From: a virus
Reading direction: 5' to 3' (one strand)
Length of the DNA stretch: 64,000 bases
Virus record (IMG/VR): IMGVR_UViG_3300042561_002100
Location: 115,527 to 179,526 of that record
Shown here: positions 1-64,000 of the stretch, one piece after another
Layout of the letters: the number at the start of each line of letters is the position of its first letter
Numbering within the stretch: position 1 is the first letter of the stretch
Notes under the pieces: generated by a model
Seen by the model: the letters and a program-made list of their open reading frames with translations, nothing else
Told to the model about the DNA's origin: nothing
The model's database searches: none
Position numbers and translations under genes: made by a program

Positions 1-1
1 G

Positions 2-88
2 GTTCGTCGTGGTGTTGTACAAAATCCAAACGCACCTCACTATCTCAAGAAGTATCTTAAAATTCAAGAACAACTGGCGATGTTATGA
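2..88 (+). CDS. 3' end of an LRV-repeat gene (partial, runs off window start)
   Basis: Frame 2 reads VRRGVVQNPNAPHYLKKYLKIQEQLAML*, the family C-cap; its TGA (86-88) overlaps the next ATG (85-87). Confidence 0.9.
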   Translation, partial: VRRGVVQNPNAPHYLKKYLKIQEQLAML

Positions 89-570
89 ACAAATTTGAAC
101 AAGCTGGAGATCCAAACACTCAACCAAAAACCCTAGAACAACTAGCGACTGATGAGGAATATTTGGTTCGTTGTTGTGTAGCAAATAATCCAAACTCTTC
201 ACCCAAAACTCTAGAGCTTCTAGCGACCGATGAGGATTATCGTGTCCGTATTGTTGTAGCAGAAAATCTAAACACTCCACTAGAAATCCTAGAACAACTG
301 GCAACCGATGAGAATTCTGGTGTTCGTTATAATATAGCAAATAATCCAAACACACCACCAAAAGCCCTAGAACAACTAGCGACCGATAGGTATTATGAGG
401 TTCGTTGGAGGGTAGCATGTAATCAAAACATTCCACCAAAAGCTCTAGAACAACTAGCGACCGATGGGAATTGGGATGTTCGTTGTGAAGTAGCACTAAA
501 CCCAAACACACCACATTACATCAAAAAGTATATTAAAATTAAACAATACCTATCATGTCTACATTTTTAA
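85..570 (+). CDS. LRV/HEAT-like repeat protein, 5 variable units
   Basis: 26-aa repeat NPNTPPKxLEQLATDExxxVRxxVAx; N-cap MNKFEQA, C-cap PHYIKKYIKI. Confidence 0.9.
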   Translation: MNKFEQAGDPNTQPKTLEQLATDEEYLVRCCVANNPNSSPKTLELLATDEDYRVRIVVAENLNTPLEILEQLATDENSGVRYNIANNPNTPPKALEQLATDRYYEVRWRVACNQNIPPKALEQLATDGNWDVRCEVALNPNTPHYIKKYIKIKQYLSCLHF

Positions 571-794
571 TTTATTCAAAACCCGGTTGTCCTTATTGTG
601 TTAAAATTAAACAGGTAATGGACCTCAAGGAACTAAAACATGTTCTTTATACTCTAGATCAAGATTTCACTAAAGAAGAGTTTTACAATAAATTCGGCAA
701 TGGATCAACCTTCCCTCAGGTAGTCTATAATGATCAAAATCTCGGTGGTTGTGTTGACACGATCAAATATTTAAAAGAAAATAATATAATCTAA
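555..794 (+). CDS. grx: Glutaredoxin (NrdC-like)
   Basis: CPYC active site, TFPQV and GG motifs, 79 aa. Confidence 0.9.
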   Translation: MSTFLIYSKPGCPYCVKIKQVMDLKELKHVLYTLDQDFTKEEFYNKFGNGSTFPQVVYNDQNLGGCVDTIKYLKENNII

Positions 795-1157
795 ATGGAT
801 GAAATTTATTACGATCTCCAACAGGCAATTGATTTTGCTTTCGTACAAAATAAGTATGTACTAAATTCTTTTTCTTATTTGAAAGTCAAAGATGTAAGAC
901 GAGTTGATGCACAAGAATTGTTAAGATCATCTTTAGTGCAGGAACTATACTCCTATATCAATGATCTTAATCTTTATCTGAAGAATAGTCAAGATCCAGA
1001 TGTTCTTTATGCAGAAGAAGCTTATGGTTTTCTTACCAAAGCCGATGCCAAAAGAATTTCTACTTATTTTGATAACATTATAGAAGGAATAAAAAAGTAC
1101 ATTCAAGAGAGAAAAGGTGCAACAAAAAAACCAAAACCCAGAACCAAATCTAAATAA
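795..1157 (+). CDS. Conserved cyanomyovirus hypothetical protein
   Basis: Abuts grx stop; EEAYGFLTK..AKRI motif typical of this core block. Confidence 0.7.
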   Translation: MDEIYYDLQQAIDFAFVQNKYVLNSFSYLKVKDVRRVDAQELLRSSLVQELYSYINDLNLYLKNSQDPDVLYAEEAYGFLTKADAKRISTYFDNIIEGIKKYIQERKGATKKPKPRTKSK

Positions 1158-1311
1158 AGTTGACAGGGGTTTAGTTTTCATGCTCCAACCCAAGCAAAAG
1201 GAGGGCTCAATCTTTAGCTTAGTATGGTACAAGATGGTCGCTCTTTTCAACAAGGAATACCATCTTCGTTTTGAGTTTCAAGTTAAACCAAAAGGAGGAT
1301 TAAACAAATGA
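1117..1311 (+). CDS. Hypothetical protein
   Basis: Fills the operon gap, ATGA-coupled to next gene; start uncertain. Confidence 0.55.
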   Translation: MQQKNQNPEPNLNKVDRGLVFMLQPKQKEGSIFSLVWYKMVALFNKEYHLRFEFQVKPKGGLNK

Positions 1312-1550
1312 TTACGTTCGCAATAATCACACTTAGTATTCTTGTTCTTGTTGCATTCTTGGGTATCGGCGTTATCACAGGTTATCTTGTTCGCCAATAT
1401 TTTGAAGAGAATAAACCAGTTTATGCTACACATCCCGAATTATGGGATAGAGAAACCGGAAGACTTATTGTAGATTCAGAAATTCTGGCTATTAGAGTTG
1501 AAAACGAAAGCGGTGTTGAAATCGCTCCTGACGAATTAGAAGATGTTTGA
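1308..1550 (+). CDS. Small membrane protein
   Basis: N-terminal hydrophobic helix, HPELWD motif. Confidence 0.7.
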   Translation: MITFAIITLSILVLVAFLGIGVITGYLVRQYFEENKPVYATHPELWDRETGRLIVDSEILAIRVENESGVEIAPDELEDV

Positions 1551-1562
1551 AAATAAACAATT

Positions 1563-2126
1563 ATGACAACAGAAACAACAACAAAACCAAAGACTACCAG
1601 AGCTAAACCGATTGAAAAGCTCTCATCTAATCCTTTCATGTTTGAGATTTTAGATCTGGTTATTAAGCAAAAAACAAAAGCTAAAAAAATTGAAGTTTTA
1701 AATGAATATCGTTATGATGGAATGCTGATGATCTTTCTGTGGAATTATGTTCCAACACTGGAGTCCGCTCTGCCTCCTGGAGATGTTCCCTACTCAACAC
1801 TGAAGGAGTTGGAGCTGGGTAACGACACGCTCTCAGAGACCGTCAGAAAGCAGATTGACGCGGATCAGATGGTGGACGCTCTAGGATCCAACATGAGAAC
1901 CAGCATTCGTAGAGAGCATCAGATTTTTTACAACTTTCTTAAAGGTGGTAATCCAAGTCTGGCTAGTATCCGAAGAGAGACAATGTTTATCAATCTTCTA
2001 GAAGGTCTTCATCCGAGAGAAGCTGAAATTCTTATTCTTACAAAAGATAAGAGACTTACCGACAAGTATCCTATTCCTTTTGAACTTCTTCGTGAAGCTT
2101 ATCCTGATGTGAAGTGGGACCGATGA
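1563..2126 (+). CDS. Conserved T4-like phage hypothetical protein
   Basis: RRETMFINLLEGLHPREAEILI..KDK motif. Confidence 0.75.
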   Translation: MTTETTTKPKTTRAKPIEKLSSNPFMFEILDLVIKQKTKAKKIEVLNEYRYDGMLMIFLWNYVPTLESALPPGDVPYSTLKELELGNDTLSETVRKQIDADQMVDALGSNMRTSIRREHQIFYNFLKGGNPSLASIRRETMFINLLEGLHPREAEILILTKDKRLTDKYPIPFELLREAYPDVKWDR

Positions 2127-2428
2127 TGTGGACTGAAGAAGAGAGAAAAAGTGTTCCTTCTCAATATAATTGTGAACTTCTTTTTCATAATGCCAATGAT
2201 GATCAACTAAAGAATCCAGAGCTTCCGAGTGATGCCTATATTGTAGAGTATAATACAGATAGTGGTTCTTTTATTGATCTTTGTAGATCTAGTAAAATGT
2301 CTAATATCTTTGATTTATATTATGATAAAGTGGGCAATAACATCCGCCGCATTGATTTTGGTTATGGGCGGATGAATCCAAGACTTTGGGGTAACCCAGT
2401 TCCAGAACAGAAGAAGAGAAAAAGATGA
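2114..2428 (+). CDS. Conserved cyanomyovirus hypothetical protein
   Basis: LPSDAYIVEY...GYGRMNPRLWG; operon-coupled. Confidence 0.7.
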   Translation: MGPMMWTEEERKSVPSQYNCELLFHNANDDQLKNPELPSDAYIVEYNTDSGSFIDLCRSSKMSNIFDLYYDKVGNNIRRIDFGYGRMNPRLWGNPVPEQKKRKR

Positions 2429-2613
2429 GTGAAGGATTTAATAAACTAAGAGTTAATATTAACAAAGACGAGTTCAATAAGATTATCCGAAAATATAAAA
2501 ACGCAAAACGTTATATGAAATCTGGAATTTTTGCTGTTAGAACGATGAACGGAACAGAAGAATATATTTCTGGTCTTCTCAAAGAAACCGACAATCCTTC
2601 ACTAATGAATTAA
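2425..2613 (+). CDS. Hypothetical protein
   Basis: ATGA overlap with upstream gene, stop abuts speD ATG. Confidence 0.65.
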   Translation: MSEGFNKLRVNINKDEFNKIIRKYKNAKRYMKSGIFAVRTMNGTEEYISGLLKETDNPSLMN

Positions 2614-2940
2614 ATGGGTAAGCATTATCTACTGAATCTTTATGGTTGTGATCCACTTCTTCTTAATGATATGGATTTTGTTGTTAAGATGTTGTCTGAT
2701 GCAGCTTTATTTTGTAATGCGACTATATTAAATGTTGCATCGCATAAGTTTGAGCCTTGTGGTCTTACAGTAGTTTTAATGCTTGCCGAATCGCATATTA
2801 GTATGCATACATGGCCCGATAGACATACCGCAGCGTGTGATGTTTATACTTGTTCTAAGACCGATCCAAAGATTGGATGTGATTTTATTATTGAAAAACT
2901 TCGTCCAATTAAAAACGATTTGATCTTTATTCAGAGATAA
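2614..2940 (+). CDS. speD: S-adenosylmethionine decarboxylase proenzyme
   Basis: HKFEPCGLT..MLAESHISMHTWP...CDVYTC with the E|SH autocleavage site. Confidence 0.95.
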   Translation: MGKHYLLNLYGCDPLLLNDMDFVVKMLSDAALFCNATILNVASHKFEPCGLTVVLMLAESHISMHTWPDRHTAACDVYTCSKTDPKIGCDFIIEKLRPIKNDLIFIQR

Positions 2941-2944
2941 CTTA

Positions 2945-3517
2945 TTGAGCTATTTTATTATGAACGAACTTGACCAGGCTATAGATCCTAACACACCATC
3001 AACAATATTAGAACAACTAGCGACCGATGAGGATTGTGGTGTTCGTTGTTGTGTAGCACAAAATCCAAACACTTCATCAGAAATTCTAGAACAACTAGCA
3101 ACTAATGATGAATGGTATGTTCGTTATTATGTATCATATAATCCAAACACATCACCGACAACATTAGAAGTTCTAGCGACAGATGAGGAATATTGGGTTC
3201 GTCGTGATGTAGCGTGTCATTCAAACACACCACCAACAACATTAGAACAACTAGCGACCGATGTGTATTCTAATGTTCGTCATGGTGTAGCAGATAATCC
3301 AAATACTCCACCAAAAGTCTTAGAAATTCTAGCGACCGATGAGGAATATTGTGTTCGTTGGAGAGTAGCAGATAATCCAAACACACCACCAAAAATCTTA
3401 GAACAACTAGCGACCGATGATGATTGGGATGTTCGTTGGAGGGTAGCAGGAAATCCAAACACACCACACTATATCAAGAAGTATCTTAAAATTCAAGAAC
3501 ATTTGGCTAGATTATGA
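2945..3517 (+). CDS. LRV/HEAT-like repeat protein, 6 units
   Basis: 26-aa repeat plus family caps; probable start 2960 (MNELDQA); TGA overlaps next ATG. Confidence 0.9.
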   Translation: MSYFIMNELDQAIDPNTPSTILEQLATDEDCGVRCCVAQNPNTSSEILEQLATNDEWYVRYYVSYNPNTSPTTLEVLATDEEYWVRRDVACHSNTPPTTLEQLATDVYSNVRHGVADNPNTPPKVLEILATDEEYCVRWRVADNPNTPPKILEQLATDDDWDVRWRVAGNPNTPHYIKKYLKIQEHLARL

Positions 3518-3774
3518 ACAAAAAGAAACTAATACTTCATCTTAATAGTATTCAAAATCTTATTGATACCATAAGACTTGAATTAGAAGAGGAAGAAAAT
3601 GTTATTGATTCTCAACCAAATAATACCATAAGTATTCCAGATTTTATTAGATCCGCTAATGTTGATTTAGAAGATGATGTTCAATATGCAGAAGAATCTG
3701 ATGACGGACCACCAATACTGTTGAATAGTAAGGCTGAGCGGGATTTTTATGAAAGATTTAGATTAGGAGATTGA
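3514..3774 (+). CDS. Acidic hypothetical protein
   Basis: ORF coupled to the upstream LRV gene. Confidence 0.6.
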   Translation: MNKKKLILHLNSIQNLIDTIRLELEEEENVIDSQPNNTISIPDFIRSANVDLEDDVQYAEESDDGPPILLNSKAERDFYERFRLGD

Positions 3775-3825
3775 TTGAGATATTATATTTGTGTTTTATG
3801 AAACTTGACTGTATAATAAATTATT

Positions 3826-4119
3826 ATGATCAAATCGTATCTTGACCAACAACAGAATAATTGGAGAGAATATTGTAATAATTTTCTTTTAGCCGAAAAT
3901 CCAAACACTTCACCTGAAATCCTAGAACAACTAGCGTCTGATGAGAGTTTTTATGTTCGTCGCTGTGTAGCGAGTCATCCAAACACACCACCAAAAGTCC
4001 TAGAACAACTAGCGACCGATGAGGAATATTATGTTCGTTGGAGTGTAGCACTAAATCCAAACACACCACGCTATCTCAAAAAATATCTTAAAATTCAAGA
4101 ACATCTAAAAACATTATAA
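3826..4119 (+). CDS. LRV/HEAT-like repeat protein, 2 units, atypical N-terminus
   Basis: Repeat and C-cap PRYLKKYLKIQEHL. Confidence 0.85.
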   Translation: MIKSYLDQQQNNWREYCNNFLLAENPNTSPEILEQLASDESFYVRRCVASHPNTPPKVLEQLATDEEYYVRWSVALNPNTPRYLKKYLKIQEHLKTL

Positions 4120-4144
4120 ACACATCAATCAGGAGAACGTATCA

Positions 4145-4897
4145 ATGATCGGTAAACTACTAGAATCTATTAATAAGCTTCTGCCAAAAAAACAAAATAG
4201 CAAAAGTGATCCAGAATTACCAAAAGTAAAACTCGTCTCCATTACTCGGGGTGTTGGAGATCTTATGAATACTAGCGCCCAGGAAGTTATTTCATATATT
4301 GCCAGAGTGAGTAATCCAAATAATCAACTCAATTTTGATACAGCAGAGGGTCTTATTCGTTATTGTATTAAAAACAAACATGTGAGCATTTTTGAACATG
4401 CTTATATGACTCTTGAGATTAATACAACGAGAGCTATTGCAGCTCAGATTTTAAGACATAGAAGTTTCACATTTCAGGAATATAGTTTACGGTATATGGA
4501 CATAACCGCTCTTTCCGATAATCCATTAATTCCTGAACTAAGACGACAAGATAATAAGAATCGGCAAAATTCTATTGATGATTTTTCCGAAGATGAGCAA
4601 TTAAAAATGCAAAAAGAGATTCAGCAGTATTTTGATACTGGTATGAAGCTTTATGAAAAATTACTCTCAAACGGTGTCGCAAAAGAGTGTGCAAGATTTA
4701 TTCTGCCATTATCAACTCCAACAAGAATTTATATGACGGGTAACGTAAGATCCTGGATAACTTATATTGCTCTTAGAGAAAAAAATGGAACTCAGAAGGA
4801 ACATAAGGACATCGCCAAGGCATGTAAAGAAATCTTTGCGGAGCAGTTTCCAACCTGTTATGAGGCTCTCGGAGGAGACGAAGAATGGGCTATCTAG
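4145..4897 (+). CDS. thyX: Flavin-dependent thymidylate synthase
   Basis: QILRHRSFTFQEYSLRY ThyX motif; VAKECARFILP; TQKEH. Confidence 0.95.
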   Translation: MIGKLLESINKLLPKKQNSKSDPELPKVKLVSITRGVGDLMNTSAQEVISYIARVSNPNNQLNFDTAEGLIRYCIKNKHVSIFEHAYMTLEINTTRAIAAQILRHRSFTFQEYSLRYMDITALSDNPLIPELRRQDNKNRQNSIDDFSEDEQLKMQKEIQQYFDTGMKLYEKLLSNGVAKECARFILPLSTPTRIYMTGNVRSWITYIALREKNGTQKEHKDIAKACKEIFAEQFPTCYEALGGDEEWAI

Positions 4898-5817
4898 AAT
4901 ACTTACAACAATACCGTGAAAAATATCATTTAGATGATATCTTCAATCACGATAATAGCGCCGATGAAGAACAAGTAACGGAGTATATTGGGGAATTATG
5001 TGGATGGTCTGGCGAATTCCTTTGTTTGTGGTATGGCGAACATAGGGACAAATATTACAAAAGTGGAAGGTCGTTTCCGGCCAATATCTATAGGTTTATT
5101 GTAAAAAATAGTGTATTAGAAAATACTCTTAAAAAACCGAAGGACATTGATTATCTTACCAGATTCTTAGTAACAACATTAGATCATCCTGATTGTCTTA
5201 TTTTAGATTCAATCGCAAAAGAGAATAATCCATTAATAAACAAAAACATCTCACGCCACAAGAATACATCTAGCGACACTTTATTGTATCTTGCATCTTA
5301 TAGTTTCCTTGGATTTAATATTTTTAATAATAAAAATTCAAATGATGATGTTTTATTGGAAGTAACTAATACCATATTGCGCGATTTAAGCAATAAAATT
5401 TACGAGGATATAATTCCAGAAAATGGGGACTGGGGAATTGATCAAGATATAGAAAGTTACATTAGAGAATATAAGCCCGGATTTCACTTCGTTCGTCATA
5501 GAACCTTAGATAAAATGGAATGGGTCGCCCAGCATTTTAAAATCACCGAAAGTATTTGTAATAAAATTATTTCGGCAGATCAGGAAACACTAAAAACTTT
5601 AGAATGGTATCACATTTTTTATGCTATGGGTCGGAATCCTTTTACACCAGAAACAATTTTAGAAATACTTTCTGAACGGAAACCCTTGACTACATTTAAA
5701 CCCTCAAGCCTAATCGGCGTTCTTGAAAATCCCAATGCACCCGAGCATATATTAGAAAAACATTTAGATCATTACCCCAATATAAAACATTGGAGATATG
5801 TTAATTTCGGAAAATAA
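4885..5817 (+). CDS. Hypothetical protein with diverged LRV-like motifs
   Basis: HKNTSSDTLLYLA, RNPFTPETILEIL, ENPNAPEHILEK. Confidence 0.6.
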   Translation: MGYLEYLQQYREKYHLDDIFNHDNSADEEQVTEYIGELCGWSGEFLCLWYGEHRDKYYKSGRSFPANIYRFIVKNSVLENTLKKPKDIDYLTRFLVTTLDHPDCLILDSIAKENNPLINKNISRHKNTSSDTLLYLASYSFLGFNIFNNKNSNDDVLLEVTNTILRDLSNKIYEDIIPENGDWGIDQDIESYIREYKPGFHFVRHRTLDKMEWVAQHFKITESICNKIISADQETLKTLEWYHIFYAMGRNPFTPETILEILSERKPLTTFKPSSLIGVLENPNAPEHILEKHLDHYPNIKHWRYVNFGK

Positions 5818-5874
5818 TCTTCCTTCTTTCGCATAGATAGTTCATAATAACAAAGGAAATGAAGAATGGACAAT

Positions 5875-5881
5875 CTAAATA
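5875..5881 (+). promoter_or_regulatory. T4-type late promoter (CTAAATA)
   Basis: Matches the cyanomyovirus late -10 consensus, 23 nt upstream of the next ATG. Confidence 0.6.
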
Positions 5882-5903
5882 ACGTCACATATTATTAAAT
5901 CTT

Positions 5904-6146
5904 ATGGCAATTTATCCTATTAAAAATAAAGAAACAGGTGAAACAAAAGTGATTGAAATGAGTGTTCATGAGATCACACAATGGTACAAGAACAATCCTC
6001 AATGGCAACGAGATTGGTCACAAGGATGTGCGACACCAGCCGAAGTTGGAGAATGGCGAGACAAACTCGCTAAGGCACATCCTAGTTGGAATGAAGTTTT
6101 AGGCAAAGTCAGTAAGGCACCAAATTCAAAAGTAAAAAAGATCTAA
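5904..6146 (+). CDS. Conserved cyanomyovirus protein upstream of phoH
   Basis: MAIYPIKNKETGE...W.EVL.KVSK.P; usual phoH neighbour. Confidence 0.75.
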   Translation: MAIYPIKNKETGETKVIEMSVHEITQWYKNNPQWQRDWSQGCATPAEVGEWRDKLAKAHPSWNEVLGKVSKAPNSKVKKI

Positions 6147-6151
6147 TCTCT

Positions 6152-6904
6152 ATGGCAAGAAAAAGAAAGAGTTCACAACAAGTCGGCATTAGTACAGCAT
6201 ATAAGAATAGAAGAAAACCCCAACAAATCACACTGGATCAGATGGTTGAATTGCAGCCATTGACCGATAATCAAGAAAAACTTTTTGACTCTTACGATAA
6301 AGGTAAATGTATTGTCGCTCATGGCGCCGCCGGTACAGGAAAGAGTCTTATTACCATCTATAAGGCTCTTGAAGAAGTATTGGATCCATCAACACCTTAC
6401 GAAAAAGTTATTATTGTTCGCTCTATTGTTCCAACAAGAGATATTGGCTTTCTTAAGGGTTCTATTGAAGATAAGCAATCAGAATACGAAAAGCCATACA
6501 AGTACATGATTAAAAAGCTTTTCAATCTGAATTCCGATGAAGAATATGAGCTTCTTTATGCTAATCTAAAAGCACAAAAGTCATTCTATTTCATGTCAAC
6601 AAGCTTCATTCGCGGAATGACTTTTGATGATTGTATTATTATTGTGGATGAATTCCAAAATCTTTCTGGTCATGAACTTGATTCAATAATCACTCGTATT
6701 GGAGAAAACTCCAAGATTATGTTCTGTGGTGATGTCACACAATCTGATTTGATTAAAACAAATGATAGAAATGGTATTATTGATTTTATGAAGATTTTGA
6801 GAGAGATGCCATCGGTTGATATTATTGAATTTCAACTAGAAGATGTTGTGCGCTCTGGATTTGTTAAGGAATATCTCACTGTTAAATATAGTCTTAATTT
6901 ATGA
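6152..6904 (+). CDS. phoH: PhoH-family ATPase
   Basis: GAAGTGKS Walker A; RGMTFDDCIIIVDEFQN; GDVTQSDL. Confidence 0.95.
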   Translation: MARKRKSSQQVGISTAYKNRRKPQQITLDQMVELQPLTDNQEKLFDSYDKGKCIVAHGAAGTGKSLITIYKALEEVLDPSTPYEKVIIVRSIVPTRDIGFLKGSIEDKQSEYEKPYKYMIKKLFNLNSDEEYELLYANLKAQKSFYFMSTSFIRGMTFDDCIIIVDEFQNLSGHELDSIITRIGENSKIMFCGDVTQSDLIKTNDRNGIIDFMKILREMPSVDIIEFQLEDVVRSGFVKEYLTVKYSLNL

Positions 6905-7000
6905 TAAGTGAAAACCCAAAGTGTATTAAATCTTGAAATCTTATGTATATTATCAGCTACTTCTCAATGTGACTGATAATTATTCCACCTCAAAACCCAC

Positions 7001-7029
7001 TTGACAAAACCGGCTTCCTGTGCTAGGCT
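7001..7029 (+). promoter_or_regulatory. Sigma70-type promoter
   Basis: TTGACA-17 nt-TAGGCT with extended -10 TG. Confidence 0.7.
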
Positions 7030-7052
7030 GGAAGCCGTTTCAAAAAGACCTC

Positions 7053-7346
7053 ATGGACAATCCAGCATACCAAAAGAGATATCATTTCGACGTGTTAGAT
7101 CTCGATTGTGAAATATCTTTGTTACCCGATGAACTAGGAGTAGAAATTAGCATTGAACATGATTATATGCTAGCCGATAATGCCTATATGATAAAAAAAG
7201 ATAAGTGGGGATGGGAAGGTGGTCTCATTGCTGATGAAAAAGATATTAAATATTCTGACTCCATTTTAAAATATCTTAATGAGAATGGAACACCTTTTGA
7301 TGATGTTATTTTGCAAGCTAGAAAAGAGTTAATATTAAATGAATAA
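7053..7346 (+). CDS. Hypothetical protein
   Basis: ORF-track start at 7020 lies inside the promoter; ATG 7053 preferred. Confidence 0.6.
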   Translation: MDNPAYQKRYHFDVLDLDCEISLLPDELGVEISIEHDYMLADNAYMIKKDKWGWEGGLIADEKDIKYSDSILKYLNENGTPFDDVILQARKELILNE

Positions 7347-7505
7347 TTCAATACCTCTCTGAAAGATAATGAAAGTTCCACTAACACCACTGATGAAGAA
7401 ACTTCTTCAAGATAAAGAAGCGAGTGAACAACTCCAACAAGCTCTAATAGATCACAATAAAACAATAACAGTTGACGGTAAAACATATAAATTAGAATCT
7501 ATTTA

Positions 7506-8522
7506 ATGGAAAGAAAAATATTCAACCACAATCCAATAACACTACCAAAATTAAAACAGGTTAACGTTCCGGGACTTCGTTATTACACAACAGAAAGTAG
7601 TAAAAACAAGTTCGTCTCAATTACGTCTATCATTTCTCATAACACAAAACATAAATTCGTCAAATGGCGAAAAGATGTTGGAGAAAAAGAGGCAAATAGA
7701 GTCACTAATCGTTCAACACTAAGAGGAACCAAAACCCACTCGCTTATTGAGGCATATGTTGGAAATGAAGAACAACCTCTTTTAGAAAGCATCTTTAAAC
7801 CAGAAGAAGACGAAAAAATTGAAAGGCTTCTTAATCCTTACGATAGAATCTGCGCTCTGAATAATAAGCTGGTCATAGAGATCTTTAAAAATAGCGAAAA
7901 TCTATTGAGAGTTAAAATCTCAGGAAACAATAAATCAGCTAATCTTTTTCTAGATCTCATCTACGACCAATTCGGTGAGATTCTTTTTGAGCCTGGTACC
8001 AATCCAGATGGCTACAATAAACACATTTTAGTTCAGGCCGAGTATCAAAATTTTATTGATTTTTCTCTTGAATCTATTGATGGTGCTACACTCTATCCCG
8101 AGACAGTAGAATCTTATAAAAATCTGCCTTTTAGGCTCTTTGATAATCTTAGACCGGAACTCAATAAAATTGATAACGTTCTGGGTATTGAGATTCCTCT
8201 TTATAGTGAATACTTTGGAATCGCTGGAACTTCTGACTGTATTGCGGAATATAATGGAATTCTGAGTATCATTGACTATAAGACTTCCGATTATATCAAA
8301 CGTAAAGAATGGATTCTAGATTATTTTGTACAGGCTGTTGCTTATCGCTACATGTTAAAGGAGCGAACGGGATTAGATGCACAGCAACTTGTTATTTTTA
8401 TGGCTGCGGAAAACGGAGAGATCAAGCCTTTTATTGAGACCGATTTCACTCCTTATTCTAAGAAACTTGTTCAATATATCAATAATTACAAAAATGAAAA
8501 AATCAAAGAAGTTGAATCTTGA
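7506..8522 (+). CDS. PD-(D/E)xK exonuclease (ExoA-like) with ~110-aa insertion
   Basis: SITSII..KWRK.VGE.EANR...RGT..H; IAGTSDCIAEY..ILSIIDYKTS. Confidence 0.85.
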   Translation: MERKIFNHNPITLPKLKQVNVPGLRYYTTESSKNKFVSITSIISHNTKHKFVKWRKDVGEKEANRVTNRSTLRGTKTHSLIEAYVGNEEQPLLESIFKPEEDEKIERLLNPYDRICALNNKLVIEIFKNSENLLRVKISGNNKSANLFLDLIYDQFGEILFEPGTNPDGYNKHILVQAEYQNFIDFSLESIDGATLYPETVESYKNLPFRLFDNLRPELNKIDNVLGIEIPLYSEYFGIAGTSDCIAEYNGILSIIDYKTSDYIKRKEWILDYFVQAVAYRYMLKERTGLDAQQLVIFMAAENGEIKPFIETDFTPYSKKLVQYINNYKNEKIKEVES

Positions 8523-8775
8523 TCAGGAACTAGAGAAAGAGTACAATAAGAAGTTCATCTCACAAGAAAAGTTTGCAGAACAGATTGAACAATATTGTCA
8601 TGACAATGGTTATGAGAATTACATTTCTGCAATAGCCGATTATTGTGAGCTTAATAATATTGATATTGATTCTGTTCCCAAGCTAATATCAAAACAATTC
8701 AAACAAAAGATTCAACATCAGGCAACGAAACTGAATTTTCTAAAGATTAAACCTCTACCAGAATTACCAATTTGA
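8494..8775 (+). CDS. gp33: Late promoter transcription co-activator gp33
   Basis: KFAEQIE..NYISAIADYCELNNIDIDSVPKLISKQFK.KI..QA..LNFL; start set at MKKSKK. Confidence 0.85.
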   Translation: MKKSKKLNLDQELEKEYNKKFISQEKFAEQIEQYCHDNGYENYISAIADYCELNNIDIDSVPKLISKQFKQKIQHQATKLNFLKIKPLPELPI

Positions 8776-9368
8776 AGCCGACACCATATGAATGTTACAC
8801 AATATATCTTGCCTTAAAACAACATTTCTCCAATGAGAATTACGACTTCTTTCAATACAATGGAAAAGTCAGAACATCAATAAAAACTTATAACAAAAGA
8901 AACGACCGATATTTTTTTGAGAAACTGAGCAGAAAATACGACAAACAAGAAATCATTGAGTATTTTGCTGCATCATTTATTATGGCTCCAGATCCGGGAA
9001 ACTTATGGATCGGAGATTTAAGAACAAAAGGTGAAGAAAATTATAATACCTGGAAAGCTAACACATCATCGCTCGCTTATAGATTCAATGAAGAGATAAA
9101 AAGTCTTACAGAATCAAAACATCTATATGAGTGTGTGAAGTTTATTGACAATAAACATCCGCAGATTATCAAAGCTTTTCTGAGAAACGAAGTGTCATTA
9201 GAGACTTTGTTTATACTTGAAGATATTCTACATTTTATGAAAAGTTCCGATTATGATCCGATTCTAAAATTGATTGAATTTAAGATCAAAAAATATCGTC
9301 CGTTCTTTGAATATAACAAACCATATTTCATAGAACAGATGAAGACCATATGCTTTCAGACGAGTTAG
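8772..9368 (+). CDS. gp59: Helicase loader gp59
   Basis: YLALKQHF...YDFFQYNGK...KRNDRYFFEKLSRK; follows gp33. Confidence 0.9.
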   Translation: MKPTPYECYTIYLALKQHFSNENYDFFQYNGKVRTSIKTYNKRNDRYFFEKLSRKYDKQEIIEYFAASFIMAPDPGNLWIGDLRTKGEENYNTWKANTSSLAYRFNEEIKSLTESKHLYECVKFIDNKHPQIIKAFLRNEVSLETLFILEDILHFMKSSDYDPILKLIEFKIKKYRPFFEYNKPYFIEQMKTICFQTS

Positions 9369-9934
9369 TAGAAGAGATAGAAAGACGAGTAAGAGATCAT
9401 CATAAACTGTACGATTTAAGTGTAAAAGGTGAATATTGGGAAGAGATTTTAGCGAAGTCAATAATTGTAACCGGAGGACAATCAGATTGGCTAGCGGAAA
9501 GAACACACACAATCGGTAAAGATCAGATCTGCAGTTGGGGATCTTACGAGAACAAAAGAATATCAAACAAAAGCGGAGTCTATACGATTTCCTCAAATAC
9601 ATTAAAAATCAATGGTTCAAGAAGCACCACTTATTCAACATTAGAAGATAAGATCGCTTATTTTTCAGATAAAAAAGAAGACTTCTATTTTTGCCTTGCC
9701 ACATCAACACTCAAGAAAGATTTAAATTATTATCTATTTTGTTTTGAGACAAATATTCTTGATTATAAAAAAGCTGATTGGCAAGAGCATTACAATGATA
9801 AAAAAGAGCTTATGGGTTGGAAGTGTACAACACCAATCTACAATGCCTGGATTAAACGTAATATGTCAGATCAATTATGGACACACATAAAATTGGATGT
9901 CGCTAATATTAAACCCACATGCATAACACGATAA
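9350..9934 (+). CDS. Putative restriction-endonuclease-like protein
   Basis: Overlaps a DNA methyltransferase gene; WEE..GKDQ..RISNKSG is compatible with a PD-(D/E)xK core (weak). Confidence 0.4.
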   Translation: MLSDELVEEIERRVRDHHKLYDLSVKGEYWEEILAKSIIVTGGQSDWLAERTHTIGKDQICSWGSYENKRISNKSGVYTISSNTLKINGSRSTTYSTLEDKIAYFSDKKEDFYFCLATSTLKKDLNYYLFCFETNILDYKKADWQEHYNDKKELMGWKCTTPIYNAWIKRNMSDQLWTHIKLDVANIKPTCITR

Positions 9935-10677
9935 GATTATTCCACGGTGATTGTCTAGATTTATTACCTCAGATAGAAGATAATTCGGTTGATATGGTGA
10001 TGTGTGATCTGCCTTATGAGAAAACCATCTTATCCTGGGATTCCATTATTGATCTGAATAGATTATGGCCGGAATACAACAGAATCTGTAAGCTCAATGC
10101 AGCCATGGTCTTTACCGCAGTACAGCCATTCACTTCATTATTAGTTCAATCCAATGTTGCTAATTTTCGTTATGAATGGATCTGGGAAAAACCACAAGGA
10201 ACCAATCCTCTCAATAAGGATTCCATGCCTTTGAGATCACATGAAAATATTTTGGTCTTTTATCGCAAACCACCTATCTACAATCCACAGATGGAAAAGG
10301 GTAGTCCCTACAAGGGTTTCAGCTCACAGAAATCCAAAATCGGGGAAGTCTATGGTTCAGCCAAAAGTATGCACCGAGACAATGAAGAAGGCACAAGATA
10401 TCCAAAAACCGTTCTTAAATTTAAGCAAGAAAAAGGATTACATCCAACTCAGAAACCAGTTTCTTTGATGGAATATCTAATTAGAACCTACACCAATGAA
10501 AATGCTGTTATTCTAGATAATACAATGGGAAGTGGAACAACTGGAGATGCAAGTCTTAGAAGTGGTAGAAACTTTATAGGAATGGAGAAAGAACTAGAAT
10601 ACTATAATATTGCAGAAAAGAGACTTAAAGAGCAATCCATAAGATCCCAGATGAATATTATGGATCTTTTAACCTAA
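9919..10677 (+). CDS. DNA N6-adenine/N4-cytosine methyltransferase (beta class)
   Basis: DLPY motif IV, HPTQKP, LDNTMGSGTTG motif I. Confidence 0.92.
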   Translation: MHNTIRLFHGDCLDLLPQIEDNSVDMVMCDLPYEKTILSWDSIIDLNRLWPEYNRICKLNAAMVFTAVQPFTSLLVQSNVANFRYEWIWEKPQGTNPLNKDSMPLRSHENILVFYRKPPIYNPQMEKGSPYKGFSSQKSKIGEVYGSAKSMHRDNEEGTRYPKTVLKFKQEKGLHPTQKPVSLMEYLIRTYTNENAVILDNTMGSGTTGDASLRSGRNFIGMEKELEYYNIAEKRLKEQSIRSQMNIMDLLT

Positions 10678-10694
10678 TAACATCACAAAAAATT

Positions 10695-11309
10695 ATGCGA
10701 GAATTTACACCAAATCAGGCAATTGTTGATCCTGAAACACACGAAAAAGTAGTTAAACTATTTGATAAGATTAAAGAAGAGGCAGAAAAATCCAAGTGGG
10801 TATGGGAAGATGTTCCACCAGAGGAAGAAGAATATATTGAATCATATAATATTAGTTTTGATTTTGATGCATCAGCAATTTTAGCGAAAGAAATTAAAGA
10901 TCGGGAAAATCTAACACCATGGAAAACTGAGATAATAAAACATGAGAATTCTGTGAGAACATATTATGGGCAATTTAAAACAGAAGAAAGTTATAAAAAT
11001 TATCTAAGTGAATGTGAAAAATATACTAAAGAAATTGAGCCCTATATTTTTGGTTATTGTGGTGCTGCGCATGGAATCTATAAAAACAAGTTATTAGAAT
11101 TTCAGACGCTCAAATTTAAATCTTTTGATAATCTGATTACACATCTTAAAAAATTAACTGAAGATAAAAATATCATTCTATTACGCTTTCGGTATTCATA
11201 TTTTGAGATTGAAACTATTCTTGATGATAAACTCAACATTAAGGATAATATTGAATTAGAAAAACCAGAATATTACTTCATTATCAGATTCGCTCTTGTA
11301 GACAAGTAA
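10695..11309 (+). CDS. Hypothetical protein
   Basis: 204-aa ORF with phage-like codon use. Confidence 0.65.
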   Translation: MREFTPNQAIVDPETHEKVVKLFDKIKEEAEKSKWVWEDVPPEEEEYIESYNISFDFDASAILAKEIKDRENLTPWKTEIIKHENSVRTYYGQFKTEESYKNYLSECEKYTKEIEPYIFGYCGAAHGIYKNKLLEFQTLKFKSFDNLITHLKKLTEDKNIILLRFRYSYFEIETILDDKLNIKDNIELEKPEYYFIIRFALVDK

Positions 11310-11398
11310 AATTTTGTGATCTGGATACACTAATAAATAAATATGGGTTGGTAAACCCACCAAAGAAGCTTCCGGTTTAACGCTATCTAAAAACAAAA

Positions 11399-12328
11399 AT
11401 GAAAGATTTTAAGCAACTAAAGAAAGCATCTTCTCTTGGTACTCTAACTGAGAAACTGATTAAAGATGCACAAACAATGAATAGTTCACTGAAAGATGAA
11501 CGTATCTTCAATGTAGAACGAGATAAATCCGGTCTAGGTTATGCCGTTGTGCGATTTATGCCAGCTCCTCCCAATGAAGAAGCTGCTTTCGTGAAACTGT
11601 ATAATCACGGCTTCAAGGGTAACAGTCGCTGGTTTGTTGAAAACTGTCCGACTACTCTCGGACAAGATTGTCATGTATGTTTCGAAAATTCTTTACTCTA
11701 TAACTCCGGTGTAGACGCCAATAAGAAAATCGCATCTAGTCGTAAGCGTAAACTGAGCTATTACAGTAATGTTTACATCGTTAAAAATCCTTCTAATCCT
11801 GCACTAGAAGGAACCGTAATGCTCTATCGTTATGGTAAAAAAATTTATGATAAAGTGATGTCGGCACTAAAGCCAGAATTTGAAGACGAAACTCCAGTAG
11901 ATCCCTTTGATCTTTGGGGTGGTGCAAACTTCAAAATCAAAGTGAAGACGGTAAAAGAATCTTCTGGTGAATCATATCCAAATTACGATGATAGTTCGTT
12001 TGAATCTCCTGCACCACTTCTGGGCGGTGATGATGCAAAACTAGAAGCTGTTTGGAAACAATGTTATTCTCTATCGGATCTTATTTCCGCTGATAAATTC
12101 CGTTCTTATGATGATCTTCGGACTCGCTTCAATCGGGTAACTGGATCAACTTCGGAAGCTTCTGTTCAACGACAAGAGGCTGAACTGGAAGAGGTAGCTC
12201 AGGCAGTGAATGATGATAACATTATGGAAGAACTTGAGGCTCATTATAAGCGCCAAACTTCTAGCTCTGAAGACTCACTCTTTGATGATCCACTCAAAGC
12301 CTTTGAAGAACTGAATGATGACGACTAA
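11399..12328 (+). CDS. gp32: Single-stranded DNA-binding protein gp32
   Basis: YAVVRFMP, HGFKG..WFVENCPTTLG..CHVC zinc site, FDLWGGANFKIK, acidic tail; ATAAATA at 11333. Confidence 0.95.
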   Translation: MKDFKQLKKASSLGTLTEKLIKDAQTMNSSLKDERIFNVERDKSGLGYAVVRFMPAPPNEEAAFVKLYNHGFKGNSRWFVENCPTTLGQDCHVCFENSLLYNSGVDANKKIASSRKRKLSYYSNVYIVKNPSNPALEGTVMLYRYGKKIYDKVMSALKPEFEDETPVDPFDLWGGANFKIKVKTVKESSGESYPNYDDSSFESPAPLLGGDDAKLEAVWKQCYSLSDLISADKFRSYDDLRTRFNRVTGSTSEASVQRQEAELEEVAQAVNDDNIMEELEAHYKRQTSSSEDSLFDDPLKAFEELNDDD

Positions 12329-13323
12329 TTGTAAAGTCTAATATTATCTCCCTTCTTTAGGGTACGGCTCTCATATTGAGAGCTTTTTTTATACCTCATA
12401 ATATTCTCAATGTCATCAAAAAGAATACTCAGATAAGCTGGTTTAATAATATAAATCTCTCTTTTCTTGTCTTCCTTGTTCATCTCGTATTCATAATTTG
12501 TCACTCCAGTAACGAAACTAGATTTCGGTGTGTGGACCGTATAACCTAAACCATCATCATAAAACTCGTAATAATAAGAATTAGCAGTAAAGGTGCTATT
12601 CTCACTTAAGGTAAAATGAACTTCTTCTACTCTAGGATCCGCTAAAATCGGTTCAGAATTAGCTGGAACTTCATTCAGAATAAATTCAAATGACGTGACT
12701 AAATTATCAGTTTCTTCTAAAATATTACTAATAAAAAATTGACCATTATATTCTCTGTCTGATATATTGAATAGTGTTATTTGAGTTCCCACCTCTAATC
12801 CAACAATACCATTAACAAGTTCAATTGATCCGGTAGTTCCACTACTTGTTAAGGTATTAATCTTTGCATTAACAACTTCAATAAAATTGCCATTGGTTTT
12901 CCATGTTGGTGATAATCTGATACCACCTTTCAGCATTGTTATTCCTACTGAGTTTTGAATCTCTTCGGTTTCATAGTGATGAATTCCAGAATAAAGATTA
13001 TCATAAGATCCATATTTTTGTAGCATCACTTGATCAAAAACATTAGAAGGTAACGGCCATTCATCTTGAACATTCAGAATATTATTAGACAGAAAAACAA
13101 CCCAATCTAATGTTGGATCATCGTAGAATTTATGTGCTACTTGATCAGCACGTTCATCTCCTTCAATTGAATATTTCTCAAAATAAGCGAGATTATTGAA
13201 GATGCTAGATGTAATCTGTCCACGACGAAAGAAATTCTTGACTATGGTGTAATCAGAAATCTTTGAATCTGGAAGAAGACTGACGTAATTAAAGTCAGAA
13301 ACGTAACTGAAGTAGTGTGCCAT
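12325..13323 (-). CDS. gp53: Baseplate wedge subunit gp53 (with internal insertion)
   Basis: YSIEGDERADQVAHKFYDDPTLDWVV..NNI...WP; IHHYET; YEYEMNKEDKKREI. Confidence 0.88.
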   Translation of the reverse strand: MAHYFSYVSDFNYVSLLPDSKISDYTIVKNFFRRGQITSSIFNNLAYFEKYSIEGDERADQVAHKFYDDPTLDWVVFLSNNILNVQDEWPLPSNVFDQVMLQKYGSYDNLYSGIHHYETEEIQNSVGITMLKGGIRLSPTWKTNGNFIEVVNAKINTLTSSGTTGSIELVNGIVGLEVGTQITLFNISDREYNGQFFISNILEETDNLVTSFEFILNEVPANSEPILADPRVEEVHFTLSENSTFTANSYYYEFYDDGLGYTVHTPKSSFVTGVTNYEYEMNKEDKKREIYIIKPAYLSILFDDIENIMRYKKSSQYESRTLKKGDNIRLYN

Positions 13324-14318
13324 TAGTATCCAATCGGATGATCGTCTTCATCATAATCACTCGCATAAACAGGAAGAATTTCTTGGAATGTCATATTAAC
13401 ATTATATGCAACCATCGTGCCGTCTTTATATGTCATGTAAGAATTATTGGGAGTATAATCAACCGTACAATTTTGCAATGCGCAGGTTTTTACTTTCCCG
13501 ATGCCAATGTGTGTCTTACTGCTACCCATCAAATACTTAATACCAAAGACGTAAGGTGATTTAATGAATAAGCTATTCTCTTGAACTCTTGGTGCCATTC
13601 CTTGCTTAAAGAATCTTATGATTTTCTTGACTTCATCAGCTTCATCTTGATCTCTAGGTGATAATTTAAAGTTGAACGTAAATGGTCGCAATGATGGAGT
13701 GTTAAAGAGTAACTCTAAATTTGGATTAAGAATCTTACCTGTTGCTCTTGTGAATAATCCTTGTACACTAATAATCTGCTCAACTAATGCGAGTCTACCA
13801 AGATCACCAATAGATTCATCTGTTAATAAACTTGTCATGGCATCTATTGACTTATCCATTTGGAGTCCTTCGCCGCCCTTCATTGCATTATATGATAGAT
13901 TGGCAACTCTTCTTTGAATATCGTTTAACTGACCTCCATCTGCCCAGGTAACCGCATTGGTATCCTGGATTTTATCCTGAATTGGAAGAAATACTCTTTC
14001 TACACTATTACCTCCCATTTTTAGAGCACTATTGACATAAAATTCCGATTCCTTCATTGCATTTTTTACTTGAGGAAAAGGAGTATCAATGTTCAAATTT
14101 TCTGCCGGACCAACTCTAGGCGCTTCTAATTTATCGCTTTTTAGTTTATATTCTTTGATGCTAAATTCTATTCTATCTTGCCCTTCAACCACATCGTCAT
14201 TTTTCATGTTAGTGGGATACATCAGGTAGGACTTGTTTCCACCTTTACCTGATTTTTTTACATTTCTGTTTAACGAACCACCCAATGTCTCTAATCTGGC
14301 GGTTGAAATGATGGGCAT
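13323..14318 (-). CDS. gp48: Baseplate tail-tube cap gp48
   Basis: LNPNLELLFNTPSLRPFTFNFKLSPR..EA..V..II.FFK; minus-strand CTAAATA at 14330-14336. Confidence 0.88.
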   Translation of the reverse strand: MPIISTARLETLGGSLNRNVKKSGKGGNKSYLMYPTNMKNDDVVEGQDRIEFSIKEYKLKSDKLEAPRVGPAENLNIDTPFPQVKNAMKESEFYVNSALKMGGNSVERVFLPIQDKIQDTNAVTWADGGQLNDIQRRVANLSYNAMKGGEGLQMDKSIDAMTSLLTDESIGDLGRLALVEQIISVQGLFTRATGKILNPNLELLFNTPSLRPFTFNFKLSPRDQDEADEVKKIIRFFKQGMAPRVQENSLFIKSPYVFGIKYLMGSSKTHIGIGKVKTCALQNCTVDYTPNNSYMTYKDGTMVAYNVNMTFQEILPVYASDYDEDDHPIGY

Positions 14319-14332
14319 TGTTTTTATTATAT

Positions 14333-14893
14333 TTAGAGCTTAATTGGATAGAATGTTTGTATTCTTAAAACATCTTCCAACTCCCACTCCTTTATTTCAT
14401 AAAAACGAGACTGAAAACCACTATAATTGTAATTTCTATACATGCTCTCAATGTACTGTGGTGCATACTTCCAATGTAGATTCACACCTAAAACCTTGAA
14501 TGCGCTCTTATCTATAATAATAGAAACAGGATAAAGATCAAAATACTTACCTTTTGTTTTTGCCCAATACTTAAAAGTATAATATTTACCCAGTTCCAAT
14601 GATTCTTCTTGTCTTCCTAGATTTTGTAATGTCTCCACTAGCTTATCCCAATAAAAATTAGGACTCTTTCCTGGTGGCAATGAATCCGCTAACTCTTTTA
14701 TGCTATAGAGCTGCTGTCTTTCACGAATTCTTCTTTCTTTATCGGTAGTTGATTGAACAATAGAAACAGGTTTCTTTTCTTCTTTCTCTAATGCTAATCT
14801 TTTCGCTCTACTAATAAGACCACCAAATTGGATATTCGTTTCAATCCATTTAAGAATCCATTGAGTTGAGCGAGAGATTATGTTCTTGAACAT
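14333..14893 (-). CDS. gp2: DNA end protector gp2-like protein
   Basis: GKYYTFKY...FDLYP...GVNLHW; sits between gp48 and gp4. Confidence 0.65.
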   Translation of the reverse strand: MFKNIISRSTQWILKWIETNIQFGGLISRAKRLALEKEEKKPVSIVQSTTDKERRIRERQQLYSIKELADSLPPGKSPNFYWDKLVETLQNLGRQEESLELGKYYTFKYWAKTKGKYFDLYPVSIIIDKSAFKVLGVNLHWKYAPQYIESMYRNYNYSGFQSRFYEIKEWELEDVLRIQTFYPIKL

Positions 14894-14897
14894 CAGC

Positions 14898-15344
14898 TTA
14901 CTTAATTCCTAAATCGCTTTCTGTTAGAATAATAAATTCCATTCCATTTCTATCACAAAACTCTTCAGCAAACTTCCATTTTGATGTGTTTTTCTGATAG
15001 GTCTTACACTCATTGATATAAGTTCTGGTTTTCTTTCTTCCTTCTTTTGGTGGTTGAGTTTGACGATAGGGTTTTACTTCCGCAAGATATTTCTTAGTTT
15101 GACCATCTTTATTGACAATTTCCATATAGACATCTGGAAAGTATCTGCGGGTTTTCATTGACGATTCGTCCCAATACTTAATAGCAAACGGTTCACTAGA
15201 CCATTTTAGAACACTACTTGTATTATCGCAGAATTGAAACAGATGTCTTTCCCAAGAAGAACGAAAGACAATTTCATTAAGATCTCCAATATACTTATCT
15301 GGATTTATTGGATGATAAAAGTTCTGTACCCAATTAGTAGCCAC
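14898..15344 (-). CDS. gp4: Head completion nuclease gp4
   Basis: NPDKYIGD...RSSWER...WSSE...RRYFPD...EVKP..QT..P...N..KW. Confidence 0.92.
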   Translation of the reverse strand: MATNWVQNFYHPINPDKYIGDLNEIVFRSSWERHLFQFCDNTSSVLKWSSEPFAIKYWDESSMKTRRYFPDVYMEIVNKDGQTKKYLAEVKPYRQTQPPKEGRKKTRTYINECKTYQKNTSKWKFAEEFCDRNGMEFIILTESDLGIK

Positions 15345-15375
15345 TAAATATACTTTAGACTCTTTTTATATTTAG
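15344..15375. promoter_or_regulatory. Divergent pair of late promoters
   Basis: CTAAATA on + (15344-15350) and on - (15369-15375) between divergent genes. Confidence 0.65.
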
Positions 15376-15382
15376 CGGAACG

Positions 15383-16093
15383 TTGTATAAACCCAAACCA
15401 CCAACAATAGCACAATTAAAAAGTAAGATTCTTCGTCCGGCAACGACATCTAATTTTCAATGTTGGTTTCCGCCACCAGCACAAGTTAGAAACTGGATCT
15501 CCGATAAGAATAAAGCGGGTATTGATATTAATTTCAACGATGAGACTTTTGAACTCATTAGTCTTAATTGTACTGAAGCTAGTCTTCCGGGTTCAACATT
15601 TGCAACAAATGAAATCACCGATGATTATACTGGTGTAACAGAAAGACATGCCTATCGTAGACAATATGACGATAGAAGCGACTTTACTTTTCAGGTGGAT
15701 AACTCCGTTGATAATGCACAGAATAGTCCGAATTATAGAGTTTTATTGTTCTTTGAATTATGGATGGAATATATTGCAGATGAACAAAAATCTTTAGGTC
15801 TTGAGGATCCGAATTATTTTTATAGAGTAAATTTCCCTTCTTCTTATCAGGCACCATATATTATCTTAAACAAGTTTGAAAAAGATTATAGAGGAAATTA
15901 CTTACAATATAAGTTTTTACAAGCCTTTCCGATTGCGATAAACAGCATTCCAGTTTCTTACGATTCAACTCAATTATTGCAATGTACAGTGTCTTTTGCC
16001 TATACTCGCTATGTTATCAATACACTACCTCTTTCGGGATTACCGATTCCAAATAATCCGGCTCCACAAAATCCTCTCACACCAACCACATAA
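15383..16093 (+). CDS. Baseplate/tail-tube initiator-like protein (gp54/gp19 fold)
   Basis: CTEASLPG...AFPIAI..IPVSYD.TQLLQCTVSFAY; TTG start. Confidence 0.7.
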   Translation: MYKPKPPTIAQLKSKILRPATTSNFQCWFPPPAQVRNWISDKNKAGIDINFNDETFELISLNCTEASLPGSTFATNEITDDYTGVTERHAYRRQYDDRSDFTFQVDNSVDNAQNSPNYRVLLFFELWMEYIADEQKSLGLEDPNYFYRVNFPSSYQAPYIILNKFEKDYRGNYLQYKFLQAFPIAINSIPVSYDSTQLLQCTVSFAYTRYVINTLPLSGLPIPNNPAPQNPLTPTT

Positions 16094-16122
16094 ATAAAAG
16101 CAAAACATATTATTTTTGATTC

Positions 16123-16890
16123 ATGTCTGTTCTACCTCGTCCAGTTTATCCTACCTATGAGATTGTTATTCCGTCTCTCAAAAAGAAAGTAAAGTTTCGG
16201 CCTTATAGAGCTGTAGAAGAAAAAGTTCTTGCAATCGCAATGGAGAGCGAAAACATCTCCGAGATTACTACTGCGATTAAGATGATTCTTGAAAATTGCA
16301 TTCAAGCTAAAGATGTTGATGTAGAAAGACTTGCAACTTTTGACATTGAATATCTTTTTCTTAATATTCGGGCAAAGGCATCTGGGGAGGTTATTGAACT
16401 TCAGGTTCTTTATCCTGGTGAAGAAGATCTCTATGTTCCTGTTAAGGTCAATATTGATGAGATTAAAATACAGGAAACTAAAGGTCACACCAATATTATT
16501 AAACTTGATGATGATATGACGATGATTATGAAGTATCCAACCTTTGACTTCTTCATTAAAGAGCAATTTGAGATGCCAGAAGATGCGGATACCGAAGATA
16601 AAATGAAGAAAGGTTATGATCTTATTGCTTCTTGTGTTGATAAGATCTGTAAAGGTGAAGATGTATGGTTAGCGGAAGATGTCGGAAGAGAAGAAGTTAT
16701 TTCCTTTCTAGATGATCTTCTCACAAAACAGTTTGAAAAAGTTGAGGAGTTTCTTAATACCATGCCGCAACTAAAACATACAATTAAGATTCAACATCCA
16801 ACTCGTACTGTTATTGATCCAAAAACCAAAAAAGAAGTTCCAGAAGAAGCAGAAATTACACTGAATGGGTTAGTTGATTTTTTTATCTAG
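16123..16890 (+). CDS. gp26: Baseplate hub subunit gp26
   Basis: P.YEIVIPS...FRPY...EEK.L; LATFDIEYLFLNIRAKASGE; MKYP; ends GL.DFF. Confidence 0.9.
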   Translation: MSVLPRPVYPTYEIVIPSLKKKVKFRPYRAVEEKVLAIAMESENISEITTAIKMILENCIQAKDVDVERLATFDIEYLFLNIRAKASGEVIELQVLYPGEEDLYVPVKVNIDEIKIQETKGHTNIIKLDDDMTMIMKYPTFDFFIKEQFEMPEDADTEDKMKKGYDLIASCVDKICKGEDVWLAEDVGREEVISFLDDLLTKQFEKVEEFLNTMPQLKHTIKIQHPTRTVIDPKTKKEVPEEAEITLNGLVDFFI

Positions 16891-16892
16891 GA

Positions 16893-17084
16893 ATGTCGCA
16901 CACCAATCTTGAGGTGTATTATCGGCGAATGTTTGCATTAGTTCAATATCATAAATGGAATCCCGAATGGCTAGATAATATACTACCATGGGAATTTGAT
17001 GCATATGTTGAAATGTTAAAAATGCATCTAGAGGAAGAAAAAGTCAAACAGCAACAACAACAACAAAGTCAAAATAGGGTCTAA
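16893..17084 (+). CDS. gp51: Baseplate hub assembly catalyst gp51
   Basis: FALVQYHKW....LDNILPWEFDAYV. Confidence 0.85.
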   Translation: MSHTNLEVYYRRMFALVQYHKWNPEWLDNILPWEFDAYVEMLKMHLEEEKVKQQQQQQSQNRV

Positions 17085-17110
17085 ATATTCTGTAGTATCC
17101 ATAAGCCATA

Positions 17111-19813
17111 ATGCCGGCAACAAGAGTACGCCGCCCTAAAATAGAGGATCTTAAATTAACAGCAGTTCAGTTAGCGAAAGCGCAAGATTTTGTAGAAGAT
17201 CTTGGAATTGGTGTTAAGGATTCTCTATATTATTATGCGATCTTATGGTGTAAAAATCACGAAAAGTCAAACGGTGATTTTCTAACAGACAATCAAAGAA
17301 AAAAGTTTGATGACGACGTAAGCAAAAATAGACGAAGTGCTCTCACGCTTAAGATTTTAGGTGAGATTAGCTTATTACAAGAATCGGATAAAGATGATAA
17401 AGATCGGCTACAAAATAATACTTCCGCAACCAATCAACAATTAAGATCCAATACAACTCGTTTAAGACGACAGAAAACAAAGCCGATAAACAAACCACCT
17501 GTTCTAAAAATCACTATTGATAAGAGTGAAGTAGAAAAAGGTGAAAGTTATACCGTAAGCTGGAAGTCTGAAAATGCAATAGCTGTTTCTAGATCTGTTG
17601 GATTTTATCCAAAGATTCCAGACGTTGAACTGAGTGGATCTAGAACTTTTGTTGCAGATAGAATTGGTAGTAAGACTTTTGCTATCACAGTAAGATCAGC
17701 ATCCGGTAGAGGAGTATTATCCACAGCAAAAATTCAAATTGTTGAGACAAAAACATTACCCGATCAACAAGCGGCTCCAGCATCATCGCAACCAAGAATA
17801 AAAACCGCAAGATTAACAAGATCCACATCTTCTCAAGGACCAACACAAGTTTTTGTTGATATTAATGATTCACTCACAAATATTATTAAGATTCTTGATG
17901 CACAGAATAAGTTTCTTCTAAAAATAGGTAAGAAAAAGACCCAAGAAGATGAGAATGAGAATCGTAAAAAAAGAGAATCTCTGTTAAAAAAATCTAAAAG
18001 ATTCAGAAAACAGGTAATGAAAAAAGCCATGGCTCCTGTTAAGAATCTTCTTGAGAGAATATGGAAATTCATATATCTTACTTTTCTAGGAAGAGTTTTT
18101 ACTGAATTTATAAAATGGGCAAGTGATCCAAGTAATGCAGGAAAAATAAAATCTATTAGTAGATTTTTTAAAGACTTTTGGGTTTGGATTGCTGGTGCGG
18201 CAACAATATTCTTTACTCCACTGTATGGATTTATTAGGGGTACATTGAAGACACTCAACTTTTTCCGTAAAGTATTAATAAAAGCTCCAATAAGAAATTT
18301 ATTATTTAATCCTACGGTTTTAGCTATAGCTGGAATAACGGGATTGGCAGTTGCGGCCAATGAAGTAACAGGACAACGAAAAGCAGCAAAGCTTCAGACA
18401 GAGAGAGCTGCCAAAGTTCAAGCCGGAAAGGCAATTGATGTTCCTGGCATTGATATTATTAACGAAAAGTATAAAACACCTGGAATTGGTGGAAGAACTG
18501 AAAGAGGTTTCCTAAAAGGTGCATCTACTGGTGGAATCGTAACACCTAGCACCGGAATAACAGTAAAGGGTGCTGGTGTTGATACTCAATTAGTTCCAAT
18601 TCAAGATGGTGGTTCTGTTGTCTTACAAAAAGGAGAAGCGATTCTTCAAAAAGGTGCGAGAGAACGAATGATCTCTTCAACCGGAATTGATCCTCTTATG
18701 TTCAATATTGGAGCTAATGCTAATAGACCAAGAACAATCGGATCCAAGTTGACCACAATGAGTACAGGTGGAATTGTTGGAGGTAAATTAGATCTCATAA
18801 AACCACAAGCTAGATCTATTCTTGACAGACTTATTAAAGGTGGTCTAACACCAACAGCCGCCGCTGGTGTTGTTTCTAATATCGGTGTTGAAAGTGCTTA
18901 CACTTATGATCCAAATACTCATCAACATAGAGGTGGTCCTGGTAGAGGATTAGTTCAATGGGAAAAGGGCGGAAGATTTGATACTGATCCAATGAATCTT
19001 ACATCTTTTGCTAAAAGTAGAGGAAAACCATGGAATGATTTGAATACTCAAGTTGATTTTATTCTACATGAACTAAACAATCATCCTGAATATAGTTTAG
19101 TAAAAGATAAAATCAATAAGGCTAAAAATATAGGAGAAGCAACCAAAATCTTTTTGAATGATTATGAAAAAGCCGGCACCCCTCATATTGAAAATAGATT
19201 AGCTGTCGGTAATCAATTGATGAAAAGTGGTTGGTTAAATCCACCAAAACAAAAAACAAAATCTCAGTTTCCCGATATACTGAGAATGCTCACAGGACAG
19301 CCTAGAGCGGTTTCGGCTGCGGAATCCCCCAAACCAAGCCGGGCATCAACCAAACCAAAACCGATGCCGAAACCCCAACCCCCGCAACGGTCTTGGTGGG
19401 ATCCTAGACGCCTTATGGGGTTGAAAAAGGGTGGTCTGATAAGAGCGAGTCATCCGACTGCTGGAAGTAATCCAGATGATAAACATTTAGCACTTTTGAA
19501 AGCAGGTGAGTATGTTATTCCTAGACTTACTGTTCAACGAGTCGGATTAAACTTCTTTGATAATCTTGTTGCAAAAACCGACGAGAATTCAAATGCAGCT
19601 AGAATGTTACCGATTCCAAAAGATGATAGTATTCTTCCACCATCACCAAGAATGGGTAATATGGGTGGATTTATAACACTTCCACCGATGGCACATAACA
19701 TGATGGATGATAAAACAAATTCTCCTGTGACAAGTGTTCCGAGTTTTGGTGTTATTGCACCGATGGGAACTGGTGTTCGTCAGATGCTCGCTGAAATTTA
19801 CGGTATTGGTTAA
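17111..19813 (+). CDS. Tape-measure/baseplate hub-like protein with phage tail lysozyme domain
   Basis: AAAGVVSNIGVES...GRGLVQWE..GRF...QVDFILHEL; late promoter at 17081. Confidence 0.75.
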   Translation: MPATRVRRPKIEDLKLTAVQLAKAQDFVEDLGIGVKDSLYYYAILWCKNHEKSNGDFLTDNQRKKFDDDVSKNRRSALTLKILGEISLLQESDKDDKDRLQNNTSATNQQLRSNTTRLRRQKTKPINKPPVLKITIDKSEVEKGESYTVSWKSENAIAVSRSVGFYPKIPDVELSGSRTFVADRIGSKTFAITVRSASGRGVLSTAKIQIVETKTLPDQQAAPASSQPRIKTARLTRSTSSQGPTQVFVDINDSLTNIIKILDAQNKFLLKIGKKKTQEDENENRKKRESLLKKSKRFRKQVMKKAMAPVKNLLERIWKFIYLTFLGRVFTEFIKWASDPSNAGKIKSISRFFKDFWVWIAGAATIFFTPLYGFIRGTLKTLNFFRKVLIKAPIRNLLFNPTVLAIAGITGLAVAANEVTGQRKAAKLQTERAAKVQAGKAIDVPGIDIINEKYKTPGIGGRTERGFLKGASTGGIVTPSTGITVKGAGVDTQLVPIQDGGSVVLQKGEAILQKGARERMISSTGIDPLMFNIGANANRPRTIGSKLTTMSTGGIVGGKLDLIKPQARSILDRLIKGGLTPTAAAGVVSNIGVESAYTYDPNTHQHRGGPGRGLVQWEKGGRFDTDPMNLTSFAKSRGKPWNDLNTQVDFILHELNNHPEYSLVKDKINKAKNIGEATKIFLNDYEKAGTPHIENRLAVGNQLMKSGWLNPPKQKTKSQFPDILRMLTGQPRAVSAAESPKPSRASTKPKPMPKPQPPQRSWWDPRRLMGLKKGGLIRASHPTAGSNPDDKHLALLKAGEYVIPRLTVQRVGLNFFDNLVAKTDENSNAARMLPIPKDDSILPPSPRMGNMGGFITLPPMAHNMMDDKTNSPVTSVPSFGVIAPMGTGVRQMLAEIYGIG

Positions 19814-22644
19814 TGGATCCACAATCAAAAAATCGTTCATTAACTGATAAGGCACTTGTTCTTAAGATTCGTAAAAAAGTCTTAACGATGGAGAAGGTAT
19901 TAAAAAATAGTATCGGGGCACAACTTCTTAATCAAAAGAATGATGATAAACAAAAGAAGAAAAGTAAAAAATTATCAGACGATAAAGATAAGAAAAAAAG
20001 AAGAAAACAGACGCTCTTTGAGAAGGTAAGAAATAAAGCTGCTGTTAAGACCGGAATTTTTGATGGATTAACAAACTTTTTTGTTAATAGTCTTTTAGGT
20101 TTTGTTTTTACTAAGATCATACCATTTCTTCCAAGATTAACTGGAATTCTTGGAGCATTGAAACCTGCTGGTGATTTTCTCGCACTTATCGCCAGACTTT
20201 TCATGGGTGCAATTGGTGGATTTATTGAGACTGGTTATAAGGTTCATGATCAATTAAAGGGTAAGCATGAGGCAATTAAAAAGATTCCAATTAAACAAGA
20301 ATTTAACTCTTTTCAGCAAGCATTAACTAATACTCTTAGTGATGTTACTGATGTTGTTTATAAAATTGCTGGTCAAGATACACCTAAAACTGCAACATCA
20401 AAAACACAACAGAAGCCAATAAAAGGTGCTGCAACTGGTGGAACAATAGGACCAACCAGAGGAAACATTCCAGTTTATAAATCTCCAACAAGAGAGCTAA
20501 AATCAACAAGACAAACAAGAGTTCCAAGAAAGCAAAGTATTCCTGAAACAAATATCGGTAAAGATGTTGGTGGTGAAGCAAAAGTTCGGAGATTTTATGG
20601 AAGTCCCAAAATCGGACTTGGTGGCATTCTCGGTATTTTTAGACCAAAAGGAACACCTTCAAGAAAAACACCAGTTGATAGTATCTCCAATGTCTCCAAG
20701 ACCTTGAGAAGAAGAAATCAACTATTTGGTGATATTGCAAGTGTTGGTTCCGATCTCGCTTTAGGTCAAAAACCAAGTAAGACTGTTTATAAAAACACTG
20801 CTAAAGATGTTATTGAATTAGCGAGATTTATTGCAGAACGACAGGAGCAAAAACAAAAAGATTCAATTTTTGCAATGGCTTATGGTGGTGTTATTCCTTC
20901 TAGAGCATCAGAAGTTGCATCCAGAAATAATCTGGTTGAAATGGTTTCTGTTATTATTGAAAGATCTGTTGAAGAAAGAGTTAATAAGGCAATTGGTGAT
21001 TTTAGGCAACCCATTGGCCGAGATGAAATGCTTGAAAAGAATAGACAAAAAGGTGGCGGTGTATCTGGACCAGATTATGGTACATCTGAAGGTGTGAGTG
21101 GTATTTCTGGGGGAACTTATGGTGGCTATAATCCCAGAGGCGGTTTAGAAAAACAGATCTACGAATATCTAACCAAAGATAAGAAGATGAGTGATATTCA
21201 AGCTCTCGGTCTTATGGCTAATATTTCAAGAGAGAGTAGTTTTATTCCAAATAACAGAGAACCTGGCGGAACTGGTATCGGATTATTCCAATGGTCTCAT
21301 GGAAGACGAGTACCATTTATGAGAGCGGTTCCTGACTGGGAAACAAATTGGAAGGCGCAGATTGATTATGCACTAAATGAGCCACAATCTCTATCGGGAG
21401 TAAGACCCGGCTCCTATTCCACTAAAAGTTTTGCTTCTGCACAAGAAGCTGCAGATTGGTGGATGGCTGAATGGGAAAGACCCGCTGATAAAATTTCTGG
21501 TTCCAGAAAACATTCAGGATATTTAAGAGATATTCCTAGAGGACCACAAGGTAGTGCTATGTTTAGAGCACCCGAGTTTTCTTCTAGTGAAGTAGAATCT
21601 AAATCAACAGGATTTAGAAGTGGTCTTAAAACTGGCCCAGAAGGTAGAATTGGTGCAGGAACTGGATATCACGTTGATGCGAGATTTGTTACTGGTCTAT
21701 CATTAAAGGATAAAATCGCAATGATGGATTCTATGGCATCTGCTCATGCAGCGGAAGGTTATGTTATGGAATTCTCTGGTGTTGGTGTTAGTAATCTAAG
21801 ATGGAATCCTAATGCAAGTCAAAAAGAAAAAGAGGAATTAGCAAAGAGGGTGTTAGTTTCACACCATTCTGCTAGAGCAGGCTATGAGCCATTCGATTAT
21901 TTTATTGTTAAACAAAATGTTAAAAATAGATTTGTTGGTGGATCTGATCTGTCTGTTTCTGGTATTGCAGGAGCTAACATAATGGCACCAAAAATATCAG
22001 GTGGAACTTTTGAATATCAAGCAGAACCCGGTGGCTATGGCAGATTTCTTGTTATTCGTGATAAGAATGGGAATTTAGTGATGAAAATAGGTCATGGTGA
22101 TTTGGGTTTACCTTCTCCAAGAGAATTAGGAAAAAGATTTAATATGGATGAATTGCGGGAGTCTGATAGTGGATTGGTTATTAAGAATGGCAAACAAGGT
22201 GTGATGGTTGATGGCAAATTTAAACCAAAAAAATGGACAAATGAAGAAAAACTTAAATTTGAGCAAACTTCTAATACTCCAAAGAAAGATAACAAAAAAT
22301 CCAACACCAAACAAAATATTAAGACTACCACCAAAACAATTAATAATCGCTCCCGAAAAATTCCAAAAACCAATAAACCTGCAGCTAAACCAAATGCTCT
22401 TCAAAGCACCTGGAGTAATATAAAAAGTGGATTCAAAAAATTAACAGGATTGAAGCGAGGTGGATTCATCGGTAATTACTCAAGTGTTCCATCTGGCTAT
22501 GCTTCTTATGAAAATTATGGAGGTTCGGTTATTGTTGCAATTCAACCTGTTATGATACAAAAAGAAGTGGCGATTGATAACACTATTCCGATACCATTTC
22601 CAATGCCTTCTAGTGTAAATAATGTATCCAACTTTAGAGGATAA
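19813..22644 (+). CDS. Tape-measure-like protein with tail lysozyme and M23-like domains
   Basis: ALGLMANISRESS...GIGLFQWS.GR; HVD...GGYG.F..I.....HG. Confidence 0.7.
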   Translation: MDPQSKNRSLTDKALVLKIRKKVLTMEKVLKNSIGAQLLNQKNDDKQKKKSKKLSDDKDKKKRRKQTLFEKVRNKAAVKTGIFDGLTNFFVNSLLGFVFTKIIPFLPRLTGILGALKPAGDFLALIARLFMGAIGGFIETGYKVHDQLKGKHEAIKKIPIKQEFNSFQQALTNTLSDVTDVVYKIAGQDTPKTATSKTQQKPIKGAATGGTIGPTRGNIPVYKSPTRELKSTRQTRVPRKQSIPETNIGKDVGGEAKVRRFYGSPKIGLGGILGIFRPKGTPSRKTPVDSISNVSKTLRRRNQLFGDIASVGSDLALGQKPSKTVYKNTAKDVIELARFIAERQEQKQKDSIFAMAYGGVIPSRASEVASRNNLVEMVSVIIERSVEERVNKAIGDFRQPIGRDEMLEKNRQKGGGVSGPDYGTSEGVSGISGGTYGGYNPRGGLEKQIYEYLTKDKKMSDIQALGLMANISRESSFIPNNREPGGTGIGLFQWSHGRRVPFMRAVPDWETNWKAQIDYALNEPQSLSGVRPGSYSTKSFASAQEAADWWMAEWERPADKISGSRKHSGYLRDIPRGPQGSAMFRAPEFSSSEVESKSTGFRSGLKTGPEGRIGAGTGYHVDARFVTGLSLKDKIAMMDSMASAHAAEGYVMEFSGVGVSNLRWNPNASQKEKEELAKRVLVSHHSARAGYEPFDYFIVKQNVKNRFVGGSDLSVSGIAGANIMAPKISGGTFEYQAEPGGYGRFLVIRDKNGNLVMKIGHGDLGLPSPRELGKRFNMDELRESDSGLVIKNGKQGVMVDGKFKPKKWTNEEKLKFEQTSNTPKKDNKKSNTKQNIKTTTKTINNRSRKIPKTNKPAAKPNALQSTWSNIKSGFKKLTGLKRGGFIGNYSSVPSGYASYENYGGSVIVAIQPVMIQKEVAIDNTIPIPFPMPSSVNNVSNFRG

Positions 22645-23975
22645 TGACACTTAATCTTAATGCTGCGGTGAGTTCTTCGCAGTTAAAACAATTCACATTA
22701 TACTCTAATAACAACAGAGATGTTGATATTACTGGTGGTTTTATTGAGATGTGTTTTTATCAAAGTTGTCTTGATTATAGTGTAAGAGTAACAGCCATTA
22801 TTGGTGATACTGGTTATCGTCTAGAAAACAACTCTTCTGGTATGTTTGAAAGAGATGATCTTAATCTAACGGCGGGAGAAAAAGCAACAATTCTTGCGGA
22901 AGATGGTTATGGTAATAAACTCTCATTTTTAGACGATTATCATCTAAGACTTCAACAAGTAAGAGATATAGATGAACATACAGGTAAAGCCGTATTCACT
23001 TTAGATTTTTATTCTAAAGAATGTATTGATAATGAATTGGTTGATTGTAGAGTCACCAAAAGATATAACGGTAGAATTTCTGATTCAGTTTCTTCTATTT
23101 TAAGTGAAACTCTTAAGACACCAAAAAAGCTTTATATTGATGAGACGATTAATAAGTTTAACTTTCTTGGTAATATAGAAAAACCATTCTATAAAATTCC
23201 TTGGCTCGCATCTAAATCGGTTCCTAATCTACCAGAATCCATCGGGAAATACGCCGGTTATTTTTTCTATGAGACACCAGATGACGGTCATGGTAATGGA
23301 GGTTATCATTTCAAATCTATTGATAAATTTTTCTCACAGACACCCAAAAAGAAACTGATTTTCAATAATACACCATTTCTTCCTTCCGGATATGATGAGA
23401 AGATTCTTGCATATTCAATCAATAGCTCGGTCAATTTGGATAATACTCTTAGAATGGGTTCACTCACAAAACCGATTCTTAAAAGTTTCAATCCATTCAC
23501 TCAAGAGTACAAAGAGGAAACAACTTTTAGTGATGTTGAGAGAATGAATGAGAATTATATGGGTGGTACAAATATGCCACAAATTGCTCAGGATTTAGAT
23601 CTTTGGAATAAATCAACCAAAATTTATAACAGATGGAAGCCGATCGGTATTCTTCCAACTGGTAGTACGCTTGAAAAACAATTAGAAGAGATTGAAGCCG
23701 CAGATTGGGATATTGAGTCTATTGAAAGGCAGGCAAAGGCGAGATACAATAATCTCTTCAACACCCGCCTAAATATTACCATTCCGGGTGATTTCTCTAT
23801 TCAAGCTGGTAACATCTTAACATGTGACTTTCCAGAAATATCAGGCAAGGCATCAAAGATTGTCAGTAATAAGAAGAGTGGAAATTATCTGGTTATTGAT
23901 GTGGCTCACAGAATAACAAAAATGAATTGTTTCACATCAATAAATCTAGTAAGAGAATCAATCTACAAGACATAA
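22644..23975 (+). CDS. Baseplate hub-like structural protein
   Basis: Position before cp12/gp5; ITIPGDFSIQAG...SG.YL...V.H is typical of gp27-like hubs. Confidence 0.6.
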   Translation: MTLNLNAAVSSSQLKQFTLYSNNNRDVDITGGFIEMCFYQSCLDYSVRVTAIIGDTGYRLENNSSGMFERDDLNLTAGEKATILAEDGYGNKLSFLDDYHLRLQQVRDIDEHTGKAVFTLDFYSKECIDNELVDCRVTKRYNGRISDSVSSILSETLKTPKKLYIDETINKFNFLGNIEKPFYKIPWLASKSVPNLPESIGKYAGYFFYETPDDGHGNGGYHFKSIDKFFSQTPKKKLIFNNTPFLPSGYDEKILAYSINSSVNLDNTLRMGSLTKPILKSFNPFTQEYKEETTFSDVERMNENYMGGTNMPQIAQDLDLWNKSTKIYNRWKPIGILPTGSTLEKQLEEIEAADWDIESIERQAKARYNNLFNTRLNITIPGDFSIQAGNILTCDFPEISGKASKIVSNKKSGNYLVIDVAHRITKMNCFTSINLVRESIYKT

Positions 23976-23979
23976 ATTT

Positions 23980-24189
23980 ATGAATAGTATTACCGAACAC
24001 ATTAGATCAAATCAAAAAGAACTTGATAATCCGGGTCTTAGTCCACAAAGACGCAGACATGTTTCTCAAGAATTAGACTTTCTTGAACGTTATCAAAGAA
24101 ATCATCCCGATTCCGATAAAGATCCATCGGCTCTAGAGCTTTATTGTGATGAAAATCCCAATGCATTAGAATGTAGAATTCATGAGTGA
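23980..24189 (+). CDS. cp12: Calvin cycle inhibitor CP12 (phage type)
   Basis: 69 aa; SPQRRRH..EL..L; C-terminal LELYCDENPNALECRI. Confidence 0.88.
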   Translation: MNSITEHIRSNQKELDNPGLSPQRRRHVSQELDFLERYQRNHPDSDKDPSALELYCDENPNALECRIHE

Positions 24190-26344
24190 AACTCCTGGAG
24201 TTAATGCTACTTATTGGTGGGTGGGACAGGTTGTTGATGAGAAGAACTGGCAAAAATCTCAAACCGGTTTACTTCATCGTCCGACCGATACTAAAGGTGA
24301 AACGTTTTCTTATAAAGTGAGAATCGTAGGTCGGCACACTCCAGAAACTCCAAGTATTGATCTCCCAACGGCTTCTGTTGCCTTACCTGTAACCGCTGGC
24401 GGAGGATTGGCGGGATCTGTTCAAACACCAAACATAAGACAGGGTTCTTATGTTGTTGGGTTTTATCGTGATGGTAAAGACGGCAATGAGCCTTTTATTG
24501 CATTTGTTCTTCCGGTAAATCCAAAAACGAGTCTGTTTCCAGAAGAACCAGAAAAAGGATTTATCGCAAGAAGTGCGTTCACGAATAAACCAATTCCAAC
24601 GGGAAATATCGGCGCGGAAAATAAACCCACCGAAAGCATTGATCCAAATCTATACACAACAGCCGATAGAGATCGTTATGTTGATGGAAGAAGATCCTTT
24701 TATCTTCCAAAAACAAAGGCATGTGAAGGTCCATCGGGTCCGTTAAAGGGAATTCAAAAATCTATTGGTGATGCAATATCAATAACAAATCTTATTAAAT
24801 CTGGTGTATTAGGAAGTGCGTCTGATCTTTCTGGATTATTAGATAATCAATTATCCTCAATTCAAAATCGTACAACGGGATTGGTGAAGACTCTTATTGA
24901 TTCAATGAGAACTTCGGTTATGAATAAAATCAATAAGGAATTCAGCGAAAAGTTAGATCAATTTAATCCTCAAGAGAGAATCAAATACAGTAAAGAATTT
25001 GAGAGTGCTAACGATATTGTATTTTGTTTATTTCAAAAGATTCTAAATCGTCTACCCAATATTATTAAAGATCTTTTTGATAGTGTTATTGATAAGTACG
25101 TCAATGCACCTCTTTGTGCTGCGGAAAATTTTCTAGCTGAAATACTATCAAAGGTCTTTGGTGAATTATCTGACGGTATTAGTGGAATTCTTGCATTTTC
25201 GGGAATAGGTGATGTCACCAATCAGATCTATTCTGGTTTATCAATTTTTGTTGGAGTTTTAGAGTTTCTCACCTGTGAAGATGATATAAATTGTGAGATG
25301 AATGAGCAATGGAGTATTTTTAGTGGACCCAAAAAGGCTCTTGAAAATCTAGGCTCAGATATTGATAAAAGAATTGCTGGTATCACTTCATCTATCACAA
25401 ACAATGAAAATAATTCGTCTTGTAGTACATCTCAAGTACCTTGTGGTCCACCAACCGTTAGATTCTTAAGTTCTTCGGGTTCAGGAGCATCAGCTAATCC
25501 CATCGTGAGTTTCACTGGATCTATTATCGGATTTGATATTATTACTGGTGGAAGTGGATACACATCACCACCAACAATTGAGATTGTTGATAAATGTGGT
25601 AATGGTTCTGGTGCCATGGGAGTTGCAATTATGAGAAAAGATAATTCGTCTGTTATTGATAATGTCGTAATGATTGATAGTGGCGCTGGTTATTTGCAAT
25701 ATCCAGACGGAAGTACCGGAGGAGAAGGATTTATATTCTCAAATCCAAATGATACGATTATTTTCAATGAAACTTCAGGATATTCTGTCTATGGTCCAGG
25801 AACTGTTGTTGATGTACTGGAAAATGATTTAATTTATTTTAAGACTTTTGCTAATACCACAGTTTATAATTCCAGCGGAAATGTTTTACAAGACATAATT
25901 GGAAAAGGTCCGACAGTTCCAGTGACAATAAACTATAATGGAACTCTCACAACTTCGGTATCAGATGATATAATCTCAAATCGTGGTGATTTTCCTTCTT
26001 CTGATAACTCTTATCCAGTTGTTCTCACTATTGATGATATAGCTGTCACTAATTCTGGATCTAATTATGTTAATGGTGATGAAGTAGTATTAGCTCCGTC
26101 TAATGGCGCTGAAATTTCAATCTCCTTTGATAACAATGGATCTATTAAAAATGTGGTTGTTAACAATGGAGGAATAGGCTTTACAGAAGTTCCAAAAATA
26201 TCAATTAAAACAAAAACCGGATTCAATGCAAATCTTATTCCTGTGTTTAAGGTTCTAAGAGTTGGTGATAGTAAAGAAGATATTATACCACCAAATACAC
26301 CTATCGTGAATGTTATTGATTGTGTGGGGGTTGTAGAGAAATGA
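24182..26344 (+). CDS. gp5: Baseplate hub/spike gp5-like protein
   Basis: WWVGQV...YKVRIVGRH...LP.A..LPVTAG.G....G..VVGFY.DG OB-fold. Confidence 0.85.
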   Translation: MSETPGVNATYWWVGQVVDEKNWQKSQTGLLHRPTDTKGETFSYKVRIVGRHTPETPSIDLPTASVALPVTAGGGLAGSVQTPNIRQGSYVVGFYRDGKDGNEPFIAFVLPVNPKTSLFPEEPEKGFIARSAFTNKPIPTGNIGAENKPTESIDPNLYTTADRDRYVDGRRSFYLPKTKACEGPSGPLKGIQKSIGDAISITNLIKSGVLGSASDLSGLLDNQLSSIQNRTTGLVKTLIDSMRTSVMNKINKEFSEKLDQFNPQERIKYSKEFESANDIVFCLFQKILNRLPNIIKDLFDSVIDKYVNAPLCAAENFLAEILSKVFGELSDGISGILAFSGIGDVTNQIYSGLSIFVGVLEFLTCEDDINCEMNEQWSIFSGPKKALENLGSDIDKRIAGITSSITNNENNSSCSTSQVPCGPPTVRFLSSSGSGASANPIVSFTGSIIGFDIITGGSGYTSPPTIEIVDKCGNGSGAMGVAIMRKDNSSVIDNVVMIDSGAGYLQYPDGSTGGEGFIFSNPNDTIIFNETSGYSVYGPGTVVDVLENDLIYFKTFANTTVYNSSGNVLQDIIGKGPTVPVTINYNGTLTTSVSDDIISNRGDFPSSDNSYPVVLTIDDIAVTNSGSNYVNGDEVVLAPSNGAEISISFDNNGSIKNVVVNNGGIGFTEVPKISIKTKTGFNANLIPVFKVLRVGDSKEDIIPPNTPIVNVIDCVGVVEK

Positions 26345-26997
26345 TTGATCTATCACATTTAAAAATTAATGAGACTGGACCAAAGACGAATCCTGAAGCT
26401 ATCGCTTATGGTAATAAAGATGGTAAGATTCATTTTGGTTATATGTACACCGCTAATCTTGATGCAACAGCGGCAAGTGCATTAGCCGGAGTTCATATAC
26501 AGGGATTCCATTCACTCCATTATATGAGTTTGATGAAGAATGGACCAATGAAAGGTTCTACTATTAATCGTTGCCCTGGACCTTATCAGATTGTTTGTGC
26601 ATCTGAACATGCAGGAGTCGTCGGTGAAACTGATGGAACCGGTTATTTTCTGTTTGTTGAAAACGGAGATGTTGTTATAAGAGCCCCAAACGGACGAGTA
26701 AGAATTTCCGGTCAAGATGTTGACATAAGAGCGGAAGGGTCAGACACTTCAAGAGGCACAATCAATCTGGATTCAAATCAAGCCGTTAATATAAAAACCG
26801 GAAGCTTTGATGTAAAGGCCGATCTTGGTATGAAACTCTTCACTCCAAAGAGCATAGATATAGTAGCGAACACTTCTTTGGGCCTGATCAGTAATTTCGT
26901 TAATGGTCTCACCGCAGCATCTTCAACGAGACCAGCTAAAGGAGTTCCAATATCAGCTTCTACTAAAAAGTTCAAAAATTCTCAAAGTTATAATTAA
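26320..26997 (+). CDS. Baseplate spike-associated structural protein
   Basis: ENGDVVIRAPNGRVRISGQDVDI beta-helix-like; probable start 26341. Confidence 0.65.
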   Translation: MCGGCREMIDLSHLKINETGPKTNPEAIAYGNKDGKIHFGYMYTANLDATAASALAGVHIQGFHSLHYMSLMKNGPMKGSTINRCPGPYQIVCASEHAGVVGETDGTGYFLFVENGDVVIRAPNGRVRISGQDVDIRAEGSDTSRGTINLDSNQAVNIKTGSFDVKADLGMKLFTPKSIDIVANTSLGLISNFVNGLTAASSTRPAKGVPISASTKKFKNSQSYN

Positions 26998-26999
26998 GT

Positions 27000-27794
27000 A
27001 TGGCATTTTCACAAGACGATGTATGTGTATCTCATCAATTAGTTGTTGGTGATGGTTTTCCTGATTTTTTGGGTGTCGGCGAAGAAAAGATAAGAGGATC
27101 GGCCTATGTTGAAGGTCCGATGGTTATTGGTGATCCTGATATTTTTTCAAATGTTTCTGCAACACTTATCGTTGGTCCCAATATTAACGTAGACTCGGAA
27201 CCATCTTTTGTTGGTGGTAATGGTATTTGTGGTAATAATTATAGTCCATATTCACTAGCGGTTTCCGGTGATGCTGTTATTTTTGATAATCTCAGTGTTA
27301 ATGGTAGAGTGGATGTTGGTACTCATCTTGTCGCTCAAGGAGAAGTGATTTCTAGATGCGGTAAACATGTTCTTTCGGCTAAGAAGAATTTTGATATTGA
27401 ACATCCATCAAAACCCGGTTGGAGATTAAGACACACCTGCCCCGAAGCACCATCTAATGATGTTTATATTAGAGGAACACTTAAAAATTCAAATGAAATC
27501 TTATTACCAAAATACTGGAAAGATTTTGTTGATATTGAATCAATAACAGTCAATATCACACCAATTAAAACCCTTCAAAATATTACAGTAAAAGATATAA
27601 CAGAAGAAAGAATTCTTTTGCTTTCCAATTTTTCAATGCCTATTCATTGTTTTTATCATGTCTTTGCTGAAAGAAAAGATGGTGAAAAATTGATTCCAGA
27701 ATATAGTGGTGATAGTCCAGCCGATTATCCCGGTAATAATAACGAATATTCAATTTCGGGTTATCACTACGACGTAAAAAATAATCATGGTTGA
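27000..27794 (+). CDS. Structural protein with C-terminal tail-fibre chaperone-like domain
   Basis: KNFDIEHPSKPGWRLRHTCPEAP..DVYIRG. Confidence 0.65.
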   Translation: MAFSQDDVCVSHQLVVGDGFPDFLGVGEEKIRGSAYVEGPMVIGDPDIFSNVSATLIVGPNINVDSEPSFVGGNGICGNNYSPYSLAVSGDAVIFDNLSVNGRVDVGTHLVAQGEVISRCGKHVLSAKKNFDIEHPSKPGWRLRHTCPEAPSNDVYIRGTLKNSNEILLPKYWKDFVDIESITVNITPIKTLQNITVKDITEERILLLSNFSMPIHCFYHVFAERKDGEKLIPEYSGDSPADYPGNNNEYSISGYHYDVKNNHG

Positions 27795-28551
27795 AACTAC
27801 AAATAATATTCTAATCACTAGAGAATATGGCGAAAAGGATTGTTCTGATCCGGTTATAACAGGAATTCCATCAAATCGTTTTGATTTTGTGTTGAAGCCA
27901 TATAATGCCGATTTAGAAGATATATCTTCAGAATTAAATATTGATCCTCCTTGTGATCTTTGGTATTATTATAACATGAAGGTGGGTTCACTAAAGGCAT
28001 TAGAAGATGTTAATGTTGATGGAGAAGTTACTGCCGTTGGTGAAGTGTCATCCAATAATGGAATTCATGTTCTGTCAAATAAGAAAAATTTACCCTTTGA
28101 TATGCCTCATCCTAATAAAAAAGGATGGAGATTAAGGCATGTTTGTATTGAAGGTCCCGAAATCGCTGTTTATTGTAGAGGTGAAATAAATGAAACCGGA
28201 ATTATTGATTTGCCTTCTTTCTGGGACGGTTTGGTAAATCTTGATGATATGACCATAAATATCACACCTATTGGTCATTGGCAAGAATTATTCGTTGAAC
28301 ATATCAATAAAAATAAAAAACAAGTCATCATTAAAAATAATAACGGTACCAAAATTCGGGCAAATTATCATATTGTTGCAAGAAGATTAGATGATGATCT
28401 TATTGTAGAATATCAAGGTGAAAATTATACAGATTATCCAAAAGGAAATGAAGGATATTCTTTTAATTATGAACATTCTTATGTTGAAAATTTAATCAAA
28501 GAACAAATTAAGAGAGAAATAAAAAATGCAAGTAACAAGAGAAGTCAGTGA
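27787..28551 (+). CDS. Paralogue of the preceding structural protein
   Basis: PFDMPHPNKKGWRLRHVCIEGPE..VYCRG. Confidence 0.65.
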   Translation: MVETTNNILITREYGEKDCSDPVITGIPSNRFDFVLKPYNADLEDISSELNIDPPCDLWYYYNMKVGSLKALEDVNVDGEVTAVGEVSSNNGIHVLSNKKNLPFDMPHPNKKGWRLRHVCIEGPEIAVYCRGEINETGIIDLPSFWDGLVNLDDMTINITPIGHWQELFVEHINKNKKQVIIKNNNGTKIRANYHIVARRLDDDLIVEYQGENYTDYPKGNEGYSFNYEHSYVENLIKEQIKREIKNASNKRSQ

Positions 28552-28681
28552 CGATCTTATCGCACTACAAGAAGATATCGCGGCTCATTTCTGTGAAGAT
28601 AACTTTCCTATGAGTGGTGAATTGTATTGGACTTTAGTTGAATCTATTGCCACTGCAAAGCTATCGGAAATTACATCTTGA
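28526..28681 (+). CDS. Small conserved cyanophage protein (not in ORF track)
   Basis: MQVTREVSDDLIALQEDIAAHFCEDNFPMSGELYWTLVESIATAKL, 51 aa. Confidence 0.65.
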   Translation: MQVTREVSDDLIALQEDIAAHFCEDNFPMSGELYWTLVESIATAKLSEITS

Positions 28682-28691
28682 CCACTTTACG

Positions 28692-28736
28692 AACTGTCAC
28701 TAGGTAACTCCAAAATCCATCAGGATGTGTTAAGAT
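28692..28736 (+). promoter_or_regulatory. Early promoter with upstream box
   Basis: AACTGTCAC; -10 TAAGAT starts 39 nt after box start. Confidence 0.7.
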
Positions 28737-28760
28737 TGATTCATCTTCGTATTTGAAGTA

Positions 28761-28958
28761 ATGAAAATCTCAAAAACAAATATTCAAGCTCAATATAATG
28801 AACTATTAGATCAAGGTCTAGAGGATTGGGAAGCTAGAACTACAATTATCAATGATATGATTTCATTGGAACCCACATCAGAACATTTTGTGGGAAATCC
28901 TGGAGATTCTGAATATTATTTCACAATCCAAACCATTTGGAATCTATGTAATCTATGA
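28761..28958 (+). CDS. Hypothetical protein
   Basis: First ORF after the early promoter. Confidence 0.6.
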   Translation: MKISKTNIQAQYNELLDQGLEDWEARTTIINDMISLEPTSEHFVGNPGDSEYYFTIQTIWNLCNL

Positions 28959-29164
28959 GACCCGAAACTCGTGAAGCTATGGAGAATCTCTTTGGTGCAA
29001 AATGGAATGTACCAAAAGCGGCGGATTATTGTAATCTCACCAACAAAGAGTGTAAAATTGTCTTTAATGAATATTGTCGCCTAAATCCTCCAACATATGT
29101 TCAAGAAAGTTCTTTTGATCTACTTGTGTTATCTCATTCTGATGATGTGAAAGATGAATCTTGA
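28955..29164 (+). CDS. Conserved cyanomyovirus hypothetical protein
   Basis: MRPETREAME.LF.AKWNVPKAA..CNLT.KE.K..F.EY. Confidence 0.75.
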   Translation: MRPETREAMENLFGAKWNVPKAADYCNLTNKECKIVFNEYCRLNPPTYVQESSFDLLVLSHSDDVKDES

Positions 29165-29855
29165 TAATAAAAGCGATATCATACATGATGACATTGAAAG
29201 TCTTTCATTGGATGATAGAATTAATCTGGCATATAATCCAAACACCCCACCAACAACATTAGATCAACTAGCTACTAATGAGCATTATTGGGTTCGTTAT
29301 TGGGTAGCACAACATCCAAACACACCACCAAAAGCCCTAGAACAACTAGCGACCGATGAGGAATATTATGGTATTCGTCGTGAAGTAGCACAAAACCGAA
29401 ACACACCACCAAAAGTCCTAGAACAACTAGCGACCGATGAGGAATATTATGGTATTCGTCGTGAAGTAGCACAAAACCGAAACACACCACCAAAAGTCCT
29501 AGAACAACTAGCGACCGATGAGGATCTTTATGTTCGTTATTGGGTAGCACAACATCCAAACACACCACCAAAAGCCCTAGAACAACTAGCGACCGATGAG
29601 GATTCTAGTGTTCGTTGTTGGGTAGCAGAAAATCCAAACACTCCACCAAAAGCTCTAGAACAACTAGCGACCGATGAGGATTCTGGTGTTCGTTGGAGTG
29701 TAGCACATAATCCAAACACACCACCAAAAGCTCTAGAACAACTAGCGACCGATGAGGATTCTAGTGTTCGTTATAGGGTAGCACTAAATCCAAACACTCC
29801 CCACTACATCAAAAAGTATATTAAAATTCAGGAGCACCTAAAAACATTTGACTAA
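29154..29855 (+). CDS. LRV/HEAT-like repeat protein, 7 units
   Basis: Contains an exact tandem duplication of an 81-bp unit. Confidence 0.9.
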   Translation: MNLDNKSDIIHDDIESLSLDDRINLAYNPNTPPTTLDQLATNEHYWVRYWVAQHPNTPPKALEQLATDEEYYGIRREVAQNRNTPPKVLEQLATDEEYYGIRREVAQNRNTPPKVLEQLATDEDLYVRYWVAQHPNTPPKALEQLATDEDSSVRCWVAENPNTPPKALEQLATDEDSGVRWSVAHNPNTPPKALEQLATDEDSSVRYRVALNPNTPHYIKKYIKIQEHLKTFD

Positions 29856-29976
29856 AATTGTTTTAGATATCTTTCTCACACTCACTGTTTTCTGTATTGC
29901 ATCTTATCTTATCACAATAGACTGACCGAGTGATTGATGACTCTAAATAATAAAACAGGAATTGTTTTAGAAGACA

Positions 29977-32900
29977 ATGAGTCTAAATCGGCTAGAAAAT
30001 TTTTTAAGAACAGCAAAAGGAACAGTAATATACGTTAATGTTGACGGTCTAGATGCCACCGATAGCATTGAGAATACTGGTACATCATTAGCTAGACCTT
30101 TTAAAACACCTCAACGAGCAATTATTGAAGCCGTTAGATATAGCTACATTTCAGGTACCAATAACGACCTTTACGGTAATACAACAATTATTGTCTTTCC
30201 TGGACAATATGATATAGACGATAGACCTGGAGTTCTAGTAAAGAACGATGGGTCTTTGTTATTGAGAAGCAGTCAATCAACAACTCTTACTGAATGGAAA
30301 ACTAATACTAATTTCAATCTTTACGATTCTGCTAATCAATTATACAAACTCAATTCAGTTTATGGTGGAGTTATCGTTCCAAGAGGAACGACAATTTGGT
30401 GTTACGATTCAAGAAAGACAGTATTTCGTCCACTTTATGTTCCTAGTCCAACCAATAATAACATAGAAAGAAGTTGTGTATTTCGTAGAAGTGCTGGATC
30501 TGTTTTAGAAAATCTAGCATTTAGAGATGCAGATCCTAACGGATTCTGCTATAAAGATTATACTGTCACTAAGTTCTCTCCAAATTTTTCACATCATAAA
30601 CTTGATTGTTATCAAGATGTTGATGGTGTTAATAATGTGATCATTCAAGATAATTTTCTCAATGTAACAACGTCTAGAACCGATCTAGAAATGTATTATG
30701 AGAAAATTTCACTTGTTTATGGTTTATCATCTGGTAGAGAAATTCAAGATGCAATTTATTCTACCACGATTTCTGTTGATATTCAACCTGTTATTGATGA
30801 GTTTCGGATTATTAGTTCAACTGGAAAAGAAGTTGGAATTACATCTATTCGGGCTGGTGATGGAGTTACTCCAAATAATACAATTACGGTTACTTTAGAA
30901 GAACCAACGGAAGATCTGAATATTGATACACCAATTCAAATAAGTGGTGTTGGTGTTGCAGGTTATGATGGACAAAATATTGTTTCCTCTGTTATTAGTT
31001 CTTCTCAGATCCAATATAGATCATCCATTACACCGAGTAATGCATTACCGTCTTCTGTGGGTGCATCACTTAATATCATCGTAGATAGCATCACTTCCGA
31101 TTCACCACTGATTAAAAATAATACTCTCAGAAGTGTCTATGGAATGTGTGGCTATTATGGAAATGGTGATAACGTTTCAGGCTTTAAGAGTTTTATTGTT
31201 GACCAATTTGAAGGAATAAGCCTACAAAAAGATGACAATGCCTTCGTCAAATATGATTATAGTAGTGGAACTTATAAAGACTCAACTGCTATCACAAATC
31301 TTCATAGTGATCCAGATGCTCGTTATAAACCCGATTATGAGCATTACTTTTTACGAATTGCTAATGACACTTCCGCCGATGTTAATTCATGTAGTGCAAC
31401 AGGATTTGCTCAACAATACTCAGTGAATTCTGGATCTGAGATTAATATGAATGCATCAAGATCCAAATATGGAGCAAAGGCATTAGTTGCAGAAGGATTT
31501 AAAAAACAAGCGTATTCATATGATGATAATGGTTATCTTGTGGGAGTAGTTCCACCAAAGTTCGTTTCATCAGAAACAACCAATTTTTATTTTGGTTCTT
31601 TTGATGTTGGTCTTACTACTTCCGTTGGTAATAGTGCAAGACTTTATATCGCAAATGAAAAGAATTTTTATGCTCCTCCTGAACATAATCTTTTTGGTTA
31701 TAATATTGGTGCTAAAAGGGGTGAAATTATTAAAGTGGAATTATCCAATAATACCACAGTTGGAATTTATACCGCAAGTGTTCTGATTCCTTCAACTAAT
31801 TTAACATCGGAAAAAGTTTACTATGTTCCAAGAATCAATAACAACACAGAAAATTCTATCTTTAATAATGCGATTGATTTAACATCTTCTCATAATCTTA
31901 TTACGGGCGAAAAGATTAGAGTTTTTTCTGAAAATGGTCATCTTCCCGATGGATTGACCTCAAATAAAGTTGGTTACGCGATCACAACAGGATTACTTTC
32001 AACTAAAGTCAAAGTCGCCGAGACTTATAATGATGCGCTTGCAAATGTTCCATTAAATATAAACAGAAAAGGTGGAAATCTTACTGTTGTCAGTAGAGTG
32101 GCGGATAAAAAGCCGGGTGAAATCGGACATCCAATTCAATGGGATTCTGGTAATGCTAATTGGTATATTGGTGTAAATACAAACAATTCAATTTATAACC
32201 AATTAAATTCTCTTGGTACTTCGGTTTTAGGTAATTATACGCCTTCATTTTATGTTGAACGTGTTGTTGATACTAGATCTGATGATGAGAAGATCTTTAA
32301 ATTTAGATATATTATTCCGTCAAATACTACGGAATCAAGCAGACTACCATTAAAATCCTTCATTCTTCAAGAGTCTAATGATGTGGTATTGGATTCGGTT
32401 GAAATGGGCAAGTATTTTTCTTCTACTGTATCAACTCTTATTTCACCCGAAGAGCTAAGAAACTCTCACTATATTTCAGATGTGACTTGGAGTTCAAACG
32501 TTGCGACATTAAAAACCGAACTTCCATCAGATGTTACTATTGGTTCTAAGATTGAACTTGTTAATTTTATTGGTGGAGTTCATACTGTTTCTTCTGTTAT
32601 CAATAACAAAAAATTTACTATTCCATTATCAACAAATCCTGGAGCATTCAATAAAGACACGACAACCAGAAATCAAAATCTACCATACTTTAAAAAATTA
32701 GAAACTACTAATACTTATAAAATTCATGAGGTCAAAGAACTTCAAGAATACATTTATAATAAACAAGATGGTGTTTATGATTTAACTGTAATTAATACAT
32801 CAAATTCCCCAACAGTATCACCATTCACCGATCTTAAGTTCCCCCAACCAATAAAAAATCTTTATCCAATAAGTGATGTTGATAATCTAGAATCGGATCC

Positions 32901-34413
32901 TAAAGCCACAGCTTCTTTCGCGCTTCCAGATAAAATCGGACAGGTTATTGTAAATAATGAATCATTCTCATTAACTAAAGAAACTCGCAATAAACTAGCA
33001 GAAGACTTCCAATATGGAATAAAGGTTTCAAATATCGTTTCTAACTTAGCGGGGATTGCTCATACTTTCACCACTGAAGTATCTCACAACTTTAGAGGAA
33101 TTACTAACTTTAGTATTCTGAATGTTGGTAGTAATTATGTTCCAGGAACTTATTATGGTGCTGATGTTATTGCTAGTAGTGGAAGTGGAAGAAATGCCAA
33201 CGTCAGACTAACCGTTAGTGGTGCAGGTACGGTCAGTGATCTGGAGATAATGGATTCAGGTTGTGCTTATTGTGTTGGTGATATTGCGACTCTTATTCCT
33301 TCTGCTGGTATCGGAACCACTACAGGTTTCACTCCTGCCACTATTCTTGTTACGAATGTTGTTGATAATATAAACGATACTCTTTATCTTGTAGATAATC
33401 TTATTCCTTTTAGAATAACTGTTATTGAGGATCACAATAAAATTCAAGTTGCTTCTCCTACTGTTGCTGTGGGACTTAATACATCTTATTGTTTATCTGC
33501 AGGAAAAGCGGTTCTAATTAATAATTTTTCTTATAATGCTTCTTCTGGTATTGCAACAGCAACGTGTGCGATTGCTCATGGTAACACTTTAGATGAAACA
33601 ATTAGATTAGGAGGATTTGATAGTGATTATTTCAATAAAGAAGCTGTCGTTATTGACACTCCTACAGTACAATCTCTGGTTGTTAATATTGGTAAAGATG
33701 GAGTATCCTTACCAACTACTGGTACTCGTTATATCTATCCAACAATAACAGCTAATAACAACAAGCCTTATTATTCTTATGCAGGAATAACAACAAACAT
33801 TAGTAGTGCACTAACTTCTGAATCAAATGTAGACGTTTTGACGATTGATAATGCAGTGAATGCTGGATTGAATATTGGTGATTTTATAAAAGTCAATGAT
33901 GAAATTTTTAGAGTTAAATCCGACATCACATCAAATAATGTCTCTGTTTTTCGGGCACAAATGGGAACTGTTAGACAAACTCATTCGGTTAATTCTGTAG
34001 TCAAAAAAATCAAAATAGTTCCAATTGAACTTAGAAAGAGTTCTACGATTAATACCACTTCTCATATTTTTGAATCTGTTGGATTTGGGCCAGGTAACTA
34101 TTCAACCTCAATTCCAGATAGAGTAAATAAAACACTAACTGAGGAAGAAAAATCTATCGCACAGTATCATATGATTAATGGTGGAACTGTTACTCAAGAT
34201 ATTCCTGAAGTTAATAATTTAATTCCAGAATATTATACTGATACTCCTTATATTACCCTTCAAGGAAGATCAATCGGAGTAGGAACAACAACACCCTCTA
34301 GTGGAAATTATGGTGATATTATTTACAGTGTAAATCCTAAGAGCGGGAATTATGTTGGATGGACTTATACAATTGAAAATAAATGGAAAGGATTCGGCAT
34401 AATTGGATCTTAA
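29977..34413 (+). CDS. Large virion structural/tail-associated protein
   Basis: 1478 aa beta-rich; DATDSIEN.G.S..RPFKT.QRA.IE; late promoter at 29943. Confidence 0.75.
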   Translation: MSLNRLENFLRTAKGTVIYVNVDGLDATDSIENTGTSLARPFKTPQRAIIEAVRYSYISGTNNDLYGNTTIIVFPGQYDIDDRPGVLVKNDGSLLLRSSQSTTLTEWKTNTNFNLYDSANQLYKLNSVYGGVIVPRGTTIWCYDSRKTVFRPLYVPSPTNNNIERSCVFRRSAGSVLENLAFRDADPNGFCYKDYTVTKFSPNFSHHKLDCYQDVDGVNNVIIQDNFLNVTTSRTDLEMYYEKISLVYGLSSGREIQDAIYSTTISVDIQPVIDEFRIISSTGKEVGITSIRAGDGVTPNNTITVTLEEPTEDLNIDTPIQISGVGVAGYDGQNIVSSVISSSQIQYRSSITPSNALPSSVGASLNIIVDSITSDSPLIKNNTLRSVYGMCGYYGNGDNVSGFKSFIVDQFEGISLQKDDNAFVKYDYSSGTYKDSTAITNLHSDPDARYKPDYEHYFLRIANDTSADVNSCSATGFAQQYSVNSGSEINMNASRSKYGAKALVAEGFKKQAYSYDDNGYLVGVVPPKFVSSETTNFYFGSFDVGLTTSVGNSARLYIANEKNFYAPPEHNLFGYNIGAKRGEIIKVELSNNTTVGIYTASVLIPSTNLTSEKVYYVPRINNNTENSIFNNAIDLTSSHNLITGEKIRVFSENGHLPDGLTSNKVGYAITTGLLSTKVKVAETYNDALANVPLNINRKGGNLTVVSRVADKKPGEIGHPIQWDSGNANWYIGVNTNNSIYNQLNSLGTSVLGNYTPSFYVERVVDTRSDDEKIFKFRYIIPSNTTESSRLPLKSFILQESNDVVLDSVEMGKYFSSTVSTLISPEELRNSHYISDVTWSSNVATLKTELPSDVTIGSKIELVNFIGGVHTVSSVINNKKFTIPLSTNPGAFNKDTTTRNQNLPYFKKLETTNTYKIHEVKELQEYIYNKQDGVYDLTVINTSNSPTVSPFTDLKFPQPIKNLYPISDVDNLESDPKATASFALPDKIGQVIVNNESFSLTKETRNKLAEDFQYGIKVSNIVSNLAGIAHTFTTEVSHNFRGITNFSILNVGSNYVPGTYYGADVIASSGSGRNANVRLTVSGAGTVSDLEIMDSGCAYCVGDIATLIPSAGIGTTTGFTPATILVTNVVDNINDTLYLVDNLIPFRITVIEDHNKIQVASPTVAVGLNTSYCLSAGKAVLINNFSYNASSGIATATCAIAHGNTLDETIRLGGFDSDYFNKEAVVIDTPTVQSLVVNIGKDGVSLPTTGTRYIYPTITANNNKPYYSYAGITTNISSALTSESNVDVLTIDNAVNAGLNIGDFIKVNDEIFRVKSDITSNNVSVFRAQMGTVRQTHSVNSVVKKIKIVPIELRKSSTINTTSHIFESVGFGPGNYSTSIPDRVNKTLTEEEKSIAQYHMINGGTVTQDIPEVNNLIPEYYTDTPYITLQGRSIGVGTTTPSSGNYGDIIYSVNPKSGNYVGWTYTIENKWKGFGIIGS

Positions 34414-34453
34414 GGCTAAATATTAAAAAGAGTGGAAAAGCGGAAACTCTACA

Positions 34454-35647
34454 ATGCCAAATAAGAATTTTATAGTAAAGAACGGAATTGAGGTTGATGG
34501 TAATCTCATTTTCGCGGATCCTGATACTAATAAAGTAGGAATAAAAACATCCACGCCAACTGTAGAACTAGATGTAAGCGGTGATATTAGATCTAATAAC
34601 TTAACGGTTAGCGATGTATTATCTCTTTATGGTAACATCGCAATTAATGGTGAGTTAGGCGAAGTTGGTTCCTTTCTTTCTGTAACAGGATCGGGTGTTA
34701 CTTGGAGTCCTATTCCGGGATTAAGAACGGTTGCATCCATTGTCGCAGCTCCAGGGCAAACATTAATTAATGCTGTTTATAATCCTTCAACTGGAGTTGA
34801 TGTTTTCGTTGATGGAGTTAGACTAACGTCAACAGATTATACCGCGAATACTGGAACCGAAATTGTATTAGCTGTTTCTCTTTTTGGTGGGGAGCGAGTA
34901 GATATTATTGCATATTCTGTTTTTGGTACAGATGGTCCGGGAATCACTATTGAAAATAATTCAACACAAGTTGGTTTATCTAATGTCATAAGTACCATCA
35001 ATTTTGTTGGATTTAGTAGTATTTCTTTATCTGAAGATGGATTTGGTATAACGCTTGAAAATTCACCCGAAAATTATTATAATTTGGGTGTGAAAAATGA
35101 AATAAGATTTTATGAAAATACATTAAGTTGCCCCGATTATATTTCTCTCAAGGCACCCGGTATATTAACATCCACATCTTCTTATCAGCTGCCTGATAAT
35201 TATCCGGTGGGAAATGAATATTATTTGTCTTCAAGTTCTGTTGGTATTATGACTTGGAAACAAAAAACGGACACAACGATTATACCATTAACATCCGAGA
35301 CCAAAATTTTGGAGGTGAGCACATTAACAACTATACCATATTGGCCAGAAAATACATTTTTGTCATCGCAACCAATATGGATGGTAAATACGGCAGCTAC
35401 CGGCTCTGAAATTATTTTTGATATTAGAATTAATAATTCGTCTATCTTTTCAGTATTACCAACTATAGATCAGGTTGAAAACAGTAGTGCTACTGCTGCT
35501 ATTCCATCTTCATTTTCAACTTCTTTTGTTAATAATAACAAAATGATTTCAATTGGATCCACTGTCACCTTCCATTGTGTTGGTATCGGAAGCACATATG
35601 CCGGTAGTGGAGCAAAGGTAAATATTTATAGTTTTAGTAGTCAATAA
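34454..35647 (+). CDS. Tail fibre-like protein
   Basis: NKNFIVKNGIEV; VGIKTSTP; VDVFVDGVRL..DY; late promoter at 34416. Confidence 0.7.
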   Translation: MPNKNFIVKNGIEVDGNLIFADPDTNKVGIKTSTPTVELDVSGDIRSNNLTVSDVLSLYGNIAINGELGEVGSFLSVTGSGVTWSPIPGLRTVASIVAAPGQTLINAVYNPSTGVDVFVDGVRLTSTDYTANTGTEIVLAVSLFGGERVDIIAYSVFGTDGPGITIENNSTQVGLSNVISTINFVGFSSISLSEDGFGITLENSPENYYNLGVKNEIRFYENTLSCPDYISLKAPGILTSTSSYQLPDNYPVGNEYYLSSSSVGIMTWKQKTDTTIIPLTSETKILEVSTLTTIPYWPENTFLSSQPIWMVNTAATGSEIIFDIRINNSSIFSVLPTIDQVENSSATAAIPSSFSTSFVNNNKMISIGSTVTFHCVGIGSTYAGSGAKVNIYSFSSQ

Positions 35648-35681
35648 ATAGAAATTAAAGTTTACAATGGGGATAATTTAG

Positions 35682-37106
35682 ATGGGTATTCGTTATTGGG
35701 GATCTAATATATCAGAGCCCTTTTCTACATTATGGGTAAGTCGTCTTACTACAGCGACACGATCACCACAGGCTAATGGTGGCGGAAAAGGTTCAATTGT
35801 GGCTGGTAACGGTGGTAGTTCATTTGAAGTATTTTGGTTTGAAGCTGTAGGAGGAACAGCTGTTAGGGTAGCAGTCGTAAAACGTGATATTAAAGGTTTT
35901 ATAACTTGGTCGCGTTGGACTTCTGCAGAATTTGGAGATACCGTAACAAGTCGCGATAATTATGACCCGCAAGTATTGCCATTATCTGATGGTGGTTGTG
36001 TTGTATTTTGCAAGGGTGTTGCTAGTGGTACGACAATATCAGCATGGCGGTTAGATGCAAGTGGCAATCAAACATGGCGACAAGATTATACAGGTAGTTT
36101 AATTGGTGCCGTTAGGGTTGCATTAAATGGTTCTGAAATTATAGTTTTAACAGCTGCTAGTGTATTGCTTCCCGGTAATTTTTCACGTTGGCAGCCAGCA
36201 GTATTAAGACTTGCGGTTAGTAATGGTGCAGTATTGGGCTGCAATGCGTATCGTATTGATAGTTCAGTTAGCAATATTACGCCAAATAGCAGGGATGATC
36301 TTTTTGCCTTATCCTCTGGTTCGGTTATGTTAAAAGTTAGTGATGCTTACTTTCTTGAAACCAATGCTGCTGGCACAAGTGTAACCAATAGCGTTATTTT
36401 TTCTGGATCTGATTCTGGTGGTACTATGTTTGGTCCTGCTGCGTTATTGCCTAGCGGTGGCTACTTGTGTCGTGATGATGATCAAACACTTGTCAAGTTA
36501 GATTCTAGTTTCAATATTACAGATAGATATAAACACTCTAATGCGATGCAAACTGGTGGTAAATTCTGGGGGCTTCAAACACTTGCATTGGCAGTAAATA
36601 CTTCTGGTGAAGGTTGGGCATTATCATATGGTTTTGGTTCTGGTGAGTTTTTAGGCATTGGTTTCAAAATAGTAAAATTTACATCTAATGGTGCAACACC
36701 ATCGGTTTATAATGAGGTCGCCTATGGTTCAAATATCGGTGGACCACAGCTAACGGTGGGATGCGACATTGATCTAATCAATGAATATGGTTTTACTCGT
36801 GTTATTGGTTCTATTAGTCAAAGTGCCAGCTGTCGTATTACCACATTGGGTTTCAACTTAAATCAACCGACAAGCACTGCTAGTAATACAACACCGGCGG
36901 CTACATTAGATACCGGATCATGTAGTAATACGATGAGTGTAAGGGGATGGGATGCTGTAACTTATTCCACTGTCACACCAGATACAATAACTAGAACAAC
37001 TGTAACGACCACTGTTACGGCTATTACAATCACCGACGCAACGGGTTCTATCAACTTGGTAGACGCTTCTAGTACACTCACCTGGTCTCGTTCTGAATTA
37101 ATATGA
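35682..37106 (+). CDS. Putative tail-associated/receptor-binding protein, elevated GC
   Basis: Beta-rich with propeller-like W/D periodicity; between fibre genes; late promoter at 35644. Confidence 0.5.
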   Translation: MGIRYWGSNISEPFSTLWVSRLTTATRSPQANGGGKGSIVAGNGGSSFEVFWFEAVGGTAVRVAVVKRDIKGFITWSRWTSAEFGDTVTSRDNYDPQVLPLSDGGCVVFCKGVASGTTISAWRLDASGNQTWRQDYTGSLIGAVRVALNGSEIIVLTAASVLLPGNFSRWQPAVLRLAVSNGAVLGCNAYRIDSSVSNITPNSRDDLFALSSGSVMLKVSDAYFLETNAAGTSVTNSVIFSGSDSGGTMFGPAALLPSGGYLCRDDDQTLVKLDSSFNITDRYKHSNAMQTGGKFWGLQTLALAVNTSGEGWALSYGFGSGEFLGIGFKIVKFTSNGATPSVYNEVAYGSNIGGPQLTVGCDIDLINEYGFTRVIGSISQSASCRITTLGFNLNQPTSTASNTTPAATLDTGSCSNTMSVRGWDAVTYSTVTPDTITRTTVTTTVTAITITDATGSINLVDASSTLTWSRSELI

Positions 37107-37157
37107 TAACTCTCATAAATAGACATATTAATATGTCTCATAACATTCTAACAGCCG

Positions 37158-38882
37158 ATGCAATATTCTAATAGAGAACTTTCACAATTTGCCTATTTTT
37201 TGAAGGTAAATGATACTAATCAAAAAATTGCAATAACTACAACAGCGACACCTTTTGTTGGAATCGGCTCAACTAATCCAACAGAAAAATTAGATGTTTA
37301 TGGTAATATTAAAGCGAGTGGTATTGTTAGTGCTATGGCTTTTTATGGTGATGGTTCAACATTAAATAATGTTACTGCTGTGGTGAATGGTTATTTTGTT
37401 TCAACTGTTGCTGGAATATGGACTGGATCTAATGTTGGAATCGGAACCAGCACATTTGATCACAAATTAAATGTTGGTGGAAATGTTTCAGCGAATAGAT
37501 TTATATCATATGCTCCACAGGGAACTGCACCATTTCAAGTATTCTCTAATACGGTTGTATCTAATCTTAATGCGACATTTTTAAACGGTAGATCCGCGCC
37601 GAGTGGTAATATAGTTGGTACTGGTGATTCACAGACCTTAACAAATAAGACACTAATAAATCCCATTATATCAGCAGTTAATAATGGTAATGCAATTTTA
37701 ACAATTCCCACAACTTCAGGTATTCTTGTTCATACGAATGCTTCCGGTATTTTAACAAGTGGTCTTTATTCTTCAGGTAGTATTAATAATATTCATATAG
37801 CCGTTGGTGCGGGTATTTCTTATAGTAAATTAAACTTAACGAATACTATTAATAATTCTGATATTGCTGTTGGTGCAGCTATCAGTTATTCAAAACTTAG
37901 TCTCAGTAATACAATTCGTTCATCTGATATTGATCCTAATAACAAAATTCAAAACGGAAAATTAGTAAATAGCACAATTTCTGGTGTTTCACTTGGAAGT
38001 AATCTTAATCCGTTGGAAGCTGGAAATTATCTAAATGGTGATAATTATGATGGTTCTTCCCAAATTACTTTTGATGTTGATGCGAGCACTGATAATGTTG
38101 GAGGAACACTTGTAGCAAGAGATAGTGAAGGTGATATTACTGGTAATAATTTACACTTAAAAAATATATTTGGAACTGGGGATTTACAACTTACTACTGA
38201 TGGTGAAGACTATAGTTCATATCTTCTTTCTGGCGTACCACCACCAGATTCAATTGGTGCGAAGATTAAATATGTTGTTGATCAAGAGGGTAGCATTTTT
38301 GTTAATGGTGGCCCCGATGGGGTTTGGGTTTTTCATAATGTTGCCAGAACCGCCAATAGAACCATATCATTTGCTTTGGCCAATGAATCTTTAAGTGGTT
38401 ATGATACATTTTTTAGAATGTATCGGAATCAATCAAACGGTTCAAAGAATGTTGAATGTCCAACACCGGGAACTATTTTTACAGTTAATGGAACCAAAAA
38501 CTTTAAAATCACACATCCACTAGATGATAAAAAGTTCTTAACGCATGTATCAATTGAAGGACCCAGAGCAGATCTAATTTATAGAGGGTTAGTGAAATTA
38601 AATAATGGTTCGGCTATTATTAATCTTGATAATGAATATAATCTAACACCGGGAACTTTTGATGCTCTATGTAGGAATCCTCAGGTGTGGATTTCTAATA
38701 TTGATGGTTGGGCGCAATGTAGAGGAAAAGTTGATAATGGAGTATTGATTATTGAAGCCATGAATAATAAGACAAATGAGAATGTAAATTGGATGGTTGT
38801 TGCAGAAAGACAAGATGTCGCAATGTATAATCCGGGTAGTGACGAGAACGGTAGACCGATTTTGGAGGAAGATAAATCATAA
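37158..38882 (+). CDS. Tail fibre protein
   Basis: VGIGSTNP..KLDV; AAISYSKL repeats; C-terminal KNFKITHP...HVSIEGP; late promoter at 37115. Confidence 0.8.
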   Translation: MQYSNRELSQFAYFLKVNDTNQKIAITTTATPFVGIGSTNPTEKLDVYGNIKASGIVSAMAFYGDGSTLNNVTAVVNGYFVSTVAGIWTGSNVGIGTSTFDHKLNVGGNVSANRFISYAPQGTAPFQVFSNTVVSNLNATFLNGRSAPSGNIVGTGDSQTLTNKTLINPIISAVNNGNAILTIPTTSGILVHTNASGILTSGLYSSGSINNIHIAVGAGISYSKLNLTNTINNSDIAVGAAISYSKLSLSNTIRSSDIDPNNKIQNGKLVNSTISGVSLGSNLNPLEAGNYLNGDNYDGSSQITFDVDASTDNVGGTLVARDSEGDITGNNLHLKNIFGTGDLQLTTDGEDYSSYLLSGVPPPDSIGAKIKYVVDQEGSIFVNGGPDGVWVFHNVARTANRTISFALANESLSGYDTFFRMYRNQSNGSKNVECPTPGTIFTVNGTKNFKITHPLDDKKFLTHVSIEGPRADLIYRGLVKLNNGSAIINLDNEYNLTPGTFDALCRNPQVWISNIDGWAQCRGKVDNGVLIIEAMNNKTNENVNWMVVAERQDVAMYNPGSDENGRPILEEDKS

Positions 38883-38928
38883 TACCATATGTACTTCTAT
38901 TTGTCAAGGTCTTGTATGACGATCAACA

Positions 38929-38974
38929 AAGTGGCATAATACCCATTGACATTTTAAGGAATCTGCTGTAGGAT
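38929..38974 (+). promoter_or_regulatory. Early promoter with upstream box
   Basis: AAGTGGCAT, then TTGACA-17-TAGGAT. Confidence 0.8.
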
Positions 38975-39022
38975 CAGCCTTGTCACCGATGATGAACATC
39001 TTGTATTTACTAATTACTACTA

Positions 39023-39229
39023 ATGAATAAGATACTAACAATCACTAATGGTACTGAATCAATTGATATTGAGTGTACTACTAAAATCAGAACAAGAGTC
39101 AGTGAAGAATGTTTTATTGCAATGAAGAATACAACATCTATTGATGTCAATAATATTATTCTACATGTACTTTTAGATGAAACTCAAATTATTATGGAAG
39201 AACGTAACAAATGGACATTATGCAAGTAA
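39023..39229 (+). CDS. Hypothetical protein
   Basis: ORF after early promoter. Confidence 0.55.
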   Translation: MNKILTITNGTESIDIECTTKIRTRVSEECFIAMKNTTSIDVNNIILHVLLDETQIIMEERNKWTLCK

Positions 39230-39450
39230 TTCAAGATTGGTATAACATTCTTCAAGATATTCGGAGTAATTATCAGTTCTTTCTTGATATTAATTCTGGA
39301 TGGTTAGAAATGGAATTCAAACATCTTTATGGTGATAATCCTACAGAAAAAGATTATTGGAATTGGATGTTGCGTAATGCTGAAACAGTCTATGTGTCTA
39401 ATGATTTTTATGAACTACTTCTAAATGAGAACAATAATAGCCGGAAGTAG
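39211..39450 (+). CDS. Hypothetical protein
   Basis: Overlapping operon ORF. Confidence 0.55.
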   Translation: MDIMQVIQDWYNILQDIRSNYQFFLDINSGWLEMEFKHLYGDNPTEKDYWNWMLRNAETVYVSNDFYELLLNENNNSRK

Positions 39451-39778
39451 AACCGCCACTGATATTAAAGATCTTATTGACGCAGTAGCTAAATGTGGAT
39501 GGAAAATAACAACAATTGTTTCCGGTAAAGCTAGAGGAGCCGATCATTTGGGTGAATTATGGGCAAATTATCATAATATTCCAATAGATGAATATCCTGC
39601 TGATTGGAAAAAGTATGGTAGATCTGCCGGACCAAGACGCAATATTGAAATGGCTGAAAATGCGGATGCTCTTATTGCTCTTTGGAATGGAGAAAGCAGA
39701 GGAACCAAACATATGATAGAAGCAGCAAAGAAAAAGAACCTAAAAGTTTATGTTCATATTATAGAGTGTGTCGGTTAA
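39425..39778 (+). CDS. SLOG-family (YspA/DUF2493-like) protein
   Basis: IIAGSR...SG.ARGAD.LGE.WA...W..YGRSAGP.RN.EM...ADALIA.W.G.SRGT..M. Confidence 0.88.
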   Translation: MRTIIAGSRTATDIKDLIDAVAKCGWKITTIVSGKARGADHLGELWANYHNIPIDEYPADWKKYGRSAGPRRNIEMAENADALIALWNGESRGTKHMIEAAKKKNLKVYVHIIECVG

Positions 39779-39780
39779 GA

Positions 39781-39824
39781 GACTGGCACACTCTTTTTAC
39801 GTCTAGCTGAGCTTCTGTTATTAT
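39781..39824 (+). promoter_or_regulatory. Early promoter with upstream box
   Basis: GACTGGCAC; TG-T-TATTAT at +38. Confidence 0.65.
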
Positions 39825-39856
39825 TGTTTTGTTAGTCATCCAATGATGTTGGATTT

Positions 39857-40258
39857 ATGAACAAACTTGAACAAGCTAGAGATCCAAACACACCACCAAA
39901 AGCCCTAGAACAACTAGCGACTGATGAGCATTATGGTGTTCGTTGGTTTGTAGCAGAAAATCCAAACACACCAATAAAAACTCTAGAACAATTAGCGACC
40001 GATAAGGATTCTTCGGTTCGTCGTGGTGTAGCATATAATCCAAACACTCCACCAAAAGCCTTAGAACAACTAGCGACCGATGAGGATCTTTATGTTCGTT
40101 GGTGGGTAGCACTAAATCCAAACACACCACCAACAATATTAGAAATTCTAGCGTCCGATGTTGCTTATTGTATTCGTGAAGGAGTAGCAGAAAACCCAAA
40201 CACACCACACTATATCAAAAAGTATCTTAAAATTCAAAAACAACTCCAAAAACTATGA
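39857..40258 (+). CDS. LRV/HEAT-like repeat protein, 4 units
   Basis: Repeat plus N- and C-caps; ATGA overlap with the helicase. Confidence 0.9.
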   Translation: MNKLEQARDPNTPPKALEQLATDEHYGVRWFVAENPNTPIKTLEQLATDKDSSVRRGVAYNPNTPPKALEQLATDEDLYVRWWVALNPNTPPTILEILASDVAYCIREGVAENPNTPHYIKKYLKIQKQLQKL

Positions 40259-41526
40259 AACTCTTGACCGACTTTCAACCAAGGCAATCTCAGAAAGAGG
40301 TTGTTGATATTATGAGTGAGCATAACAAACTCAGAATTATCGCACCTACTTCTGCAGGCAAGAGCTTTATGATCTTCTTGGATATCTTCAATAAGATGCA
40401 AACACAAGAAGATTCACTTTTTGTTATTGTTTCATCCAGAATTCTTTTACTCCAACAACTTTCTTCTGAGTATTCTAAACTTATCGGTAATACTCACATT
40501 GTTCATATGCATTCTGGAGATAGTAATAATCGTAAGATCACTGATTATCTGGAGTTCGCTTATTGGTGTGAGAAAGTCAAAGGACCAAAGGTTGTCTTTG
40601 TCACTTATCACTCATTGAAGAAGATTGTTAAATCCGAAGTAGAAATTGATGCGATTTATCTTGATGAGTGTCATAATGGTGCAAAGAAACACTTTTTTGA
40701 ATATGTTAAAGGTGCTGAAGTCATCTCCAAATCTCTTTATAGCTTCACTGCAACTCCTCGTTATCATGAGGATCCCAAAAAGAATGGTAATAACAATGTA
40801 GAAGTTTATGGTAGCGAAGTCTATAATATTAACGCGGTAGAACTCATTAAAAATGGTTCAATTCTTCCACCTAAGATTTCACCACTTCGTATTCCAGATG
40901 TACGTGAAAGAAAGAAAGATGTCCATGAAAGAGATTATTATACGTTGATGGATTGTCTTCTCAATGAAGATAATACCGATAGAGTTCTTATTACTTGTCC
41001 TTCAACAAGATCTTTGATGGATCTTCTGTGTTTGACTGATTTTGTGCAAGATCTTAACAATAATGGATATGACCTATTTCATATCACATCAAAGTATGGT
41101 GCATTCCATAATAAAACAAAACTTAAGAGAACCGAGTTTCTCAAAAGAATTGAAGATTATGGAAAAGAAGATAAAAAATTTGTGATTCTTCATTATAGTA
41201 TTCTAACAGAAGGGTGGAGCAATAATTCCATTCAATCTTCTATTTTTATGCGACCTCAGAGTATGGGTGCAACGGTACAGAATGTTGGTCGTACTTTACG
41301 ATTGGGTCATACAGATATTGAGAGAATCAATAATGGTGAATTGATTCCTGGAGATTATGACAATTATGAGAAACCATATGGTAATGTTATTGTTCCTGTT
41401 TATGAGAACACTGGTTCAAATATTCAAGAACAAGTAGAGTATGTTATTGATGAAGTGTTTGAGCGAGGTAATTATGTGTTTGATGTTATTACATCACCAA
41501 AAGAAAAAGAGAAAGAGGTGGCATGA
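40255..41526 (+). CDS. SF2 (DEAD/DEAH-box) helicase-like protein
   Basis: APTSAGKS motif I, LDECH motif II, FTAT motif III, Q.VGR.LR motif VI. Confidence 0.88.
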   Translation: MKLLTDFQPRQSQKEVVDIMSEHNKLRIIAPTSAGKSFMIFLDIFNKMQTQEDSLFVIVSSRILLLQQLSSEYSKLIGNTHIVHMHSGDSNNRKITDYLEFAYWCEKVKGPKVVFVTYHSLKKIVKSEVEIDAIYLDECHNGAKKHFFEYVKGAEVISKSLYSFTATPRYHEDPKKNGNNNVEVYGSEVYNINAVELIKNGSILPPKISPLRIPDVRERKKDVHERDYYTLMDCLLNEDNTDRVLITCPSTRSLMDLLCLTDFVQDLNNNGYDLFHITSKYGAFHNKTKLKRTEFLKRIEDYGKEDKKFVILHYSILTEGWSNNSIQSSIFMRPQSMGATVQNVGRTLRLGHTDIERINNGELIPGDYDNYEKPYGNVIVPVYENTGSNIQEQVEYVIDEVFERGNYVFDVITSPKEKEKEVA

Positions 41527-42182
41527 TGGTAGAATCTAGAAATGTTTATGATCGTTGTGATCTAGCAAATAATCCAAACACACCAACAGAAATCCTAGAA
41601 CAACTAGCGACCGATGAGAAATGGTATGTTCGTTGTCGAGTAGCAGAAAACCCAAACACACCACCAAAAGTTCTAGAACTACTAGCGACCGATGAGGATT
41701 CTAGTGTTCGTTATTGTGTAGCAATACATCCAAACACACCACCAAAAGTTCTAGAACTACTAGCGACCGATGAGGATTCTAGTGTTCGTTATTGTGTAGC
41801 AATACATCCAAACACACCACCAAAAGCCCTAGAACTACTAGCGACCGATAATGCGCCTTCTGTTCGTTATAATGTAGCAGAAAATCCAAACACTCCACCA
41901 AAAGTCCTAGTACAATTTACGACCGATGCGCATTGGAATGTTCGTTGTGGAGTAGCAGAAAATCCAAACACACCACCAAAAGCACTAGAATTACTAGCTA
42001 CCAATGGGAGTTCTAATGTTCGTTGGATAGTAGCACAAAATCCAAATACACCAATAAAAACGCTAGAAGTTCTAGCATCCGATAAGGATTATTATGTTCG
42101 TTATTGGGTATCAACTAACCCAAACACTCCACACTACATCAAAAAGTATATTAAAATTCAAGACCACCTAAAAACATTATGA
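41523..42182 (+). CDS. LRV/HEAT-like repeat protein, 7 units
   Basis: Exact tandem 78-bp duplication at ~41652-41826. Confidence 0.9.
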   Translation: MMVESRNVYDRCDLANNPNTPTEILEQLATDEKWYVRCRVAENPNTPPKVLELLATDEDSSVRYCVAIHPNTPPKVLELLATDEDSSVRYCVAIHPNTPPKALELLATDNAPSVRYNVAENPNTPPKVLVQFTTDAHWNVRCGVAENPNTPPKALELLATNGSSNVRWIVAQNPNTPIKTLEVLASDKDYYVRYWVSTNPNTPHYIKKYIKIQDHLKTL

Positions 42183-42583
42183 ACAAACTTGAACAAGCTA
42201 GAGATCCTAACACTCCACCAGAGATCCTAGAACAACTAGCTACCGATGAAGATTCTTGTGTTCGTTCTAGGGTAGCAAGACATCCTAACACTCTACCAAC
42301 AACATTAGAACTTTTAGCTACTGATAATGATTATTGGGTTCTTTGGGATGTAACAGAACATCCAAACACACCACCAAAAGTTCTAGAACAACTAGCGACC
42401 GATTATCGATATTGGGTTCGTTGGAACGTAGCAGAAAATCCAAACACTCCACCAAAAGTTCTAGAACAACTGGCAACTGATGAGAGTTATAGAGTTCGTT
42501 ATTACGTGGCAGGAAATCCAAACACACCCCGCTACATCAAAAAGTATCTTAAAATTCAAGAGCAGCTTAGGTCACTTCCATAA
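42179..42583 (+). CDS. LRV/HEAT-like repeat protein, 4 units
   Basis: ATGA-coupled to the preceding paralogue; its stop overlaps a promoter box. Confidence 0.9.
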   Translation: MNKLEQARDPNTPPEILEQLATDEDSCVRSRVARHPNTLPTTLELLATDNDYWVLWDVTEHPNTPPKVLEQLATDYRYWVRWNVAENPNTPPKVLEQLATDESYRVRYYVAGNPNTPRYIKKYLKIQEQLRSLP

Positions 42584-42627
42584 CTGTCACAATAACCACG
42601 GATAACACCATAGAAATCTGCTATAGT
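42582..42627 (+). promoter_or_regulatory. Early promoter with upstream box
   Basis: AACTGTCAC; TG-C-TATAGT at +40. Confidence 0.7.
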
Positions 42628-42649
42628 TTGTGATAATTACAAATTTCTC

Positions 42650-43393
42650 ATGTCCAACTATGTTTTTATTGGAGACGTACATTCACAATACTCTAATTTT
42701 TCTGCTGCTATTCGGTGGGTCCAGGAGAATGTAGAGGATTATCACATCATTCAAGGTGGTGATCTTTTTGATTCACGTACACAAGAATCCGATTCATTGG
42801 GTGTCTATAATCTAGTTCGCTCTCTTGGAGATAAAATCACGGTTCTTCATTCCAATCATCATCTTAAACTTTATAAGTATCTTACTCAAGATAATAACAA
42901 TATGCAAAATCTTGAGTCACTTATGAGAACGGTGAATGATTTTGGATTTGATACTAACGAAGAACTTAGAGATGAAGTGACAAAATGGCTGTCATCTCTT
43001 TCGTATGGAGTCGCAATTAAGGATAATGATGGTCTTGAGTATAGAGCATGTCATGCTTATTGGTTCTCACGTCTTTATGTGTCACATGATTATAAAGGAA
43101 TTTATAAGATCTTTGATGTATCTTCTAAGGCAAAGGGTCAGATGCTTTATGGTATCTCTCGTCGTGGAGTAGATGGTAATTCTGAACAAATTTTATGGTG
43201 GAATTCAACTGAACATAGGCAACACGAAACTTTCGTAAGAGTTGCTTTTCATTATCATACTGTTTCAATTGATCTTCAAAATCGTTATCTGATTCTGGAT
43301 GGATCTTGTGGTGATGATAATGGAACTTTAATTGCTTATGATGTGAACAATAAGCAATGTGTAGGTTTTCAAAGTGGCACAAGACTTTTCTAA
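42650..43393 (+). CDS. Calcineurin-like metallophosphoesterase
   Basis: FIGDVH, GGDLFD, SNH, CHA, FHYH motifs. Confidence 0.85.
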   Translation: MSNYVFIGDVHSQYSNFSAAIRWVQENVEDYHIIQGGDLFDSRTQESDSLGVYNLVRSLGDKITVLHSNHHLKLYKYLTQDNNNMQNLESLMRTVNDFGFDTNEELRDEVTKWLSSLSYGVAIKDNDGLEYRACHAYWFSRLYVSHDYKGIYKIFDVSSKAKGQMLYGISRRGVDGNSEQILWWNSTEHRQHETFVRVAFHYHTVSIDLQNRYLILDGSCGDDNGTLIAYDVNNKQCVGFQSGTRLF

Positions 43394-43416
43394 ACACTTT
43401 CTAAACATGTTATGGT
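43372..43416 (+). promoter_or_regulatory. Early promoter with upstream box
   Basis: AAGTGGCAC; TG-T-TATGGT at +39. Confidence 0.7.
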
Positions 43417-43579
43417 ACTTGAAAATTGGAGAACTCAATGGCTCTTGACAAATTTTTGACTCAACTTCTTCTTGATTTGGAAGATCTTGAGAATGACATT
43501 AAATATGATCTTCCAGGTGAAAGTGTTCCTGCATCTAAGCTCAGAGACATTATTGAAAACGTGGAAGATTATCAAGAAA

Positions 43580-43732
43580 ATGAGGTATAAAGTTATCTTT
43601 TTTAAACCCAAAAAGAAGAGAGGCTTCTTTTCTAGACAAGAAGCCACATTCTTTGATATTGAATCTGCATTCTTCTATCAAACAAAGATGGAACAACTAG
43701 GTTCAAAAGATTTCAAAATCATTCCAATTTGA
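43580..43732 (+). CDS. Small conserved cyanophage protein
   Basis: MRYKVIFFKPKKK...QEATFFDIE.A..Y...M; start moved from the ORF track. Confidence 0.6.
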   Translation: MRYKVIFFKPKKKRGFFSRQEATFFDIESAFFYQTKMEQLGSKDFKIIPI

Positions 43733-44189
43733 TGAGGCTTTAACAATGACTCAAACTCTAATCCGAACCGAAATGCCCCGAATTGTTGATGTTGAGCCTT
43801 ATTTTGATAATAATTTTTGGTGGGCTCACATTAGATACAGTGATGGTGGTGAGGATGTTCATGGACCTTTTGATTCTAAAGAAAAAGCTGAAGGAGTTAT
43901 CTTTTGATGACTTTGAAAGTTCATTATATCAGATCTCCGACGAGCAAGGATTTCTTTCTCCCGATCAGATGTTGATCATGGGAGTTAAAGTTCATGTTCA
44001 TTTATTCGTTTCTGATTTTTTAGATCTATTCATTTACTCAAGACTCAAACTATGAAACTCAAACCGCTTTATCCCGAACCGAAAACCGAAGAGTCATCCT
44101 CAGAAGAACGAATTATGGATTTGCTTTTAGAAGACGATGACGAACAGGAATATCCTGAATATGATGACGTTCCACCCGCAATCTGAATC

Positions 44190-44459
44190 ATGTCTGACAT
44201 TCTTGAAATCATTCGTGTTGAAATTGATTATCAACCAAAGACCTCTACTCTATGGATGAGAGTTCAGGCGCTTGTTGATAACATGGTTCTGGTTCATCAT
44301 CAGACTCTATATGATCCAGAAGAATATGAACCCGCTGTATGTGTAACGGAACTGACTCTTGATGATTATGAACCAGATCTAGTTCTTAACAACGAGAATG
44401 TTGCTGAGATTTTGGAGGAATCTGGATGTACCTGGACCCTTTACGAAGGTGACACTTGA
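44190..44459 (+). CDS. Conserved cyanomyovirus hypothetical protein
   Basis: V.ALVDNMVLVHHQT.YDPEEY.PA.C. Confidence 0.7.
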   Translation: MSDILEIIRVEIDYQPKTSTLWMRVQALVDNMVLVHHQTLYDPEEYEPAVCVTELTLDDYEPDLVLNNENVAEILEESGCTWTLYEGDT

Positions 44460-44461
44460 AG

Positions 44462-44506
44462 AACTGCCACATAACCACTTGAAATTTGGAGAAAACGTGC
44501 TATGGT
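44462..44506 (+). promoter_or_regulatory. Early promoter with upstream box
   Basis: AACTGCCAC; TTGAAA; TG-C-TATGGT at +39. Confidence 0.75.
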
Positions 44507-44909
44507 CAATTTGTCGGGCGATCTATTAGATGAGGATAGTTTTCCTGAATTTCATCAGGAATTGCTAGACTCCGACACACTTAAAATTTTGGAAAATTAC
44601 GAAATGGAATCTGTTATGAATTCTGTAGAAACACAACCCACTATGGGTCAACTGAATGTTGGTCCTAACAATACTTTTGAAGCCACTTTCGCTGAAGCAG
44701 GAAGTAGTGCTATTTCTTTTATGTCATATATGAATGAACAACTTACGGTGAGATTCCGCAACTCCACACGAGAATATCAATATCTGGTTTCAGACTCAGC
44801 TCTGACTGAAATTATGGCTGAAGTTCGGGCTACTCTTGTTGATGCTGAAGGATCCGTTGGTACTCTTATTCAACGTATGACTCGTCAAAATATCATTCAA
44901 CTTGTTTGA
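44502..44909 (+). CDS. Hypothetical protein, possibly KTSC-like
   Basis: SSAISFMSY..EQLTVRF.NS..EYQY; true start probably downstream because the track start lies in the -10. Confidence 0.5.
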   Translation: MVNLSGDLLDEDSFPEFHQELLDSDTLKILENYEMESVMNSVETQPTMGQLNVGPNNTFEATFAEAGSSAISFMSYMNEQLTVRFRNSTREYQYLVSDSALTEIMAEVRATLVDAEGSVGTLIQRMTRQNIIQLV

Positions 44910-45056
44910 GGAACTTATGTATCATAAAAAAATTGAAACACAGAAAGAAGCACTAGATTTTATCAGAAAGGGTGAGGTGGTAGATCTTCTTGATCGTCTT
45001 GATCGTCTTGTTGAGATGATTGGTGAAAAAGGAAGTGAAGAGTCCGAAGGAGAGAC

Positions 45057-45605
45057 TTGATGACTAAGTTCAAAGAAGGTGATATTGTCATCTCAAAAAA
45101 TGGTAAATATCCAGCTAGAGTAACCGAGAATAATTCTTGGGGTGGTTATACTAATATTGTTTATCTACACAACAATTCATACTCCACTCTAGTAACAGAC
45201 AATCTTATTCTTTATAATGAATCCGAAAACATGACCACTGAAACTCAAATGCTTTATCAATTCAAAACCGAAGATAGTTCTACTGCCTACGGCACACACA
45301 TTGGAACCAATTCTAAAAGTCTTTGGTTAATGGAAGAAAAGGGCTCAGGTAGAGTTCTTACCATTGATCCGAAAGATGCCGAAGAGGTGCTTCCTTATAC
45401 CTTTAGTGTCAAAATGCGAGGTAACACTACTCACTATATCGGTGAAGAGGGTATGGTTAGCACGGGAGATGTTCTTCTATACACTGGAGGAGATTATCCT
45501 GAAATCGCTACCGTTACCGCTGTCAACACAAAAAATAAATCCGCTCGCGCCAAATTCACTGGTCGTAGAGTGGTCACCGAACAACTTACCCAAACTGCTG
45601 TATAA
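45057..45605 (+). CDS. Hypothetical protein
   Basis: 182-aa ORF; EEVLPYTFSVK. Confidence 0.65.
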   Translation: MMTKFKEGDIVISKNGKYPARVTENNSWGGYTNIVYLHNNSYSTLVTDNLILYNESENMTTETQMLYQFKTEDSSTAYGTHIGTNSKSLWLMEEKGSGRVLTIDPKDAEEVLPYTFSVKMRGNTTHYIGEEGMVSTGDVLLYTGGDYPEIATVTAVNTKNKSARAKFTGRRVVTEQLTQTAV

Positions 45606-45607
45606 TT

Positions 45608-45811
45608 ATGATTGAACAAATGACAAGAGAAGAAGAAGTTTCTCTAATTTTAGAGGACATCTTTGATGGTGATAATGATTCTCAAGATCGCTGTGTTCAG
45701 CAACTTGCAGAAATGCATGATCTTGTTTACTCTGAAATGAGCAAAGAAGAAATTGAAGAACTGATTATTGAGAATGAGGATACTCTTTATTCTCTATCAA
45801 TGGCTGCTTGA
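45608..45811 (+). CDS. Acidic hypothetical protein
   Basis: Operon ORF ending just before the terminator. Confidence 0.6.
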   Translation: MIEQMTREEEVSLILEDIFDGDNDSQDRCVQQLAEMHDLVYSEMSKEEIEELIIENEDTLYSLSMAA

Positions 45812-45826
45812 CATAAGCAACTTCCT

Positions 45827-45862
45827 GAGGAGTGTCTACGGATGCTCCTCTTTAGTCCTTTT
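45827..45862 (+). terminator. Intrinsic terminator
   Basis: GAGGAGTGTC-TACG-GATGCTCCTC stem followed by T-rich tail. Confidence 0.7.
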
Positions 45863-46062
45863 TGGTAATTCCTATGAAAAAAACTTATTCACATCACACA
45901 TGGCTACTATATGCTCCCAAAAAGGCTACTGAGATCTCAAATTTTTTGAATGAAAAACGTGAAGAAGGATTGATGTATGCTCCCAAAAATGTAGGAAAAA
46001 ATAAATACTCGCTTGTGGAAGTTTTTGATTCTGAAGGTTATTCTTTGGGTTATTTGGGCTGA
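45862..46062 (+). CDS. Hypothetical protein
   Basis: Probable start ATG at MKKTYS. Confidence 0.5.
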   Translation: MVIPMKKTYSHHTWLLYAPKKATEISNFLNEKREEGLMYAPKNVGKNKYSLVEVFDSEGYSLGYLG

Positions 46063-46067
46063 TTGAT

Positions 46068-46415
46068 ATGGTTTATGCTATAGAACTCGTAGCACAAAAA
46101 ATTTCATTGGTGCTAAATCTAAACACTCCAACAGAAATTTTAGAGCTTCTAGAGTCTGATAAGAGTTATGGTGTTCGTATTGGTGTAGCAAAACATCCAA
46201 ACACCCCAACAGAAATCCTAGAACAACTAGCGACCGATGAGGATGATTTGATTCGTTATTGGGTAGCAAATAATCCAAACACACCACCAAAAGTCTTAGA
46301 AATTCTAGCGACCGATGAGAATTATCTTGTTCGTTATTGGGTAGCAAATCATCCAAATACCCCACGCTACATCAAAAAGTATCTTAAAATTCAAAAACAT
46401 TTGGCTAAATTATGA
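46068..46415 (+). CDS. LRV/HEAT-like repeat protein, 3 units
   Basis: Repeat plus C-cap; ATGA-coupled to next paralogue. Confidence 0.88.
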   Translation: MVYAIELVAQKISLVLNLNTPTEILELLESDKSYGVRIGVAKHPNTPTEILEQLATDEDDLIRYWVANNPNTPPKVLEILATDENYLVRYWVANHPNTPRYIKKYLKIQKHLAKL

Positions 46416-46969
46416 ACAAACGTGAACAAGCTATTGATCCAAAAACACCACCAAAAGTCCTAGAACAACTAGCGACCGATAAGAATTCTTGGGTTCGTTG
46501 GGGAATATCACTAAACCCAAACACACCACCAAAAGCCCTAGAACAACTAGCGACCGATGAGTATTATGGGGTTCGTTGTTATGTAGCAAAAAATATAAAC
46601 GCGCCACCAAAAGTCCTAGAACAACTAGCGACCGATGAGAATTCTGATGTTCGTTGGGGAATATCACTAAACCCAAACACACCACCAAAAGTCCTAGAAC
46701 AACTAGCGACAGATGATAATTATTGGGTTCGTCGCGGTGTAGCGTGTCATTCAAACACATCACCAAAAGTTCTAGAACAACTAGCGACCGATGATTATTG
46801 GGATGTTCGTTGGAGTGTGGCAAATAATCCAAACACCCCACCAAAAGTCCTAGAACTTCTAGCGACCGATGAGTATTCTGTTGTTCGGTATTATGTAGCA
46901 CTAAATCCAAACACACCACACTATATCAAAAAGTATCTTAAAATTCAAGATCATCTAGCGATATTATGA
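46412..46969 (+). CDS. LRV/HEAT-like repeat protein, 6 units
   Basis: Repeat plus caps; unit VRWGISLNPN occurs twice. Confidence 0.9.
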   Translation: MNKREQAIDPKTPPKVLEQLATDKNSWVRWGISLNPNTPPKALEQLATDEYYGVRCYVAKNINAPPKVLEQLATDENSDVRWGISLNPNTPPKVLEQLATDDNYWVRRGVACHSNTSPKVLEQLATDDYWDVRWSVANNPNTPPKVLELLATDEYSVVRYYVALNPNTPHYIKKYLKIQDHLAIL

Positions 46970-47122
46970 AGCATTATACAGTTAGAAGTCACACCGAATC
47001 ATTTCAAACAGATTCGTTAGATGAAGCACATTCTGTAATGGAATCAATGGCATTTTATTATGGATGTGCATCTATTATTGATAATACAACAAATAAGATC
47101 ATAGAGGAGTGGACGGTATGAA

Positions 47123-47167
47123 AACTGTCCCCTTTCGTTCCTAACCACACCTTGTCTACCCTATACT
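47123..47167 (+). promoter_or_regulatory. Early promoter with upstream box
   Basis: AACTGTCC; TATACT at +39. Confidence 0.65.
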
Positions 47168-47188
47168 AATTCTAGTTAAATTGAATTC

Positions 47189-47437
47189 ATGAACATCTTA
47201 AATGACAATCAGACCAAGCTCGTTGAAAATGCGCTCACGCGACTTAAAACGCATCATACTCAAGTTATTTCGCAACATTATCTTGATGTTGACGCGAACG
47301 AAACAGTGCAAACGTCTGTTGAGATCATTAAGCAAATTGACGATCTTCTCTATTGTTTTTCAAATCATTCACCTCTTTACATTCTAAACGAGAATACCGA
47401 CGAAAAGATTTTGGCTGACATTTTTCATGATCTATAA
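47189..47437 (+). CDS. Hypothetical protein
   Basis: First ORF after promoter. Confidence 0.6.
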   Translation: MNILNDNQTKLVENALTRLKTHHTQVISQHYLDVDANETVQTSVEIIKQIDDLLYCFSNHSPLYILNENTDEKILADIFHDL

Positions 47438-47888
47438 AAACGAGGAATTTATTGTTCCTTCGGTTTCTTTTTTGAAGAGTAGAATTTTAGATCAAGTTAT
47501 TGCTGTAGCTATGGCGAGTAACGGACCCAAACGAATGGGTGCAATTTTACTTAAAAAAAACAGAGTCGTCGCTGCTGCTTGTAACAACTATGAAAAATCT
47601 GATGCATTTCAATTCAGAATCTCTAACAGAGCATCCTTGGTCTACAACAAACCAGAATACTCTAAACGAGTTTTTGGACATGCTGAAACACTTGCCATCA
47701 AACAAATCAGAAATGGTGATGCCGACACGATTGTTGTTTGTCGTCTTTCGGGAAAGTATTCTTCCAGAAAGTTGAGAATGGCAAGACCTTGTAGAATCTG
47801 CACTCATCTAATTTTGAATTTTTATTCGTCCATTAGACACATTCATTATTCAACTGAAAACGGATTTCTTTACGAGCAATGGCAATGA
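47427..47888 (+). CDS. Zinc-dependent cytidine/dCMP deaminase-family protein
   Basis: HAE ... PCxxC (GHAETLAI, ARPCRIC). Confidence 0.85.
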   Translation: MIYKNEEFIVPSVSFLKSRILDQVIAVAMASNGPKRMGAILLKKNRVVAAACNNYEKSDAFQFRISNRASLVYNKPEYSKRVFGHAETLAIKQIRNGDADTIVVCRLSGKYSSRKLRMARPCRICTHLILNFYSSIRHIHYSTENGFLYEQWQ

Positions 47889-48151
47889 AAACGATTTCAC
47901 TTCTTGAGGCATACCGACTACTGAAAAAGTATCGGTATGTTATTTTTGATGAAGACACTTCTAGAATGACTCTCAATCTTAATGAAGAGGGTCTTATCAT
48001 CAAATTGAAGAATAAAGGATCCGAAAATGTTATGTTGTTCCCATATGAATTCAATGAGAGTGTTGAAGTGAATGAAAGTGTTATCACTTTTTATGATAGA
48101 ATGAAATGGCGACACGATTTTGAACCTCTGATGAAAGCGGAGTTATTGTGA
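47879..48151 (+). CDS. Hypothetical protein
   Basis: Coupled operon ORF. Confidence 0.55.
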   Translation: MAMKTISLLEAYRLLKKYRYVIFDEDTSRMTLNLNEEGLIIKLKNKGSENVMLFPYEFNESVEVNESVITFYDRMKWRHDFEPLMKAELL

Positions 48152-48483
48152 ATCATATTGAAAGGCTTACTCTAGCAGATGATCCAAACACACCACCAAA
48201 AGCTCTAGAACAACTAGCGACTGATGAGAGTTATTATGTTCGTTGTTGGGTAGCACTAAATCCAAACACTTCTCCAAAAGCCCTAGAACAACTAGCGACC
48301 GATGAGGATCTTTATGTTTGTCGTGGTGTAGCAAATAATCCAAACACACCACCAAAAGCCCTAGAACAACTAGCGACTGATGAGGATTCTTATGTTCGTT
48401 ATTGTGTAGCACAAAATCCAAACACTCCCCACTACATCAAAAAGTATATTAAAATTAAACAACATCTTAGGTCACTTCCATAA
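48148..48483 (+). CDS. LRV/HEAT-like repeat protein, 3 units
   Basis: Repeat plus C-cap; 3' end shared with gene 42179-42583. Confidence 0.9.
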   Translation: MNHIERLTLADDPNTPPKALEQLATDESYYVRCWVALNPNTSPKALEQLATDEDLYVCRGVANNPNTPPKALEQLATDEDSYVRYCVAQNPNTPHYIKKYIKIKQHLRSLP

Positions 48484-48526
48484 CTGTCCACCACACCACC
48501 ATAAATACCATAAAGGGTGTTATGGT
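48482..48526 (+). promoter_or_regulatory. Early promoter with upstream box (drives tRNA-Arg and tsf)
   Basis: AACTGTCCAC; TG-T-TATGGT at +39. Confidence 0.7.
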
Positions 48527-48547
48527 TTAGAAGTCGTCAAGACACAT

Positions 48548-48621
48548 GGCCCAGTAGCTCAGCGGATTAGAGTAGTCGGCTTCTACCCGATATGTCGCAG
48601 GTTCGAATCCTGCCTGGGTCG
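48548..48621 (+). tRNA. tRNA-Arg(TCT)
   Basis: GGCCCAG/CTGGGTC acceptor; GTCGG-CT TCT AC-CCGAT; GCAGG-TTCGAAT-CCTGC; no encoded CCA. Confidence 0.95.
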
Positions 48622-48645
48622 TTTAATTCGTTACCTTTATCATTT

Positions 48646-49068
48646 ATGGAAATCTCTGACCTTGAAGATAAAATTTCAGATCTAGATAATAAAATTGACG
48701 AACTTCGTTTTGAGTTTAATCAACAAGTAGGATTTATTACTGAAGCAATCACCCAATTAGATGAAGACTTCATAACAACCGCGATCATCAATAACCTATT
48801 ACCAGATTCAATCAAAGATTATATCGTTAATAATTACAAGAAATTTAGCAGTAAAATTGTTTCTACACTTCTAGAATCAGAGTATTTTTATGCCGATATT
48901 CTTTTCCGATATAATTATCATTCAAACAAAACATACTATTCTAAAATATTAGAAGAATATCAATATTTGGAATACATTCTAGACAATCCCAACTTAAGTC
49001 CATATAACAAAAAAGAAATTAAAAAACGCATCGCAAAACACAAAAGAGATCTAAAAAACGATGACTGA
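48646..49068 (+). CDS. Hypothetical protein
   Basis: Track start overlaps the tRNA; ATG 48646 used. Confidence 0.6.
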   Translation: MEISDLEDKISDLDNKIDELRFEFNQQVGFITEAITQLDEDFITTAIINNLLPDSIKDYIVNNYKKFSSKIVSTLLESEYFYADILFRYNYHSNKTYYSKILEEYQYLEYILDNPNLSPYNKKEIKKRIAKHKRDLKNDD

Positions 49069-49255
49069 AGATGAATTGGGTGATAAACTAAAACAACTAG
49101 AACAACAAGAAGCCGGAAGAAAAGCCGATCCTTTTCTTCCTCTTATGGCAGAAAGTGAGATTGAATATTATGCTTTACAACGTTGGATAGAAAATCAATA
49201 TAACATTATTGAAGAAGTAGAGCCACCAGAACAACCTGAACATTTTTATCCATGA
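49061..49255 (+). CDS. Hypothetical protein
   Basis: Coupled to tsf by ATGA. Confidence 0.55.
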   Translation: MTEDELGDKLKQLEQQEAGRKADPFLPLMAESEIEYYALQRWIENQYNIIEEVEPPEQPEHFYP

Positions 49256-49854
49256 CAATCACAACAGAACAAGTTAAGAATCTTAGAGTAAAAACCGGAG
49301 CCGGAATGATGCTCTGTAAAGAAGCACTACAATCTTCTTCAGGAGATCAAGAAGGTGCAATACTTTGGCTCAGACAAAAAGGAATCACTCTGGCTGATGG
49401 AAAGATTGGTAGATCTACTACCGAAGGAGCAATCGGAACTTATATTCATACTGGCAGCCGAGTTGGTGTGATGGTTGAGATTCTTTGTGAGACAGATTTT
49501 GTTGCAAAGACACCGGAATTCCAAGAACTGATTCGTAACATTGGAATGCAGATTGCAGCATGTCCTAATGTTCAAGGTATCAGTCTAGATGATATTCCTC
49601 AGAGTTTTATTGATTCTGAAACTGCTCTTGAAATGAGTGAAGCTGATCTTACCAATAAACCAGAATCAATTCGCCAGAAGATCGTAGAAGGTAGAGTTGG
49701 TAAGAAACTCAAAGAAGTTACGCTTATGAGTCAACCTTATGTTAAAGATCCTACCATTACAGTTGAAACCTTAATCAAGAACTTTTCAGCTCAAGTTGGA
49801 GAGAATATTGTTGTTAGACGCTTTGTACGTTTTGTTCTCGGTGAGGATCTATGA
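49252..49854 (+). CDS. tsf: Translation elongation factor Ts (short cyanobacterial type)
   Basis: VKNLRVKTGAGMMLCKEAL; EILCETDFVAK; QIAA; KP..I..KIVEGR; RRFVRF.LGE. Confidence 0.95.
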   Translation: MTITTEQVKNLRVKTGAGMMLCKEALQSSSGDQEGAILWLRQKGITLADGKIGRSTTEGAIGTYIHTGSRVGVMVEILCETDFVAKTPEFQELIRNIGMQIAACPNVQGISLDDIPQSFIDSETALEMSEADLTNKPESIRQKIVEGRVGKKLKEVTLMSQPYVKDPTITVETLIKNFSAQVGENIVVRRFVRFVLGEDL

Positions 49855-49968
49855 GTATTATGGAACATGAACTTTTTGCTATGTGTGAGAAACTCACTAA
49901 TAAATTACATGAATATTGTAATTGTCATCCGACACACGATACTGAATTTTGTTTTCAGTCAATTCTGA

Positions 49969-50013
49969 AACCGTCTACTACCTCTTGACAGGTCAGCAAC
50001 TCTATGTTATTTT
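49969..50013 (+). promoter_or_regulatory. Early promoter with upstream box
   Basis: AACCGTCTAC; TTGACA-17-TATTTT at +39. Confidence 0.8.
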
Positions 50014-50036
50014 ACTAAGGTAGTACACGAACTTCA

Positions 50037-50363
50037 ATGAAACCACTAGAAATTATTGCGACTGTTGTTGTCGCTGGCGCCGCAGTATTTGGTATCAGTT
50101 ATTATGGACTGGTTCACTATGGATTTTTCGCTCCGCGTTTTGAAAATGTACGAAGAAACGTATTTGAGAACACTCAATCCTATAATGACGGAATGATTCA
50201 AGAACTCCAAAAGTATTATCTTGAATATCAAAAATCTGATGCTAATGGAAAAGAGGCAATTAGGCTCGTGATTCAACATCAGTACGCCAATTATCCAATT
50301 GAGAGGCTTCCATCTCATCTTAATTCTTTCGTCTCATCTATTCTGAATCCAACAACTTTTTGA
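50037..50363 (+). CDS. Membrane-anchored conserved phage protein
   Basis: N-terminal TM helix; ENVRRNVFENTQSYNDG. Confidence 0.7.
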   Translation: MKPLEIIATVVVAGAAVFGISYYGLVHYGFFAPRFENVRRNVFENTQSYNDGMIQELQKYYLEYQKSDANGKEAIRLVIQHQYANYPIERLPSHLNSFVSSILNPTTF

Positions 50364-50839
50364 TCATGAAACGTTTTATTATTGGTTTGACCACACTTGC
50401 TATTCTTCCCGTTCTTACTGGTTGTATTGAATCTTCCGATAGGATTCAAAGTGCAGCGCAAGAAAAACTTCTTCTTGAAGGAACAGCGCAAACTGGAATG
50501 CCGGCGATTAAAAATTTCCGAGAGCGAAAATTGCTCAAGATGATTCTTGAACTTCGTGATCAAGAAAATCTTAATACTTACACTTATACCTTTAGTGAAG
50601 TATCAGGAGAGAAAAAGTTTTTCTGTAATTCCGTTGGCTATGGTATTCCTTATTCCACACAATACACTAATCCTGAGCGTTACGCATATAATGGTACAAT
50701 TCTTCCTCAGGCTGATCCTACGGGACTATTTTCTCCATCAAGTGCAGATGCCACATGGGTAATGTGTAAATCACCGGAAGGAAAAATTACTCCAGTTTAT
50801 GTTGAACCCAAGATTATTGTGACAACTTACAAACTTTGA
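50360..50839 (+). CDS. Putative lipoprotein
   Basis: Lipobox LTGC; S.GYGIPYSTQYTNPE...PQADP.GLF. Confidence 0.75.
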   Translation: MIMKRFIIGLTTLAILPVLTGCIESSDRIQSAAQEKLLLEGTAQTGMPAIKNFRERKLLKMILELRDQENLNTYTYTFSEVSGEKKFFCNSVGYGIPYSTQYTNPERYAYNGTILPQADPTGLFSPSSADATWVMCKSPEGKITPVYVEPKIIVTTYKL

Positions 50840-50853
50840 TTCTTATTTAAACA

Positions 50854-51015
50854 ATGGAAAATCTTATGTCTGAAGAAACTGTGACCATTCCTAAAAAAGA
50901 ATACGAACAACTTATTGAAGATCAACGAGTTTTAAACGCACTTGAGTAGGCAGGTGTTAATAATTGGGAGTGGTATGGTGATGCACTAGAAAGTCTATCC
51001 GAAAGCCAATCCTGA
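50854..51015 (+). pseudogene. Small phage protein interrupted by in-frame TAG
   Basis: MENLMSEETVTIPKKEYEQLIEDQRVLNALE*AGVNNWEWYGDALESL; TAG at 50947-50949. Confidence 0.65.
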
Positions 51016-51060
51016 AACCGTCCACAGTCTCTTGACAAACTAGCTCTTCCATGCTAGATT
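51016..51060 (+). promoter_or_regulatory. Early promoter of the DUF2828/RNA-motif operon
   Basis: AACCGTCCAC; TTGACA-17-TAGATT at +39, extended TG. Confidence 0.85.
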
Positions 51061-51071
51061 GAACAAGTTCA

Positions 51072-51134
51072 AAGATGAGACAGCAATTCCCCTTCGCTCT
51101 TTCCTTTTAAGAAAACAAAGCCAAAACTCATCTT
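51072..51134 (+). ncRNA. CAGCA stem motif, copy A (operon leader)
   Basis: AAGATGAG-A-CAGCAATT...AAAA-CTCATCTT; 8-bp closing stem. Confidence 0.75.
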
Positions 51135-51155
51135 GTCTAATCATCCAAACTAATT

Positions 51156-51365
51156 ATGAATTCAACTCAATCACTAGAACCACATCAACAACGAATGATT
51201 GATGAGCATTCCGAACTTTCTCAACGTCTTTCTGATCTTCGCCACTTTTTTGATAATCCTTATTTTAAGGATCTACCTGAAGCCGAACGAGTGCGCATGA
51301 AAGCTCAAGAGCTTTTTATGACTGGTTACGAAGACATCTTGAGCCAAAGAATCGCCGCTATCTGA
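51156..51365 (+). CDS. Small conserved phage helical protein
   Basis: PHQQRMIDEH.EL..RL..L..F...L...Q...M..Y..IL.QRI. Confidence 0.75.
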   Translation: MNSTQSLEPHQQRMIDEHSELSQRLSDLRHFFDNPYFKDLPEAERVRMKAQELFMTGYEDILSQRIAAI

Positions 51366-51400
51366 ATTAAGTTAATTCCGCACCAATAACATACATTAAC

Positions 51401-52876
51401 TTGGAGAATACCATGACTTTTATGAACGCTCTTTCTACCGAAATGAATAATACGACCACCGCAAATGGTGCAAAGGCATACGAATCAACTCAAAACGAAT
51501 GTCTTGATCTCTACGGTTCCATCGGTGCTTGTCGTAATAATCTCACTCTAGCCGAGCGTCTATTCTTTGCGGCATACGAACAACATCCAGAAACGGCAGT
51601 ACGAATTCTGTTCTATTCTCGTGATATTCGCGGAGCAAGTCAAGGTGAACGCTCAGTTTTCCGGGCTCTTATGCCTAAACTCGCTCATAAGAATCCAAGA
51701 ATCGCAGCACGTCTGGTGTCTTTGATTCCTTATTATGGTCGCTGGGATGATCTTCTGTGTCTAGAGAATACTCCAGTTTGGAATGAAGTCTTGAAGACCA
51801 TTGAAACTCAACTAAAGACAGACATGAGTAGTGATAAGACTTCGCTGCTAGCCAAATGGCTTCCTTCTATCAATGCATCGTCTAAAGATAGTAAGCGTCT
51901 AGGTAGACTGATCGCAGCTCATATGGGTTGGTCTGAACGTCAATATCGCAAGAATCTTTCTGCACTTCGGGCTAAGATCAAGATTGTTGAAACTCCGATG
52001 TGTGTAAAAGAATGGAGTGTTATTGATTATGAGCATCTTCCTTCTCGTGCAGCCTTCATGTATCGCAAGGCATTTAAGAAACATGATGAGACTCGTTATT
52101 CCAATTATCTTTCAAGAGTAGAGAAAGGTGAAGCCAAGATCAATGCGGGAACATTATATCCTTATGATATTGTTAATAAGTATCTTTATCAAGGTGCTCA
52201 TAATGATAAGACTCTTGAGCTTCAATGGAATGCCTTGCCTAATTACATGGAAGATCTAGAATTTAATGGTCTTGTTGTTGCCGATGTTTCTGATTCTATG
52301 AAGAGATATGGTGGTATGCCGTTGGCAGTTTCCATCTCACTCGCAATGTATATTTCTGAGCGTAATCCATCTGAGATCTGGAAGAATAAGTTTCTGACTT
52401 TCTCTGAAGCACCAAAACTTCAAACTATTCTAGGCAACAACATTGAAGAAAAAATTAGGCATCTGAAACTAGCCGATTGGGGTTGGAATACCGATCTGAT
52501 TGCCGTTTTTGATACCATTCTGAAAGCAGCAACTGAAAATAAAGTCGCAGCTAAAGACATGCCACAAAAACTGATTATTGTTTCCGATATGCAATTTGAT
52601 GTGGCATGTAGATCCAATAAGCGTACTAACTTTGAGCAGATTCAAAAGATGTATCGGAAGTCTGGTTATGAGATGCCTCAGCTTATTTTCTGGAATGTAA
52701 ACGCAAGTGCTAATGTTCCGATTCAAGCTGATGACACTGGAACCGCATTAGTTTCTGGTTGTAGTCCTGCTATTCTGAAGTCTGTTCTGAGTGGTAAAAT
52801 CGTATCTCCTGTGGATGTTATGATGGATAGCCTTTATGTAGAGCGTTATGCTCCGATTGGTGAAGTTTTTGCCTGA
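51401..52876 (+). CDS. DUF2828-family protein with C-terminal vWA domain (putatively Ro60/TROVE-like)
   Basis: T.NGA.AY.ST...LDL; RDIRG..GER; YGRWDDL; AKWLPS; LYPYDIV; MIDAS-like DVSDSM; IIVSDMQFD; FWNV. Confidence 0.85.
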   Translation: MENTMTFMNALSTEMNNTTTANGAKAYESTQNECLDLYGSIGACRNNLTLAERLFFAAYEQHPETAVRILFYSRDIRGASQGERSVFRALMPKLAHKNPRIAARLVSLIPYYGRWDDLLCLENTPVWNEVLKTIETQLKTDMSSDKTSLLAKWLPSINASSKDSKRLGRLIAAHMGWSERQYRKNLSALRAKIKIVETPMCVKEWSVIDYEHLPSRAAFMYRKAFKKHDETRYSNYLSRVEKGEAKINAGTLYPYDIVNKYLYQGAHNDKTLELQWNALPNYMEDLEFNGLVVADVSDSMKRYGGMPLAVSISLAMYISERNPSEIWKNKFLTFSEAPKLQTILGNNIEEKIRHLKLADWGWNTDLIAVFDTILKAATENKVAAKDMPQKLIIVSDMQFDVACRSNKRTNFEQIQKMYRKSGYEMPQLIFWNVNASANVPIQADDTGTALVSGCSPAILKSVLSGKIVSPVDVMMDSLYVERYAPIGEVFA

Positions 52877-52889
52877 TTGATAAATTTTT

Positions 52890-52939
52890 AAGATGGTTCA
52901 GCAATTCTCCTATGTTTTGGGTACATAAAAGACCATCTT
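52890..52939 (+). ncRNA. CAGCA stem motif, copy B
   Basis: AAGATGGT-T-CAGCAATT-[TATGT/ACATA hairpin]-AAAG-ACCATCTT. Confidence 0.75.
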
Positions 52940-52946
52940 GTTTAAC

Positions 52947-53062
52947 GGGCGGGTAGCTCAGCTGGTAGAGCAGTAGAACACTTAAAACAAATCTAGTCTA
53001 GATTTTAACAGCATTATAAATACAAAATCTCCGGGTCCTAGGTTCAAGTCCTAGTCCGCCCA
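52947..53062 (+). ncRNA. tRNA-like RNA 1 with 50-nt anticodon loop carrying motif copy C
   Basis: Acceptor GGGCGGG/TCCGCCC; D arm GCTC-AGCTGGTA-GAGC; T arm CTAGG-TTCAAGT-CCTAG; no assignable anticodon. Confidence 0.8.
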
Positions 53063-53063
53063 T

Positions 53064-53110
53064 TAGATGATTCAGCAATTCTTTCTTCGCTAGGAACACA
53101 AAATCATCTA
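53064..53110 (+). ncRNA. CAGCA stem motif, copy D
   Basis: TAGATGATT-CAGCAATT-[hairpin]-ACAA-AATCATCTA, right after the tRNA-like 3' end. Confidence 0.8.
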
Positions 53111-53137
53111 GCTAAACAACTCTTTCAACTCTCAAAA

Positions 53138-53374
53138 ATGTTCAATTTCATTTCCAACATCTTATTCCCATTTCTTGTTTCTGTTGCTATTGGTTGTTAT
53201 ATAGGATCAAGTTATATGAGGGATATGACTGTTATCTACTGTAATGAAAATCCTACAATTTGCCAACAAGAATACAAAATCACAAAATCTAAGTATCCAA
53301 ATGTTAATTTTACTGTAGAAGCTCCCACCATCGGTCAAGAAAAACCCAAAGTGAACATTATTGATACTAAATAA
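53138..53374 (+). CDS. Small membrane protein
   Basis: N-terminal TM helix; YC.ENPT.C motif. Confidence 0.6.
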   Translation: MFNFISNILFPFLVSVAIGCYIGSSYMRDMTVIYCNENPTICQQEYKITKSKYPNVNFTVEAPTIGQEKPKVNIIDTK

Positions 53375-53379
53375 CCATC

Positions 53380-53453
53380 AGCGGGCGAGTGTAACGGTAG
53401 TCACGTCGGGCTCATAACCCGGAGGAATATGGGTTCAATTCCCAGGTCCGCCA
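53380..53453 (+). tRNA. tRNA-fMet(CAT), initiator type
   Basis: TCGGG-CT CAT AA-CCCGG with three G-C pairs; 1:72 mismatch; TTCAATT T loop; CTAAATA at 53367. Confidence 0.85.
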
Positions 53454-53454
53454 T

Positions 53455-53510
53455 TAGATGATTCAGCAATTTCAAAACTTTCTTATTGGTTTAGAAAACA
53501 AAATCATCTA
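53455..53510 (+). ncRNA. CAGCA stem motif, copy E
   Basis: TAGATGATT-CAGCAATT-[TTTCT/AGAAA]-ACAA-AATCATCTA. Confidence 0.8.
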
Positions 53511-53517
53511 GTTCATT

Positions 53518-53616
53518 AGAAGAGTAGCCCAATTGGTTGAGGCGAGCGTAGAAACAAAAATCATCTTTTTGAGATGATTCAGCATTATCTTTCACCGAAG
53601 GACGCTTTGATGTTGG
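53518..53616 (+). ncRNA. tRNA-like RNA 2, 5' part (52-nt anticodon loop with motif copy F), split by IS
   Basis: TA-GCC..TGGTT..GGC D arm; AGCGT/ACGCT anticodon stem; GTTGG T-stem 5' strand just before the IS. Confidence 0.7.
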
Positions 53617-54896
53617 ATGAACTACTGCGAAGCTAAAGACTACGCGGTTTCCTGCTTCACAGAAGTTGCCTCTAGTTCCTTATGAACCTTTGGTCTTACA
53701 CTATCTCCACAGGCAGACACGGTAGTTCCTACCGCCAAAATGTTTTTCGCCGCATTAATGTCTCTATCATGATGACTACCACAATCAGGACAAGTCCATT
53801 CTCGGACATTTAACGGCATTTTAGTTTGAATAGAACCACAAGAGGAACAAGTTTTACTAGAAGGATACCATTGGTTAATAATAATTAACTCACGCCCATA
53901 CCAGTTGCATTTGTACTTCAAATAACTGCGAAACTGATACCAACCTTGTTCGCTAATTGCTCTGGATAACTTGCGGTTCTTAACCATATTTTTGATTTTT
54001 AAGTCCTCAAGAACGATAACTTGGTTTTCGTTAACGAGTTGTCTTGAGACTTGATGATGAAAGTTTAGTCTAATGAACTTAATTTTTTCATACTGTCTTG
54101 CGACTTTTAATCTTGCTTTGTTTCTGTTTTTAGAACCTTTTTGTTTTTTATAAAGTTTCTTTTGAAGTTTCTTTAATTTTTGATACTCTTTCTTTAAATC
54201 TGGAGACTTGATTTTATCTCCACTGGAGGTTGTAGCAAAAGTAGTAATACCCAAGTCAATACCAATTTGGTTGTTTACTTTAGGTAATGGTTCAATAGAA
54301 ACCTCAAGATTAAAAGAAACAAACCACTTTCCAGAAGGTTCAAGTATAATATAAATATACTTGATTTCTTGATTTTGTGGTAGTTGTCTATGAAACCTGA
54401 TGTTTAATGGTTGTTTGTTTTTAGCAATAAAGAACTTTCCGTCTTTAATGGAAAAAGCGCAAGTGTCAAGACCAATAGAATTGGTTCCAGACTTTTTCTT
54501 GAAGTTTGGAAAACCACAATTTCCTTTAAAGAACTTTTTATAAGTTCCGTCAAGTTCGTAAATAGAATACCTTAAAGGTATAATAGATACTTCACTCAAC
54601 CAAGAGTATTCAGGTTCTTTTTTAAGTTGCGTAAGTATTTTTGCTGTGTCGTAGTAAGACAAAGACTTATTTTCTTGTTTCCAAGATTTTTGTCTCAAAT
54701 CAAGAAAATAATTCCAGACCAATCTAGAACACCCAAGTGTCTTACGAAGCAAAATTTCTTGTTCTTTATTTGGATATAGTCTAAATCTAAATCCTTGACG
54801 CACTTGGGTTAAATGCATTATACTTACACAACTATTTATTAAAGTTTAATTCTTGACCCCGATGCTAAAGACATCGGGGATTGCGGATTAATTTAG
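53617..54896 (-). mobile_element. IS200/IS605-family element, tnpB only (IS1341-like)
   Basis: Subterminal hairpins sharing loop CTAAAGA at 53627-53646 and 54857-54879; no tnpA; ends uncertain by 1-2 nt. Confidence 0.85.
53640..54818 (-). CDS. tnpB: TnpB RNA-guided nuclease
   Basis: HTH FRLYPNKEQ..GCSR.VWN; RuvC IGIDLG / LEDL / DRDINAAKNI; zinc finger CSSC..CPDC. Confidence 0.95.
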   Translation of the reverse strand: MHLTQVRQGFRFRLYPNKEQEILLRKTLGCSRLVWNYFLDLRQKSWKQENKSLSYYDTAKILTQLKKEPEYSWLSEVSIIPLRYSIYELDGTYKKFFKGNCGFPNFKKKSGTNSIGLDTCAFSIKDGKFFIAKNKQPLNIRFHRQLPQNQEIKYIYIILEPSGKWFVSFNLEVSIEPLPKVNNQIGIDLGITTFATTSSGDKIKSPDLKKEYQKLKKLQKKLYKKQKGSKNRNKARLKVARQYEKIKFIRLNFHHQVSRQLVNENQVIVLEDLKIKNMVKNRKLSRAISEQGWYQFRSYLKYKCNWYGRELIIINQWYPSSKTCSSCGSIQTKMPLNVREWTCPDCGSHHDRDINAAKNILAVGTTVSACGDSVRPKVHKELEATSVKQETA

Positions 54897-54916
54897 TTCA
54901 TGTCCATCCTACTCTG
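54897..54916 (+). ncRNA. tRNA-like RNA 2, 3' part
   Basis: TTCATGT-CCATC-CTACTCT-G supplies T loop, T-stem 3' strand and acceptor 3' strand when the IS is removed. Confidence 0.55.
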
Positions 54917-54943
54917 TTGGTAATCAATTTCAATTATAATATT

Positions 54944-55111
54944 ATGTTAAAAATTACAAGCGGCATCACAAAACATCTCTGCGGCTCTTCACCATATTAT
55001 CACATTGAAGATAAAGACTTATCATCAGAACACTGGACTACCTTCAATCATGAGGGGTTAAAAGAACAACACAAAGAAGCCATTTGCCTTTTTGTGACCA
55101 ATTGCACTTAA
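54944..55111 (+). CDS. Hypothetical protein
   Basis: ATG 54944; the track start lies inside the IS end. Confidence 0.45.
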   Translation: MLKITSGITKHLCGSSPYYHIEDKDLSSEHWTTFNHEGLKEQHKEAICLFVTNCT

Positions 55112-55242
55112 AAAATGGGAATAATGAAATACTTTTTGGGTACTGTGGTTCATAAGAGACTTATTCTCCCACCACAATAATTAAGACTGTCTAAATAATA
55201 TCCAACAGACTTTAACACCACAAAAACGATCACTTAGTCTGT

Positions 55243-55974
55243 GTGATCTCAAGGAAACAAATGATGTACTCAAATCAATTTGCCGCAGCAATCAAGGTAA
55301 ACAATAAAATTCTCCGGGAGTTTGGAGACACTGTTTATCTTCCCTTCGGTTCCGAATATCAAATTCGTCTTAAAAATCTCAATACAACAAGAGCCAAAGT
55401 AACAGTTGAAATTGACGGTCAGAATGTTACTGATGGTGGTCTTGTTATTGACTCATTTCAAACTGTTGATCTAGAACGATTCATTCGTAATGGTAATCTA
55501 TCAGAAGGAAATCGGTTTAAATTCATTGAACGAACTTCTAAAATTGAAGATCATCGCGGAATTAAACTAGAAGATGGATTGATTACAATTCGTTATGAGT
55601 ATGAGATTTTCTCATATAATGTTAATTATTCAGCCGATATAGTACAAAAGAATAATTTGATTAATTGTTCTTATCGTAGTATGAACATTAACTCAGGACC
55701 AACAGCTAAGTTAACCTCTCACTCTGAAACTGGAATTACCGTAGAAGGTTCCAAAAGCAATCAAAAGTTCAATACTACTTCTTGGAGAGGATCAATTGGC
55801 GGCTCTCATGTGATGGTTATTAAACTTCTTGGTGAAACAGAAGAGAACAAAAAAGTAAGAGAACCCGTTACCGTCAAGACTAAACTAGAGTGTAAAACTT
55901 GCGGAACAACTAATCCTGTAACCTCAAAGTTCTGTTCTGAGTGTGGAACCTCTTTAGAGATTGTAGGTGGTTAA
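55243..55974 (+). CDS. Conserved phage protein with C-terminal zinc ribbon
   Basis: V.LPFGSEY.IRLKN...V.IDG.NV...DLERF; CKTC..CSEC; probable start 55261. Confidence 0.75.
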   Translation: MISRKQMMYSNQFAAAIKVNNKILREFGDTVYLPFGSEYQIRLKNLNTTRAKVTVEIDGQNVTDGGLVIDSFQTVDLERFIRNGNLSEGNRFKFIERTSKIEDHRGIKLEDGLITIRYEYEIFSYNVNYSADIVQKNNLINCSYRSMNINSGPTAKLTSHSETGITVEGSKSNQKFNTTSWRGSIGGSHVMVIKLLGETEENKKVREPVTVKTKLECKTCGTTNPVTSKFCSECGTSLEIVGG

Positions 55975-56039
55975 GAAACCGGCACCAAGAACGATTTCTG
56001 GGTGCTCTATACTATTTTATTCAATGAAGAACTTTAATC

Positions 56040-56552
56040 ATGAATCAACAGCGTCAAGATTTTTACCACAAGCTCAACGAAAGTCTTGAAGAAAATAAAA
56101 AATATTTTCTTGACATTTTAACTAGAACCGATAATTCTGCTAAACTACTTCAATGGATTATTGATGATAATATCAATCCCTATGCAGTGTTTCCAGAATA
56201 CCTCGCGGGTTCTTATTGTGGTTTTGAAGCTTTTATCAGTCTTTACACATCTCTCACTTATTTTGAGAAACATGCAGAAGTCACTTATCTTAATATCAAA
56301 GGAAAGAATTCCAATGGGCGTGAATTTGAACTTGGACCTAAAGTCATTCTACGACATCCAACAGATTCAGATTTTAAAGAAGGTGTTATGCGTGATCTAA
56401 ATTTAAAAGAAGTAGATTCTTTTGATGGTGAAGTATTCGTTTATGAGTTTGAGGTTCTTAAGAGTTTGGATGAATTCATTGAAACTTATAACCGAGTAGA
56501 AAAAGAACATCTAAATCTCCATGAAGAGATGGATCGTATTAGAACAAACTGA
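56040..56552 (+). CDS. Hypothetical protein
   Basis: 170-aa ORF after a promoter-like element at 55977-56013. Confidence 0.65.
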   Translation: MNQQRQDFYHKLNESLEENKKYFLDILTRTDNSAKLLQWIIDDNINPYAVFPEYLAGSYCGFEAFISLYTSLTYFEKHAEVTYLNIKGKNSNGREFELGPKVILRHPTDSDFKEGVMRDLNLKEVDSFDGEVFVYEFEVLKSLDEFIETYNRVEKEHLNLHEEMDRIRTN

Positions 56553-56606
56553 TTATGAAAGAGTCAAAGCCGAACTAATCCTTATTGAAAGTAAATTAAA
56601 ACTATC

Positions 56607-57059
56607 ATGCAAATCTCACTAGAAGAACTAAAAGAAATCTTTGATAAAGTTCTCACCGAAGTAAAAGTAAAAAAATGTTGTTCCGAATCAGATAACATTT
56701 TACTATCCAGAGATCCCAAAACTCCACCAAAAACACTCCAAGCCTTAGCGACAGATGTGAATCCTGATGTTCGTTATTTTGTAGCACAAAATCCCAATAC
56801 TCCAACAAAAGTTCTAGAACAACTAGCGACCGATGAGAATTGGCGTGTTCGTTGTGGAGTAGCACATAATCCAAATACTTCAACAAAAACACTAGAACAA
56901 CTAGCGACCGATGAGGATTCTTATGTTCGTTGGGGTGTAGCAAGAAATCCAAACTATAATCCAAAAGAGACTCTTGAAGTAACTAAACAACAAAAAGAAG
57001 CTCTCAAGAAATTGATTGATGCTAGTCAAGACGAATCACTTAAAACTATCAATCTTTAA
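56607..57059 (+). CDS. LRV/HEAT-like repeat protein, 3 units, non-family caps
   Basis: Three repeat units between unrelated N- and C-terminal segments. Confidence 0.85.
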   Translation: MQISLEELKEIFDKVLTEVKVKKCCSESDNILLSRDPKTPPKTLQALATDVNPDVRYFVAQNPNTPTKVLEQLATDENWRVRCGVAHNPNTSTKTLEQLATDEDSYVRWGVARNPNYNPKETLEVTKQQKEALKKLIDASQDESLKTINL

Positions 57060-57074
57060 TTCAGACGGTTGTTA

Positions 57075-57120
57075 AACTGTCACAACAGCCACCCAAATTC
57101 ATCTCTGGGTGGTTTATGCT
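57075..57120 (+). promoter_or_regulatory. Early promoter with upstream box
   Basis: AACTGTCAC; TATGCT at +40; CCACCCA/TGGGTGG inverted repeat in spacer. Confidence 0.65.
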
Positions 57121-57181
57121 AGATATTGTTCAGATAACGATTGATCTTTCTTTTTCGTTCACAATTTTGGAGATTTATTAA

Positions 57182-57754
57182 ATGAGTGACACTTTTCGTT
57201 CTCTTTGTGTTGACTTAGTTGATGTACTGAAGCTTCATTGCAACGACTGTGAGTTTTCTTGGGGAGTAATTGAACGCACCGAGAAACTTCTATCTCAATC
57301 TGAGCCAGAATTTACGACCGAAGAAATTGATATGAACGCTGCACCGTGGAGCCTTTTGACTCCAACACAGTCATCATTAGAGGAAGCCTTGCGCGATGCT
57401 ATCGGTGGATTGCGATACATTGAACAACATTATGGACGACTCTATGGTGTTGGCTGGGATCGTGTCTATAATAATGCCGAATTGCTATTGTGTGAAGATC
57501 CAAAAACTACTTTGACACAATCTTCCGATTATTCAGAGCCGGAGGAGCTGACGGATGATGACATTGAAGAAGCAGCCGCAATTATCTACGAATCGATGCG
57601 TTTTGGTGCCGGCCCCTTGAGCACTCCTCCCTGGATGGAGCATGGCAATTCGCTGATGTAAGATGAAGCACGCCGATCCGCCCGCGCTATCCTCGCCCGC
57701 TCGAGGGCCGCCCCACTGGGCCATCCCGCTGCCCACCACACAGGAGCCCAACCG
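57182..57754 (+). pseudogene. Mosaic gene with premature TAA (57659-57661)
   Basis: HGNSLM*DEARRSARAILAR continues in frame past the stop; GC rises to ~70% around the stop. Confidence 0.55.
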
Positions 57755-57982
57755 ATGAACATCATTCAATCCCTAGACGAAGCGCTAAACCGCAAAGTCA
57801 GATGTACTGATAACGCTTTGCGGCGCCTCACTCACTATGACAATAGCCTTGGGTATTACCAGAGGCCAATAGGGCAAGACGTGTGGATGGACCTAGGCGG
57901 CGTTTATCTGCATGTTTGCCAGAGGCTATTCATCGGCGGCACGATTGAAGACACCAGTACCACATCACAGGAGAAAACATGA
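57755..57982 (+). CDS. Hypothetical protein (GC-rich patch)
   Basis: AGGAG ribosome-binding site upstream; ATGA-coupled downstream. Confidence 0.55.
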   Translation: MNIIQSLDEALNRKVRCTDNALRRLTHYDNSLGYYQRPIGQDVWMDLGGVYLHVCQRLFIGGTIEDTSTTSQEKT

Positions 57983-58293
57983 GCGAATCACATCCTTATA
58001 CCCGTCACATTTCCTACCGCTTTGAGGTACTCGGAGAAGTGATTGAGATCCACAGCATCAACGGAGACGAAGCCATCGTTAGCGAAACTAGATTCAATGG
58101 GCAGGAAGACACTCACATGGTTATGCCCATTGAGCGCGTGAAAGGAGTTTGGAGATGGATAGACGATGAGGATGAGTTCAATCGTTTTGTCAAATATCAC
58201 GGTAGACAGCTAGCAGGAGCAATTCTCAAATACATTAATAAGTATGGTGTTCCAGATACAGAGAAAATCAGTATCACAGAAAAGAGAAATTGA
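57979..58293 (+). CDS. Hypothetical protein
   Basis: Operon ORF. Confidence 0.6.
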   Translation: MSESHPYTRHISYRFEVLGEVIEIHSINGDEAIVSETRFNGQEDTHMVMPIERVKGVWRWIDDEDEFNRFVKYHGRQLAGAILKYINKYGVPDTEKISITEKRN

Positions 58294-58296
58294 ACG

Positions 58297-58638
58297 ATGT
58301 TTGATAACTTTATTAACGGCTTTCTTTTTGGCTCAATGAGCGTACTACTATTGTGGTATGTTTTTGATTATCGCAAAATTTTACGAATTTTAGAAGACTT
58401 TGATCATCTAAGGGGATATAAACGACTTAACTTATTAATATCACCGCCTCTTGCGAAAGACATGAGAAATCTTAAAAATAAAACAGGTCTTTCTGAAGAT
58501 GAGATTTTTTACCTAGCAATGGCACTTTACAGAGTATCATATGATACTAAGGAAAAAGGTGGATGTGTTATTCTAAAAAATTCAGATGGCACTATCAGAG
58601 AAAATGTTGGTTTTGCGACACTTCCAGTCAATCGGTAA
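58297..58638 (+). CDS. Membrane-anchored ribbon-helix-helix-like protein
   Basis: N-terminal TM; RLNLLISPPLAKDM..L...TGLS..EIF..AM. Confidence 0.5.
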   Translation: MFDNFINGFLFGSMSVLLLWYVFDYRKILRILEDFDHLRGYKRLNLLISPPLAKDMRNLKNKTGLSEDEIFYLAMALYRVSYDTKEKGGCVILKNSDGTIRENVGFATLPVNR

Positions 58639-58682
58639 ACTGGCACACCAATCACCCAAACTGATCGTTTGGGTGCTACACT
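58638..58682 (+). promoter_or_regulatory. Early promoter with upstream box
   Basis: AACTGGCAC; TG-C-TACACT at +39; perfect CACCCAAA/TTTGGGTG inverted repeat in spacer. Confidence 0.75.
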
Positions 58683-58709
58683 AATTTTATTCAACGAGGA
58701 ACTCATATT

Positions 58710-59036
58710 ATGAATCAAGAAGTTAAAACAAAATGGATCCAGGCTCTTAGATCTGGAAAGTACAAGCAAGGTTTTGGTGTTCTTCGCAGTGAAGACTGTT
58801 ATTGTTGTCTTGGCGTTTTATGTGATCTGAATGAAGATACGGATTGGGAAGTCCTTGATAATCCAGTAAAAAATATTTATAAGCCATCTCCAGATGATTC
58901 CTATATGTGTCTACCCAATAAAATATCTGAATGGGCAGAACTAACATCTCATCAAGAAGATGTATTAGCGACATTTAATGATACAGCTAGGTACACTTTT
59001 GAACAAATTGCCGATTACATTGAAGAGAATCTTTGA
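58710..59036 (+). CDS. Conserved phage protein, paralogue 1
   Basis: KWIQALRSGKYKQG..L...YCCLGVLCDL...TFEQIADYIE. Confidence 0.75.
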   Translation: MNQEVKTKWIQALRSGKYKQGFGVLRSEDCYCCLGVLCDLNEDTDWEVLDNPVKNIYKPSPDDSYMCLPNKISEWAELTSHQEDVLATFNDTARYTFEQIADYIEENL

Positions 59037-59365
59037 TTATGAATCAAGAAGTTAAAACAAAATGGATCCAGGCTCTTAGATCTGGAAAGTACAAACAAGG
59101 TCAAGCATATCTTCGTGAAGGTGAATATTATTGTTGTCTTGGTGTTTTATGTGATCTGAATGAATCAAGACAATGGACTCCTATTGATCGTCCATCTAAA
59201 AAGATTTATAGCCCATTTCCCAATGAAGACCATCTAATGTTACCTAAAAATATCTCTCAGTGGGCAAATTTAATAGAAATTGAACAGGACGAGCTAATAA
59301 AACTTAATGATACAGATAATTACACTTTTGAACAAATTGCCGATTACATTGAAGAGAATCTTTGA
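59033..59365 (+). CDS. Conserved phage protein, paralogue 2 (tandem duplicate)
   Basis: Identical N- and C-termini to paralogue 1. Confidence 0.75.
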   Translation: MIMNQEVKTKWIQALRSGKYKQGQAYLREGEYYCCLGVLCDLNESRQWTPIDRPSKKIYSPFPNEDHLMLPKNISQWANLIEIEQDELIKLNDTDNYTFEQIADYIEENL

Positions 59366-59811
59366 TTATGCAAGAACATTTCCAAATTGTTAAACATTAT
59401 CAACGTACAACTTTTGATAATATCAAAAAATATCTAAAAGAAGGTAATTATGTTGCCGCCATTAATTGTTGGCAACATTCATATTATCCTATTTCGGTAG
59501 AAAATTTTCTTGCTTGTAATGAAACTGAAACTAATCGTGAACTTTTGGATAGTATTAAAGATATTCTTTCTTCAGTTGAACATTCTGTAAATAAAATTGA
59601 AGAGCATCTTAGAGAAGAAAGTTCACTATGGCAAGAAATGATGGAAGCGGGAGCACATCATAGTCATCCTCACCATCAAATGGCCGACAAAATTTTATGT
59701 GTTAGAGATTGGATTGACAATCATTTCTCTGCTAGAAAAATTGATTCTGGTGCGGTATTTGCTGCACTTACTAATCAAGCAAATAAATGTCGCAACTTTA
59801 AGCGTGATTAA
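59362..59811 (+). CDS. Hypothetical protein
   Basis: Coupled ORF. Confidence 0.6.
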   Translation: MIMQEHFQIVKHYQRTTFDNIKKYLKEGNYVAAINCWQHSYYPISVENFLACNETETNRELLDSIKDILSSVEHSVNKIEEHLREESSLWQEMMEAGAHHSHPHHQMADKILCVRDWIDNHFSARKIDSGAVFAALTNQANKCRNFKRD

Positions 59812-59814
59812 TAA

Positions 59815-60477
59815 ATGTTAAAAATCTTAGAATCCCAAGTTAAAATCGCCACAGAAGAAGCGGTCAAAGAACTTACTAAACCTTCATGGGTCGAACTTCC
59901 AGAATGGGCTGAGTGTCTTGGATTCGCTTTTTCTAGAGATGACGATGAATTTTATAATTCCATTTACGGAAAAGAATTAGTGGATCAAATGAAAGGTTAT
60001 TGGTGTTATTTTTCTTTTAATGATCCAGTAGGTGTTGCAAATCTTGAATATCGTCCAGAAGATAATACCATCAAAAAATATATTGTATGGATATGGTCAA
60101 TAGAAGGGGTAGGAATCAATTTTTATGTTGAAACTACTCTTTCTAAGACAAAACTTCAAAAATATTATTATCTAAAAAGTCCTACTATAAAAAGAGTTGA
60201 TGTTTACACAGAAGATCAAGAGATTCCCATTGATGGTAAACTACTAGGATCTGATCCAACAGTAAAAGTTGAATCTGCTGATTATGATATTCTGATTAGT
60301 GATATCCAAAAACATTATATTAAACTCAATAAAGAATTTGAATCATTATCTAAGAAACTTACAAATCCCAATTTTAAAGAAAAAGCACCAAAATCAGTTG
60401 TCCTAAAATGTCAAAGTGATTACGAAAAAGTTGAATCTAATTTAGCACTTCTTAAAACTAAATTGAATCTATTATGA
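59815..60477 (+). CDS. Protein ending in a valyl-tRNA synthetase C-terminal coiled-coil arm
   Basis: LSKKLTNPNFKEKAPKSVV...LL..KL..L matches the ValRS C-terminal arm. Confidence 0.7.
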   Translation: MLKILESQVKIATEEAVKELTKPSWVELPEWAECLGFAFSRDDDEFYNSIYGKELVDQMKGYWCYFSFNDPVGVANLEYRPEDNTIKKYIVWIWSIEGVGINFYVETTLSKTKLQKYYYLKSPTIKRVDVYTEDQEIPIDGKLLGSDPTVKVESADYDILISDIQKHYIKLNKEFESLSKKLTNPNFKEKAPKSVVLKCQSDYEKVESNLALLKTKLNLL

Positions 60478-60692
60478 CCAAGGAAGAACTTCTCCAATTT
60501 GTTAATCAGTATCAACGTTATTTTAATGTTGATGATCTCCAAGATTTAGAACCATTGGAAATCTTAAAAAAATTTACTCATAGATGTTATGAGTATGGAC
60601 ATGAGAAAGGAGATAGAAGGGGTTATAGAGAAGGTTTTGACGCAGGATATAAAGAAATAGAGTCTAGAGTATTAGATCTTTTTAATCATTAA
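60474..60692 (+). CDS. Hypothetical protein
   Basis: Coupled ORF; YEYGHEKG..GY.EGF.AG. Confidence 0.55.
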   Translation: MTKEELLQFVNQYQRYFNVDDLQDLEPLEILKKFTHRCYEYGHEKGDRRGYREGFDAGYKEIESRVLDLFNH

Positions 60693-60709
60693 ATCATCTT
60701 TCTAACATC

Positions 60710-61105
60710 ATGACCCGACGAATCATTGAAGAGCACATCACACTTTATGGAATCAATAACGATATTGATTCTCTAATTAATGAGCTACTAAAATATAAAG
60801 ATCAAGGATTTGAAAAATATACAACTGATCGTGAGGGTTTTATTGAACTTCATACTCTTCGTCCTGAGACCGAAGAAGAATCTCAAGAGCGACTTGAGCT
60901 TGAACGTCAAAGAGATGAACGACAAAAAAGAGAGTTAGAACAAAGACAAAAAGCTAAATTGCTCAAACAACAACGAAAAGAATATCACAGACTAAAAAAT
61001 ATTTTAAGTGATTCAACATTTAACGATAAGACTCCGACTCATATAGTAGAACAATACCATAATCGTTATAATACTCTTAAAGATATTCTCATTGCCACTT
61101 TATGA
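60710..61105 (+). CDS. Hypothetical coiled-coil protein
   Basis: RPETEEE..ERL; distant similarity to 61948-62253. Confidence 0.6.
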   Translation: MTRRIIEEHITLYGINNDIDSLINELLKYKDQGFEKYTTDREGFIELHTLRPETEEESQERLELERQRDERQKRELEQRQKAKLLKQQRKEYHRLKNILSDSTFNDKTPTHIVEQYHNRYNTLKDILIATL

Positions 61106-61150
61106 ACTGTCACACCGAAGAGCATTAAAACAGTTCAGATATGCAAGAAT
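61105..61150 (+). promoter_or_regulatory. Early promoter with upstream box
   Basis: AACTGTCAC; TG-C-AAGAAT at +40. Confidence 0.5.
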
Positions 61151-61175
61151 GATCAAGTTGGATGAAACATCGCTT

Positions 61176-61529
61176 ATGATCTGGCTTATTAAAGAACTTA
61201 GAGATGAGTTATTTTATTATCTCGCTAAAACAAAATATACACCACCAAAAGTTCTAGAACAACTAGCAACCGAAAAGGATTCTAGTGTTCGTGAATGTGT
61301 AGCACTAAATCCAAACACACCAACAAAAGCCCTAGAACTTCTAGCTACTGATAGGTATTGTTATGTTCGTTGGAATGTAGCAAGAAATCCAAACACACCA
61401 ACAAAAGCCCTAGAACTTCTAGCTACTGATAGGTATTATTGTGTTCGTTGTGATGTAGCAAGAAATCCAAACACTCCCCACTACATCAAAAAGTATCTTA
61501 AAATTCAAGAACATCTGGCGACGTTATGA
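61176..61529 (+). CDS. LRV/HEAT-like repeat protein, 3 units
   Basis: Repeat plus C-cap; start moved downstream of the promoter (track gives 61092). Confidence 0.85.
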   Translation: MIWLIKELRDELFYYLAKTKYTPPKVLEQLATEKDSSVRECVALNPNTPTKALELLATDRYCYVRWNVARNPNTPTKALELLATDRYYCVRCDVARNPNTPHYIKKYLKIQEHLATL

Positions 61530-61744
61530 ACAAATTTGAACAAGCTATAGATCCATCCACACCATCAAAAGCACTAGAACTACTAACGACCGATGAGGAT
61601 GATTATGTTCGTAGGTTTGTAGCAAGAAATCCAAACACACCACCAAAAATATTAAAACAACTAGCGACCGATGAGGATTATGATGTTCATGAAGAAGCTT
61701 CACAAAAACATTTTCTTATTATGATGCAAAATATTATCCGATAG
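61526..61744 (+). CDS. Truncated LRV repeat protein (N-cap plus 1-2 units, no C-cap)
   Basis: MNKFEQA N-cap; repeat breaks off at YDVH. Confidence 0.7.
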   Translation: MNKFEQAIDPSTPSKALELLTTDEDDYVRRFVARNPNTPPKILKQLATDEDYDVHEEASQKHFLIMMQNIIR

Positions 61745-61947
61745 AAAAGGTAAAAGGTACATAAGAATTAAAACTATTAAAACTAAAACACATCTACTAA
61801 AATTAATTATGGATAAACGTACAACATCAATGATCGTAATGACCACAGGATCGTTACTCACTATTATTGGATTATTGCCCAATGGACTCGTGTTTCTTTG
61901 GGTGGGTGGATTTATGTTTGGAACTGGTATTACTATATGGAGCGGTC

Positions 61948-62253
61948 ATGAAGAAAATTAGTAGAATTACGATCCATGAAGAGCAAATAATTGATTTGGA
62001 TGTTGATATTGATTCAGCTATTTCCCAACTACAATCATATAAAGAACAAGGTTGGGATAGAGTACGCTGTACTACAATATCTCATATGTATGATGTTGGT
62101 GAATATCCTGCAATATTAGTCTGTAGAAATAGATTGGAAACAGATGAAGAATATGAAAAGCGAAAAAAGAAAGAAGAACAGTTAAAAACCAAACAACAAG
62201 AATTAGATCTTAAAGAATACAGCAGACTAAAAAAATTATTTGAAAACAAATGA
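61948..62253 (+). CDS. Hypothetical protein
   Basis: RLETDEEYEKRK; ATG 61948 preferred. Confidence 0.6.
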   Translation: MKKISRITIHEEQIIDLDVDIDSAISQLQSYKEQGWDRVRCTTISHMYDVGEYPAILVCRNRLETDEEYEKRKKKEEQLKTKQQELDLKEYSRLKKLFENK

Positions 62254-62462
62254 ATGCCAAAGTTTATAAAATCATACTACAAGTTATTGATTATCAATCA
62301 GAAGAAGAAATTCGTTATAGAATAGAAAACATAAAAGATCTTTATCCCACAGTGATTACCATGGAATCAAGAGATCTCGGTGAGTGGTATGACGATCATC
62401 CATTAAACAAAAAAGAAACTTATTTAGCGGAATTTGAGAGGTTATTTAATGAGCAAGCTTAA
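62250..62462 (+). CDS. Hypothetical protein
   Basis: DLGEWYDDHPLN motif. Confidence 0.6.
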   Translation: MNAKVYKIILQVIDYQSEEEIRYRIENIKDLYPTVITMESRDLGEWYDDHPLNKKETYLAEFERLFNEQA

Positions 62463-62757
62463 TTTGAATGAATTATCTTATGAAGAATTATTGAATATAC
62501 AAGAAGACATTGAAAAAGAGATGTCTAATAGAAAAGATATGAGGGTATATAAGATCAGTTTTTACGTGGGCTTCATATCAAATAAACACCGACATGATGA
62601 GTTACTAACAGCAGATGATTTTGGTTATTATTTTGTTAATGAACCATCTAGGATGATTATAAATGATCTTAACCTCATTCATCCCGAAGATGTATCTGGT
62701 TTTGATGTAATAGAGCTGAAACCAGATCAGTTTCCAGATATGTTTAAAACAACTTAA
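62449..62757 (+). CDS. Hypothetical protein
   Basis: ATG 62449 preferred. Confidence 0.55.
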
Positions 62758-62770
62758 GATTAGAATAATT

Positions 62771-64000
62771 ATGAAAGAATGGCGACAATCACAACTACCA
62801 GATTGGATTCGGCGGGGAATGGTGGATCTGTTTCCTGAGGATGGTCTAGCTGAACGGTTAGATCAAACGGATCAACCTCTGCGGGTGAAACTGGGCATTG
62901 ATCCTACAGGTAGTGATATTCATCTGGGCCATTCAATTCTGTTCCGCCGCCTGCGGGCGTTTCAGGATGCGGGCCATACGGCGGTGCTGATCCTGGGGGA
63001 TTTCACCGCCCGCATCGGCGATCCCACGGGCAAGAGCGCTACGCGGGTGCAGCTGAGCGCGGCGGAGGTGGAGGCGTATGCGGAAACCTATCTGGTGCAA
63101 TTGGGCCTGGGCCAACCACGCGAGCGAGCGTTGCTGGATTTCGAAACTCCGGGCCGGCTGGAGGTGCGCCGCAACAGTGAATGGCTGGCGGGCCTGGATC
63201 TACCGCAGGTGATTGAGCTGCTGGGCACGAGCACGGTGGGCCAGATGCTGGCGAAGGAGGATTTCGCGAACCGCTACGGCAACGGCACACCGATTTCCTT
63301 GCATGAATTCCTCTACCCGCTGCTGCAGGGGTATGACTCGGTGGCGATCGAAGCGGACGTGGAACTGGGCGGCACGGATCAGAAGTTCAACGTGGCGATG
63401 GGCCGCGATCTGCAGCGCCACTTCGGCCAGCGCCCGCAATTCGGGATGCTGCTGCCGATTTTGCCGGGCACCGATGGCGTGCAGAAGATGAGCAAGAGCC
63501 TGGGCAATACGGTGGGCCTGCGGGAAGACCCGCTCTCGATGTATTCAAAGCTAGAAAAAGTGCCCGATGCATTAGTGGACGATTATATTACATTATTAAC
63601 CGATTTCAATCTTAAAGAATTACCAGAAAATCCCCGTGAACGCCAGAAAATAATGGCGTTAGATATAACTAGCAACTTCCACGGTGAAGATGTAGCAAAA
63701 ATGGCACAGAAGAATGCTGTTCAGTTAGTTTGTAATAATGGGAATCAAAATGTAGATCTCGTTAATGTTCCTGAGAATTCTCTTTCTAGTGTTAATTTTC
63801 CAGCTAAGGCATTTTATCTTCTATCAGCAATAGGAATATGTGCTACCAGTAGCGACGCTCAGCGACAAATTAAAGGTGGAGCTGTCCGATTAAATGGTGA
63901 AAAATTAACCGATCCTAATTATGTGTTTACATCAATAACAGAACTAGAAGGAAAGGTTGTGCAGTTGGGAAAGAAAGTATTTCGGAGATTGATAAAATAA
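62771..64000 (+). CDS. tyrS: Tyrosyl-tRNA synthetase, cyanobacterial type, GC-mosaic
   Basis: [15 protein letters not shown] (HIGH), [23 protein letters not shown]-terminal S4-like domain; TAA at 63998-64000. Confidence 0.95.

Follow-up and report, generated by a model that had tools for sequence, protein, structure and literature searches.

Patchy %G+C and intragenic recombination between host and phage have been described for the cyanophage photosystem genes psbA and psbD (Sullivan et al. 2006, PMC1484495), and psbA/psbD mosaics are also the subject of Zeidner et al. 2005, as cited in that paper. The gene analyzed here, a phage tyrS encoding tyrosyl-tRNA synthetase (TyrRS), resembles psbA and psbD in that an AT-rich T4-like cyanophage carries a gene stemming from its GC-rich Synechococcus-type host, and in that a segment of host-like GC content lies within an intact open reading frame (ORF), a pattern that homologous exchange of the host and phage copies would explain. 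It differs from them in that tyrS encodes a core translation enzyme rather than a photosystem protein, and in that only one tract, 0.6 kb long, is present, its junctions being located to within 9 and 17 nt and its donor clade matched at 95–97% nucleotide identity. Unlike those of the psbA mosaics, the flanks of the tyrS tract are far more diverged (57–69% nucleotide identity). The tyrS patch is thus an instance of the known intragenic recombination between host and cyanophage, in a new class of gene and with unusually sharp junctions. A literature search of partial coverage turned up neither a cyanophage tyrS nor a comparable patch in a phage aminoacyl-tRNA synthetase gene, which is absence of evidence only.

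Aminoacyl-tRNA synthetase genes are reportedly common in huge phages. Yersinia phage fHe-Yen9-04 and the Erwinia phage pEa_SNUABM phages likewise have large genomes that include a tyrS, the products of which are only 25–41% identical to the TyrRS described here. No comparable tyrS was found among the cultured cyanophages of a 50,697-record collection, in which the best cultured-phage relative of the protein has 40.6% amino acid identity, and blastn of the gene against cultured phages gave no match. Based on the counterpart of T4 gp46, the nearest cultured relatives are Synechococcus phages B3 and B23 (MN695334, MN695335), which are distant (52.6% amino acid identity). Their genomes of ~244 kb are similar in size to the 244-kb contig that bears this tyrS; they differ in that neither gave a tyrS match.

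The tyrS gene and its product

The window, i.e., the whole stretch of 64,000 nucleotides that was analyzed, is the terminal 64 kb of an IMG/VR record of 179,526 bp with 35.3% GC. The final gene of the window is tyrS, and its stop codon closes the record, ending on the last base. The gene and its two signature motifs are located as follows.

62771–64000, plus strand: tyrS, an uninterrupted ORF of 409 amino acids encoding a bacterial-type tyrosyl-tRNA synthetase
62921–62932, plus strand: HIGH signature (HLGH, residues 51–54), intact in the translation, within the phage-type 5' segment
63485–63499, plus strand: KMSKS signature (residues 239–243), intact in the translation, within the GC-rich tract

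The primary structure of the encoded protein matches TIGR00234 over its full length (residues 8–407; 353.8 bits, cut-off 113.8). Pfam analysis identified tRNA-synt_1b (PF00579; 233.6 bits, over the cut-off) as well as SYY_C-terminal (PF22421; 30.2 bits, cut-off 27) and, at the C-terminus, S4 (PF01479; 33.1 bits, cut-off 22.8). The closest solved structures are the TyrRS 6bqy and 1h3e. The protein shares with the bacterial TyrRS (TIGR00234; PDB: 6bqy, 1h3e, 2ts1) its full length, the HIGH and KMSKS motifs, and the alpha-helical and S4-like domains. In contrast to them it is a phage-encoded chimera with a host-identical core, the N-terminus and tRNA-binding domains being 34–46% diverged in protein.

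In 120-bp windows, the GC content is 0.23–0.37 in the region 5' of tyrS, 0.44–0.48 over the first ~170 bp of the gene, 0.60–0.69 from ~62940 to 63540, and 0.31–0.41 past 63545. The 626-bp tract at 62939–63564 has a GC content of 0.636 and a GC3 of 0.80. The flanking parts of tyrS have GC 0.36–0.47 and GC3 of 0.32 (5') and 0.24 (3'), and the host gene has 67.5% GC. Windows of the same size across the phage genome have a mean GC of 0.353 (sd 0.039), which places the tract at z = 7.3; it is the top-GC window of the 179.5-kb record, the runner-up having 0.562. An earlier note on this DNA, made from the letters alone, had described a ~600-bp patch of high GC and GC3-rich codons in an AT-rich tyrS, and these values bear it out.

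Junctions of the tract and the exchanged module

The junctions were placed by comparison with five near-host tyrS genes (L088–L092), all GC-rich, which were codon-aligned to the phage gene and compared at the DNA level. The alignment divides the gene as follows.

62771–62938, plus strand: 5' phage-type segment (residues 1–56), AT-ameliorated, 67–69% nucleotide identity to the near hosts, GC3 0.32
62939–62947, plus strand: 5' crossover interval, directly after HIGH, the last phage-specific site being 62938
62939–63564, plus strand: putatively converted, host-derived tract (residues 57–265), minimum 62948–63523, maximum 62939–63570
63554–63570 (conservatively 63524–63570), plus strand: 3' crossover interval, ~20 codons past KMSKS
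63565–63997, plus strand: 3' phage-type segment (residues 266–409) with the alpha-helical anticodon-binding and S4-like domains, 57% nucleotide identity to the near hosts, GC3 0.24

Directly upstream of the 5' junction (62899–62938), the phage and host copies disagree at nearly all third codon positions, the protein there being identical, and the CGC codon at 62948–62950 is the first site common only to the near-host clade. The 3' crossover falls in a conserved stretch of ten residues. Position 63553 is common to the phage and host L088, and 63571 is the first unambiguous phage-specific site. Both exchange points fall in short stretches conserved between the host and phage copies. No indel is present at either junction and the frame is seamless, as had been noticed earlier. 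The same note had the patch run from just after HIGH to just after KMSKS; its start and the inclusion of KMSKS hold, whereas the 3' end lies, by host identity, at 63564–63570, ~20 bp past the drop in GC, as the host gene is itself richer in AT at this point. The S4-like anticodon-binding end was described in that note as phage-like, in agreement with its low identity to the near hosts and low GC3.

Alignment to solved TyrRS indicates that the exchanged module corresponds to the Rossmann-fold catalytic core past HIGH, together with the insertion domain and the KMSKS loop. We take the CP1 insertion between the Rossmann halves to be the dimer interface, and the domain layout to be that of the enzymes from B. 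stearothermophilus and T. thermophilus. The predicted product is an intact chimeric TyrRS, in which a host-like catalytic and dimerisation core is combined with phage-type N-terminal 56 residues and phage-type tRNA-binding domains.

Comparison with host genes

A search of 5.8 billion proteins with the tyrS product returned TyrRS from Cyanobium and Synechococcaceae with ~82% identity over the full length. This identity is uneven along the protein, amounting to 96–99% at residues 56–258 and 50–75% outside. Within the tract, the phage differs from the nearest hosts by only two residues, Y103H and V109L (99% amino acid identity). The best protein relative of the 3' segment outside this phage, in the same set of 5.8 billion, has 66% identity. 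Among the near hosts, the tyrS of L088 sits in a 3.6-Mb genome, and a DUF1825 gene was called just 5' of tyrS in L088, L089, and L091.

At the nucleotide level, the phage shares 95.2–96.8% identity with the five near hosts in the tract, compared with 67–69% in the 5' flank and 57% in the 3' flank. The corresponding values for other picocyanobacterial species are 81–84%, 62–65%, and 50–57%, respectively. In a host-host control (L089 and Cyanobium L008), the identities are 84.5% in the tract, 74% in the 5' flank, and 79% in the 3' flank. Mismatches between the phage and L089 number 20/626 in the tract as against 238/601 outside (Fisher p = 8e-62), while the same contrast in the host-host control gives an odds ratio of 0.63 only. 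Hosts with flanks ~62–65% identical in amino acids to a near host, a divergence equal to that of the phage flanks, have cores at 75–80%; the phage core is at 99%. In the tract, dS between the phage and the near hosts is 0.13–0.20 and dN 0.004–0.007, the near hosts differing among themselves by a dS of 0.06–0.17, and the identity of synonymous third positions to one host clade is 93%. In the flanks, the phage and the hosts are saturated at synonymous sites (pS 0.89), with a dN of 0.28. The earlier note had proposed recombination with a Cyanobium/Synechococcus-like host tyrS and had suggested BLASTn of the patch versus the flanks; the near-host-like tract and the synonymously saturated flanks seen here uphold the proposal.

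An identical donor was not found among the sampled hosts. As the nearest differs at 20/626 sites and some phage states in the tract match more distant hosts instead, either the donor is unsampled or time has passed since the exchange. The comparisons trace the donor to a single clade of Cyanobium-like freshwater picocyanobacteria but not to a strain, and it is to this extent that the patch identifies the host, as the earlier note had expected it would. Its description of the event as very recent likewise applies at the level of the host clade; the dS of ~0.13 to the nearest sampled host lies at the edge of clade diversity. Amelioration of the tract has hardly begun, since only 10 sites within it are unique to the phage, of which 5 are AT-ward. 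The flanks have a different protein composition from that of the hosts (FYMINK 26% vs 13%; GARP 22% vs 41%), and this shift toward AT-rich codons points to long residence in an AT-rich genome.

Phylogenies of the segments

Trees built from the tract place the phage within the clade of the five near hosts, with an SH-aLRT support of 98 for the protein and 100/100 for the DNA, on a terminal branch no longer than those of the hosts themselves. In the tree of the concatenated flanks, the phage is basal to the picocyanobacteria on a long branch (0.41). However, an AU test on the flanks did not reject a grouping of the phage with the near-host clade (p = 0.28). The contrast between the segments, for which separate phylogenies had been suggested as a check, lies in branch length and synonymous divergence, the conflict in topology alone not being significant. 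Judging from these trees, the flanks are likewise picocyanobacterial in origin and the phage tyrS appears to be an old captured copy. The patch would then represent the refreshing of an old captured gene rather than its first acquisition.

Independent contigs across the junctions

The junctions were checked in contigs that had been assembled independently, from different samples and by two pipelines (JGI and Logan), further contigs being gathered by looking up the genes neighbouring tyrS. The source samples are JGI 3300044632, 3300044533, 3300049629, and 3300059473 and the runs SRR27428584, SRR27430808, SRR27419709, and SRR27426708. At least nine contigs, counting the window's own record, cross a junction, and five of them are k=31 Logan contigs. 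The exact 409-residue protein is present on four contigs, two of 5–10 kb, one of 20–50 kb, and one of 244 kb. The contigs that cross the junctions cover the following parts of the window.

61505–63186: L097 (Logan), crosses the 5' junction
62187–63501: L100 (Logan; L097 and L100 represent two runs), crosses the 5' junction
62953 onward: L102 (JGI), crosses the 3' junction
63478 onward: L103 (Logan), crosses the 3' junction
63478 onward: L105 (Logan), crosses the 3' junction
63472 onward: L106 (Logan), crosses the 3' junction
62126–64000, plus 4 kb downstream: L006 (JGI), crosses both junctions
62747–64000, plus 144 bp downstream: L007 (JGI), crosses both junctions

With the exception of L007, which is identical at the junctions, the contigs all match the window at 100% identity. 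L007 comes from another sample and represents a second haplotype, with SNPs at 63750 and 63765 and one deletion, its patch and junctions being unchanged.

63768–63818, plus strand: 51-bp in-frame segment deleted in L007, from pairwise alignment

All members of this phage lineage that were sampled have the patch. When residues 262–409 were used in a protein search for an unconverted, AT-rich allele, only the two haplotypes of this phage were retrieved, followed by hosts at 66% or less. Because no such allele was found in the databases searched, the state before the exchange is deduced rather than observed.

A chimeric assembly had been named in the earlier note as the main alternative, i.e., the assembler would have threaded a host tyrS core between the ends of a phage tyrS that is AT-rich throughout. 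Several features of the region are of the kind that such an error would leave or require. Long exact stretches of the patch are also present in host genes, which probably occur in the same waters as the phage; contigs end at or in the patch (L098 at 62920, with L102 beginning at 62953); the overlap of L100 and L106 is exactly 30 bp (63472–63501); and L091, a short contig of host DNA, becomes mosaic itself at ~63535. Nevertheless, the same two in-frame junctions recur across samples and in both pipelines, in at least nine contigs, which contradicts this explanation, and the separate haplotype L007, distinguished by a deletion elsewhere in the gene, has them as well. The k=31 Logan contigs run straight across. 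Logan contigs are, as we understand it, built from a k=31 graph; in such a graph a false join requires a shared 30-mer, and a contig is expected to break at a node of this kind. Upstream of 62939 the runs shared by phage and host do not exceed 11 nt, so that the long k-mers needed for a false join are absent, and the alternative AT-rich core was found in no contig, nor among the 5.8 billion proteins. The breaks in or beside the patch fit k-mers shared with co-occurring host DNA, and they also show that the region is hard to assemble. Taken together, we regard a chimeric assembly as very unlikely.

The phage and its genomic context

Judged by its recombination genes, the phage is a T4-like freshwater cyanomyovirus. 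It encodes an SbcC/Rad50-type protein (SMC_N/AAA_23), the counterpart of T4 gp46, with best matches in Synechococcus and Prochlorococcus myoviruses, marine cyanomyoviruses among them (46–53% amino acid identity), as well as a RecA-family gene of the UvsX type; with these two it has recombination machinery of its own. The adjacent ORF gave no Pfam match, and we read it, from its position, as the counterpart of gp47 (Mre11/SbcD-type). We were unable to find psbA in the 83%-complete record, and an Rfam scan of 56500–64000 gave no matches. The best TyrRS relative on a viral contig has 50% amino acid identity (L001). This contig was ruled out as a model of the unconverted phage allele, its flanks being only 45% identical and its GC content 45–50%.

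In L006, the region 3' of tyrS contains AT-rich phage-like genes, including an HNH endonuclease, members of PHROG families, and a cytidylyltransferase/NUDIX protein. Since AT-rich phage-like DNA lies on both sides of tyrS in independent contigs, a prophage integrated beside the host tyrS can be ruled out. The IMG/VR record is nonetheless labelled as a provirus and cut exactly at the tyrS stop codon. The cut looks like an artefact, and our guess is that it was triggered by the host-like GC patch. Some caution is warranted with such records, as the GC jump may explain both the database cut at tyrS and the provirus label, and several assemblies break in the patch.

Searches with short patterns were of limited value. 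A 50-mer at the 5' junction and a C-terminal 26-mer were absent from the viral contigs scanned, and two patch patterns were absent from the metagenome contigs scanned. Both scans exclude records near the window's genome, and the host sample 3300043514 apparently does not belong to the metagenome set; either result says little. The methyltransferase and tail-fibre-like loci and an island at 57.4–57.9 kb gave no DNA match in the five host genomes, in which tyrS, the positive control, was matched. The relatives of the DNA methyltransferase, the gene of which has a GC-rich patch, are at most 71% identical. A general patching of other GC islands with host DNA is therefore unsupported.

Origin of the chimeric gene

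We consider it very probable that tyrS is an old captured phage gene, the ~0.6-kb core of which was later replaced from the tyrS of a Cyanobium-like host, or from a copy very recently derived from that gene. In the proposed sequence of events, an ancestor of the phage would have captured a picocyanobacterial tyrS long ago, and the captured gene would have drifted to the AT-rich composition of the phage while its protein diverged. Later, a double crossover or gene conversion with a host tyrS would have swapped ~0.6 kb, from just past HIGH to ~20 codons past KMSKS, the exchange taking place between the phage and host copies during infection. We infer the direction, from host to phage, from the host composition of the tract and its graded relatedness to other picocyanobacteria. 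As the flanks are only ~60–70% identical, with short conserved runs, such an exchange was probably a rare one, the product of which spread afterwards.

The core might also have come indirectly, from another phage or mobile element carrying a fresh host tyrS, via phage-phage recombination in a co-infected cell. In cyanophages, psbA and psbD recombine most often within the pool of phage genes (PMC1484495), the exact donor of the tyrS core is unsampled, and GC-rich patches in other genes of this phage, e.g., the DNA methyltransferase, are unmatched in the five host genomes. On the other hand, the host codon usage of the tract (GC3 0.80) and its divergence within the range of the host clade would require the intermediate to have been brief or itself GC-rich, and a close tyrS is found in no viral contig (best 50% amino acid identity) and in no cultured phage (best 40.6%), so that we hold this route to be unlikely. 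It is extremely improbable that no exchange into the phage took place, either because constraint let the core resist the AT drift or because the host clade took the core from the phage. The catalytic core is, admittedly, the most conserved part of TyrRS in hosts too (84.5% in the control, flanks 74–79%). Constraint on the protein cannot, however, keep synonymous third positions 93% identical to one clade, nor does it agree with boundaries as abrupt as 9 and 17 nt. The composition of the tract is that of a host gene (67.5% GC), and its graded identity of 81–84% to other picocyanobacteria is the pattern expected of a gene resident in hosts.

Under replacement of the core from a host, gene conversion from host to phage, known in photosystem genes, would reach a core translation gene and could replace exactly one structural module of an enzyme. 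The tract ties an uncultured freshwater cyanophage of ~244 kb to one Cyanobium-like clade without culturing. The presence of old, ameliorated segments and a freshly imported one in a single gene would allow a study of amelioration rates and, with flanks ~60–70% identical, of the limits of homology-driven exchange.

Bacterial TyrRS binds tRNA across the dimer, as in the T. thermophilus complex. With a host-identical interface in addition, phage and host subunits might form mixed dimers. We can speculate that the chimera is maintained, with repeated conversion keeping the catalytic core and dimer interface in step with the allele that the host currently has while the tRNA-binding domains evolve freely, although we find this quite doubtful. 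If it were true, the anticodon-binding and S4 domains of the phage would, in mixed dimers, feed host active sites, amounting to a re-aiming or takeover of host charging.

The enzyme itself probably charges host tRNA-Tyr during infection. The tRNA genes of the record are those for Leu, Met (two copies), and Arg, and no tRNA-Tyr gene was found in it. Tyrosine makes up 4.7% of the residues in phage ORFs as compared with ~1% in a crude sample of host ORFs, and a phage proteome so rich in tyrosine relative to that of the host may be a plausible reason for carrying tyrS in particular.

Record end and neighbourhood of tyrS

The IMG/VR record, which carries the label 'provirus', ends at window position 64000, exactly at the stop codon of tyrS. 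Past this stop codon, independent contigs contain AT-rich phage genes (L006:1876-5844, on a JGI contig with the same phage tyrS), and the same TyrRS protein is also encoded on a 244-kb contig. The cut in the record seems to be an artefact that arose when the boundaries were predicted, for which the host-like patch within tyrS is perhaps responsible. The features located around and within the gene are as follows.

Window 59815-60477: 220-aa ORF with a precomputed Pfam match to Val_tRNA-synt_C
Window 61092-61744: two adjoining ORFs upstream of tyrS, made up of leucine-rich repeat variant (LRV) repeats that contain the motif NPNTP
Window 63768-63818: 51-bp in-frame deletion, which removes 17 aa where the S4-like domain begins, in L007, a variant haplotype from another sample
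L006:2592-3125: HNH endonuclease gene, past the window end and some 0.7 kb downstream of tyrS

Breaks made near tyrS by the HNH nuclease could conceivably raise local recombination. Val_tRNA-synt_C is the coiled-coil, tRNA-binding tail of ValRS, and the 220-aa ORF may be a second translation-related fragment close to tyrS. Further copies of the LRV/NPNTP repeats are found elsewhere in the phage genome.

Variation and breaks within tyrS

In addition to the deletion, the L007 haplotype carries an A>G SNP at each of two sites, 63750 and 63765. Together, these changes suggest that constraint on the phage-type C-terminal domain is relaxed, or else that the variant is defective.

In several independent assemblies the contigs break in or beside the patch, at window positions 62920-62953 (L098 and L102) and 63472-63501 (L100/L106, L103, and L105). 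Both groups of break points fit a branching of the assembly graph that results from a co-occurring host tyrS with k-mers common to the patch.

Among the near hosts, L091 (JGI 3300042309), a tyrS in host context, shares 96-98% identity with the others up to about 63535 in window numbering. Beyond this point (aligned to window ~63535-63997) the identity drops to about 63%, and the closest relative of the 3' part is a different Synechococcaceae lineage (81% amino acid identity). Either hosts recombined with each other at the same domain boundary, or L091, which is a short contig, is a strain chimera.

Other GC-rich loci of the phage

Window 57400-57950: GC island covering the last part of a 159-aa ORF and the first part of a 75-aa ORF
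G000:C1:86600-87900 (L094:1600-2900), outside the window: GC-rich C-terminal part of a tail-fibre-like ORF (795 aa), and the next ORF
G000:C1:54324-55496 (L093:1325-2497), outside the window: N6/N4 DNA methyltransferase gene between gp47- and gp46-like ORFs

The GC content of the 57400-57950 island peaks at 0.68 (about 57674-57774); searches of Pfam, Rfam, cultured phages and host genomes gave no match. The GC-rich part of the tail-fibre-like locus, at 50-60% GC versus 35% for the genome, has no match in the five host genomes compared; directly 5' of it, the DNA weakly matches Synechococcus phages B3/B23 (69%).

In the methyltransferase gene GC3 is strongly patchy, passing from 0.05 to 0.75-0.85, back to 0.05 and then to 0.65. 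No near-identical donor was found, and the five host genomes gave no match. Compared with metagenomic relatives, its GC-rich segments share 78-90% amino acid identity, whereas the flanks share 50-67%. This gene may be an older mosaic or a phage-to-phage mosaic.
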